Shown here in pieces: positions 1 through 32,000 of a DNA stretch of 32,000 nt; the first letter of the stretch is position 1; every line of letters starts with the position of its first letter. Origin of the DNA: Microcystis aeruginosa NIES-2549 (GTDB lineage Bacteria; Cyanobacteriota; Cyanobacteriia; Cyanobacteriales; Microcystaceae); assembly GCF_000981785.2 (NCBI RefSeq), contig NZ_CP011304.1, positions 1,740,001 to 1,772,000 of the forward strand, written 5' to 3'. Under the pieces are notes generated by a model. It saw only the letters and a list, made by a program, of their open reading frames with translations. It searched no databases and was not told where the DNA came from. The position numbers and the translations under genes are program-made.

Positions 1-217
1 CCAGGGCCAGTTTATTGGCTCGCTTTTGAGCCGCTGCGTCCCAGGGAACCCAAACAGAAGAGGATGCTTGTCCGGTGCTGTCCTCCTCCTCCGTTGTGTC
101 TGCGATCGCTAACCACGCCTGAAACTCAGGATCGTTTTCCAGTTCGTCATCGTCAATCCAGTCCTCTAGGGGGTTGAGAGGTTCATTGACATCTGAGGTT
201 GAGGTAGAGATAGACAT
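1..217 (-). CDS. Partial CDS (5' end only, runs off the left edge): acidic hypothetical protein
   Basis: Not in the supplied track because it is open-ended. Reverse-strand ATG at 217-215, then an uninterrupted frame to position 1 (MSISTSTSDVNEPLNPLEDWIDDDELENDPEFQAWLAIADTTEEEDSTGQ...). Same strand as the 330-aa ORF and 70 nt downstream of it. No family recognised. Confidence 0.35.
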   Translation of the reverse strand, partial: MSISTSTSDVNEPLNPLEDWIDDDELENDPEFQAWLAIADTTEEEDSTGQASSSVWVPWDAAAQKRANKLAL

Positions 218-246
218 AATTTTCTAGGAGGGAACGGGGGACATTA

Positions 247-277
247 GAAAAGGAGTTTATTCGAGAAACTCCTTTTC
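247..277 (-). terminator. 12-bp perfect-stem hairpin between the 330-aa ORF and the next ORF; possible intrinsic terminator or attenuator
   Basis: GAAAAGGAGTTT (247-258) / loop ATTCGAG / AAACTCCTTTTC (266-277) are exact complements. It starts 10 nt past the stop of ORF 288..1280. There is no clean U-tail beyond the stem. Confidence 0.35.
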
Positions 278-287
278 TGGGTTAACT

Positions 288-1280
288 TCAGTCTTCCGAG
301 AGAAGATCTTCTGCGGAAAAATGTTCTTGGAGCCAAGGACAACACTTGTCATTATAGAACCGGCGAATTGTGGTGTCGTCGCACCCCCACTGTTGTGCCA
401 TTTCCTCCCAAGGGACGGATTCTGGGGGTAAGAGATTTAAGATCACCAGTTGGGCGTTAATGTGCCTTAATGCTTTGCTTCGGGGCTGAATCTGTTGGAG
501 TTCTCTAGCACAGGGACCCTCCACTGCTTCTCTGATCTGCTCCCACCACGCTTGAGACGGCCTAGACCCAATGTTATCTAAAGGATCATTCGCCCTCAAG
601 CGTTGCTCTTGGGCTTTTCTGATAGCTACTCCCTCCAGGGCGCGATAGATGCGTATTTCTAGCCACCCTTTAACGGTACACTGTCCACTCTGTTGTCGGT
701 AATGGGGATTAAAGACAGAATCCTTACCTCTGGGGGTTGGTTGGCCTTTTAAGCTCAGGCCAAGATAGCGCCACACCTGGAATTGCGCTTGATTAATGTC
801 CTCTTGCTTAAGTTCCTGTTTATCTTTGGCACTAATCTTCCCTTTAATCCAGGGAGCGGAGATCCAGTTTTTGATTTTAGGATCTAACTTCCTGCCAATG
901 TCATCCTTAAGAGTATGCCAGAGGCGATCGAGTTGCTGCCAAGTTGGGTTATCCTTTGCCCGATAGTAAGGAGATTCAGGTATGACGCACTCATTGCCAC
1001 TGGGGTGACGGTTATCGAGGACAATCCGCACAAGAGCGCATAAGGGGAGGAGAATCTCTAGCGGTAGGCTGGTTAGCGCCCTTGGGGAGTTGAGAAATTG
1101 AATAATGTTATCTATAGATTCATAAAAGCGCTTTTCCGCTTGCAACCACTGCTCACTCCCTGAGGGGAGAAAGTTAGAGTCATTTTCTTCAAGGGGTTTG
1201 CCGGTTTCCGGCACAACATTACGGAGTCGTAGCCGCCAGTAGGTTGCCACCTTGACTAGGGGAATAAGCTCGTCGTTCAC
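288..1280 (-). CDS. Hypothetical protein (330 aa) with a possible C-terminal helix-turn-helix
   Basis: Long ORF with an ATG start, divergent from the methyltransferase gene. No catalytic motif recognised. The C-terminal stretch EEMAQQWGCDDTTIRRFYNDKCCPWL loosely resembles a sigma-70 region-4-type HTH (weak). Confidence 0.55.
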   Translation of the reverse strand: MNDELIPLVKVATYWRLRLRNVVPETGKPLEENDSNFLPSGSEQWLQAEKRFYESIDNIIQFLNSPRALTSLPLEILLPLCALVRIVLDNRHPSGNECVIPESPYYRAKDNPTWQQLDRLWHTLKDDIGRKLDPKIKNWISAPWIKGKISAKDKQELKQEDINQAQFQVWRYLGLSLKGQPTPRGKDSVFNPHYRQQSGQCTVKGWLEIRIYRALEGVAIRKAQEQRLRANDPLDNIGSRPSQAWWEQIREAVEGPCARELQQIQPRSKALRHINAQLVILNLLPPESVPWEEMAQQWGCDDTTIRRFYNDKCCPWLQEHFSAEDLLSED

Positions 1281-1394
1281 GGCATTGTCTTTTCCTTAAA
1301 ATTATTTTTTCCACAACTGCAAAAAAAGTCTAGTGGGTCTCATTAGTTAAGTAAGCGGACGAAAAGCCGCAATAACTTAACAAGGAGTTGACTG

Positions 1395-2345
1395 ATGGCA
1401 GCAACAATTCTAGCACCCTCGAAGCCGGATTTTTCCTCGATCGGAACTGAGCAAAAATCATTATTCGATCGGGTTATCAATCCCCAAGCCCTGTATAATC
1501 GTTTCGGATCTTCGTCTCAGGCATTGACCGCCCAGAATGAATTTAGTACTTCTGGACGGGGCGAAGATTATCTGGAAAGTATTCGGCTGTTTCCAGATGT
1601 TCGCTCTGAAGGAACCCTTGATTTATTGAGGCTGGCTCACCCCCAGGGTTCCCTCGAATTTGACGGTGACCATATTATCGCTGATCTTCTCGCTGGCGAT
1701 GGCTATATCGAAGAAACGTCGAAAAGGCATCTGTCTTCGGCACCCCTTTTCATTAATTCTGATAGTTCTCCCTTCATGGTGGAGAAGTGTCGTAAGAAGG
1801 GGATGTTCGCCATTTGTCAATTCGCTCAAGACGCTTTTTGGCTGAAAAATCAGTCAGTCGATGCCACAATTTTCGCTTATGGCACGCACCACATTGATCG
1901 GGTCTTTCGGAGTCAAGCAGCGAAAGAAGGAGCGCGGATTTTAAAATCTGGTGGACGTTGGGTCCTCCATGATTTTGAGGAAGATGGCCCGATGGCTCGC
2001 TTTTTTGGCGAGGTAGTCAATGAATACGGCAAGACGCGCCACGATTATCCGCATTTTACCCGTCAGGAGATGCTTAATCTTGCTCAAGATGCAGGGCTTT
2101 CTGATATTGCGATCGACTACATTGCTGACCCTTTTGTGGTGCAGGCTTCCTCTAAATTTGCCGCCAAGCGTTTGCTTTGCAACTACGTTATCAAGATGTA
2201 TGGACTGAGCGGTTTAGAGAATGAACTTGATTTCACTTTTCACCTGCTCGAACAGTATTTTAGCGTGAATTTGACTGAAAATCTGTCCGGCTATGAAGCT
2301 CGACTCATTCGCAACGCTTTAGTCTGTCACGGGACCAAACCTTAG
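1395..2345 (+). CDS. Class I SAM-dependent methyltransferase
   Basis: Motif-I-like DLLAGDGY, then INSDSS (acidic end of strand 2), DATIFAYGTHHI and ILKSGGRWVLHDF, which are typical of Rossmann-fold methyltransferases. RBS CAAGGAG lies upstream of ATG 1395. Confidence 0.75.
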   Translation: MAATILAPSKPDFSSIGTEQKSLFDRVINPQALYNRFGSSSQALTAQNEFSTSGRGEDYLESIRLFPDVRSEGTLDLLRLAHPQGSLEFDGDHIIADLLAGDGYIEETSKRHLSSAPLFINSDSSPFMVEKCRKKGMFAICQFAQDAFWLKNQSVDATIFAYGTHHIDRVFRSQAAKEGARILKSGGRWVLHDFEEDGPMARFFGEVVNEYGKTRHDYPHFTRQEMLNLAQDAGLSDIAIDYIADPFVVQASSKFAAKRLLCNYVIKMYGLSGLENELDFTFHLLEQYFSVNLTENLSGYEARLIRNALVCHGTKP

Positions 2346-2408
2346 TTGATTGATTCGCCCCCTGACCCATCTAGGGGGCTTCCTCACCCCCTGACCCTAG
2401 AAATATTT

Positions 2409-3575
2409 ATGACTGACAATCTGACTTTTAATCAAGCGCCAACTGTGCGCGATTCTTTGCCTTCGCCGAATCGGTCGGGAGTAAGGAAAGAAATGGAGGC
2501 TTTACCCAAAGTTCTTCAGCCATTTTTAACCTGGGTTGTCGGTGTCCCCGCTACCGATGAGACTCTACCTCAACCCAGACCGCGCCGCTATTTAGCCAAG
2601 GTTTGCGGTTTACTGTTGCTGGGGATTTCCCTCAGTTGTTGGGCTTTAGCCCTTCAAGGGTGGGGTTATCTATGGTTGATTGTCGGTTGGAGTCTCACTG
2701 TTTCCGCCTCTCGACAACTGCAAGTGGTCATCGTTCACCATTGCGCCCACTCTAATTTCACAGGCGATCGATTATTCGATCAATACCTTGGACGGTGGAT
2801 TTCCGCCTTAATGTTGATTCTCAGCTTCGATCAATATCGAATCCGCCATCGTAAACATCATCAAGATCCCTTGCTTGATGATGATGAGACAGTGGAAGCG
2901 CTTCGTCTTCGGGCGGGAATCCATCCTGGTTTGAGTCGAGAAGCGCTATGGCGACGGATGATCATGGGTTTGTTTTCTCCCCTCTTTCATGGCCGTTTCT
3001 GGATTGATCGAGTACGCTCAAGCCTATTTTCGAGCGATCGCGCCCATCAACTACGCAGTGGGTTAGTGGTCTTGGCCCAGTTAGGTTTGGTCGGGTTCGG
3101 TCAATGGTGGCTCGCCTACGGGGTGGCTTGGCTGTTCCCTGTGATCCTGTTGCATCAGATGAGTACCTTAATCCGCCAATGTTCAGAACACCTTCACCCC
3201 GCGCCCGAAGCAGATTTGAAAAAGGGCAAGCGTTATTATGCCCGGGCAACGGTGGGGATATTTTTGGGAGATCCTCTACCCAGGGCGGATCAACCCTTTG
3301 GCTCTAAATTCTGGCAATGGTGCGTTTGGTGGTTGAGGTTAGGGATGATCTATGTTCCGATTCGCTTGCTGATTCTAGTGGGGGATACCAGTTGCCACGA
3401 TTATCATCACCGTCACCCCGGTGTCGATCAGTGGCTCAATGCGGCGATCGCCCGACAACGGGATGTGGACGCGCATCATCCGGGCTGGCCAGTACCCTAT
3501 CAAGAAGTATATGGGCTATGGCGGGCGATCGATCTGTCGTTTACAAGTTTGAGCCTAATGTCAGTGCAAGAGTAA
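2409..3575 (+). CDS. Membrane fatty-acid desaturase family (di-iron, three His boxes) protein
   Basis: His boxes HHCAH, HRKHH and HDYHHRH plus several hydrophobic spans. The track ORF begins at TTG 2346, directly abutting the upstream stop. The first in-frame ATG is 2409 (MTDNLTF...), which is used here. Confidence 0.8.
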   Translation: MTDNLTFNQAPTVRDSLPSPNRSGVRKEMEALPKVLQPFLTWVVGVPATDETLPQPRPRRYLAKVCGLLLLGISLSCWALALQGWGYLWLIVGWSLTVSASRQLQVVIVHHCAHSNFTGDRLFDQYLGRWISALMLILSFDQYRIRHRKHHQDPLLDDDETVEALRLRAGIHPGLSREALWRRMIMGLFSPLFHGRFWIDRVRSSLFSSDRAHQLRSGLVVLAQLGLVGFGQWWLAYGVAWLFPVILLHQMSTLIRQCSEHLHPAPEADLKKGKRYYARATVGIFLGDPLPRADQPFGSKFWQWCVWWLRLGMIYVPIRLLILVGDTSCHDYHHRHPGVDQWLNAAIARQRDVDAHHPGWPVPYQEVYGLWRAIDLSFTSLSLMSVQE

Positions 3576-3615
3576 GCCATAGAACATTTGTATTAGTAAT
3601 TGAGGCAAGGAAACG

Positions 3616-3636
3616 GGCAACAGGCAACAGGCAAGA
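3616..3636. repeat. Heptamer tandem repeat GGCAACA/GGCAAGA x3
   Basis: ggcaaca ggcaaca ggcaaga read directly. It is the reverse-complement family of the CTTGCCT array at 17831-17858. Confidence 0.7.
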
Positions 3637-3735
3637 GTAAGGGTTTTCGCTTGTTTTTCCAACCATTTTTGACAATATCGAGTTTAAATCCACAACAGCT
3701 TACTTGTTATTTACTTTTGCCCGTTGCCTATCCCC

Positions 3736-3840
3736 AATTCATCATTCCCAATTCCCAATTCATAATTCATCATTCATAATTCATCATTCATAATTCATCA
3801 TTCATCATTCCCAATTCATCATTCATAATTCATAATTCCC
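3736..3840. repeat. 15-unit heptamer tandem array (AATTCAT / CATTCAT / MATTCCC)
   Basis: Fifteen consecutive 7-nt units counted from 3736 to 3840. The array ends exactly where the RBS-containing 12-mer CAAGGAGTTGAC of the next gene begins. Confidence 0.9.
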
Positions 3841-3855
3841 CAAGGAGTTGACATC

Positions 3856-4842
3856 ATGTTGTGTATAGTAGTTGAAAAATACGGACCCCCCGACCAGCTT
3901 CAATTGCAAATCCTGCCAACGCCGACGGTAGCGCCTGATCAAGTCTTGGTCAAGGTGAAGTATGCTGGGGTAAATTTTGTCGATATCTACGAACGCTCTG
4001 GGGTCTATTCTACGCCTCTGCCTTTGATTCCGGGAAAGGAGGGCGTTGGCGAGATTGTGGCCATGGGTTCTGGGGTCAAAGCCTTCCATATCGGGCAACG
4101 GGTAGGATTTCCATATATGGAACAGGGAGCTTATGGGGAATATATCGCCCTATGCGCCGATGGGTTAGTGTCGTTGCCAGAGTCTATCTCCGATGAAGTA
4201 GCGGCATCGGTTTTGTTGCAGGGACTGACTGCCTTGTTTCTCTCCCATGAGACCTTCCCTCTCAATCAACAACATACGGCGCTGATTCATGCCGCCGCTG
4301 GTGGAGTGGGTTTTCTGCTGGTTCAAATGGCAAAGTTGCGGGGAGCGAGGGTGATTGGTACTGTTTCTTCGGCAGCCAAGGCTCTGCTGGCGTTTCAGGC
4401 TGGTGCTGACAAGGTGATTCGATACGACCGCGAGAATTTTGTCGATGGGGTGATGGATTTCACTGCGGGTCAAGGGGTTGACGTGGTGTATGATTCGGTG
4501 GGTCTGAGAACCTTTGAAGATAGCTTAAAAGCCTTGAAAAATCGCGGTTTGCTGGTTGCTTGTGGGCAAGCGAGTGGAGAAGTGCCGCCGGTAGCCTTGA
4601 ATCGTCTGCTGGGGTGTCGCGCTTCTGAGCGAGGCTCTTTTTATTTGACTCGCCCGGTCATTCGCCATTATATTTCCGATCCCATGGCTTTGAACCAACA
4701 GGCATCTTTACTTTTTGACTATTTGAGCTTAGGAAAGATTCAGCCTCCCTGTTATCAAATCTATTCTTTAGAGCAAGCAAAAGAAGCCCATTACGCCTTA
4801 GAAAGTCGGCAGGTTACGGGGAAGTTACTGCTGAAGAGTTAA
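3856..4842 (+). CDS. qor: NADPH:quinone oxidoreductase (zeta-crystallin-like MDR family)
   Basis: 328 aa. Collinear resemblance to E. coli Qor, including GVNFVDIY, the nucleotide-binding stretch IHAAAGGVGFLLVQMAKLRGARVIGTVSS, and the C-terminal AHYALESRQVTGKLLL. Confidence 0.85.
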   Translation: MLCIVVEKYGPPDQLQLQILPTPTVAPDQVLVKVKYAGVNFVDIYERSGVYSTPLPLIPGKEGVGEIVAMGSGVKAFHIGQRVGFPYMEQGAYGEYIALCADGLVSLPESISDEVAASVLLQGLTALFLSHETFPLNQQHTALIHAAAGGVGFLLVQMAKLRGARVIGTVSSAAKALLAFQAGADKVIRYDRENFVDGVMDFTAGQGVDVVYDSVGLRTFEDSLKALKNRGLLVACGQASGEVPPVALNRLLGCRASERGSFYLTRPVIRHYISDPMALNQQASLLFDYLSLGKIQPPCYQIYSLEQAKEAHYALESRQVTGKLLLKS

Positions 4843-4931
4843 GCAATGTGATACTAAATCCCGTTGTGATCCCCCACTTTTGTGTATATTATTGACATTT
4901 GAGTTGTGGACAATTGAAAGCACAATAGGTG

Positions 4932-5033
4932 ATATATAGCGGTTCTCGCATCTGTGCGGCACACTTAAACCTTTGCTGATTAAGCTGTTCAGGATCGGGA
5001 ATGTACCTCTTGTGAATCAGAAACGCTATATAT
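4932..5033. mobile_element. MITE-like element: 15-bp imperfect terminal inverted repeats around a 72-bp core
   Basis: ATATATAGCGGTTCT (4932-4946) versus the reverse complement of AGAAACGCTATATAT (5019-5033) gives 14/15 matches. A third copy of the 14-mer CAGAAACGCTATAT occurs at 10737-10750. No ORF inside. Confidence 0.3.
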
Positions 5034-5073
5034 AGCCAACCTAGATGAGTTGTCAAAAGGCATCAAATCTTTT

Positions 5074-5122
5074 AGGGTGTAGGGTGTGGGGTGTAGGGTG
5101 TAGGGTGTAGGGTGTGGGGTGT
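5074..5122. repeat. Heptamer tandem array AGGGTGT/GGGGTGT x7
   Basis: Seven consecutive units read directly. The reverse-complement family (CCCACAC x5) is at 7821-7855. Confidence 0.9.
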
Positions 5123-5173
5123 CGGAAGAATAAATAGAAATAATCTCCTGTCTTCTGTCGACCGTCTCCTGTC

Positions 5174-5214
5174 TCCTGACGACCGACTCCTAACCCCACC
5201 AACAAACTTTTTGC
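5174..5214. repeat. 41-bp dispersed repeat, exact inverted copy of 31472-31512
   Basis: tcctgacgaccgactcctaaccccaccaacaaactttttgc equals the reverse complement of 31472-31512, checked base by base (41/41). The match breaks on both sides. It lies 7 nt beyond the stop of the TPR gene. Confidence 0.9.
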
Positions 5215-5221
5215 TATCAGC

Positions 5222-6103
5222 TTAATTTTCTTCCTGCACTTCTGGGGTTGGTTGTGGTAAACGAGCGATAAAATCTTTCATTTGGGGATGATTAAACATT
5301 TTCTCCGTATCTTGCAGAAGACGTTTACCCCAGAGATTTTCCTCTAAAAATTCCAGACTGACATAACGACTATCGCTAGTGAGAGCGGCCTGAGCTAATT
5401 TGATGCCCTCCTCAGTTTTCCCTTGACTATAAACAGCCACCGCAATAGCTAACTGAGGTTCCGGCTGTTTAGGATCGATTTTCAAAGCGGCCCGCCAATC
5501 TTTCAGAGCGGCTTCCTTGTCACCCTGTTCGTATTTAACTAAACCGATATTATTAATAGCCGGCCAAAAACTTTTATCTTGACTAACAGCTTTTTCGTAA
5601 GCTGCAATCGCCGCAGGATATTGTGCTAACTTGAGATAGGAATTACCGAGATCAAAAAGAGCAGGGGAGATATCGGGTTTCATTTGCAAACCCGCTTCAA
5701 TTTGGGCAATAGCAGACTTGTAATCTTGATTCTGAAAATAGGCGCTACCGAGGGAAAATTTAATATTAGCGTGGGCATCGGCGGGAGCAAGGGACAAAGA
5801 TTGATTTAATGCCTCGATGCCGGGTTGCACCTGATCGTCTTGCAGATATAAACTACCGAGAATAAACCAAGTTTGATAGAGATGGGGGGCTAACTGGACT
5901 GCTAACTTGGCCCTGGAAAGGGCTGCATCGGTACGACGAAAACGAGCCAATTGGATGGCATCCTCAGCGATTTCAATTCCCGCTTGTTCCATCTGTTCTA
6001 ACTCCGGTTCGATGGCGTAGGGGAGTAGTGCTTGGGAAAAAGCCGGCGGGCTGCCAGCGACGAAAAAAATGAGCAAAGAAATGATTAATCTAAGTTTTGG
6101 CAC
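5222..6103 (-). CDS. Secreted tetratricopeptide-repeat (TPR) protein
   Basis: N-terminal signal-like segment (KLRLIISLLIFFVAGSPPAFSQA), then repeated 34-aa TPR-like units (..A..Y.KA....P....A..NLG..Y..). GTG start at 6103. Confidence 0.8.
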   Translation of the reverse strand: MPKLRLIISLLIFFVAGSPPAFSQALLPYAIEPELEQMEQAGIEIAEDAIQLARFRRTDAALSRAKLAVQLAPHLYQTWFILGSLYLQDDQVQPGIEALNQSLSLAPADAHANIKFSLGSAYFQNQDYKSAIAQIEAGLQMKPDISPALFDLGNSYLKLAQYPAAIAAYEKAVSQDKSFWPAINNIGLVKYEQGDKEAALKDWRAALKIDPKQPEPQLAIAVAVYSQGKTEEGIKLAQAALTSDSRYVSLEFLEENLWGKRLLQDTEKMFNHPQMKDFIARLPQPTPEVQEEN

Positions 6104-6225
6104 AGTTTACCCCCGCGATAAGCCTTTTTAAATCAGTCTATCTCGCTTGGGAGTTGTTGGCGAAAGAAACAACAAAGGCAACTCTAGAGACGTTAGTATA
6201 TAACCAATTAACTTTTGGCTGATCG

Positions 6226-7710
6226 ATGGCAATAACCGTGTTGGGAAAATCAAATCGCCCCCTATTTTGGATATTCGGACTCATGGCTAGTGGTTTTCTG
6301 GCGGTGGGAGTGGTTTCTTATCGCTTACTGCAAACCCCTCCTCCTGCCCTAGAATTGGCGAAAATGACCGTTCCTGCTCAACGGGAAACCCTCGCTGTGG
6401 AAATTAAAGCTAGTGGTAGGGTGGAACCAATCCAAAGTGTCAACATTAGCCCGAAAAACCCCGGCCGATTAGTGCGATTATTGGTAGATCAGGGCATGAT
6501 CGTTAAAAAGGGACAAACCCTCGCCGTCATGGATAATTTAGAGGTGTATGCCCAGGGGATGCAGTCAGAAGCGCATCTGCGGGAAGCTCTAGCCAATCTG
6601 GAACAGGCTAAACGCAGCATTCCCGAAGATATCCGGCAATTACAGGCCCGATTTTATCAGGCCCAGGCCAGTTATAAGCAATTAGAAGCCCGTTTAGCTC
6701 AGGCCAAAGAAAGAATTCCTAAAGATTTAGACCAGCTGCAAGCTCAGGTACAAGCAGCCCAATCCCGTTTTCGACTAGCAGAAAATCGGGTTAAACGCAA
6801 TGAAAATTTAGTCCGGGAAGGGGCGATCGCTCAAGACCAATTTGATGCCGTCCTCAATGAATATCTCAACGCTAAAGCCAATTTAGACGAATCGATCCGT
6901 CGTTTGGAACAAGCGGATAAAACCGCTTCCCCAGAAGTGGCCGGAATTGAGCAGGAAATGATAGGAGCGGCAGCAGCGATCGCAGAAGCGAAATTTGCCC
7001 TCGAACAACGCCAAAAAACCCAAGAAACCGAGCTGGCTCGACTAGAATCATCTGTAGCGGCTGCTAGGGCTGATTTAGAGCAAATCAAGATTCAATACCG
7101 CGATACGGTCATTACTGCTCCCTTTGATGGCATCGTCACCCAAAAATACGCCACCGAGGGTTCTTTTGTCACTCCCACCACTTCGGCCTCCAGTACCGCT
7201 TCCGCCACTTCCACCTCGATTATCGCCTTGGCATCGGGATTGGAAGTGATTGCTAAAGTGCCGGAAGTAGATGTGGGTTTATTGCAGCGCGGCCAACCAG
7301 TGCGAATTGTCGCCGATGCTTTTCCTGAAGAAGTCTTTGAAGGTCGAGTTATTCTTGTGGCTCCTGAAGCAATTATCGAGGATAATGTCACCTCTTTTGA
7401 GGTCAGAATCGGTTTGGTGACGGGACGGGACAAACTCAGATCGAAAATGAATGTGGATGTAACTTTTGTCGGCCAGCAGTTAGATAATGCCCTCGTTGTG
7501 CCGACTGTCGCCATTGTCACCCGGGAAGGCAAGTCAGGGGTTTTAGTTCCCGATGCCGAAAATAAACCCAGTTTTAAACCCGTTTCGATCGGTTTGGTCT
7601 TGGACGATAAAACCCAAATTTTATCAGGTTTGGAAGCCGGAGAAAAGGTCTTTATCGATCTCCCCGAAGGGGCCGAAGATACCTCGAAAACTAATAAAAA
7701 ATCTCAATAA
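6226..7710 (+). CDS. HlyD/DevB-family membrane-fusion (periplasmic adaptor) protein of an ABC exporter
   Basis: N-terminal TM anchor, a long Q/A/E/L-rich coiled-coil, and lipoyl/beta-barrel segments (GQTLAVMD, TVITAPFDGIVT, GQPVRIVADAFP). Confidence 0.85.
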   Translation: MAITVLGKSNRPLFWIFGLMASGFLAVGVVSYRLLQTPPPALELAKMTVPAQRETLAVEIKASGRVEPIQSVNISPKNPGRLVRLLVDQGMIVKKGQTLAVMDNLEVYAQGMQSEAHLREALANLEQAKRSIPEDIRQLQARFYQAQASYKQLEARLAQAKERIPKDLDQLQAQVQAAQSRFRLAENRVKRNENLVREGAIAQDQFDAVLNEYLNAKANLDESIRRLEQADKTASPEVAGIEQEMIGAAAAIAEAKFALEQRQKTQETELARLESSVAAARADLEQIKIQYRDTVITAPFDGIVTQKYATEGSFVTPTTSASSTASATSTSIIALASGLEVIAKVPEVDVGLLQRGQPVRIVADAFPEEVFEGRVILVAPEAIIEDNVTSFEVRIGLVTGRDKLRSKMNVDVTFVGQQLDNALVVPTVAIVTREGKSGVLVPDAENKPSFKPVSIGLVLDDKTQILSGLEAGEKVFIDLPEGAEDTSKTNKKSQ

Positions 7711-7756
7711 TTTTTCTTAACAAATATCTCCAAATTGTCTTTTTTATGATCGGGTA

Positions 7757-7855
7757 GGATTCAGGAGTCAGGATTCAGGAGACAGGATTCAGGAGACAGG
7801 AGGTTATTTTATTTATTCTCCCCACACCCCACACCCCACACCCCACACCCCACAC
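7757..7855. repeat. Composite repeat: 3 x 14-nt GGATTCAGGAGNCA, a 22-nt spacer, then 5 x CCCACAC
   Basis: Read directly. It has the same architecture, in inverted orientation, as 5074-5214, and is related to 31472-31566. It fills the devB-like/devC-like spacer. Confidence 0.9.
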
Positions 7856-7871
7856 CCAACTGATAACTGAT

Positions 7872-9089
7872 ATGTTTATCATCGAAAGTTTAAAAATGGC
7901 CGTCTCCACCCTAAGGGCCAATAAAGTGCGTAGCGGCCTGACCATGTTAGGAATTATTATCGGTAACGCTTCGGTGGTGGCCATGATCGGTATTGGCCAA
8001 GGGGCGCAAACCTTAGCCAATGACCAGTTTGCTAACTTGGGACCCAATACTCTTTTTGTGGTGCCGGGGTCGCGACAAGCACGCAATACCACTGTTAATT
8101 TACCGAAAACCCTAGTTTTAGCTGATGCTCATGCGATCGCCGAACAGGTTCCCACCGTCGCTGAAGTCGCCCCGGAAATAAACGCTCGTTTCCTGATTTC
8201 CTATCGTAATCGCAACATGACGGCTCTAGTCACGGGAAGCACCCCAGAATACGCTTCTGTCCGCAATTTTACCCTGGAAAAAGGTCGTTTTATCAATAAT
8301 ATCGATCTAGCCCGCAACAAACGGGTAACGGTGATCGGCACTGAAGTGGCAGCGCAACTTTTCCCCACCCAAAATCCCCTCGGTCAACAGCTGCGGATCA
8401 AAAATCTCAGTTTTGAGGTGATCGGGATTTTAGAGGCGAAAGGCTCCTTTTTTGGCAATAATCAGGATGAAATGCTGATTATTCCCCTTAGTACCATGAA
8501 CTCGCAACTGGTGGGCAAAACCGGACCCTACGGTGTCGAGTTGAGTTGGATTAGTCTCACCGCGCGATCGGGGGAGGAAATCCGCGCCGCTAAGTTCCAA
8601 ATCCAGAATCTCCTGCGTTTACGCCATAAAATCGTCGCTGAGGATGATTTTCGCGTCGAAACTGCTAAACAGATGATCGAAATCTTCGGCACGATTACCA
8701 AGGGTCTAACCCTACTTTTGGCTCTAATCGCCGGTATTTCCCTGATTGTCGGTGGTATCGGGGTGATGAATATTATGCTGGTTTCGGTTTCGGAAAGAAC
8801 CGGGGAAATCGGACTAAGAAAAGCGATCGGAGCCAGAGAACAGGATATTCTCTTACAATTCCTGATTGAATCAACTCTCGTTTCCATCGCCGGCGGTGCG
8901 CTTGGCATTCTCTTCGGTGCAGGAGCGATCGTTCTCGTCTCCAGTTTCTCTCCCCTGGCTGCCACTGTTTCCGCCAGCGCCGTCGCCCTGTCTTTGAGCG
9001 TTTCCACGGGTATCGGTCTCTTTTTCGGCGTTTTTCCCGCCTATCGTGCCTCTAAATTGGAACCGATTGTCGCTCTCAGAAGTGTCTAA
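7872..9089 (+). CDS. MacB/DevC-type ABC transporter permease (FtsX-like)
   Basis: N-terminal TM helix (LTMLGIIIGNASVVAMIGIG), a large periplasmic domain, and a C-terminal FtsX-type bundle (GIGVMNIMLVSVSERTGEIGLRKAIGA). Confidence 0.85.
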   Translation: MFIIESLKMAVSTLRANKVRSGLTMLGIIIGNASVVAMIGIGQGAQTLANDQFANLGPNTLFVVPGSRQARNTTVNLPKTLVLADAHAIAEQVPTVAEVAPEINARFLISYRNRNMTALVTGSTPEYASVRNFTLEKGRFINNIDLARNKRVTVIGTEVAAQLFPTQNPLGQQLRIKNLSFEVIGILEAKGSFFGNNQDEMLIIPLSTMNSQLVGKTGPYGVELSWISLTARSGEEIRAAKFQIQNLLRLRHKIVAEDDFRVETAKQMIEIFGTITKGLTLLLALIAGISLIVGGIGVMNIMLVSVSERTGEIGLRKAIGAREQDILLQFLIESTLVSIAGGALGILFGAGAIVLVSSFSPLAATVSASAVALSLSVSTGIGLFFGVFPAYRASKLEPIVALRSV

Positions 9090-9150
9090 TGTTTTAAGGT
9101 TTTTTCGGGGACGTTTTTGGCAAGGATTGCCTTTATAGCTAAGTTGGGGT

Positions 9151-9582
9151 CTAATGTGTGGGACGGATTTTATAATCCCGATAACGACGATAATCATTAA
9201 GAATGCGATCGTGATCAAAGCATAAAGGTTGGGGGAATTCCCAGAGATGAAAAATCCCGACTTTTTTGGCATCATCGGCAGCGATCGGTTTTCCTTTTGC
9301 CGTGGCGATAAAAACGATACTAATGGTGTGTTGACGCGGATCGCGGTTAGGATCGGAATAGACGTGAAATTGCTCGATTAACTGCACCTCTAAACTGATT
9401 TCCTCGTAAGCTTCCCGAATGGCCGCCTTTTCCACCGATTCACCGTAGTCCACGAATCCCCCCGGAATTGCCCAACCAAAGGGCGGATTTTTTCTCTCAA
9501 TTAGTACGATCGGACGATGGGGCGAGTCGATCAGTTCGATGATAATATCAACAGTAGGGGCAGGATTGCGATAGGTTGTCAT
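9151..9582 (-). CDS. NUDIX hydrolase
   Basis: Nudix box [25 protein letters not shown] (G-x5-E-x7-REUxEE). Confidence 0.85.
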
Positions 9583-9711
9583 TTTTTTCAGTTGTCAGTG
9601 AACATTTATCGGTAATCTGTGAATAATTTCATTTAAGACTCATAACCTTAAAATCGAATGCTTTCTAACCAGTCACTGATCAGGGATCACTAATAAGGAG
9701 GAGAATAAAAG

Positions 9712-10641
9712 TTGTTAGAAAATGCCAAGAAAATTACGGTTATAGGTGGGGGAATTTGGGGGCAAACTCTCGCTAATTTGGCTAGACGTAATCACTTAGC
9801 TGTTAGGGTTTGGTCTCGTCATACTGGGGAAGATTTAGGGGCTATTATAGCAGATACTGATGTAATTATTTCAGCAGTTTCGATTAAAGGAGTTGTTCCC
9901 ACGATCGAACAATTACAGCAATTACAATTAAATTCTTCCACAATTATCGTCACCGCCACTAAAGGATTAGAGCCAATCACCACTCGTACTCCTTTTCATC
10001 TCTGGAATCAAGCTTTTCCCGCTAATCCCCTTGTGGTTCTTTCTGGTCCCAATTTAGCTAAAGAAATTAATCAAGGTTTACCCGCTGCGACGGTGGTAGC
10101 AAGTTATGTGCAAAAAGCAGCGATATTGTTACAAAAATTATTATCTGGGGAATCTTTTCGGGTTTATCTGAATAGCGATCCCTTGGGGACTGAGTTAGGT
10201 GGCACTCTTAAAAATGTCATGGCGATCGCTTCTGGGGTTTGTGATGGTTTACAGTTAGGTACTAATGCCAAATCTGCCCTATTAACTCGCGCTTTACCGG
10301 AAATAATTCGGGTGGGAACTTGTCTAGGAGGTTGTCAAGAAACTTTCTTCGGTTTATCGGGTTTAGGGGATTTATTAGCTACCTGTAATAGTCCTTTATC
10401 CCGCAATTATCAAGTGGGTTATCAATTAGCTTTAGGTTTATCTTTGCCTGAGATTTTAGGGAAGTTAGAGGGAACTGCCGAGGGAATAAATACCACAGAA
10501 GTTTTGATGAGAATTGCCCAAGAAAAAAATTTATATGTACCGATTACCTGTCAAGTTGATCGTCTTTTGCGCGGGGAAATTTCTCCCCAAGTTGCCGTTT
10601 ATGAATTAATGCGTCGGGATCTAAAAGCAGAATTTGATTAA
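9712..10641 (+). CDS. gpsA: NAD(P)H-dependent glycerol-3-phosphate dehydrogenase
   Basis: N-terminal dinucleotide fold VIGGGIWG, plus GPNLAKEI and GTLKNVMAIASG motifs. TTG start preceded by AAGGAGG. Confidence 0.9.
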   Translation: MLENAKKITVIGGGIWGQTLANLARRNHLAVRVWSRHTGEDLGAIIADTDVIISAVSIKGVVPTIEQLQQLQLNSSTIIVTATKGLEPITTRTPFHLWNQAFPANPLVVLSGPNLAKEINQGLPAATVVASYVQKAAILLQKLLSGESFRVYLNSDPLGTELGGTLKNVMAIASGVCDGLQLGTNAKSALLTRALPEIIRVGTCLGGCQETFFGLSGLGDLLATCNSPLSRNYQVGYQLALGLSLPEILGKLEGTAEGINTTEVLMRIAQEKNLYVPITCQVDRLLRGEISPQVAVYELMRRDLKAEFD

Positions 10642-10759
10642 GAAACAAGAGATTTTTTAGTAAACAGTAAAAAGTAATCCGTGAGGGGTTAGCGAGTGGG
10701 GAAATGATGCCAAATCTGGTTATAATTCACATTTACCAGAAACGCTATATTCATTTCAA

Positions 10760-11839
10760 TCATTCCGAAATAACTAAATAAACTTCTAATCCTCTTTGAC
10801 CTTCTTTGTCAAATTTTAAGCCTATTTCAGAATCTTTTATCTCTCTGATTGGAATTCTTCGGCGAGGGGTATTTTTGCCATTTTTATTAATTTGAATACT
10901 TTCAATAATAGCATTTTGACATATTTTTTTATTTTCACTGACTAAAAAAACTTTTTTACCGACTTCTAGTCTTTTATTGGGTTCCTGTGGCTCATCTGAT
11001 ATTTTGATAGCACAGGCTTTTTTTTGTTGATACCAATTGACAATTTCACCGAGCTTTTGAAGCTTTCCTATCTTTTTCTTCCTATCAACAAAGCAATAAA
11101 GAACTAATTCACTCATAGCTTGACATATAGCTTCGACAAAATCACATAATTGTAGTAACTCATTGGCATTAAGAACGGTATCTATTTCTTTACCATGAGC
11201 AGAATTATTACGAAGTTCTATAAAATTCTTTAATTCATTTTCCACACTACCCCTACTATTATTGTCAATAAAATTCTTAACTTCTTTATGATTTTCTATC
11301 CATTGCCAAGAATCAGTTGCAGATATGCCAGCATCGACTAAAAGTCTGGTTAATTGATCTTTTCTCAGATTAGCTTCATGTAACAAAAAAGCAGCTGATG
11401 TGAGATTATATTTAGTTGTATTTTTGTATTCAGTATCAAATAAATTTTTGATAATGTCCCTCTCTGAAAGAGAATCGAAGCGATTTCTTTTATTTTCATT
11501 GCCCAGTAATGTAGCACAACCAGTCTGATGCTTATTTCTTACAGATTCAGGTAAATCTTGATAGCAACTATATAATTGAGGCAGCAAAATAATCCAATCT
11601 CCCACTAGATTTTCGACAAAATTTTCGTAAAGAGCATATAACCTTGTGATAGATGAACAATGATCGTTAACTAGCCACTTGTCTCCTAAAGGAGCATTTG
11701 CTTGAAGATATTTTAAGTCTTCTGTGTTGAGTTGTGAAGGATTATCCGCAATAATTTCTCTAAGTTTTTCACTGATATTAATTATTGATCGAATGGTCTT
11801 TATCTCATCCTTTAGGTTATTTAAAAGTCCTTCAAACAT
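10760..11839 (-). CDS. HEPN-like nuclease (R-x4-H motif; resembles the MAE_28990/MAE_18760 HEPN family) with a beta-rich C-terminal extension
   Basis: Mostly helical N-terminal ~250 aa containing ELRNNSAHG (Arg codon 11212-11210, His codon 11197-11195). Very AT-rich. ATG at 11839-11837 lies 2 nt after the stop of the upstream DUF262 gene. The track starts at TTG 11845, which would give a 4-nt overlap. Confidence 0.75.
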   Translation of the reverse strand: MFEGLLNNLKDEIKTIRSIINISEKLREIIADNPSQLNTEDLKYLQANAPLGDKWLVNDHCSSITRLYALYENFVENLVGDWIILLPQLYSCYQDLPESVRNKHQTGCATLLGNENKRNRFDSLSERDIIKNLFDTEYKNTTKYNLTSAAFLLHEANLRKDQLTRLLVDAGISATDSWQWIENHKEVKNFIDNNSRGSVENELKNFIELRNNSAHGKEIDTVLNANELLQLCDFVEAICQAMSELVLYCFVDRKKKIGKLQKLGEIVNWYQQKKACAIKISDEPQEPNKRLEVGKKVFLVSENKKICQNAIIESIQINKNGKNTPRRRIPIREIKDSEIGLKFDKEGQRGLEVYLVISE

Positions 11840-11841
11840 TC

Positions 11842-13053
11842 TCAAATACTCTGCTTAAGAACTCGTTGAATCAGAGAATCAAAAATTTGAATACGAGCTT
11901 TAAAATCATCTTTGGTATCCCCTTCTCCGGTGAAAAGTCCTTTTTTTAATTTTTTATCTTGATGAGTAATTCCCTGGGAATCTTGAGTAAATAAGCTGAT
12001 AGTTTCATCAATTATCGCTGATTTTCTAGTAATTAATTCTTGATAATCAGATAAATGGTTACTGAAACTGATCATCACTGCATCATAGTAAACTTTATAA
12101 GCTTTCGATTTATGTGTTTTGGTTTTACTATCGAAAGGCTTGAATAACTGATCCTGATAAATGTTAGATACTAACTCTATAGTTTGGTTAAATACTTGCT
12201 CGAACTCTTGGATATTCTCGTCGGAAAAATTAAGACTTTTTTTCATCATATAATTATCCAGATAGTTAGATAAATTACCTGTATATTTGTCAATATCCCT
12301 CAGGGCAAAAAAACGGAGGATTAATTCTACATCTTCCATCTTTTTATAAAATCGATTTTTTTTTAGTTCTTCTTTATCATCAATAGGAATATCCCAAGCT
12401 TTAGCAAAAATAGTATTCTCAGAAAGCTTTAATAAAAGTTCATTGAATTTCCCAGAGTAAAGACAGTTTCTTATTTCTTGTCGACTCAAAGATACACCTC
12501 CTGTATTGAGGCGTTCAAAAACCAGTTGTTTTAAAGATAAAGCTTCCTCTGTATCCGATAGAGACTCGGTAATAACAACTATAGTTGAAATGGCTCGTCG
12601 ATTGATACCATCTTTGATTTTTGCAGGAAGACTTTCATAGGTTCTTCCTTCTAATTCAGGCCAGATCTCTAACCCTGTTAATTTTAATTTGTTATTATAA
12701 AAATTCTCAATTGCTGTGATTCTTTGTTGACCATCCATTACTTGATATGAGTTATAGGAAGTTTCATAGAGAATCAGAGGAGGTACGGGAATATTCATCA
12801 AAAAAGATTCAATTAGTCTCGATTGTTTTTGTGCGTCCCAGCGATCCCGTCTCTGATAGAAAGGACGCTTTTTCACATAGTTAGGTTTATTTAAAGACTC
12901 AGCAAAACTAGGCAATTTTTCTCGATTCATTTCTAATAATATTCTTCGTTCACCTTGTTCATATTTTTCATTAATTTCATTATCTGATAATTTTTTAACA
13001 TCCTTTCGGGAACGTTTTTGCCAAGGATTTGTTTTAGTTTGTGAGATTGTCAT
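11842..13053 (-). CDS. DUF262 (ParB/Srx-like, GmrSD N-terminal type) domain protein without a DUF1524 nuclease half
   Basis: Hallmark string FYQRRDRWDAQKQSRLIESFLMNIPVPPLILYE...YQVMDGQQRITAIENFY (DGQQR motif). No His-Me/HNH-like motif seen in the C-terminal half. AT-rich. Confidence 0.8.
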   Translation of the reverse strand: MTISQTKTNPWQKRSRKDVKKLSDNEINEKYEQGERRILLEMNREKLPSFAESLNKPNYVKKRPFYQRRDRWDAQKQSRLIESFLMNIPVPPLILYETSYNSYQVMDGQQRITAIENFYNNKLKLTGLEIWPELEGRTYESLPAKIKDGINRRAISTIVVITESLSDTEEALSLKQLVFERLNTGGVSLSRQEIRNCLYSGKFNELLLKLSENTIFAKAWDIPIDDKEELKKNRFYKKMEDVELILRFFALRDIDKYTGNLSNYLDNYMMKKSLNFSDENIQEFEQVFNQTIELVSNIYQDQLFKPFDSKTKTHKSKAYKVYYDAVMISFSNHLSDYQELITRKSAIIDETISLFTQDSQGITHQDKKLKKGLFTGEGDTKDDFKARIQIFDSLIQRVLKQSI

Positions 13054-13132
13054 AATTTCCCACCAGAGGGGTACAAATTGATATGACCAGACTTACCTCA
13101 TTCATTTTTAAGCATAGACTGAGGATATATAC

Positions 13133-13186
13133 GAGAATTAAGAGTTATTGGTAATCTTCCCAGATAACTCTCAAAAGTTAATTCTC
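13133..13186. promoter_or_regulatory. Large imperfect palindrome in the upstream/leader region of the DUF262-HEPN operon (candidate operator or leader hairpin)
   Basis: GAGAATTAAGAGTTAT (13133-13148) pairs with ATAACTC (13164-13170) and TTAATTCTC (13178-13186). A 7-nt insertion on the right arm interrupts the pairing. It lies 80-133 nt upstream of ATG 13053. Confidence 0.35.
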
Positions 13187-13200
13187 TTAAATTGACAACT

Positions 13201-13228
13201 GGTCACTGATAACTGGTCACTGATAACT
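13201..13228. repeat. 2 x 14-nt tandem repeat GGTCACTGATAACT (contains the ATAACTG/CAGTTAT family core)
   Basis: Two exact copies read directly, abutting the sir stop codon (13231-13233). Confidence 0.85.
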
Positions 13229-13230
13229 GA

Positions 13231-15168
13231 TTAGGATTTTTGGCTGAAATAGGCCTCTAGCGCCTCATTGATGATTTGATTCATCGGCCGTTTTTCCGTT
13301 TCCGAAGCTTCCTTGAGACGGACAAACATATCATCGGGGACGCTGACACGGTTTTGATTTTTACGCACGCGTTTGGGTTTTGATTCAGTAGTAGTAGTTT
13401 CGGTCATTTTAGGTGTGTAGGTGGCTGAAAATGCTTGTAAAGCAGGGAAATTGACTCGATGACAGAATTCTCCGAAGGTTTCGTTATTTTGTTGATCCTG
13501 TTGGAAGTAAACGAAAATCGGTTCTAAGACCTTTTCTAGATCATCGATCGCCATTTTATCCAAATAGGGGCGCGCTAGTCGAGTTTGATCGGCTGTTCCC
13601 CCTAACCAGAGTTGGTAGGAATTGGGAGCGCTACCCACAAATCCTAATTCTGCCATATAGGGACGCGCGCAGCCATTAGGACATCCTGTCATGCGGATGA
13701 CAAATTCCTCTTTGCTTAATCCTAAGCGATTAAGTAGGGTGCGAATGCGTTCAATCACGCTGGGTAAAATTCTTTCTGACTCAGTAATCGCTAATCCACA
13801 GGTGGGCCAAGCGGGACAGGCCATGGCATAACGGGTTAAAGGGTCAATTTCGGCGGGATTGGTGATAATTCCGTGTTCTTTCAGGATCGCCTCGATCGCT
13901 TGTTGATCCTGGGGTTCAATTTCGTAGAGAATGATATTATGGTTAGCCGTCAAGCGCATGGGCAACTGAAAACGCTCGATAATCACTTTTAAGGCGGTTT
14001 TTAGCTGAAAACTGCCTTCATTTTTGACCCGGCCATTCTCCACAGAAAGACCAAAAAATAATTTTCCGTCTCCCTGTTCATTCCATCCCAAAAAGTCTTG
14101 ATATTTCCAATCGGGGAGGGGTTGGTAGGGGGCAATTTTTTGGCCGAAATAACCCTCAACAGTGCTGCGGAATTTTTCTACTCCCCATTCTTCGAGGATA
14201 TATTTCATTCTCGCATGACGACGATCTCCGCGATCGCCGTAATCCCTTTGGGTTGCTACGATCGCTTTTACCAGATCGTACACATCTTCTTTGTCCACAT
14301 AACCGATCGGATCGGCCATTCTGGGGAAAGTTTCTTCCTTATTGTGGGTCCTTCCCAGTCCACCCCCGGCAAGGATGTTAAAACCCTGTAATTGACCGTT
14401 TGCGTCGGTAATCACCACCAAACCGAGGTCATTGGTGTAGATATCGATGGAGTTGTCCCCCGGCACTGTGACACCGATCTTGAACTTACGGGGCATATAA
14501 TGTTGACCGTAGATCGGTTCGATCGGATCGTTTTTGTTAATGCCATTTGTATCTTTTTGTCTCGATGCCTTGACTTCTGGCGCTTCTTCTGCACTGATCA
14601 CTTTTTCGCCATCGAGCCAAATTTCGTAGTAAGCTCCAGTTTGGGGAGTGAGCAAATCGGCGATATTATTGGCATATTCCCAAGCGTAGCCGTATTCGGG
14701 GCGATTTTTGTAGGGGGCTGGCGGTGCGGTGATATTGCGGTTAACATCACCACAGGCCGCTAAAGTGGATCCCATACTGCGGATAATTTCCCCGAGGGTA
14801 GCTTTGAGATTTTTCTTTAAAATGCCGTGTAATTGGAAGCCTTGGCGGGTTGTCACGCGTAAAGTGCCGTTACCGTAGCGATCGGACAAACTATCGAGGG
14901 TAAGATATAGTTGCGCGGGAATAAACCCCCCCGGACTGCGGGTACGCAACATCATTTGATAGTCTTTTTCTTGACCTTTGGCTCTATTGTCGCGATTATC
15001 CTGTTGATAGGAACCGTGAAACTTGAGGATCTGCACCGCCGCATCGGTAAAATGGGTTGTATCTTCGAGGAGTTCACTGGCCAAAGGTTCTCGTAGATAA
15101 TTACTGCGTTCTTTGATACCTTCGACTTTAGAAACCTTGGCGGTAGGAGAAATAGGAGTTGTAACCAT
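13231..15168 (-). CDS. sir: Assimilatory ferredoxin-sulfite reductase with a C-terminal ribbon-helix-helix-like tail
   Basis: Nitrite/sulfite reductase half-domains and siroheme-[4Fe-4S] cysteine clusters ([21 protein letters not shown]). N-terminal [16 protein letters not shown] is typical of Fd-SiR. Confidence 0.9.
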
Positions 15169-15364
15169 CGTCTAACAGCACGATAACCTGTGGATAGGTC
15201 TTAGGAATAGGAATTTAGACAAGCTCGATCGATCCTAAGAAGTTTTACTAAGATGATCTCTAGAGTTCGTTCCAGACTCTGAGGTTAACAGTAGCGATCG
15301 AGACCTTAATTCTATCTTAGCTTCTTACCGTCCCCCGCGAACGCCACCCACCGATCAACTTTTT

Positions 15365-17764
15365 ATGACCAATTCTCCCAACATTAAAACGGTTATTAGT
15401 CAAGAACCCTACATTATTCTTAACAATCAGGGAGAAATTCTCCCTTCTATTAATCTGAGTCGTCCTAATTATAAATTGGGTCGGGATGGTCAACAGGTGG
15501 ATTTAGTTGTTCCCCAACACTGGACGGTGGTGAGTCGAGTCCAAGCTTGTTTTCGTCGTCAGGGAGATGATTACTATATCTACGATGGAGACGGGACTAA
15601 TTCTAGTTCCAATAAACTTTTTATCAACAATCGTGTCATTACTCCCAAAGATGGCTATCTTTTACGAAATGGGGATGAGATTAATATCGGTCAAGATGCC
15701 AAAAATTCGGTCAAGATCACCTATTATCATCCTAACCAACCGGTAAAAAGCCAATCTTTCGCTTTTAAATCGGTTTCCCTCGGCCATCGCAGTGTAGTTT
15801 TAGGACGAGATAATGCTGCGACTGTGGTTTTAGACGCACCGACAATTTCCCGACAACACGCGATTATCGACAGCGATAACCAAAATCGTTATATTCTCTA
15901 CGACAAAAGCACCAATGGAGTCTTTATCGACGGAGAAAAAGTATCGGGTAGTGCCATTTTAACCAACGGTTGTACGGTGAGAATCGGCCCCTATAGTTTT
16001 CGGTTGCAGGGAGATGAATTAGTTTTATTAGATACAGGAGATAATATCCGTCTAGATGCCGAAAATATCGTCAGGATGGTGCGGGATAAAAAGAAACAAC
16101 CCTTGATAATTCTCAATCATATCTCCTTACCGATCGAACCGAGTCAATTAGTGGCGATTGTCGGGGGAAGTGGTGCGGGAAAATCGACTTTATTAAAGAC
16201 TTTATTGGGAATTGAACCCACCACATCGGGAACTGTTTATCTGAATGGGGAAGAGCTGCGCCAGAATTTTAATATCTATCGCACCCAAATCGGTTATGTT
16301 CCCCAATACGATATCGTCCACAGGGATTTAACCGTGGGAGAAGTGTTATATTATGCTTCTAAATTAAGGCTACCTCCGGATCTTAATTGCCAAGAAGTGA
16401 TCGAGAAAACCCTGCAGCAGGTGGAATTGTTAGCAAGAAGAAATACTTTAGTCAGAGACTTAAGTGGTGGTCAGTTAAAAAGGGTGAGTATTGCGGTAGA
16501 ATTATTAGCTAATCCCAAATTATTCTTTTTAGATGAACCCACCTCGGGATTAGACCCCGGTTTAGATAAAAAGATGATGGAATTGCTGGCAAAATTGGCC
16601 AAAGAAGGCAGAACAATTCTCCTAGTCACCCATGCTACTAATAATATCAATCTCTGCGATCGATTAGTTTTTCTTGGTCAAGGGGGCAATTTATGTTATT
16701 TTGGTTCTCCGGGGGAGGCCTTAAATTTTTTCTCTTTACCTCAGGGGGATTTTGCCGATATTTATATTCATCTGGAAACTAGCGAAAAAGTTGAGCAAGA
16801 ATGCCAACGTTTCCAACAATCTGACTACTACAAAAATAATATTGAAGCAAGAATCGGTAAAGTATTTCAGCAAAATAATAGTAAACCGCAACAGGTTCAA
16901 CAATCTTTTTGGCTACAACTACAGGTTTTATGTCAACGCTATAGCCAATTAATTATCCGCGATCAGGTTAGTTTAATTTTATACCTATTAACCGCCCCGA
17001 TCGGAATTTTTTTAATGGCCATGGTTTTAGGGGACGAAAATCCTTTATTTTTGGGGGATAATCCCAGTTTTGAGCAGGCTATCCAATCCGCACCTTTAGC
17101 ATTAAAAACTCTCTTTGTTTTTACCTGCGCGGAATTATGGGTAGGTTTTGCCTGTTCCCTACAGGAAATTGTCAAAGAATCGCCAATTTATCGGCGAGAA
17201 AGATTAGTTAATCTGGGATTATTACCCTATTTATTGTCAAAAAGTCTGGTTTTAGCAGCCGTAGCTTTTCTGCAAACAATTGTAATTACCTGCGTGATAT
17301 TTTGGGGATTTACTGACCCGCAACCGGAATTAATGACCTGGTTAATTGGCTGTTTTATTACCACATTTTTAACTATATTTGCGGCAATTAATCTCGGTTT
17401 ATTAATTTCTGCTGGTGTTAGTAATATCACCCAAGCAAATAGTGCCTTACCTTTAATTTTAATTCCTCAGATTATCTTTGCTGGGGTATTATTTAACTTA
17501 GAAGGTCTGGGAAAATATCTATCATGGTTGATGATTAGTCGCTGGTCAATTGCTGCCTACGGTGTATTAGTAGAGGTGGAAGCTATGATTGCAGAAGCGA
17601 AAGAACAAAATAGTTTTAATTTCCCTTTACCCTTTGAGGATGCCAATCAAGTTTATCAATTATCTATCAATAATTTGTTATTGAATTGGGGAGTATTAAT
17701 TCTTCATTCTCTTATTTATTTTCTCCTTACCTATTGGTGGCAAAAAAGAAAAGATATTTTATGA
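15365..17764 (+). CDS. Double-FHA-domain ABC transporter, fused ATP-binding and ABC-2-type permease (ABCG-like half transporter)
   Basis: Two FHA-like modules (YKLGRD...SRVQA...NKLFINN...GDEINIG and VVLGRD...ISRQHA...STNGVFIDG...GCTVRIG). Walker A GGSGAGKST, signature LSGGQLKRVSIA, Walker B LFFLDEPTSGLD, and about six C-terminal TM helices. Confidence 0.85.
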   Translation: MTNSPNIKTVISQEPYIILNNQGEILPSINLSRPNYKLGRDGQQVDLVVPQHWTVVSRVQACFRRQGDDYYIYDGDGTNSSSNKLFINNRVITPKDGYLLRNGDEINIGQDAKNSVKITYYHPNQPVKSQSFAFKSVSLGHRSVVLGRDNAATVVLDAPTISRQHAIIDSDNQNRYILYDKSTNGVFIDGEKVSGSAILTNGCTVRIGPYSFRLQGDELVLLDTGDNIRLDAENIVRMVRDKKKQPLIILNHISLPIEPSQLVAIVGGSGAGKSTLLKTLLGIEPTTSGTVYLNGEELRQNFNIYRTQIGYVPQYDIVHRDLTVGEVLYYASKLRLPPDLNCQEVIEKTLQQVELLARRNTLVRDLSGGQLKRVSIAVELLANPKLFFLDEPTSGLDPGLDKKMMELLAKLAKEGRTILLVTHATNNINLCDRLVFLGQGGNLCYFGSPGEALNFFSLPQGDFADIYIHLETSEKVEQECQRFQQSDYYKNNIEARIGKVFQQNNSKPQQVQQSFWLQLQVLCQRYSQLIIRDQVSLILYLLTAPIGIFLMAMVLGDENPLFLGDNPSFEQAIQSAPLALKTLFVFTCAELWVGFACSLQEIVKESPIYRRERLVNLGLLPYLLSKSLVLAAVAFLQTIVITCVIFWGFTDPQPELMTWLIGCFITTFLTIFAAINLGLLISAGVSNITQANSALPLILIPQIIFAGVLFNLEGLGKYLSWLMISRWSIAAYGVLVEVEAMIAEAKEQNSFNFPLPFEDANQVYQLSINNLLLNWGVLILHSLIYFLLTYWWQKRKDIL

Positions 17765-17830
17765 TCTAAATTATGAACAGCTTAACTGATAAGTACCTAA
17801 GCAAAATTAATTACACATATCTAACCCCCC

Positions 17831-17858
17831 CTTGCCTCTTGCCTCTTGCCTTTTGCCT
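17831..17858. repeat. Heptamer tandem array CTTGCCT x3 plus TTTGCCT
   Basis: Read directly. Confidence 0.85.
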
Positions 17859-17893
17859 TTCTTCACTAGGAAATTTATTTTGCACGACTACTT

Positions 17894-17928
17894 AACTGAT
17901 AACTGATAACTGATAACTGATAACTGAC
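17894..17928. repeat. Heptamer tandem array AACTGAT x4 plus AACTGAC
   Basis: Read directly. Same family, in reverse-complement phase, as CAGTTAT at 27550-27598. It ends 12 nt before the msrA stop. Confidence 0.9.
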
Positions 17929-17940
17929 GGCTAACCCTAC

Positions 17941-18603
17941 TTAATTTAATTTCAGATCAAGAGCGATCGGACATTCCACTTTCGTTCCCCCTAAACCACA
18001 GTAACCGCCGGGGTTTTTAGCTAAATACTGCTGATGATAAACTTCAGCATAATAAAATTCAGGTGCGTCGATAATTTCCGTGGTAATCTGACCGTAGTTC
18101 GCTTTATTGAGAGCTTCTTGGTAGATCGATCGAGATTTTTCCGCTAATTGCTTTTGCTGGGGATTATAAGTATAGATACCCGATCGATACTGGGTTCCCG
18201 TATCATTACCCTGACGCATTCCTTGGGTGGGATTATGACTTTCCCAGAAAACCTTTAACAGTTGTTCGTAGGAAATCACACTGGGATCATAGACCACTAA
18301 GACCACTTCATTATGCCCAGTCATGCCGGTACACACTTCCTGATAGGTGGGATTAGGGGTGATACCAGCCGCATAACCCACGGCCGTGGTGTAAACTCCT
18401 TCTAATTGCCAAAATTTGCGCTCTGCTCCCCAAAAACAGCCTAAACCAAACATTGCGGTTTCCATACCGGCGGGAAAGGGGGGCTGCAAAGGATGACCGT
18501 TAACGTAGTGGGCGCTAGGTACGGGCATTTTTTCCGATCGCCCAGGTAGGGCCTCCCTTGCTGTGGGCAAAGTTAATTTTTTTCCGAATCCGAATAACGC
18601 CAT
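17941..18603 (-). CDS. msrA: Peptide-methionine (S)-S-oxide reductase
   Basis: Active-site motif [13 protein letters not shown] and overall MsrA-like sequence ([19 protein letters not shown]). Confidence 0.92.
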
Positions 18604-18990
18604 AATTAAGAATTTGTCCAGAAAGTTTTACCTTACTTTACATTGTCGCTTAATTTTGGCGATTTCAGTGATCGGTGATCAGAACCGAGGCTGCAGATCA
18701 ATTTTTGTCAATCTACTGATACCATTTTTCTCAAGTAATGGCAGAGATGGTTAATTTCCCTTCCCCCCAACCCCGGTCCGGCGAAGGGAAGAGGCGAGTA
18801 GGATGCCTGCCACGAATAAAGAAAAATGCTATCAGCCAATTACTTTGAGAGTTAAGCAGTAAGCGTTGGGGTGGTTGGGTGTCGCTTTTTCAATTGAATT
18901 AATACGTTTTCTCCTAAGTATTGTTTCGCTCAAACCAACCTACGAGGCTGCTCCCTAATTAGATTTAATTGGGCTAACCTACTTCCCAAT

Positions 18991-19191
18991 TGTGTTAGCA
19001 TCAGAGATAAGTATAAAACAGCCGAACGATTAAAGCGGGACTATTGGCTCTATGTGGTGTTTAACTGTGGGACAATGTCGGAAGTTTATGTCATTCGAGA
19101 TGCGGTTACGCTAGGACGGCAACCTGTTACAAGCATTGAACATTATCAGCTTCGACTAGAGGCAATTCTACGGCAGGATGAACGGGAATGA
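18991..19191 (+). pseudogene. C-terminal remnant of a helicase/restriction-associated nuclease-like (DUF3883-type) protein
   Basis: An open frame ends at TGA 19189-19191 and overlaps the next ATG (ATGA). It translates ...KYKTAERLKRDYWLYVVFNCGTMSEVYVIRDAVTLGRQPVTSIEHYQLRLEAILRQDERE. The ..A..L...YWLYVV....P.vy.I.dP pattern is the typical C-terminal end of such nuclease domains. There is no plausible start codon and no upstream body (stop at 18895-18897). Confidence 0.5.
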
Positions 19192-21170
19192 AGATCAGCA
19201 AAATTCAGATTAAAAATTTTAAGTCTTTTCAAAATGTTACCGTAGATTTAGATCCTGATTTTAATGTCTTTACTGGGGTTAATAATTCAGGAAAAACCAA
19301 TTTGCTAGAGGCGATCGCTCTTTGGCATGAGTGTTTTAACTTCTTGTTATACCAAGCAATTCGTGCTAAACCTGAACGTTATCGAGCGGGGCATTATGTT
19401 TTTAAAGATACTCAGTATTTACTTTACACAGATGTAAAAACGGTTCGTAGTTCTAATATTGATGACTTATTTTATCAGTGCGATAAAAGTCAAAAAATTG
19501 AATTAATCTTTATCTTTCAAGACATATATTCTGAGCAAAGACCAAACCCATTATTAAAGATTGGTTTTTCAATTACAAATTCCCATGGCAACAGCTACAA
19601 GCTAGAATTTTTAAATCGTCAAGATTTTGATTTTTTTCAGTTTAACCAACTATTTCATAATTTTCCTAAAGCAATTGGCTGTTCTTTTGCTTCTCCTGTT
19701 GCAACGATTAGAGCAGACGAAAGATTTTTAACTACTCCGCAGGTACTAGAAGCAATTCAAAAGCGAGAATCGGTTGAAGTCATTCGTAATCGTCTATACA
19801 CTCTTCATAGTGATCAAGCAGATCCTCAATTGTATGAGAGATTTAAGCGCGATTTGTCGTATATTCTCTTTGATAGCCCTAGTGCAGAGGTTAGCTTTTT
19901 TACTTCTAGTGATTTTCGGGATGATGTCAAAGTTATTATTAATTACAAAATTGATAATCGTGATATAGAAAAAGATATTTCTTTACTGGGAAGTGGGACA
20001 ATACAGATTATTGTAATTTTATTAAATTTATATTCTTTTGGGCAAAGAAATGATCTCAATTTGATTCTTTTTGATGAGCCTGATAGTCATATTCATCGTG
20101 ACATACAGAGTCGGCTAATCAATACACTGCTTAGATTCTCTGAGACAACACAAATTTTTTTAACAACTCATAATGAAAGTTTAATTCGACAGGTTTCTTT
20201 ACATCAATTATTTCATCTGGAAAATAGACCTCAATATAATTATAATGCTTTATCTCGACAAGAACTTCCCGTAGAGCCACGCTTTAAAGGAATTTATCCC
20301 TCTGCGCTAAATCCTATTATTAGTTCTTTAGGGAATAGTAATGGTTTAGATTTTATTAATGCCGTTGAAGCGGATAAAATCATTTTTGTCGAAGGTCAGG
20401 ATGATGCAAAAGCAATTTATACGTTATTACAAAAGAATACTATTGGTATAAATACAAAAAAATATTCTTTCTGGGTGATGGGCGGAGTCTCTCAAATTTT
20501 TAAGGATTTACCTAGTTATAAAAAGATTTTTCAGTTAATTAAAAATCAGCAGAATTTATGGCAAAAATCTGTGTTAATTTTTGATAGAGATTTCTTAAAT
20601 GACGACCATAAAAATCTAATTATAAATAATTTAAATAATCGGTTTAATTTGCCAACTTATATCCCAAGTGCATATACGTTTGAATCTATTTTATTGACAG
20701 ATTTTGATAAATTAGGTAGGTTACTTTTTCTGTGGTTAAGTCACCAGCAAAATTCGATTTCAGTGGATGCCGTAAGTCTTGCTCAAGGTCTTAAACAAGC
20801 CTATCTGAACTATATGAATCCCAAATTAGAGCAATTACTCAATGATAATGAGGCATTTGAACAAATCATCTATCAATGCCGCTCTATTCGGGATAAGCTT
20901 AAGAGTGATGATATGTTGGGTACAAATGATAGGTCAATTCCAGAAAATGATGTTCAATTATCAACTGCTTATCGCAACTATTTCAATCAAATTTTGAATA
21001 CACGGGATTTTTACAAGTATGCCAAAAAAGATGACGTTCAAGCAATTATCAATCAGGTGATCAGCCCTCATAATATAGCGTTTAATATTGAGCAGGATTT
21101 TATTGCTTTATTAGAATGCGTTGATCGCTCAACTTGGTTTGAGGAGTGGGATTTTTTAACGAGATTGTAG
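19188..21170 (+). CDS. ABC/SMC-like ATPase fused to a Toprim/DUF4435-like domain (OLD-family, GajA-like or fused-PARIS-like nuclease)
   Basis: IKNFKSF...FTGVNNSGKTNLLEAI gives Walker A at 19275-19298. Also seen are LLGSGTIQ, Walker B LILFDEPDSHIH (D296/E297 at 20073-20078) and FLTTHNESL. C-terminal IIFVEGQDD (Glu codon 20391-20393) and LIFDRDF (D-x-D at 20583-20591) are Toprim-like. Strongly AT-rich. Confidence 0.75.
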   Translation: MKISKIQIKNFKSFQNVTVDLDPDFNVFTGVNNSGKTNLLEAIALWHECFNFLLYQAIRAKPERYRAGHYVFKDTQYLLYTDVKTVRSSNIDDLFYQCDKSQKIELIFIFQDIYSEQRPNPLLKIGFSITNSHGNSYKLEFLNRQDFDFFQFNQLFHNFPKAIGCSFASPVATIRADERFLTTPQVLEAIQKRESVEVIRNRLYTLHSDQADPQLYERFKRDLSYILFDSPSAEVSFFTSSDFRDDVKVIINYKIDNRDIEKDISLLGSGTIQIIVILLNLYSFGQRNDLNLILFDEPDSHIHRDIQSRLINTLLRFSETTQIFLTTHNESLIRQVSLHQLFHLENRPQYNYNALSRQELPVEPRFKGIYPSALNPIISSLGNSNGLDFINAVEADKIIFVEGQDDAKAIYTLLQKNTIGINTKKYSFWVMGGVSQIFKDLPSYKKIFQLIKNQQNLWQKSVLIFDRDFLNDDHKNLIINNLNNRFNLPTYIPSAYTFESILLTDFDKLGRLLFLWLSHQQNSISVDAVSLAQGLKQAYLNYMNPKLEQLLNDNEAFEQIIYQCRSIRDKLKSDDMLGTNDRSIPENDVQLSTAYRNYFNQILNTRDFYKYAKKDDVQAIINQVISPHNIAFNIEQDFIALLECVDRSTWFEEWDFLTRL

Positions 21171-21180
21171 AATTTTAACC

Positions 21181-21291
21181 ATGATGACCTACCCTAAACG
21201 ACTGATCGAAGTTGACCTACCCATTAAGGGAATTTCTGCCCATGCGCGGCGGTAAAAATCGATTCGTCATGGGCATATTTCTACACTTCAT
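21181..21291 (+). pseudogene. N-terminal remnant of a DUF1156-type DNA methyltransferase, with an in-frame stop and then truncation
   Basis: [36 protein letters not shown] with TAA at 21253-21255, where intact family members have REK. The LIEV.LP...IS...REKSIRHGH.STLH string is the DUF1156 N-terminal signature. Homology stops after STLH (the expected WWARRP is absent). Confidence 0.65.
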
Positions 21292-21381
21292 AGCGCAGCT
21301 TGACGGTGGGAGTATGTCAATGAATTTGCCAAGCAAACTGATTACTGTTCACTAAAAAAGCTGCGCCGCTGCCCGTTAAAA

Positions 21382-23034
21382 TTAACTAAAGTGAGGCATA
21401 AGAGTCAAAACTCCCAAGTCTAAATCTTTACTATCGATCGATTTTGCCTCGTAGAGGGCTAACATATCGTTTAATTGGGGATTACCGCAGGAGGAACCAG
21501 TTACCCCCATGGCAACAATCAAACCACAATAACCCTCGGTATTTTTGATGCGTTTTTGCCAATTGCGGCGAGCATTACGGTGGTCGGGATCATCTTGCTC
21601 GAATTCCCCAAACAGATAGAGATCACCGTTAGCCATTTTCAGAATCCCGAGATCATAACGGGTATCTTCTAAGGGATCTTCGCCGGGGTTAAAACCAATA
21701 GCCTCCAAACCGCCAGCTTGTTGGATTTTTTCGATCAGTTCCTTGGCTTTCGGTCGGGAGGTCTGGATCATAACCACGGGGAAACCCTCTCCTTTTGTCG
21801 GTACGGACTGGGGTTGATAATGGATCTTCGGCCGATTGCGAATTTTATCCAATAATTGCCAGGGAACCATTCCCAGACTCAGATGTGCATTATCAGGGAC
21901 TAGATTCTCCTTGAGTACGGATTCTTCCTCATCATCATCCTCATCATCATCGTCGTCGTCGTCGTCCTCCTCTAAGAGTTGCATAAATTCCGCACATAGA
22001 TCGGGCATCGTGGCTACCGTCACCGCCACGGTTTCCCCTTTTGCTTGTTCGGGATCGAGGGGAATGCGAAAACGACGCTGTAATTCTCCGATTGGTTCTT
22101 CCGATAAAGCGGATTGATTGCCTTTCAAAAAGCGCAACAGAGCCATTAAAGCTAAATATACCGTGATTGCTTCTTCTTCATCTAAATAGGGGCGAATACC
22201 TTCGTAGGGATGCACGCTGCCAAAAACCGGATGAATCTGGGAGGGGGCAGCCGAGGCCAGATCGTAGTCATCCTCATCATCGTCCTCGTCATCATCGGCC
22301 AATTCGTAGCTTAAAAACCAGCAATCTTGGGAAAGAAAGGCTTTTTCTAATCTTTCCATCGATTTTTCTTCTAAAGCGGCCTGCCGGAATTGTTTGAGGG
22401 ATGCTAGGGAACGATAGAGAATGACTCCGTATTCCCGACCGAGCATTCCCATGATACAGGCGTAAAGATACGGGAAATCGGGGCGATCGATCTTAATTTC
22501 CAAGATATCGTAATCAGCTAAACAGGACCAGGGTTCAGCTTTCCAAATTTCGTGAGCGGTTTTCACCAAAGCGGACTGCCAAGCGGGGGGAATTGCCGGG
22601 GGGCGGTTATTTTGGAATTCCTCGAATCCGCGAAAGAGATCATCGATCAGGGGCAAACTGGGGACATAATCGATGGTGATATCGAGATCTTGCAGTACCC
22701 CGCGCAGGAAAAACTGTGTTTCTCGATCGCGGACGATAATTTTTTTCGGTCTGGCTGGCCGGGCGGGATTTTGGGGTGTTTCGATGGCGCGGATTAAGGT
22801 TCTCACCATGGCCTCGGGCCCGGTTTCGGGGGAAACTACTTCCATAGCGCGTACACAGCCCTCGCTGCCATCCACCCAGATCACGCACTCGCCGCCGCTT
22901 TCTTGATTTGGTTCTAGGGTGGCCCGGGGCATTCTCTCGGATAAGGATAAAGCACGACGATCTCCTTCCCAAACGCTGGGAATTTGTGGGATTTTTTTGA
23001 GGCGGCTTTGGGTCGTCCGGGGCAGAAGATTCAT
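21382..23034 (-). CDS. Hypothetical protein (550 aa) with two poly-Asp/Glu tracts
   Basis: Long ORF with backbone-like composition. Acidic runs DDDEDDDEDDYD (22261-22296) and EEDDDDDDDDEDDDEEE (21922-21972). No catalytic motif recognised. It lies 75 nt downstream of the caspase-like gene on the same strand. Confidence 0.7.
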   Translation of the reverse strand: MNLLPRTTQSRLKKIPQIPSVWEGDRRALSLSERMPRATLEPNQESGGECVIWVDGSEGCVRAMEVVSPETGPEAMVRTLIRAIETPQNPARPARPKKIIVRDRETQFFLRGVLQDLDITIDYVPSLPLIDDLFRGFEEFQNNRPPAIPPAWQSALVKTAHEIWKAEPWSCLADYDILEIKIDRPDFPYLYACIMGMLGREYGVILYRSLASLKQFRQAALEEKSMERLEKAFLSQDCWFLSYELADDDEDDDEDDYDLASAAPSQIHPVFGSVHPYEGIRPYLDEEEAITVYLALMALLRFLKGNQSALSEEPIGELQRRFRIPLDPEQAKGETVAVTVATMPDLCAEFMQLLEEDDDDDDDDEDDDEEESVLKENLVPDNAHLSLGMVPWQLLDKIRNRPKIHYQPQSVPTKGEGFPVVMIQTSRPKAKELIEKIQQAGGLEAIGFNPGEDPLEDTRYDLGILKMANGDLYLFGEFEQDDPDHRNARRNWQKRIKNTEGYCGLIVAMGVTGSSCGNPQLNDMLALYEAKSIDSKDLDLGVLTLMPHFS

Positions 23035-23109
23035 CGGGAAATTTAGGGGTAGCTGTGTTAGGATTTTAACCTTTTCTTTTCAAGGATTCCATAGAATCAT
23101 TCTATCGAT

Positions 23110-25182
23110 TTAGTCGATAACTTGATAAATAAACCGGAAACCTGACCAAGTTCCCAGATCAAAGGCGTATTCATCAATTAAACTGCCAGAACTATCCATT
23201 TTCAAGCCTAAATCTAATTTTAGATCGCTCCAGAAAGCTCTGGCTATTTCTAGGGGGTTAGTCAGGGTGAGCAGTTGGGTTGCTTCTCCCTTGAGGCTTT
23301 GAGTGGCATTGAGAAGGGTTAAGGTGTTGGGGAAAGGATGGCGACTGAGGATCAGGAGATGTTCTCTGATGCCCTTGGCTTGACTAATTTTCCAATGCCC
23401 TTGGCGGTCATTGGGGATGGTGGCCTTGGTTTTGTCCGCCACGACAAAGGGGGCTAATGGGCTGGAATTGCTGAACTTATCGGGGTTTTCTGGACGGGAA
23501 CAGTATAAAAACGGTTGGCGATCGCTGTCGAGGACAAGGATCAGTGCGTAGAGGGGTTGTTCTTCTTGATTCTCGATTTGATAGCGAATTTCCGTACCGA
23601 CGGGCAGAATTAAGTCATTTTTAGCGGTATTAGCCCCCCTGCTACCCGCAATTTTTTGGGTTTGTACCGTGGAGATATAGGTTTGATCGAGGCTTTCCAG
23701 GGTGACAATGACGGCTAAACCGGAGGATTCTTGATTGATCAACAAGTGCCACAATTTGCAGGCCAGCAGGGTTTCTAGTTGCGATTGCAGTCGTTTAATC
23801 CCCGATTTAATTGCTTCGTTGGCCGCCCCTAAACTACCGATAATTAGGGAGCCATTAGGAGATAATAACTGATAATTGCCAGTTTCTTCGCTACCAACTC
23901 GACTTAAGAGACAATCTACCGTTTGTTCGCCAATGTTAACCACGGCGGCCACATCGGGCAAACTGGCAAAGGTACTGGTAGCATCTACCCGTTCAATCCG
24001 GGTTAAGTTACTATCCAAACCGACGATTAAGCCGATTTTACTCGGAAAAACCCGCAATTTTTCCTCTAGAATCTGTCCTATTTCTAGGGAAGCAGCGGCG
24101 GATAATAATTGCGCTTTCGCTTTTAAACCCTGACGGGAGAGAATTTGTAGGCTGATTTCCTCCCCAGTCGCCTCAATAAAGCTCAAACAGGAGTTAATCC
24201 CGTAATTTTCTAGGATTTCTAAGGGCAGGCCGACCAGATTGACTTCTAGGGTGCGTTCATCAATAAGATTTGTAACAATTGCCGCTCCACCCCTTGACTT
24301 TTCTGGCTGTATATGATATGGCGGCGCAGAATTATTTTGATTACCGGTCAGGATTGCCGGTTGCTGTTGTTCACTGCTGTGACTAGCGACGAGATGACGG
24401 AGACGGGGAAAAGCGATCGCAATTGTCGGACTGGGGCAAGCTTGCCAGAGATACTGGGTGAGATCATAGGTGAATAAGCCGGCATTGGGGCTATTACCGC
24501 TCAATTCCAGGGCGATTTGCTCTGGTTTAGCGGCAGCGAGAATAACGCCGTTACTAGACTTATTTTTGAGGTTAAAACGGGTTTTAATATCGGCAGCGAA
24601 AGTTAATTCGGCGGGGTTAAGATCAGTAATGGTTCTAGAATAGGAACGAATGCGAAGATTACCGAGATAGGGCTGAGGTTGGGGGAGATGACTACTATCA
24701 AAAATCAAGCTAAACTTATCCGTAGCTAGACAGCGAGCCATCAGCAGGATATTTTCCTTAAGTAAAGCATTTTCTGCCCCATCAGCAGTAATAAAAACTT
24801 CTTTTCTGTCCCCAACACTGCCATAACCACTAAAGTGAAAAATGACCACATCCCCTGCCTTGGCTTGGGCGATCAGGTGTTCTAAAAAAGCCGCTTCGAT
24901 CGCTTCTCGACTGGCTTGTTGTCCCGTTAAAGTCACTATATCAGCATCCTGAAAACCAAAACGATAACGGAGAAGGTCTTTTTGTAACTCCACATCGGTA
25001 AGACAACCGGGCAGCGGCGGAATATTCGCCCCATACTGGTCAATACCGACTAAAAGAGCCAATTTTCGGGGATTAGGGGCGGCGAGAGCGGCCAAATGAC
25101 GGTTAAGGGTCCCTTGACTAATCGCCAAAGTCAGCAACCCCCAACCTGTCTGCTGGATCAATTCTCGCCTAGTTATGTTCAT
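23110..25182 (-). CDS. Caspase-fold (peptidase C14, orthocaspase-like) protein with a Tat-type signal and substituted catalytic dyad (pseudo-orthocaspase)
   Basis: MNITRRELIQQTGWGLLTLAIS...ALAAP is a twin-arginine signal. KLALLVGIDQY...GDVVIFHFSGYGS and SLIFDSSH align to the caspase p20 motifs HFSGHG and D(x)CHSG. His is replaced by Tyr (codon 24825-24823) and Cys by Ser (codon 24693-24691). A ~500-aa C-terminal region is unassigned. Confidence 0.8.
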   Translation of the reverse strand: MNITRRELIQQTGWGLLTLAISQGTLNRHLAALAAPNPRKLALLVGIDQYGANIPPLPGCLTDVELQKDLLRYRFGFQDADIVTLTGQQASREAIEAAFLEHLIAQAKAGDVVIFHFSGYGSVGDRKEVFITADGAENALLKENILLMARCLATDKFSLIFDSSHLPQPQPYLGNLRIRSYSRTITDLNPAELTFAADIKTRFNLKNKSSNGVILAAAKPEQIALELSGNSPNAGLFTYDLTQYLWQACPSPTIAIAFPRLRHLVASHSSEQQQPAILTGNQNNSAPPYHIQPEKSRGGAAIVTNLIDERTLEVNLVGLPLEILENYGINSCLSFIEATGEEISLQILSRQGLKAKAQLLSAAASLEIGQILEEKLRVFPSKIGLIVGLDSNLTRIERVDATSTFASLPDVAAVVNIGEQTVDCLLSRVGSEETGNYQLLSPNGSLIIGSLGAANEAIKSGIKRLQSQLETLLACKLWHLLINQESSGLAVIVTLESLDQTYISTVQTQKIAGSRGANTAKNDLILPVGTEIRYQIENQEEQPLYALILVLDSDRQPFLYCSRPENPDKFSNSSPLAPFVVADKTKATIPNDRQGHWKISQAKGIREHLLILSRHPFPNTLTLLNATQSLKGEATQLLTLTNPLEIARAFWSDLKLDLGLKMDSSGSLIDEYAFDLGTWSGFRFIYQVID

Positions 25183-25502
25183 CGGAAATTTTGGGTCTGA
25201 AACCCCGCCGTTCTACGGCGGCTTTACGTTAGAATTAAAAAGACCGTCTCGAAAACCAAGTGGGCGGACAGCACCTTGAAAACTCGGCTTAGGGAGTTCC
25301 GTTCAGAAAAGCTTGTCCGGGTAAAAAGTCGCGCGCAACAAGTACAAGAAGCGTTTAGTCAGAACCGTACCGTGGGACACACGGAATCGGGCTTCTGAAA
25401 TGGAGCGAAAGTCTGTGGACTCTGTGTAAGACAGTACATGGTTTTTTAACTGTGGTATGCGACGGTGGTGGAAGCAGAAACTTAAATCGTGAGGTTTAGG
25501 AA

Positions 25503-25525
25503 TCGCCGCACTTTTAGGGCGGCGA
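25503..25525 (-). terminator. 7-bp GC-rich hairpin just downstream of sat; weak terminator candidate
   Basis: TCGCCGC / 9-nt loop / GCGGCGA, 6 nt beyond the sat stop. No U-tract follows, so confidence is low. Confidence 0.3.
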
Positions 25526-25530
25526 GGATG

Positions 25531-26700
25531 TCAAGATCCTTGCATGGCGCGGATTAATTCGGCAGCCACTTCTGGACGGGAGAATTCCGGAGGTGGTAAT
25601 TCTCCTTTACGCAGCAGTTCCCGGACTTTCGTTCCCGAAAGGTGGATTCTTTCTTCTGGTAAACTGGGGCTAGTTTTGGTGGTTGCCATTCCCGAAGTGC
25701 GGGTACAGTAGAAAGCGTGTTCAAACTTCATCGGCACGATTCCCAATTCCCCAGGCTCGAACTCATCAAAGATATACTGAGCATCGTAGGTTCCGTAGTA
25801 GTCGCCGACTCCGGCATGGTCACGACCGACGATAAAATGGGTACAACCGTAGTTTTTACGGATAATAGCGTGAAAAATTGCTTCCCGGGGGCCAGCGTAA
25901 CGCATAGCTGAGGGGTTGATAGCTAGAATAACGCGATCTTGGGGAAAGTATTTATCCATCATGATCTCATAGCAACGCATCCGCACATCGGCCGGCACAT
26001 CATCGCTTTTGGTAGCGCCGACAAGGGGATGCAAGAATAAACCATCTACCACTTCTAGGGCGCATTTTTGAATGTATTCGTGGGCCCGGTGGATGGGATT
26101 ACGGGTTTGGAAACCGACAATCGTTTTCCAAGCTTTTTCGTGGAACATTTGGCGCGATTGCAGAGGATCGATCTGATATTTGGGAAACTGGGGATGAGGA
26201 TCGCGCTGAAGTAACCAAATTGGACCCGCGAGGTTAATTTCTCCCTGTTCGTAGAGGACTTTTACCCCAGGATGTTTCTGGTCGTCGGTACGATAGACGT
26301 TAACTGCTTCGTGGGCCTTATTGTAACGGTATTTTTGGGTTAGTTCCAGGACTCCGACAAAGTTGCCTTCGCTGTCATCTAAACGAATCCAGTTGCCTTC
26401 TTTGAGGGGATCCGCCACTTCTTCCCTAACGGAAAGAGTCACGGGAATTGCCCAGGGTAAACCATTGATTAGACGCATATCATCGACGACTTTTTCGTAG
26501 TCGTCCTGTTCCATAAAGCCTTTGAGGGGACTGAAACCACCAATAGCAATCATAACTAAATCCGAGAGCGCTCGTTCATCTAAGGAAACTCGCGGTAGTT
26601 TTTCAGCTAGGGCCAGAAATTCGGCTTTTTCGGCAGCGGTAGCAATACGATTAATTAATTGCCCACCGTGGGGCGCAATTCCTTCGGTCAGTACAGTCAT
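25531..26700 (-). CDS. sat: Sulfate adenylyltransferase (ATP sulfurylase)
   Basis: [13 protein letters not shown] and GRDHAGVG motifs, PUA-like N-terminal domain, 389 aa. Confidence 0.92.
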
Positions 26701-26831
26701 AAAAATTTCTTTACATTGTCACGGTTTATCCTATCAGAAGTTGGTTAACCCTTAATCAAGGGGTTGGGACTAGCGATGATTTTCCAGTCGGAACAGTTTA
26801 CAATAAGATTTGTAAAGAATTATCAATAATT

Positions 26832-27536
26832 ATGAGCGAAAAAGTTGTTCTGATTGTCGGTGCTACGGGGGGGATCGGTGCCACTTTAGCGCGTAAACTA
26901 GCTGTTAATGGTCATAAACTCGTATTAGTGGCCAGAAATGCCGATAATTTATCTAATTTAGCTGGTGAGTTGCCTTGTCCCTCGTTAATTGTGCCGACGG
27001 ATATCACTAATCCGACTCAGGTGGAAACTTTGATGGCCAAAATTGTCTCTCATTACGGCCGGTTGGATGTGTTGGTTAATGCGGCCGGAGCCGGTGTGAT
27101 GAAACAATATAATAAAATCACGCCGGAAGATTTAGATAAAATGCTCGACCTCAATCTAAAGGGGAGTTTTTATACCTGTCAGGCTGCGGCTAATGTGATG
27201 AAGGAAAATAAGGCTGGTCATATCTGTAATGTGGTGGGAATTTTAGGTAAGCATTCTATGGCTATGGCTGCCGCTTATTGTGCTTCTAAATACGGGGTGG
27301 TCGGTTTTAGTAAATGTTTGGCCGATGAGTTAAAACGCTATGGTATTAAAATGACTTTATTCTATTTTGGTGGTGTTGATACTCCTTTTTGGGATCAGGT
27401 GAGCTTAAAAGTTGATCGCACTAAAATGTTAACCGCTCAAACCGCCGCCGATGCTATCTATTTTGCCATGAATGCTGAACCCCAAGCCGTCCCCATGGAA
27501 ATTAATATTCAACCCGATAGTCATCTCTTTTTTTAG
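26832..27536 (+). CDS. Short-chain dehydrogenase/reductase (SDR) family oxidoreductase
   Basis: GATGGIG cofactor motif, NAAG, catalytic YCASK. Confidence 0.85.
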   Translation: MSEKVVLIVGATGGIGATLARKLAVNGHKLVLVARNADNLSNLAGELPCPSLIVPTDITNPTQVETLMAKIVSHYGRLDVLVNAAGAGVMKQYNKITPEDLDKMLDLNLKGSFYTCQAAANVMKENKAGHICNVVGILGKHSMAMAAAYCASKYGVVGFSKCLADELKRYGIKMTLFYFGGVDTPFWDQVSLKVDRTKMLTAQTAADAIYFAMNAEPQAVPMEINIQPDSHLFF

Positions 27537-27549
27537 TCATCAGCTTTTT

Positions 27550-27598
27550 CAGTTATCAGTTATCAGTTATCAGTTATCAGTTATCAGTTATCAGTCAA
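27550..27598. repeat. Heptamer tandem array CAGTTAT x6 plus CAGTCAA
   Basis: Counted unit by unit. It lies between the SDR stop and the hppD start. Confidence 0.9.
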
Positions 27599-27676
27599 TA
27601 GCATTAAGTGGCAAGTTCGGAGTTTTATTTTCAATGTTTACTGCTCACTGAAAAAACCCTTTTTTTGACTTTATCT

Positions 27677-28762
27677 ATGTTTATTGATCATATTCATTTT
27701 TATGTAGAATCGGCTAAAAAATGGCGGGATTGGTTTGTGGGGGTGATGGATTTTCAGGCGATCGCAAGTTTAGTTAATCTCCACACACACACGGAAATAG
27801 TCGGCAATGGCATCCAAAAAGATAAAACTAAACAGATTATTTTTATCTTATCTTCTCCCTTAAATTCCCTTAGTCCCGTGGCGGAATTTTTAAGTAAATA
27901 TCCTGAAGGGGTGGTAGATGTGGCTTTTCAAGTGGAGGATTTAGACGCTTTAGCTAGGAAAATTAAACAGGATATTTTTATTCAGGAAACTGCTTTTTCT
28001 AGGGGGAAGATAAAAAGCTGTCAAATCTCTAGCATTGCTGATCTCAAACATACGTTAATTGAAAGACAGGGAATCACGCCAATTTTAGCCGATCCTAATC
28101 TGATTGAGTATGATATTAAGCAGCAATATAATCAGGATATTCTGGCAATTGATCATTTAGTTTTAAATGTTTTTCAAGGGAATTTAGAGTTAACAGCCAA
28201 TTGGTATGAGGAAAATTTAGGCTTTAAAAAAAGGCAAACTTTTACTATTAAAACGGAGCGTTCTGGTCTTTATTCTCAGGTACTTGTTCACCCCGAAACT
28301 GAATTAAAATTACCGATTAATGAGCCAGATAGTAACAGTTCTCAAATTCAAGAATTTTTAGATATTAATCAAAAATCTGGCATTCAACACATTGCTTTAA
28401 AAACGGAAAATATTGTAAAATTAACTCAGAAATTAAGAGAAAAAAAGGTAGAGTTTTTATCAGTTCCCGACAGTTATTATCAACAAATTAACTATCAAAA
28501 GAAAGCCTTTAATATTGCTGATTGGGAATGGTCAGAAATAAAAAAAAGGGAAATTCTCATCGATTTTGAACAAAATAGTCATTCCCTCCAGGAAAAGCCA
28601 ACTTTACTGCAAATTTTCACTAAACCAATTTTTTCCCAGCCGACTTTCTTTTTTGAATTAATCGAGCGACGTCATGCCGCTAGAGGTTTTGGAGAAGGCA
28701 ACTTCCGGGCCTTATTTGAAGCGATCGAACGGGAACAAATACAGCGAGGAACTTTAGATTAG
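27677..28762 (+). CDS. hppD: 4-hydroxyphenylpyruvate dioxygenase
   Basis: Two VOC-type barrels and the C-terminal signature FFFELIERRHAARGFGEGNFRALFEAIEREQ. The track ORF starts at GTG 27608 inside repeat-adjacent sequence. The in-frame ATG 27677 (MFIDHIHFYVE) matches the usual HPPD N-terminus better. Confidence 0.88.
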   Translation: MFIDHIHFYVESAKKWRDWFVGVMDFQAIASLVNLHTHTEIVGNGIQKDKTKQIIFILSSPLNSLSPVAEFLSKYPEGVVDVAFQVEDLDALARKIKQDIFIQETAFSRGKIKSCQISSIADLKHTLIERQGITPILADPNLIEYDIKQQYNQDILAIDHLVLNVFQGNLELTANWYEENLGFKKRQTFTIKTERSGLYSQVLVHPETELKLPINEPDSNSSQIQEFLDINQKSGIQHIALKTENIVKLTQKLREKKVEFLSVPDSYYQQINYQKKAFNIADWEWSEIKKREILIDFEQNSHSLQEKPTLLQIFTKPIFSQPTFFFELIERRHAARGFGEGNFRALFEAIEREQIQRGTLD

Positions 28763-28793
28763 AGTCAGAAAAGCGATAATTTTTCCCATGAGA

Positions 28794-29330
28794 CTATGAA
28801 CGATAACGTAATTCAATCACATCTTTTTTGATCGTGACATCATAGGAACCAAAAAAGGTTTGTCCCAAGAGTCCTAACCCTTCCATTTGGGGAGAAATAT
28901 TAACAATCTGATTATATAAAGTCATCTCGCCAGCTTTAACAGAATTAATGCGACCAAGATAACCAGTAACGACACCGCCGGCGGTATTATTGATTACTTC
29001 CCTTTCCCGTTTGACTTTCATCGCTTTTGCCATGGCATCGGTGAGGACGATCGAACTAGCTCCCGTATCAAAAAGCATTTCATAATAGTGACGGTTATTA
29101 AAAACTACCATCACCGTGGGAATGCCGTTAACCCGGCGTTGAATCGGTAGCTGATAAACTTGCGGGGAATTTTTCCTATTTCTGGATGAACCGCCACAGA
29201 GACGGCTAAGATCTATGTGTTGTCCATCTGCTCTTTGGAGAAAGCATTCCGATTGAGCGAGAGTCGCAGCGGTGAAGGGAAATAACAGCAAAGTGCTGGC
29301 TAATGCGATCGCAGAAATAGACCTATTCAT
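28794..29330 (-). CDS. Retropepsin-like (clan AA) aspartic protease, probably secreted
   Basis: Catalytic FDTGASSIVLT motif. The start is moved to the internal ATG 29330 (MNRSISAIALASTLLLFPF...), which yields a signal-peptide-like N-terminus. Confidence 0.75.
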   Translation of the reverse strand: MNRSISAIALASTLLLFPFTAATLAQSECFLQRADGQHIDLSRLCGGSSRNRKNSPQVYQLPIQRRVNGIPTVMVVFNNRHYYEMLFDTGASSIVLTDAMAKAMKVKREREVINNTAGGVVTGYLGRINSVKAGEMTLYNQIVNISPQMEGLGLLGQTFFGSYDVTIKKDVIELRYRS

Positions 29331-29413
29331 GGGTTTAACATCGAGAAGACCGACTCGGAAAAGAACGCTTCTAGCCCTATAATTCCCCAAAAATGCGGGA
29401 AAATAAGGGGGGT

Positions 29414-29761
29414 TTAACCCGGAGGCCAGGTCATTGGGCGATCGCCTAAGAGATGGACATGAAGATGATCGACGGTTTGACCCCCATGTTCCCCATTATT
29501 GATCACCACTCGATAACCTTGACTTAATTTGGCTTCGGCGGCCACTTTTTTAACAGTTAGTAACAAATGTCCCAATAAATCGCGATCGCTGTCGCTGGCT
29601 TCCTCTAGTTTCGGAATCGGTTTTTTGGGGATAATGAGGATATGGGTGGGTGCTTGGGGATTAACATCTCGAAAAGCGAGAACCAGATCATCTTCATAAA
29701 CGATCGAGGCTGGAATTTCTTTACGGATAATTTTGCTAAAAATAGTCTCGCTCATAGACAA
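29414..29761 (-). CDS. HIT-family (histidine triad) nucleotide hydrolase
   Basis: IFSKIIRKEIPA N-terminus and the triad HLHVHLLG. Confidence 0.88.
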   Translation of the reverse strand: MSMSETIFSKIIRKEIPASIVYEDDLVLAFRDVNPQAPTHILIIPKKPIPKLEEASDSDRDLLGHLLLTVKKVAAEAKLSQGYRVVINNGEHGGQTVDHLHVHLLGDRPMTWPPG

Positions 29762-29936
29762 ATTGCTTTTTTTTTCAACTATACCATTAAGCTCTCAGCT
29801 TTTCTGGTGAGGTTATCCCTATAAATACGCTGATTTTCTGGGTAAATTCCCAGATAAAATCATTTTTATGCGGAAAACTAGCCTAACATCCTGTTTCATT
29901 TTCCTAAGAACTCACTTTATTTTTACTTGAGCCAAA

Positions 29937-31463
29937 ATGTTAGCAAGGGTTTGGAGTGCGGCAATTATCGGTATTGATGCCATTAAAATCGGGGTAGAGG
30001 TGGATGTATCGGGGGGATTACCCGGAATTGCCGTGGTGGGTTTACCCGATACCGCCGTGCAGGAGTCGAAAGAAAGGGTAAAAGCTTCCCTAAAAAATGC
30101 CGGATTTGCCTTTCCCATCCGCAAAATTGTCATCAATTTAAGTCCCGCCGATATCCGCAAAGAGGGGCCAATTTATGATTTACCGATTAGTATCGGCATT
30201 TTAGGAGCCTCCGAACAGGTAGAAGCCGGTTTATTGGGGGATTTTCTCTTTTTAGGCGAATTATCCCTTGATGGTAGTTTGCGTCCCGTGGCGGGGGTTT
30301 TACCCATTGCTGCCGCCGCCGAAAAAATGGGGATCAAGGGTTTAGTGGTTCCCGCCGATAATGCCAAAGAAGCGGCCGTGGTCAAAGGCGTACAAGTGTA
30401 TGGGTTTCGTCATCTATCGGAAGTGGTAAATTTCTTAAATGAACCCGATCGCCATTCACCGATGACTTTTAACGCTGCCGAGGAATTTGGGCGATCGCAG
30501 GTAAATCTCCCCGATCTCAAGGATGTCAAAGGTCAAGCCATTGGCCGGCGGGCCCTGGAAATTGCCGCAGCTGGAGGTCATAACCTAATTTTTGTCGGGC
30601 CCCCTGGGAGCGGTAAAACCATGTTAGCGCGACGTTTACCCGGAATTCTGCCCCAGCTTACCTTTGCTGAATCCCTAGAAGTCTCCCAGATTCATTCCGT
30701 CGCCGGATTATTGAAAGATCGAGGTTCCCTGGTGCGCGAGCGTCCTTTTCGCAGTCCCCATCACTCCGCTTCCGGGGCAGCGCTGGTGGGAGGTGGCACT
30801 TATCCCCGACCGGGGGAAATCTCCCTTTCCCACCGTGGTATTTTATTTTTGGACGAATTAACGGAATTTAAGCGCAGTGTCTTGGAATATCTCCGACAAC
30901 CCCTAGAGGATGGTTATGTGAGCATTTCTCGCACTCGTCTTTCCGTCGCTTTTCCGGCCCGTTTTACCTTGGTGGCGAGTACCAATCCCTGTCCCTGTGG
31001 TTATTACGGCGATTCAGTGCAACCCTGCAGCTGTTCACCGCGACAACGGGAACAATATTGGGCGAAATTATCGGGTCCGCTTTTAGACCGTATTGACCTA
31101 CAAGTGACGGTAAATCGCCTGAAACCAGAAGAAATGACCCAAGAGAGTCGGGGAGAAGCTTCTGAGCAAGTGCGGCAACGGGTGGAAAGGGCCAGACAAA
31201 AGGCCAGCGATCGCTTTCAAAATACCGAGATTTGCTCTAATGCGGAGATGAATTCCGAGCATTTGCGGCGTTTTTGCGCTCTTGATCATAGCAGTCGCCA
31301 TATTTTAGAAGGGGCAATCCGAAAATTGGGTTTATCGGCCCGAGCAATGGATCGCATTCTCAAAGTTGCCCGCACCATTGCCGATTTAGGAGATAGTGAA
31401 ATGCTGAAAAGTTCCCACGTTGCCGAAGCAATTCAGTATCGCACTCTCGATCGTTTAAGTTAG
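29937..31463 (+). CDS. comM: YifB/ComM-family Mg-chelatase-like AAA+ ATPase
   Basis: Lon-protease-like N-domain, Walker A GPPGSGKT, Walker B ILFLDELTEF, Cys cluster NPCPCGYYGD...CSC, and a ChlI-like C-terminus. Confidence 0.9.
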   Translation: MLARVWSAAIIGIDAIKIGVEVDVSGGLPGIAVVGLPDTAVQESKERVKASLKNAGFAFPIRKIVINLSPADIRKEGPIYDLPISIGILGASEQVEAGLLGDFLFLGELSLDGSLRPVAGVLPIAAAAEKMGIKGLVVPADNAKEAAVVKGVQVYGFRHLSEVVNFLNEPDRHSPMTFNAAEEFGRSQVNLPDLKDVKGQAIGRRALEIAAAGGHNLIFVGPPGSGKTMLARRLPGILPQLTFAESLEVSQIHSVAGLLKDRGSLVRERPFRSPHHSASGAALVGGGTYPRPGEISLSHRGILFLDELTEFKRSVLEYLRQPLEDGYVSISRTRLSVAFPARFTLVASTNPCPCGYYGDSVQPCSCSPRQREQYWAKLSGPLLDRIDLQVTVNRLKPEEMTQESRGEASEQVRQRVERARQKASDRFQNTEICSNAEMNSEHLRRFCALDHSSRHILEGAIRKLGLSARAMDRILKVARTIADLGDSEMLKSSHVAEAIQYRTLDRLS

Positions 31464-31471
31464 GGTTTGCG

Positions 31472-31512
31472 GCAAAAAGTTTGTTGGTGGGGTTAGGAGT
31501 CGGTCGTCAGGA
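31472..31512. repeat. 41-bp dispersed repeat, exact inverted copy of 5174-5214
   Basis: gcaaaaagtttgttggtggggttaggagtcggtcgtcagga, starting 8 nt after the comM stop. It is followed by a CAGGAG-type module and the heptamer array. Confidence 0.9.
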
Positions 31513-31538
31513 TTCAGGAGGCAGGAGACAGCTTTTTT

Positions 31539-31566
31539 CTTCCCACTTCCCACTTCCCACTTCCCA
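31539..31566. repeat. Heptamer tandem array CTTCCCA x4
   Basis: Read directly. Confidence 0.9.
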
Positions 31567-31658
31567 CTTTCAAGTCAGAATAACAGAATGACCTCCCACA
31601 CAGCAAAAGCGATTAAGTAGGTAGGCGTTAAAAATTATCAGACACCCCCGTTATCAAG

Positions 31659-31688
31659 GGTAGGGTTGATTCATGAATCAACCCTACC
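31659..31688. repeat. Perfect 30-bp palindrome GGTAGGGTTGATTCATGAATCAACCCTACC flanked by 9-bp direct repeats
   Basis: The two 15-bp arms are exact complements. TTATCAAGG occurs at 31651-31659 and again at 31689-31697. An 11-mer ATCAAGGGGGG is tandemly duplicated at 31691-31712. Confidence 0.85.
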
Positions 31689-31755
31689 TTATCAAGGGGG
31701 GATCAAGGGGGGATTAAAGGCAAAATCCATTTTTAATTTAATTATAACCAGCTAC

Positions 31756-32000
31756 TTAATCGGGGGATTCTAAGCGTTTTTGCCATTCTCGATCGATTTT
31801 ATCGGAGCGCTCGATCTCTTGTTCGATATAGTCTTGATCGGTAGAATAACTAATATCAGCATCTGTAATCACTTTTTGGTCAGCGAATTGACGAGAGTAG
31901 GCCAGTTTTTGCTCTAATTCAGGATTATTTTGTGCTAATAGATCTGCTCTTTTTTCTCGCTGTTGATTGCGTTGATTAACTCGCTCATTTCTCCACTGCA
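31756..32000 (-). CDS. Partial CDS (3' end only, enters from the right edge): hypothetical protein
   Basis: The reverse-strand frame is open from the window edge to TAA (31758-31756): ...NQRNQQREKRADLLAQNNPELEQKLAYSRQFADQKVITDADISYSTDQDYIEQEIERSDKIDREWQKRLESPD*. No family recognised. Confidence 0.4.
   Translation of the reverse strand, partial: QWRNERVNQRNQQREKRADLLAQNNPELEQKLAYSRQFADQKVITDADISYSTDQDYIEQEIERSDKIDREWQKRLESPD

Follow-up and report, generated by a model that had tools for sequence, protein, structure and literature searches.

What two tightly packed genes in an AT-rich islet of the Microcystis aeruginosa NIES-2549 genome do together, and whether they form a system of their own or belong to one already named, is the question raised by the locus described here. 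The window that we analysed is a stretch of 32,000 nucleotides (contig NZ_CP011304.1, positions 1,740,001 to 1,772,000), and all coordinates are counted from its first letter. Both genes lie on the minus strand, gene 1 at 11842-13053 (403 aa, ATG start) and gene 2 at 10760-11839 (359 aa), with a gap of 2 nt between them. The junction (11837..11845, minus strand) reads ...AGT ATT TGA GA ATG TTT..., where the TGA of gene 1 occupies 11844-11842 and the ATG of gene 2 11839-11837. If the TTG at 11845 is used instead, the open reading frame of gene 2 becomes 10760..11845 (361 aa) and overlaps gene 1 by 4 nt. Since every gene 2 homologue begins with 'MF', ATG 11839 is the likely start, giving the protein of 359 aa. 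The tight reverse-strand coupling claimed in a preliminary description of this DNA, with either gap or overlap, was thus read directly from the junction; its layout suggests translational coupling of the two genes, and in most of 77 related loci the distance between them was likewise -4 to +8 nt.

The pair sits in a 2.5 kb AT-rich islet between gpsA and sir, the identities of which (NAD_Gly3P_dh and NIR_SIR, respectively) were established on a 97%-identical locus (L012). The GC content was 0.30-0.33 over 10501-13000 as against 0.39-0.52 on either side, and the accessory character ascribed to the islet at the outset was borne out by the presence of other cargo at the same site elsewhere. In 13 Microcystis metagenome loci that lacked the pair, homology ended at window positions 10702-10751 and resumed at 13221, and three of them (L093, L096 and L099) carried a 3.3-kb cassette of an NTPase and a TPR protein between gpsA and sir instead. 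Direct adjacency of gpsA and sir in strains without the insert had been named as a point to check; no truly empty site was found among these 13 loci, which held other cargo or contig ends, and an exact-sequence search with Sir gave a single short contig. The gpsA-sir interval is a sharply bounded hotspot and the pair is strain-variable cargo within it. In some Microcystis strains the HEPN gene was frameshifted or truncated while the DUF262 gene was intact. The variable cassette (10703..13220, no strand assigned) contains just genes 1 and 2 and the non-coding region upstream of the operon (13054..13220, minus strand). At its outer end, 13193-13220, the cassette has a tandem repeat of 14 nt that runs into the stop codon of sir. 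No promoter-like site above chance was detected in 13054..13220, promoter-like and terminator-like sites did not exceed the shuffled expectation, an Rfam search gave no match, and the window showed neither direct nor inverted repeats at the flanks, nor a tRNA or an integrase.

Domain matches of both proteins were far above chance. Gene 1 matched PF03235 GmrSD_N at 4.8e-26 in Pfam, and DUF1524 gave no match at E<=1 in either gene, in agreement with the preliminary assignment of gene 1 as a DUF262 protein lacking the DUF1524 half. The ParB-like DUF262 domain (aa 61-199 by the Pfam envelope; 12457..12873, minus strand) contains the motifs QRRDRW (12838-12855) and DGQQR (12721-12735), both checked by translation, as well as a FERLNTGG...QE.RN motif. 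These motifs were invariant in two alignments (A3 and A6), and DGxQR was found in 77/77 loci. The best PADLOC model for gene 1 was NsnA (1.8e-64; aa 58-400 on model positions 63-384 of 385), followed by PD-T4-2_A (1.1e-43; aa 58-390 on model positions 50-360 of 363), while none of the SspE and HEC-05/06 models reached E <= 1. By profile comparison gene 1 belongs to the NsnA / PD-T4-2_A branch, with GmrSD-like proteins scoring far lower. Its C-terminal helical domain (aa ~200-400; 11854..12456, minus strand) lies inside the full-length NsnA and PD-T4-2_A matches and appears to correspond to NsnA-C, the 'ParBDB' domain defined in PMC12065111, and would be predicted to bind DNA. The AF2 model of gene 1, built from 25 sequences, was helical and of pLDDT 80-97 over aa ~240-360, but poor overall (pLDDT 67.5, with the DUF262 core <50). 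Since the model was too poor, the ParBDB assignment rests on the NsnA profile match and not on structure; Foldseek against the PDB with this model returned nothing meaningful, and a PDB sequence search found BrxU alone (7p9k), weakly, at E 3.5e-4. The first 60 aa of gene 1 (12874..13053, minus strand) form an N-terminal extension that is conserved in alignment A3 (I27, N28, K30, Y31, R37, I38 and E41). The DUF262 partners of long HEPN proteins have it, whereas in the E. coli partner of a short HEPN protein it is reduced or missing; the enterobacterial DUF262 partners measure 350-376 aa. Relatives of gene 1 numbered at least 551 genome matches at 44-98% identity, and across phyla the DUF262 protein was 44-61% identical, which is unusually high for a defence gene.

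Gene 2 (10760..11839, minus strand) is a long-form HEPN protein that matched PF18735 HEPN_RiboL-PSP (2.9e-18, 66.9 bits against a Pfam gathering cutoff of 28.4) and PF18737 HEPN_MAE_28990 (1.9e-14, 54.8 bits against 26.8), as expected from the earlier description of an Rx4H HEPN protein of the MAE_28990 type. The AF2 model of the protein (pLDDT 82.3, pTM 0.84) showed an all-helical HEPN domain (aa 1-256, with helices over aa 2-256; 11072..11839, minus strand). The Rx4H motif RNNSAH, confirmed by translation at 11195-11212, places the predicted catalytic pair at R210 and H215. R210, N211, A214 and H215 were invariant in alignments A1 and A2, and R210/H215 across 21 sequences. The pattern RNxx[A/S]H was present in 69/77 loci; of the eight HEPN reading frames without it, seven were truncated and one (L032) was of full length. 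At E<=1e-3 we found relatives of gene 2 in 759 representative clusters (50% identity), mostly of 330-420 aa. In hhalign, the profile of the long HEPN proteins matched the short enterobacterial HEPN partners over 154 columns, RN..AHG among them, with a probability of 90.6% and an E of 1.3e-6; a single-sequence alignment of gene 2 with an E. coli short HEPN protein covered the catalytic helix only. A PDB sequence search with gene 2 gave no match, and the top Foldseek matches in the PDB came from its C-terminal barrel, with no HEPN structure among them; the assignment of the HEPN fold thus rests on Pfam and the motif. Rx4-6H HEPN domains are known as RNases, and family knowledge points to gene 2 as a predicted RNase.

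The remainder of gene 2 was modelled as a C-terminal beta-barrel of ~100 aa (aa 260-356; 10772..11062, minus strand), for which a Pfam scan of the isolated segment matched no family. Foldseek matched it to EF2, eIF5B, EF-Tu, EF-G, Snu114 and a U32 C-terminal barrel (E 6e-4 to 5e-2), and the barrel of one homologue matched GTP_EFTU_D2 weakly (E 0.023). The modelled fold is similar to domain II in translational GTPases; the similarity is modest and concerns a common small fold. The barrel was also conserved in the forms of Tabrizicola, Shewanella and Vibrio phage.

The preliminary description knew of no experimentally characterised and named system made up of exactly such a pair. This did not hold, because PD-T4-2 (Vassallo 2022) from E. 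coli ECOR65 is a two-gene system listed as 'DUF262, HEPN' with the same two HEPN families, and the supposition that the pair falls outside already named systems was overturned at the level of architecture. PD-T4-2 spans 1540 bp as a whole system and protected against T4 both when cloned and, as judged by deletion, in its native ECOR65; no mechanism of PD-T4-2 was found in the literature searched. We compared the Microcystis pair with E. coli and Klebsiella plasmid pairs and with the published HHpred tables. Both systems are tightly coupled two-gene operons in which a DUF262 gene without DUF1524 precedes a HEPN gene, and both are found on mobile elements. In HHpred, PF18735 was best and PF18737 second for PD-T4-2B, the order in which the two families also matched gene 2, and gene 1 matched PD-T4-2_A over its full length. 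The short HEPN gene followed the DUF262 gene directly in three annotated enterobacterial pairs, and the PADLOC pattern of gene 1 was common to the DUF262 proteins of E. coli, Klebsiella and Acinetobacter plasmids. The differences lie in gene 2, which has 359 aa and a barrel whereas PD-T4-2B is a single-domain protein of ~165-190 aa; in gene 1, which carries the conserved N-terminal extension of ~40-60 aa; and in the host, a cyanobacterium in which the pair is known here from sequence, whereas protection was demonstrated for ECOR65 only. The PADLOC PD-T4-2_B model (168 positions) did not match gene 2 at E<=1. It also missed three of four enterobacterial short-HEPN partners and found the fourth at 4.4e-4, and is therefore a narrow model. 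The Microcystis pair is a longer-effector variant of a PD-T4-2-type system and not an unnamed new one. An earlier precedent is the purely comparative study of Anantharaman et al. 2013, which reported ParB-HEPN operons for the Ribo L-PSP-HEPN and MAE_28990 families; these have the same HEPN families and the same operonic ParB-like partner, but the C-terminal barrel was not described and the defence/RNase role was a prediction.

The conservation of the two genes as neighbours, another expectation of the preliminary description, was confirmed in all 77 evaluable species genomes, where the HEPN gene lay directly downstream of the DUF262 gene on the same strand, and the same arrangement was seen in 6/6 loci when the search started from the HEPN side. 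These genomes came from Cyanobacteria, Proteobacteria, Acidobacteria, Planctomycetes, Verrucomicrobia, Bacteroidota, Armatimonadota and CPR, and pairs with a long HEPN protein occur in at least several hundred species. Among 140 immediately flanking reading frames (naive ORF calls, +/-1 gene) there was no conserved third gene, which makes the pair self-contained. The expected embedding in defence islands was not seen at the immediately adjacent genes, which were mostly housekeeping genes and matched defence models at no more than 4 of 70 loci (+/-1 gene, naive ORF calls); the same 70-locus census revealed no methyltransferase conserved beside the pair. The pair is horizontally mobile. It was found on an 8.2 kb MOBQ plasmid of Tabrizicola, where it adjoins a DNA methyltransferase gene, on a 3.9 kb plasmid of E. 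coli, on IncF plasmids where it adjoins ccdAB and pemIK, beside an integron integrase, and directly after cI in P2/186-like Vibrio prophages.

Taken with the homology to the PD-T4-2 class, these results favour the reading of the locus as a PD-T4-2-type anti-phage module, self-contained and horizontally mobile, in which two genes would encode a sensor NTPase and a HEPN RNase; to this reading we assign a probability of about 0.68. The candidate defence or abortive-infection role first proposed for the pair is supported. Gene 1, with its ParB-fold DUF262 NTPase and helical ParBDB domain, likely acts as the switch or sensor. Like SspE, GmrSD and BrxU, it would recognise nucleic acid, in all probability phage DNA, and in response bind or hydrolyse NTP in the pocket of the QRxxxW / DGQQR / FxxxN motifs. 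Gene 2 would be the effector RNase with R210 and H215 as catalytic residues, probably kept inactive by gene 1 until infection, when it would cleave cellular and/or phage RNA so that translation stops, with abortive infection or growth arrest as the outcome. The barrel of gene 2 may dock the RNase on tRNA or the ribosome, or may form the interface with gene 1. Counted against the anti-phage reading were the lack of defence-island support at +/-1 gene, the failure of the PD-T4-2_B model to find gene 2 and the unusually high conservation of the DUF262 protein.

Other assignments of the pair were weighed as well. GmrSD, BrxU and SspE have the same N-terminal NTPase with QRxxxW, DGQQR and FxxxN, and the weak match of gene 1 links it to BrxU in sequence, but they are single-chain DUF262-DUF1524 proteins, whereas the Microcystis pair has no DUF1524 His-Me nuclease and its effector is a separate protein, a predicted RNase rather than a DNase or nickase. 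The early picture of a 'split GmrSD' was only loosely right; gene 1 is closer to NsnA and PD-T4-2_A. A modification-dependent (type IV) restriction system of the GmrSD kind divided over two genes, in which DUF262 reads modified phage DNA and the HEPN protein acts on DNA, would be consistent with the shared motifs, with the methyltransferase gene on the Tabrizicola plasmid and with the selection of PD-T4-2 on T4, whose DNA contains glucosyl-hmC. We consider it quite improbable given that no DUF1524 or other DNase domain is present, that Rx4-6H HEPN domains are known RNases, that a methyltransferase is not a conserved neighbour in the 70 loci and that SspE, HEC-05 and HEC-06 scores are absent or marginal. 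The NsnA match raised the further idea of a degenerate or split Menshen. In Menshen (NsnABC; Millman 2022; Bell et al. NAR 2025) the genes are contiguous, NsnB being an ABC-ATPase (AAA_15 + DUF3696) directly downstream of NsnA and NsnC, an effector that is mostly an RNase, having an inPIN N-terminal domain and a nuclease. The architecture of gene 1 (ParB-DUF262 + ParBDB) and the proposed logic of a DNA sensor with an RNase effector would be alike, but the Microcystis cassette has the HEPN protein directly coupled to the sensor, no NsnB transducer downstream, no inPIN-type NsnC and no third gene, the next gene being gpsA on the other strand. An orphan NsnA could act in trans with an OLD-family ABC-ATPase/TOPRIM protein 6 kb away (660 aa, 19188-21170), which matches NsnB at 3.4e-20 among many ABC-ATPase defence models. 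That gene, however, is on the opposite strand in an AT-rich islet of its own, and its matches to AriA, GajA and Old are no weaker than the one to NsnB; the downstream partner was a HEPN protein in 77/77 related loci and an ABC ATPase in none. Since the E. coli DUF262 proteins paired with short HEPN proteins also score higher with NsnA than with PD-T4-2_A, the better NsnA score reflects no more than the greater breadth of that model. A Menshen identity, rejected for the absence of NsnB and NsnC and largely refuted by the gene-neighbour census, is thus extremely improbable.

A role primarily as a toxin-antitoxin or addiction module, with a HEPN RNase toxin and a DUF262 antitoxin that stabilise plasmids, prophages and islets and sense no phage, appears unlikely to us. 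The Rx4-6H motif of gene 2 is that of AbiD/AbiF, HepT-MntA and RnlA, although its partner is a DUF262 NTPase and not MNT, an RNA antitoxin or RnlB, and gene 2 has the additional barrel. Precedents are MNT for HepT and the ParA/Soj proteins proposed with MAE_18760 HEPN domains, and an analogous ATPase-HEPN dyad was put forward by Anantharaman 2013. The 'antitoxin first' order with translational coupling, the very small plasmids of E. coli and Tabrizicola, the company of ccdAB and pemIK on IncF plasmids and the stand-alone insertions amid housekeeping genes would all suit such a module, and the broken HEPN genes beside intact DUF262 genes in some Microcystis strains would fit toxin decay. An antitoxin of 400 aa with invariant NTPase motifs and 44-61% identity across phyla would be atypical, however, and the homologous PD-T4-2 protects against phage. 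Toxin-antitoxin action and abortive infection are moreover compatible, so that this explanation is partly a sub-case of the anti-phage reading. We also considered whether the long-HEPN pairs might be a mechanistically distinct system, in which the barrel docks the RNase on the ribosome or aminoacyl-tRNA for translation-coupled cleavage and the unusually conserved DUF262 protein with its N-terminal extension gates the RNase by sensing a conserved signal, either a nucleic acid or a nucleotide; we hold this to be rather doubtful.

The anti-phage reading does not introduce a new principle, for the prediction of a sensor working with a HEPN protein dates from 2013 and its validation from 2022. It means that the validated E. 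coli system PD-T4-2 has a widespread relative with a long effector, which is carried by plasmids and prophages and spans eight phyla or more. It also points to a gap in annotation, since the effector model is too narrow for current PADLOC profiles to call the long-effector pair, which they would miss. The unannotated barrel on a predicted RNase offers a hypothesis for the way in which effectors of this kind might locate the RNA that they cleave, and the ribosome-docking reading would, if true, provide a first mechanistic handle on the whole PD-T4-2 class. For Microcystis, a bloom-forming organism under heavy cyanophage pressure, a strain-variable cassette of this kind bears on differences in phage resistance between strains.

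The two genes under study lie on the minus strand of the window and are flanked by gpsA and sir. Gene 1, encoding the DUF262 (ParB-like) protein, is an open reading frame of 403 aa with an ATG start (11842-13053), and gene 2, encoding the HEPN protein, spans 10760-11845 (361 aa) if begun at TTG. At the junction, which reads AGT ATT TGA GA ATG TTT on the minus strand, the TGA of gene 1 (11844-11842) is separated from an ATG (11839-11837) by a gap of 2 nt; the genes overlap by 4 nt when TTG 11845 serves as start. Since 'MF' opens all homologues, ATG 11839 is the likely start of gene 2 (359 aa). The GC content was 0.30-0.33 across 10501-13000, compared with 0.39-0.52 for the flanks. In all details that could be checked the preliminary description proved correct. 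Homologues 85-100% identical place the DNA in Microcystis aeruginosa or a close relative. In most Microcystis database entries (protein cluster P0032 and others, and loci L013 and L014) the gene 1 product has 419 aa, with 16 additional aa at the N-terminus; in the window, the sequence at 13054-13101 does not permit extension of the ORF past 403 aa.

The gene 1 product matched the Pfam model GmrSD_N/DUF262 (PF03235, 4.8e-26) over aa 61-199 and gave no DUF1524-like Pfam match, as had been proposed from the sequence. Membership of the GmrSD type was rejected on DUF1524. With PADLOC models, nearly end-to-end matches were obtained to NsnA, the sensor of Menshen (NsnABC), at 1.8e-64 and to PD-T4-2_A at 1.1e-43. 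A reading as Menshen failed because NsnB and NsnC were absent from this locus and from all 77 related loci in other genomes. The three DUF262 motifs (QRRxRW, DGQQR and FERLNxGG..L..QE.RN) were invariant in a cross-phylum alignment of 14 sequences, and DGxQR was kept in 77/77 related loci. Its C-terminal half is the counterpart of the 'ParBDB' domain, a helical DNA-binding domain described from NsnA, GmrSD-M, SspE-M and DndB-C (PMC12065111). The AF2 model was confident in this half alone, and its overall quality was insufficient for a fold search. Alignment revealed a conserved N-terminal extension confined to pairs with a long HEPN, that is, an effector of ~360 aa with a C-terminal barrel, as in gene 2.

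Over aa 5-246 the gene 2 product matched HEPN_RiboL-PSP (PF18735, 2.9e-18) and HEPN_MAE_28990 (PF18737, 1.9e-14). R210, N211, A214 and H215 of the Rx4H motif (RNNSAH) were invariant in 21 sequences, alpha- and gammaproteobacterial members among them. The earlier assignment to Rx4H HEPN proteins of the MAE_28990 type was upheld. The AF2 model (pLDDT 82.3, pTM 0.84) was all-helical over aa 1-256 and continued into a beta-barrel at aa 260-356, which is covered by no Pfam model. Foldseek matched this barrel to domain II of translational GTPases (EF2, Snu114, eIF5B, EF-Tu and EF-G) with E-values of 6e-4 to 5e-2, a range that also included a U32-peptidase C-terminal barrel; the barrel of one gene 2 homologue matched GTP_EFTU_D2 weakly (0.023). 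Some Microcystis genomes combine a full-length DUF262 gene with a frameshifted or truncated HEPN gene (218-299 aa; L014, 6186-7263; protein clusters P0009-P0015, M. aeruginosa DIANCHI905 included), and the break in L014 lies inside the barrel at ~aa 298. These breaks beside an intact DUF262 gene suggest recurrent effector inactivation in Microcystis.

The preliminary description knew of no named system with this gene content. That claim did not stand: PD-T4-2 of Escherichia coli ECOR65, listed as 'DUF262, HEPN' (1540 bp) by Vassallo et al. 2022, is both named and validated. The cloned system protects against T4, and its deletion from ECOR65 restores T4 plaquing. ParB-HEPN operons had been noted still earlier by Anantharaman et al. 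HHpred analysis by Vassallo et al. assigned PD-T4-2A to PF03235 (99.7%) and PD-T4-2B to PF18735 (97.8%) and then PF18737 (96.9%); both HEPN families and their ranking agree with those of gene 2. PD-T4-2 is counted among the DUF262 systems without DUF1524, and described as uncharacterised, in a review of 2023 and a NAR paper of 2025 (PMC12065111), and no mechanistic study of it was found in the literature searched. As sequence proxies, standing in for the ECOR65 proteins themselves, we used enterobacterial plasmid pairs from E. coli pLR-27_3 (373 + 191 aa), two IncF plasmids (353 + 211 aa and 350 + 180 aa) and a Klebsiella plasmid (360 + 261 aa). Their DUF262 proteins matched PADLOC models in the pattern seen for gene 1 (NsnA e-62 to e-75, PD-T4-2_A e-37 to e-50), and a DUF262 protein of an Acinetobacter plasmid, for which no partner is annotated, matched NsnA at e-80. 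The proxy HEPN partners gave no match to the PD-T4-2_B model, or 4.4e-4 at best, which shows that the B model is narrow and that the effector is hypervariable across the class as a whole. The pLR-27_3 HEPN is itself a PF18735 member (5.3e-18). A profile of the long HEPNs aligned with a profile of four short enterobacterial HEPNs at 90.6% probability (E 1.3e-6) over 154 columns including the catalytic helix, which was the only part aligned in single-sequence comparison. Gene 1 thus agrees with component A of PD-T4-2, and gene 2 agrees with component B by Pfam and profile comparison but differs from it by the PADLOC B model, size and architecture. Rather than an unnamed system, the pair is a variant with a long effector within the PD-T4-2 class of DUF262 + HEPN modules.

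The pairing was conserved from whichever gene the search began. All six distant HEPN homologues (33-42% identity) had a DUF262 gene immediately upstream at a gap of 4-7 nt, with different flanking genes each time. From the DUF262 side, with one genome scanned per species, at least 551 of 600 candidate stretches were confirmed; a HEPN-family ORF lay directly downstream on the same strand in 77 of the best 80 of these loci, and the remaining three reached a contig edge. Pairs occurred in Cyanobacteria, Alpha-, Beta- and Gammaproteobacteria, Myxococcota, Acidobacteria, Planctomycetes, Verrucomicrobia, Bacteroidota, Armatimonadota, Bdellovibrionota and one CPR bacterium. With gene 2 as query, exhaustive HMMER searching yielded 759 representative clusters at E<=1e-3 (350 at E<=1e-10), mostly of 330-420 aa. 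Median identity to the window proteins in the 77 loci (within L012-L091) was 54% for DUF262 versus 37% for HEPN, so that the effector evolves faster than the sensor. Across phyla the DUF262 partner was 44-61% identical to the window protein, a conservation unusually high for a defence-system sensor. Neither a conserved third gene nor a methyltransferase was present among the 140 ORFs immediately flanking the pairs, and the module is self-contained. The neighbours were mostly housekeeping genes with few defence-model matches (at most 4/70), and embedding in defence islands was not seen at +/-1 gene.

Pairs were also found on mobile elements: on an 8.2-kb MOBQ plasmid of Tabrizicola piscis (L008, 698-5267), on Shewanella baltica pS19502 next to an integron integrase, and on a plasmid of Nostoc whose HEPN gene lacks an annotation. 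In L008 a 708-aa DNA methyltransferase lies directly upstream in the same orientation, an echo of the methylase association noted in 2013; such a neighbour was absent from the 70-locus chromosomal census. In P2/186-like Vibrio cyclitrophicus prophages the pair is directly downstream of the cI repressor gene and co-oriented with it. The slot just after cI is a classic place for prophage-encoded defence cargo. In Vibrio phage 10N.286.55.A5_PE003 (L177, 2683-5704), a P2/186-like prophage, cI is directly followed by a long-form pair (402 + 355 aa, overlapping by 4 nt), with MazG-like and HmuI-like/HNH endonuclease annotations nearby, and this region looks like lysogeny-expressed defence cargo.

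The same gpsA-sir position is occupied by the pair in LEGE 91341, M. ichthyoblabe FBCC-A1114 and a 1980 MAG. The pair was absent from 13 metagenome loci whose GpsA is 94-99% identical. Homology to these loci ends at 10702-10751 of the window and restarts at 13221, and the variable segment therefore consists of exactly the two genes and their upstream region. At the site equivalent to 10703-13220, L093 (7235-10240), L096 and L099 contain a 3.3-kb alternative cassette encoding a 417-aa AAA_16/KAP/STAND-like NTPase, with a weak PifA match (1e-05), and a 582-aa TPR protein; L097 has an IS605 OrfB/TnpB-like ORF instead. A truly empty site was not recovered among the 13 pair-less Microcystis loci. 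The site acts like a hotspot of cassette exchange whose borders stay fixed. At 13193-13230, starting just past the stop codon of sir, the 14-nt unit CAGTTATCAGTGAC (minus strand) is repeated in tandem about 2.7 times. The repeats lie exactly at the border beyond which the alternative-cargo loci are no longer homologous; those loci have a hairpin terminator in this place. A recombination or regulatory role of the repeats is possible.

Elsewhere in the window, an OLD-family ABC ATPase of 660 aa is encoded in a second AT-rich islet (19188-21170, plus strand, GC 0.30-0.37). It gave Pfam matches to AAA_15 (3.4e-27), AAA_21 (6e-17) and, in a weak C-terminal TOPRIM region, OLD-like_TOPRIM (0.0085), and PADLOC matches to AriA (5.9e-24), NsnB (3.4e-20), GajA, Old and PtuA. 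No helicase or AriB-like partner was seen adjoining this gene, which probably represents a defence candidate of its own, single-gene and OLD/Gabija/PARIS-like. The 799-aa protein beside sir (15365-17764, plus strand) matched the PADLOC models mad3, AriA and NsnB through its ABC-type ATPase core only, which probably reflects generic ABC similarity, not defence.

DUF262 domains are established ParB-fold NTPases, which in SspE, GmrSD and BrxU recognise modified or phosphorothioated DNA and in response activate an attached nuclease; HEPN domains with an Rx4-6H motif act as RNases whose active site is usually formed by dimerisation. In the most likely model, gene 1 would bind or survey DNA through its ParB-DUF262 and ParBDB domains and hold its HEPN partner in an inactive state. 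The nucleotide state of gene 1 would be altered by phage DNA or some other cue of infection, and the RNase, then freed or activated, would cleave RNA and arrest translation. The barrel may guide the RNase towards tRNA or the ribosome, or may offer gene 1 a docking surface. The main rival is a toxin-antitoxin or addiction module, which accords with much of the same evidence and is supported by the HEPN frameshifts in some strains; it is compatible with the defence reading too.

Three features are modestly new: the effector's unannotated barrel, which is GTPase-domain-II-like, how widely and how strictly DUF262 and HEPN genes are paired, and the sharply bounded gpsA-sir hotspot in Microcystis. 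The finding would gain interest if the barrel does direct the RNase to the translation machinery.

What the first reader, a model, noticed from the sequence alone, without database searches (positions are those of the whole stretch)
19188..21170. Stand-alone ATPase + Toprim/DUF4435-like protein (OLD / GajA / fused-PARIS-like) in a second AT-rich islet
The 660-aa protein has an SMC/ABC-type ATPase. Its elements are Walker A GVNNSGKT, a ~230-aa insertion, LLGSGTIQ, Walker B LILFDEPDSH, and H-loop-like TTHNESL.

A C-terminal region follows with IIFVEGQDD and LIFDRDF, the Glu and D-x-D pattern of Toprim metal sites. This pattern is found in OLD-family nucleases, Gabija GajA, and the DUF4435 (AriB) half of PARIS.

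No UvrD-like partner (GajB) or separate AriB gene is adjacent. It is therefore either a class-1-like solitary OLD nuclease or a compact fused PARIS-like variant. The composition is much more AT-rich than the neighbouring msrA and the 550-aa gene, consistent with horizontal acquisition.
Basis: partly seen in the sequence, partly recalled or inferred. Interest (0 to 1): 0.7.

Follow-up and report, generated by a model that had tools for sequence, protein, structure and literature searches.

The report
Orphaned ATPase–Toprim phage-defence nuclease gene
This Microcystis gene encodes a one-protein ATP-driven sensor fused to a Toprim nuclease, a known kind of anti-phage module; it is the only surviving piece of a larger helicase–methylase–ATPase (Hma) defence operon whose flanking genes were deleted.

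Summary
A 660-aa ORF lies at 19188-21170(+), every quoted motif is at the stated residues, and GC is 0.32 against 0.46-0.49 in the neighbours.

- **N-terminal half (1-335):** a solid OLD/AriA-type ABC ATPase (AAA_15 3e-27; PADLOC AriA 6e-24).
- **C-terminal half:** a Toprim domain of the DUF4435/AriB branch. A confident AF2 model (pLDDT 87) has AriB as its best PDB match (prob 0.92-0.97), followed by class 2 OLD Toprims. Five invariant acidic residues (E402, D406, D466, D468, E499) match AriB's E26/D30/D88/E90/E122 in spacing. Direct profile hits are all below threshold.

"Stand-alone" is only superficially true. The gene is flanked by the last ~56 codons of an hmaA helicase and the first ~40 codons of a DUF1156 hmaB methylase. 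An 80%-identical copy on a Picosynechococcus plasmid sits inside an intact hmaA-X-hmaB-NTase-hmaC operon.

Elsewhere the family is mostly solitary and sometimes sits inside Type III RM operons. ATPase-Toprim modules embedded in Hma/BREX-like systems are already published (HEC-01/HEC-04; "OLD-ABC backup effectors").

Verdict: a real, probably functional defence gene (dN/dS 0.2-0.35, mosaic alleles). It is a new member of a known kind, of modest interest.

The parts
19188..21170 (+). Intact 660-aa gene: ABC ATPase fused to a Toprim nuclease domain and a C-terminal helical domain
   Evidence: ORF. Full-length homologs at 34-99% identity. dN/dS 0.2-0.35 among Microcystis alleles.
19188..20192 (+). 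ABC (OLD/AriA-type) ATPase head, residues 1-335: Walker A K36, Q-loop Q185, signature LLGSGT 266-271, Walker B D296/E297, H-loop H328
   Evidence: AAA_15 3.4e-27 and AAA_21 6.2e-17, covering residues 25-333. PADLOC AriA 5.9e-24 over the whole profile. PDB sequence hits to PtuA, AriA, GajA and Rad50. Foldseek PtuA/GajA/TsOLD at 1e-13. These residues are invariant.
19344..19970 (+). Variable insert within the ATPase (residues 53-261); candidate sensor/dimerisation region
   Evidence: 33-67% identity and dS>2 against allele L006, while the C-terminal half of the same pair is identical. Payne et al. propose that ABC inserts set trigger specificity. The sensor role is an inference.
20268..20342 (+). 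Flexible linker, residues 361-385
   Evidence: pLDDT below 50 in the full-length AF2 model.
20370..20702 (+). Toprim core (residues ~395-505) with invariant acidic residues E402, D405, D406, D466, D468, D472 and E499
   Evidence: - The strand/helix order fits a Toprim fold, with E402 after strand 1 and D466-x-D468 after strand 3.
- Sub-threshold Pfam hits: DUF3226 8e-5, Toprim 1.7e-3, OLD-like_TOPRIM 3.7e-3.
- PADLOC mad4 2e-4, AriB 7.6e-3, HEC-01B 0.02.
- Best Foldseek matches are AriB, then class 2 OLD.
- Residue spacing matches AriB E26/D30/D88/E90/E122.
20703..21167 (+). C-terminal all-helical domain (residues ~506-660) ending in the conserved VD+STWFxEWDFL motif
   Evidence: AF2 helices at pLDDT above 90. 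Invariant D646, W650 and W654. The Foldseek alignment to AriB spans essentially the whole of both proteins. Function unknown.
19003..19191 (+). Relic 3' end of an hmaA-type helicase gene (NOV_C/DUF3883-like tail, '...KRDYWLYVVFNCG...'); its stop codon overlaps the ATG of the ATPase gene (ATGA)
   Evidence: tblastn of the plasmid HmaA residues 1051-1106 of 1112 gives 61% identity, E 5e-17. Pfam NOV_C 5e-4, matching the profile's end. No usable start codon in the window. The same stub is present in all Microcystis loci.
21181..21303 (+). Relic 5' end of a DUF1156 (hmaB) adenine-methylase gene, with an in-frame stop at 21253-21255 (HARR*KS) and truncated after about 40 codons
   Evidence: Pfam DUF1156 1.5e-5, 25.4 bits against a cutoff of 24. 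PADLOC HmaB 1.9e-9. tblastn of the plasmid DUF1156 N-terminus residues 1-37 gives 92% identity, E 2e-18.

Best explanation
The gene encodes a single-chain member of the OLD-type ABC-ATPase + Toprim nuclease superfamily. It belongs to a compact, always-fused family whose Toprim domain is closest to AriB/DUF4435.

**Origin (shown).** It entered the Microcystis lineage as an accessory cassette embedded between hmaA (helicase) and hmaB (DUF1156 methylase) of an Hma / 'Type-1 BREX-related' operon. Both sides of that operon were later deleted. What remains is a 2.3-kb fragment: a helicase tail, this intact gene and a methylase stub, lying between msrA and a DUF6930 gene.

**Likely mechanism (inferred from characterised relatives).**
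- The ATPase head dimerises and binds or hydrolyses ATP.
- Its variable insert (residues 53-261) senses an infection cue, plausibly a phage anti-restriction or DNA-end-related signal.
- That event licenses the C-terminal two-metal Toprim site (E402, D406, D466, D468, E499) to cut nucleic acid. This either destroys phage DNA directly or aborts the infection.
- The substrate is unresolved. DNA is the precedent in OLD, GajA and HEC-04. tRNA is the precedent in AriB.

Because most family members elsewhere are solitary, the module is probably autonomous. That would explain why it survived the loss of Hma.
For: **Architecture**
- ATPase half: AAA_15 3e-27, AAA_21 6e-17, PADLOC AriA 6e-24, mad3 5e-22, HEC-01A 1e-20. 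The full-length model aligns with GajA, TsOLD and retron-Eco8 OLD over 555-860 columns at about 1e-12 to 1e-13.
- C-terminal model: pLDDT 87, pTM 0.86. The top seven PDB matches are all AriB or class 2 OLD Toprim regions, with AriB at prob 0.92-0.97.
- The acidic pentad is invariant in 22 homologs and matches AriB's published active site in order and spacing.
- Distant stand-alone relatives of the C-terminal profile hit Pfam DUF4435: 27.0 bits against a cutoff of 27, and E 1.3e-4.

**Origin**
- The hmaA tail and hmaB stub were identified by profile and by tblastn.
- An intact hmaA-X-hmaB-NTase-hmaC operon surrounds the 80%-identical plasmid copy (PADLOC HmaA/B/C at 1e-100 to 1e-186).
- DNA similarity stops exactly at the relic edges, window 19025-21292.
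- The same relics occur in all 10 Microcystis loci examined.

**Function retained**
- dN/dS is 0.2-0.35.
- The gene body is 70-99% identical between strains, while the flanking relics are 96-99% identical.

**Autonomy**
- About 65 of 80 species-level loci lack Hma parts.
- Only about 15 of 131 immediate neighbours are defence genes.
- No neighbour is conserved across taxa.

**Literature**
- ABC ATPase-TOPRIM modules are the commonest Hma-embedded family, and the fused HEC-04 defends in a Walker-A- and E/D/D-dependent way (10.1101/2024.01.29.577857).
- OLD-ABC+TOPRIM 'backup effectors' occur in at least 1242 taxa of BREX and BREX-related systems (PMC12839542).
Against: - No profile for the C-terminal half reaches a curated threshold for this protein.
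- Foldseek E-values for the domain are only 0.02-0.09, and TM-scores are 0.3-0.42.
- No defence activity has been shown for this family. The two-gene analogue HEC-01 gave no protection in E. coli.
- No consensus promoter was found in the 580 nt upstream now that the operon's 5' part is gone, so expression in Microcystis is unproven.
- One strain carries a disrupted allele.
- Trigger, substrate and oligomeric state are pure inference.
Confidence: 0.72

Rival explanations
1. It is a genuine fused PARIS (AriA-AriB in one chain). It would act as an anti-anti-restriction sensor that detects Ocr-like inhibitors of the neighbouring methylation-based system and responds by cleaving host tRNA, causing abortive infection.
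For: - The best PADLOC hit of the N-terminal half is AriA, matched end to end.
- The best structural match of the C-terminal half is AriB in two independent structures, spanning the whole protein.
- The acidic pentad matches AriB.
- AriA/AriB fusions are known to occur.
- Embedding inside Hma and Type III RM operons fits a 'guard of restriction systems' role, as proposed in PMC12839542.
Against: - The PADLOC AriAB fusion model scores only 63.8 bits, with its best stretch at residues 1-47. AriB scores 14.4 bits.
- Pfam DUF4435 does not hit this protein.
- AriA, mad3, HEC-01A, NsnB, PtuA, GajA and Old all score within 67-84 bits, so the AriA hit is not specific.
- PARIS works by releasing AriB from an AriA hexamer so that it can dimerise. 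A covalent fusion cannot do this in the same way.
- The ATPase insert is predicted to be short and partly beta-stranded, not a long helical bundle.
Confidence: 0.2
2. It is a class 1 OLD nuclease in the strict sense (P2 Old / Thermus OLD / Vibrio OLD type): a solitary homodimeric DNA exo/endonuclease or nickase that acts directly on DNA.
For: - One-gene ATPase+Toprim architecture, and most family members are solitary.
- Thermus OLD (6p74) aligns over 555 columns at E 8e-13.
- NCBI and JGI name close homologs 'ATP-dependent nuclease' or 'endonuclease of OLD family'.
Against: - Pfam OLD-like_TOPRIM scores 17-18 bits against a cutoff of 23.2.
- The PADLOC Old model's best stretch is only residues 1-45.
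- The C-terminal domain is closer to AriB than to any OLD Toprim.
- The C-terminal profile search of 1.84 billion representatives listed only its own family and fragments among its 150 best hits, plus distant stand-alone relatives of DUF4435/DUF3226 type; none of those checked was OLD-like.
- The Microcystis, Picosynechococcus and Flavobacterium copies are or were embedded in multigene operons, which is not the class 1 definition.
Confidence: 0.25
3. It is a non-functional leftover: a gene stranded by the deletions that destroyed the Hma operon, not yet decayed, with no present role.
For: - The flanking operon is destroyed.
- No consensus promoter lies upstream.
- One strain has an insertion with stop codons in the gene.
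- In MADS the analogous mad3/mad4 act together with the other system genes.
Against: - The ORF is intact in 10 of 11 Microcystis loci, although the relic flanks are shared by all of them and so are old.
- dN/dS is 0.2-0.35, not about 1.
- Divergent alleles are maintained and exchanged between near-identical flanks.
- Most relatives in other phyla are solitary and intact.
Confidence: 0.1
4. It is a housekeeping SMC/RecF/Rad50-like DNA-repair ATPase, not a defence gene.
For: Weak N-terminal matches to RecF, Rad50, SMC and SbcC models.
Against: - Those matches cover only the first ~45 residues (the P-loop) and lie far below the curated cutoffs.
- Distribution is patchy and strain-variable, GC is anomalous, and the gene is embedded in Hma and Type III RM operons.
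- There are no coiled-coil arms.
Confidence: 0.02

Closest known systems
HEC-04 (Hma-embedded candidate 04; Payne et al., bioRxiv 10.1101/2024.01.29.577857)
   Same: A single polypeptide with an ABC ATPase fused to a C-terminal TOPRIM, found embedded in Hma operons. For HEC-04, defence requires the Walker A lysine and the E/D/D metal site. These correspond to the residue classes K36 and E402/D466/D468 here.
   Different: It is a different sequence family. HEC-04 is absent from the 25 best PADLOC hits of the whole protein, and no HEC-04 model hits the C-terminal half. HEC-04 numbering (K62, E319, D375, D377) implies a different length and spacing. HEC-04's Toprim was compared with BpOLD, whereas this one is closest to AriB.
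HEC-01 (HEC-01A ATPase + HEC-01B TOPRIM) and MADS Mad3 + Mad4
   Same: The same two modules in the same kind of context, embedded in methylation-based multigene systems. PADLOC scores: HEC-01A 1.2e-20, mad3 5.3e-22, mad4 2.2e-4 (the best hit of the C-terminal half), HEC-01B 0.02. mad3 and mad4 are accessory yet needed for MADS defence, and mad3 contributes to self-toxicity when the methylase is removed.
   Different: Those are two separate genes, while this family is always fused. Scores are far below family-member level (NCBIfam MADS3 46 bits against a cutoff of 420). HEC-01 gave no defence in the published assay.
PARIS (AriA + AriB; OLD 'class 4')
   Same: The OLD-type ABC ATPase matches AriA end to end. 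The DUF4435-branch Toprim plus helical C-terminal domain is the best structural match. The five acidic active-site residues have the same order and spacing.
   Different: The domains are fused rather than separate. The AriAB, AriB and DUF4435 profiles are not met at member level. The release-and-dimerise activation of AriB cannot apply unchanged. Trigger and substrate are unknown. The family was not found in phages or satellites.
OLD family nucleases class 1 (P2 Old, Thermus scotoductus OLD) and class 2 (GajA)
   Same: An N-terminal ABC ATPase with an insert, a C-terminal Toprim with a two-metal acidic site, and a full-length structural alignment at about 1e-12 to 1e-13. Most family members are solitary, as in class 1.
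   Different: OLD-like_TOPRIM is below threshold. There is no GajB partner. The Toprim domain is nearer to AriB. The window copy derives from an operon-embedded cassette.
Hma system = Type-1 DUF499-centred BREX-related system (HmaA helicase-nuclease, HmaB DUF1156 methylase, HmaC DUF499 ATPase)
   Same: This is the ancestral genomic host of the gene. The hmaA 3' end and hmaB 5' end still flank it, and the intact arrangement is preserved on the Picosynechococcus plasmid and in L023.
   Different: No functional Hma component remains in the window. tblastn with HmaA, HmaB and HmaC finds nothing else in the 32 kb.

Membership tests
OLD-type ABC ATPase superfamily (AAA_15/AAA_21) | Walker A, Q-loop, signature motif, Walker B D-E and H-loop in ABC order; profile match above threshold | tested here: met
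   AAA_15 96.5 bits (cutoff 32.1) and AAA_21 63 bits (cutoff 27) over residues 25-333. K36, Q185, LLGSG, D296/E297 and H328 are invariant. Structural matches to PtuA, GajA and TsOLD at 1e-13.
Toprim fold nucleases | Conserved Glu after strand 1 and D-x-D after strand 3 of a four-stranded alpha/beta core; profile or structural match | tested here: met
   The motifs are invariant and placed after strands 397-401 and 461-464 of a confident model. The top seven Foldseek hits are all Toprim nucleases, with prob up to 0.97. Caveat: Pfam Toprim reaches only 16.8-18.9 bits against a cutoff of 23.1, so this is met by structure and motif, not by sequence threshold.
OLD family, class 1 | OLD-type Toprim domain (PF20469 / PADLOC Old model) | tested here: inconclusive
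   OLD-like_TOPRIM 17.1-18.2 bits against a cutoff of 23.2. PADLOC Old 66.7 bits, but its best stretch is residues 1-45. BpOLD and XccOLD C-terminal regions rank 3-7 in Foldseek, prob 0.25-0.72.
OLD family, class 1 | Single gene, not part of a multigene defence operon | tested here: inconclusive
   No intact partner is present now, and most distant homologs are solitary. However, this copy is flanked by hmaA and hmaB relics, and its closest non-Microcystis homolog is embedded in Hma.
Gabija (class 2 OLD, GajA) | [quoted passage not shown] | tested here: not met
   The neighbours are msrA and DUF6930/DUF7309. No conserved helicase neighbour of GajB type appears in 80 loci.
Retron-associated OLD (class 3) | Adjacent reverse transcriptase and ncRNA | tested here: not met
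   No RT is among the neighbouring ORFs in the window or the homolog loci. An ncRNA was not searched for specifically.
PARIS (AriA/AriB) | AriA-type ABC ATPase | tested here: inconclusive
   PADLOC AriA is the best hit, 83.5 bits over profile positions 1-373 of 373. Six other ATPase families score 67-77 bits, so the hit is not specific.
PARIS (AriA/AriB) | AriB = DUF4435 Toprim protein (profile match) | tested here: not met
   There is no Pfam DUF4435 hit for this protein at E<=10. PADLOC AriB scores 14.4 bits, E 7.6e-3. The link is only transitive: distant relatives P0269 and P0262 hit DUF4435.
PARIS (AriA/AriB) | AriB-like structure and acidic active site (E26, D30, D88, E90, E122) | tested here: met
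   AriB chains 8v46_D and 8ux9_A are the top Foldseek hits, with prob 0.92-0.97 over 314-322 columns. E402/D406/D466/D468/E499 are invariant with matching spacing. The TM-score is only 0.37-0.42.
PARIS (AriA/AriB) | Activation by anti-restriction proteins (Ocr, Stp) and tRNA cleavage | not testable with these tools
   This needs genetics and biochemistry.
HEC-04 (fused ATPase-TOPRIM, Hma-embedded) | Match to the HEC-04 model | tested here: not met
   HEC-04 is not among the 25 best PADLOC families for the whole protein (all at least 56 bits). No HEC-04 hit was found for the C-terminal half at E<=10.
HEC-04 (fused ATPase-TOPRIM, Hma-embedded) | Architecture (ABC ATPase + C-terminal TOPRIM in one chain) and embedding in Hma | tested here: met
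MADS Mad3/Mad4 | Equivalog-level match to MAD3; presence of the core genes mad6-8 | tested here: not met
   NCBIfam antiphage_MADS3 scores 46 bits against a cutoff of 420. The window has no MADS core genes.
Hma / Type-1 BREX-related system | Intact HmaA helicase, HmaB DUF1156 methylase and HmaC DUF499 ATPase | tested here: not met
   Only 56 codons of hmaA and about 40 codons of hmaB remain, the latter with a stop codon. No hmaC is found anywhere in the window.

The most novel reading that the evidence does not exclude
The family may be a covalently fused, AriB-type 'guard' module. It would be recruited repeatedly into the middle of methylation-based restriction operons (Hma, Type III RM) to sense phage anti-restriction factors. 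It would also be able to work alone, so that in Microcystis it outlived the system it once guarded and now acts as an autonomous tRNA- or DNA-cutting abortive-infection gene. Its sensor insert would be swapped between strains by recombination across the conserved operon relics. If so, it would be a natural example of a backup effector becoming a stand-alone immune gene, and a fused PARIS variant whose activation cannot rely on releasing the nuclease.
Probability: 0.2. Interest if true: 0.55.

Novelty: new member of a known kind. Interest (0 to 1): 0.32.

Why it matters
Microcystis is a major bloom-forming cyanobacterium with an unusually large defence repertoire, and cyanophage resistance shapes its blooms. 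This locus shows how defence operons decay: an embedded accessory module can survive the loss of its host system, stay under selection, and keep exchanging alleles between strains.

For the field, the family is an untested, compact, always-fused ATPase-Toprim lineage. It lies between OLD and PARIS and could show how a fused AriB-like nuclease is regulated. The kind of module and its embedding in Hma/BREX-like systems are already published, and public annotation already calls close homologs "ATP-dependent nuclease". The conceptual gain is therefore incremental.

Tried and rejected
- **Sequence route to the C-terminal domain.** Pfam, PADLOC and NCBIfam scans of the whole protein and of the C-terminal half gave only sub-threshold Toprim-type hits. 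A family profile against PDB sequences gave only a weak hit to the small Toprim protein 1T6T, E 0.043. The profile searched against 1.84 billion representatives did not reach AriB, GajA or OLD.
- **Full-length fold search.** It was dominated by the ATPase head and said little about the C-terminus, so a separate C-terminal model was made.
- **Viral comparisons.** The BFVD structure library gave nothing significant. tblastn against 50,697 phage records gave no match.
- **Conserved partner gene.** All-against-all clustering of flanking ORFs in 80 loci found none beyond lineage-specific synteny.
- **Promoter and terminator scan.** No upstream promoter and no convincing terminator were found; this is uninformative for cyanobacteria.
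- **P0018 lookup.** The exact-sequence lookup failed, so the plasmid context was reached through PLSDB instead.
- **Functional small upstream ORF.** The 87-101 aa upstream ORF called in some strains was considered as a possible partner. It was rejected because it is just the last part of the helicase, lacks the upstream catalytic region, and has no start codon in the window.
- **Housekeeping RecF/SMC/Rad50 role.** Rejected, because the matches cover only the P-loop.


Full report
**1.

The window contains a 660-aa ORF at 19188-21170 on the + strand.
- Walker A GVNNSGKT, residues 30-37 (K36)
- signature-like LLGSGTIQ, 266-273
- Walker B LILFDEPDSH, 292-301
- H-loop TTHNESL, 326-332
- IIFVEGQDD, 398-406 (E402, D405, D406)
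- LIFDRDF, 463-469 (D466, D468)

The gene's GC is 0.32. msrA is 0.463, the 550-aa gene is 0.494, and the window as a whole is 0.436. Close homologs at 95-99% identity come from Microcystis. Full-length homologs run down to about 34% identity across Cyanobacteriota, Bacteroidota, Ignavibacteria and some Proteobacteria. The ORF is clearly a real gene.

**2. N-terminal half**

Residues 1-335 form an ABC ATPase of the OLD/AriA/PtuA/GajA type.
- Pfam AAA_15 scores 3.4e-27 and AAA_21 scores 6.2e-17 across residues 25-333.
- PADLOC gives AriA 5.9e-24 end to end, mad3 5.3e-22, HEC-01A 1.2e-20, NsnB, PtuA, GajA and Old, all within 67-84 bits. The assignment is therefore to the superfamily, not to one named family.
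- NCBIfam equivalogs (retron Eco8 effector, MADS3, PtuA, RecF, Rad50) match only the P-loop region and lie far below their cutoffs.
- A 22-sequence family profile hits only ATPase heads in PDB sequences.
- The full-length AF2 model (pLDDT 82) matches PtuA, GajA, Thermus OLD and retron-Eco8 OLD at 1e-12 to 1e-13. GajA, TsOLD and Eco8 are aligned over 555-860 columns.

**3. C-terminal half: the crux of the finding**

Sequence profiles alone are suggestive but all below threshold:
- Pfam DUF3226 8e-5 (22.9 bits, cutoff 27), Toprim 1.7e-3, OLD-like_TOPRIM 3.7e-3, and no DUF4435 hit.
- PADLOC mad4 2.2e-4, AriB 7.6e-3, HEC-01B 0.02.

All of these are Toprim-type partners of OLD-like ABC ATPases, so the weak hits agree with each other.

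A separate AF2 model of residues 380-660 is confident (pLDDT 87, pTM 0.86). It shows a strand/helix core followed by an all-helical domain. Against the PDB, its top seven matches are exclusively Toprim nucleases of this superfamily:
- AriB in two independent PARIS cryo-EM structures: 8v46_D (E 0.024, prob 0.92) and 8ux9_A (E 0.031, prob 0.97), 314-322 aligned columns, covering essentially all of AriB.
- The C-terminal regions of the class 2 OLD proteins of Burkholderia and Xanthomonas, prob 0.72-0.25.

Nothing unrelated scores comparably. TM-scores are low (0.3-0.42), so this is a family-level resemblance, not a close one.

In the family alignment, E402, D405, D406, D466, D468, D472 and E499 are invariant. 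E402 follows strand 397-401 and D466-x-D468 follows strand 461-464, which are the canonical Toprim positions. AriB's published metal-site residues are E26, D30, D88, E90 and E122 (PMC11464382). The window protein's E402, D406, D466, D468 and E499 have almost the same spacings: +4, +60, +2, +31 against +4, +58, +2, +32.

The C-terminal profile was searched against 1.84 billion representative proteins. It finds only 176 clusters. Nearly all full-length hits are 630-690 aa with the domain at about residues 370-660, so the fusion is a fixed feature of a compact family. Two of the weakest, stand-alone hits bridge to Pfam DUF4435: P0269 at 27.0 bits (the gathering score), also matching DUF3226 at 26.1 bits, and P0262 at E 1.3e-4.

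I conclude that the domain is a Toprim nuclease domain of the DUF4435/AriB branch.

**4. The gene is not simply stand-alone**

The 185 nt upstream encode, in frame and ending in an ATGA overlap with the start codon, '...VSIRDKYKTAERLKRDYWLYVVFNCG...RQDERE*'. The roughly 120 nt downstream encode '[36 protein letters not shown]'.
- The downstream piece is the N-terminus of a DUF1156 protein: Pfam 25.4 bits against a cutoff of 24, and PADLOC HmaB 1.9e-9.
- The upstream piece matches the extreme C-terminus of NOV_C/DUF3883.

The 80%-identical homolog lies on Picosynechococcus sp. PCC 7117 plasmid NZ_CP016481, inside an intact co-directional operon: helicase-related protein, this ATPase, DUF1156 protein, nucleotidyltransferase, DUF499 protein, AlkB. 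PADLOC identifies the flanking genes as HmaB (2.7e-103) and HmaC (6.7e-123). The equivalent helicase of locus L023 is HmaA (4.8e-186).

The plasmid helicase's residues 1051-1106 of 1112 align to window 19003-19170 (61% identity, E 5e-17). The plasmid DUF1156 residues 1-37 align to window 21181-21291 (92% identity, E 2e-18). Nucleotide similarity of 77.6% spans window 19025-21292 and nothing else.

The islet is therefore a 2.3-kb internal fragment of an Hma operon, consisting of a helicase tail, the embedded gene and a methylase stub. Hma is called 'Type-1 DUF499-centred BREX-related system' in PMC12839542.

The same two stubs flank the gene at the same msrA/DUF6930 site in all ten other Microcystis loci examined, so the truncation is old.

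**5. The family elsewhere**

Among 80 species-level loci:
- Only L023 has an intact Hma set next to the gene, and about 65 have no Hma parts.
- Clustering of flanking ORFs finds no neighbour conserved across taxa.
- Of 131 immediate neighbours in 73 non-Microcystis loci, only about 15 hit defence models: 5 Type III methyltransferases, 5 Type III restriction enzymes, 2 Type I restriction enzymes, 2 HmaA/DrmD-like helicases and 3 mad3-like ATPases.

In a Flavobacterium/Chitinophagaceae group the gene sits tightly (2-16 bp gaps) between a Type III mod and a Type III res gene, with a Septu-like PtuA nearby. In Haliscomenobacter, Dolichospermum and another cyanobacterium it lies alone among housekeeping genes.

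The family is thus mostly solitary, with repeated embedding in RM-like operons. It was not found in phage genomes. Even on the plasmid it is more AT-rich (0.34) than hmaA (0.43) and hmaB (0.49), so the low GC belongs to the cassette itself.

**6. Is the orphan alive?**

- The ORF is intact in 10 of 11 Microcystis loci. The L012 allele has an insertion of about 140 bp with stop codons just before LLGSGT.
- Pairwise dN/dS is 0.2-0.35 within Microcystis and 0.09 against the plasmid copy.
- The alleles are mosaic. Against L006, the ATPase insert (residues 53-261) is 33-67% identical with saturated dS, while the C-terminal half is identical. Against L016 and L029, the C-terminal helical region also diverges.
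- The relic flanks are 96-99% identical in nucleotides, while the gene body is 70-99% identical. This points to allele exchange by recombination or to long-maintained divergent alleles, a pattern typical of defence genes.

No consensus promoter was found upstream, so expression remains unproven.

**7. Mechanism**

*Shown:* the domain architecture, the conserved catalytic-type residues, the origin in an Hma operon, and purifying selection.

*Inferred from relatives:* the ATPase head dimerises and uses ATP. Its variable insert senses an infection cue. The Toprim two-metal site then cuts nucleic acid. Relevant precedents are:
- HEC-04, a fused ATPase-TOPRIM embedded in Hma, protects E. coli from phages. 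It loses activity with Walker A or E/D/D mutations (10.1101/2024.01.29.577857).
- AriA senses Ocr and releases AriB, which then cleaves tRNA (PMC11464382).
- OLD and GajA cut DNA (PMC10568477).
- mad3 contributes to self-toxicity when the MADS methylase is absent (10.1101/2023.03.30.534895).

The substrate (DNA or tRNA), the trigger and the oligomeric state are open. A covalent fusion cannot use PARIS's release-and-dimerise switch unchanged.

**8. Comparison with what is known, and novelty**

The pattern of ABC ATPase-TOPRIM modules embedded in Hma is published.
- 62.7% of 1485 Hma systems carry embedded genes, and ABC ATPases with TOPRIM, NERD or PIN partners are the commonest family.
- PMC12839542 describes TOPRIM-linked OLD-ABC 'backup effectors' in at least 1242 taxa of BREX and BREX-related systems.
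- NCBI and JGI already name close homologs 'ATP-dependent nuclease' or 'endonuclease of OLD family'.

This particular family is not captured at member level by any PADLOC v2, Pfam or NCBIfam model tested. It is always fused, and its Toprim is AriB-like rather than OLD-like. I rate it a new member of a known kind.

The points of some interest are the clean example of an embedded module outliving its host operon, and the mosaic alleles between conserved relics. Interest 0.32.

Noticed in passing
window 10760-13053 (- strand): The first AT-rich islet (GC ~0.32) holds two genes that overlap by 4 bp: a 361-aa HEPN protein (HEPN_RiboL-PSP 1e-17, HEPN_MAE_28990 2e-14) and a 403-aa GmrSD_N/DUF262 protein (5e-26). 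It looks like another defence pair, lying between gpsA and the sulfite reductase gene. GmrSD-like and HEPN proteins are also among the published Hma-embedded candidates.
   Followed up: partly
L012:10001-12121 (Microcystis aeruginosa W13-11 MAG): This strain's allele of the ATPase-Toprim gene carries an insertion of about 140 bp containing several stop codons, immediately before the LLGSGT signature motif. It may be a small mobile element, and the gene is a pseudogene there.
   Followed up: partly
L005:6572-9619, L006:6013-9084, L007:113-2629; corresponding gap in window ~18604-19000: Other Microcystis strains carry an 838-1023-aa VWD/SdrD_B/Calx-beta/RTX-type gene between msrA and the Hma relic. 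It is absent from the window, so the msrA-DUF6930 interval is a variable hotspot.
   Followed up: no
L050:2042-15105 (Flavobacterium sp. MAG); similar in L052, L054, L055 and L072: A tight co-directional operon: helicase (947 aa), PtuA-like ATPase (444 aa), a 227-aa ORF, Type III methyltransferase (1024 aa), the ATPase-Toprim family gene (648 aa), and Type III restriction enzyme (1053 aa), with gaps of 2-16 bp. The family gene is embedded between mod and res.
   Followed up: partly
window 19003-19187 and 21171-21295, compared with 19188-21170: Among Microcystis strains the relic flanks are 96-99% identical in nucleotides, but the gene between them is only 70-99% identical. The divergence comes in blocks: the ATPase insert (residues 53-261) and the C-terminal helical region. 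This suggests allele or cassette exchange using the relics as homology arms.
   Followed up: partly
L010:16000-19001 (Picosynechococcus plasmid NZ_CP016481): The plasmid's hmaB is annotated as two overlapping ORFs, of 42 codons and 961 codons. The split falls at about the same residue (~42) where the Microcystis hmaB relic ends. It could be a frameshift, a sequencing error or a recombination-prone spot.
   Followed up: no
L023:9174-9887: In the one other locus with an intact Hma set, the family gene lies upstream of hmaA rather than between hmaA and hmaB. It is preceded by a 238-aa ORF beginning 'MTAIKRNIGIIGDGSTDIIIF', which was not identified. hmaB there is a 1346-aa fusion.
   Followed up: no
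window 21382-25182 (- strand): The 550-aa neighbour is a DUF6930/DUF7309 protein with long poly-Asp/Glu runs. The next gene is a 690-aa caspase-like Peptidase_C14 protein. Both are syntenic with ATP-sulfurylase across Microcystis.
   Followed up: no
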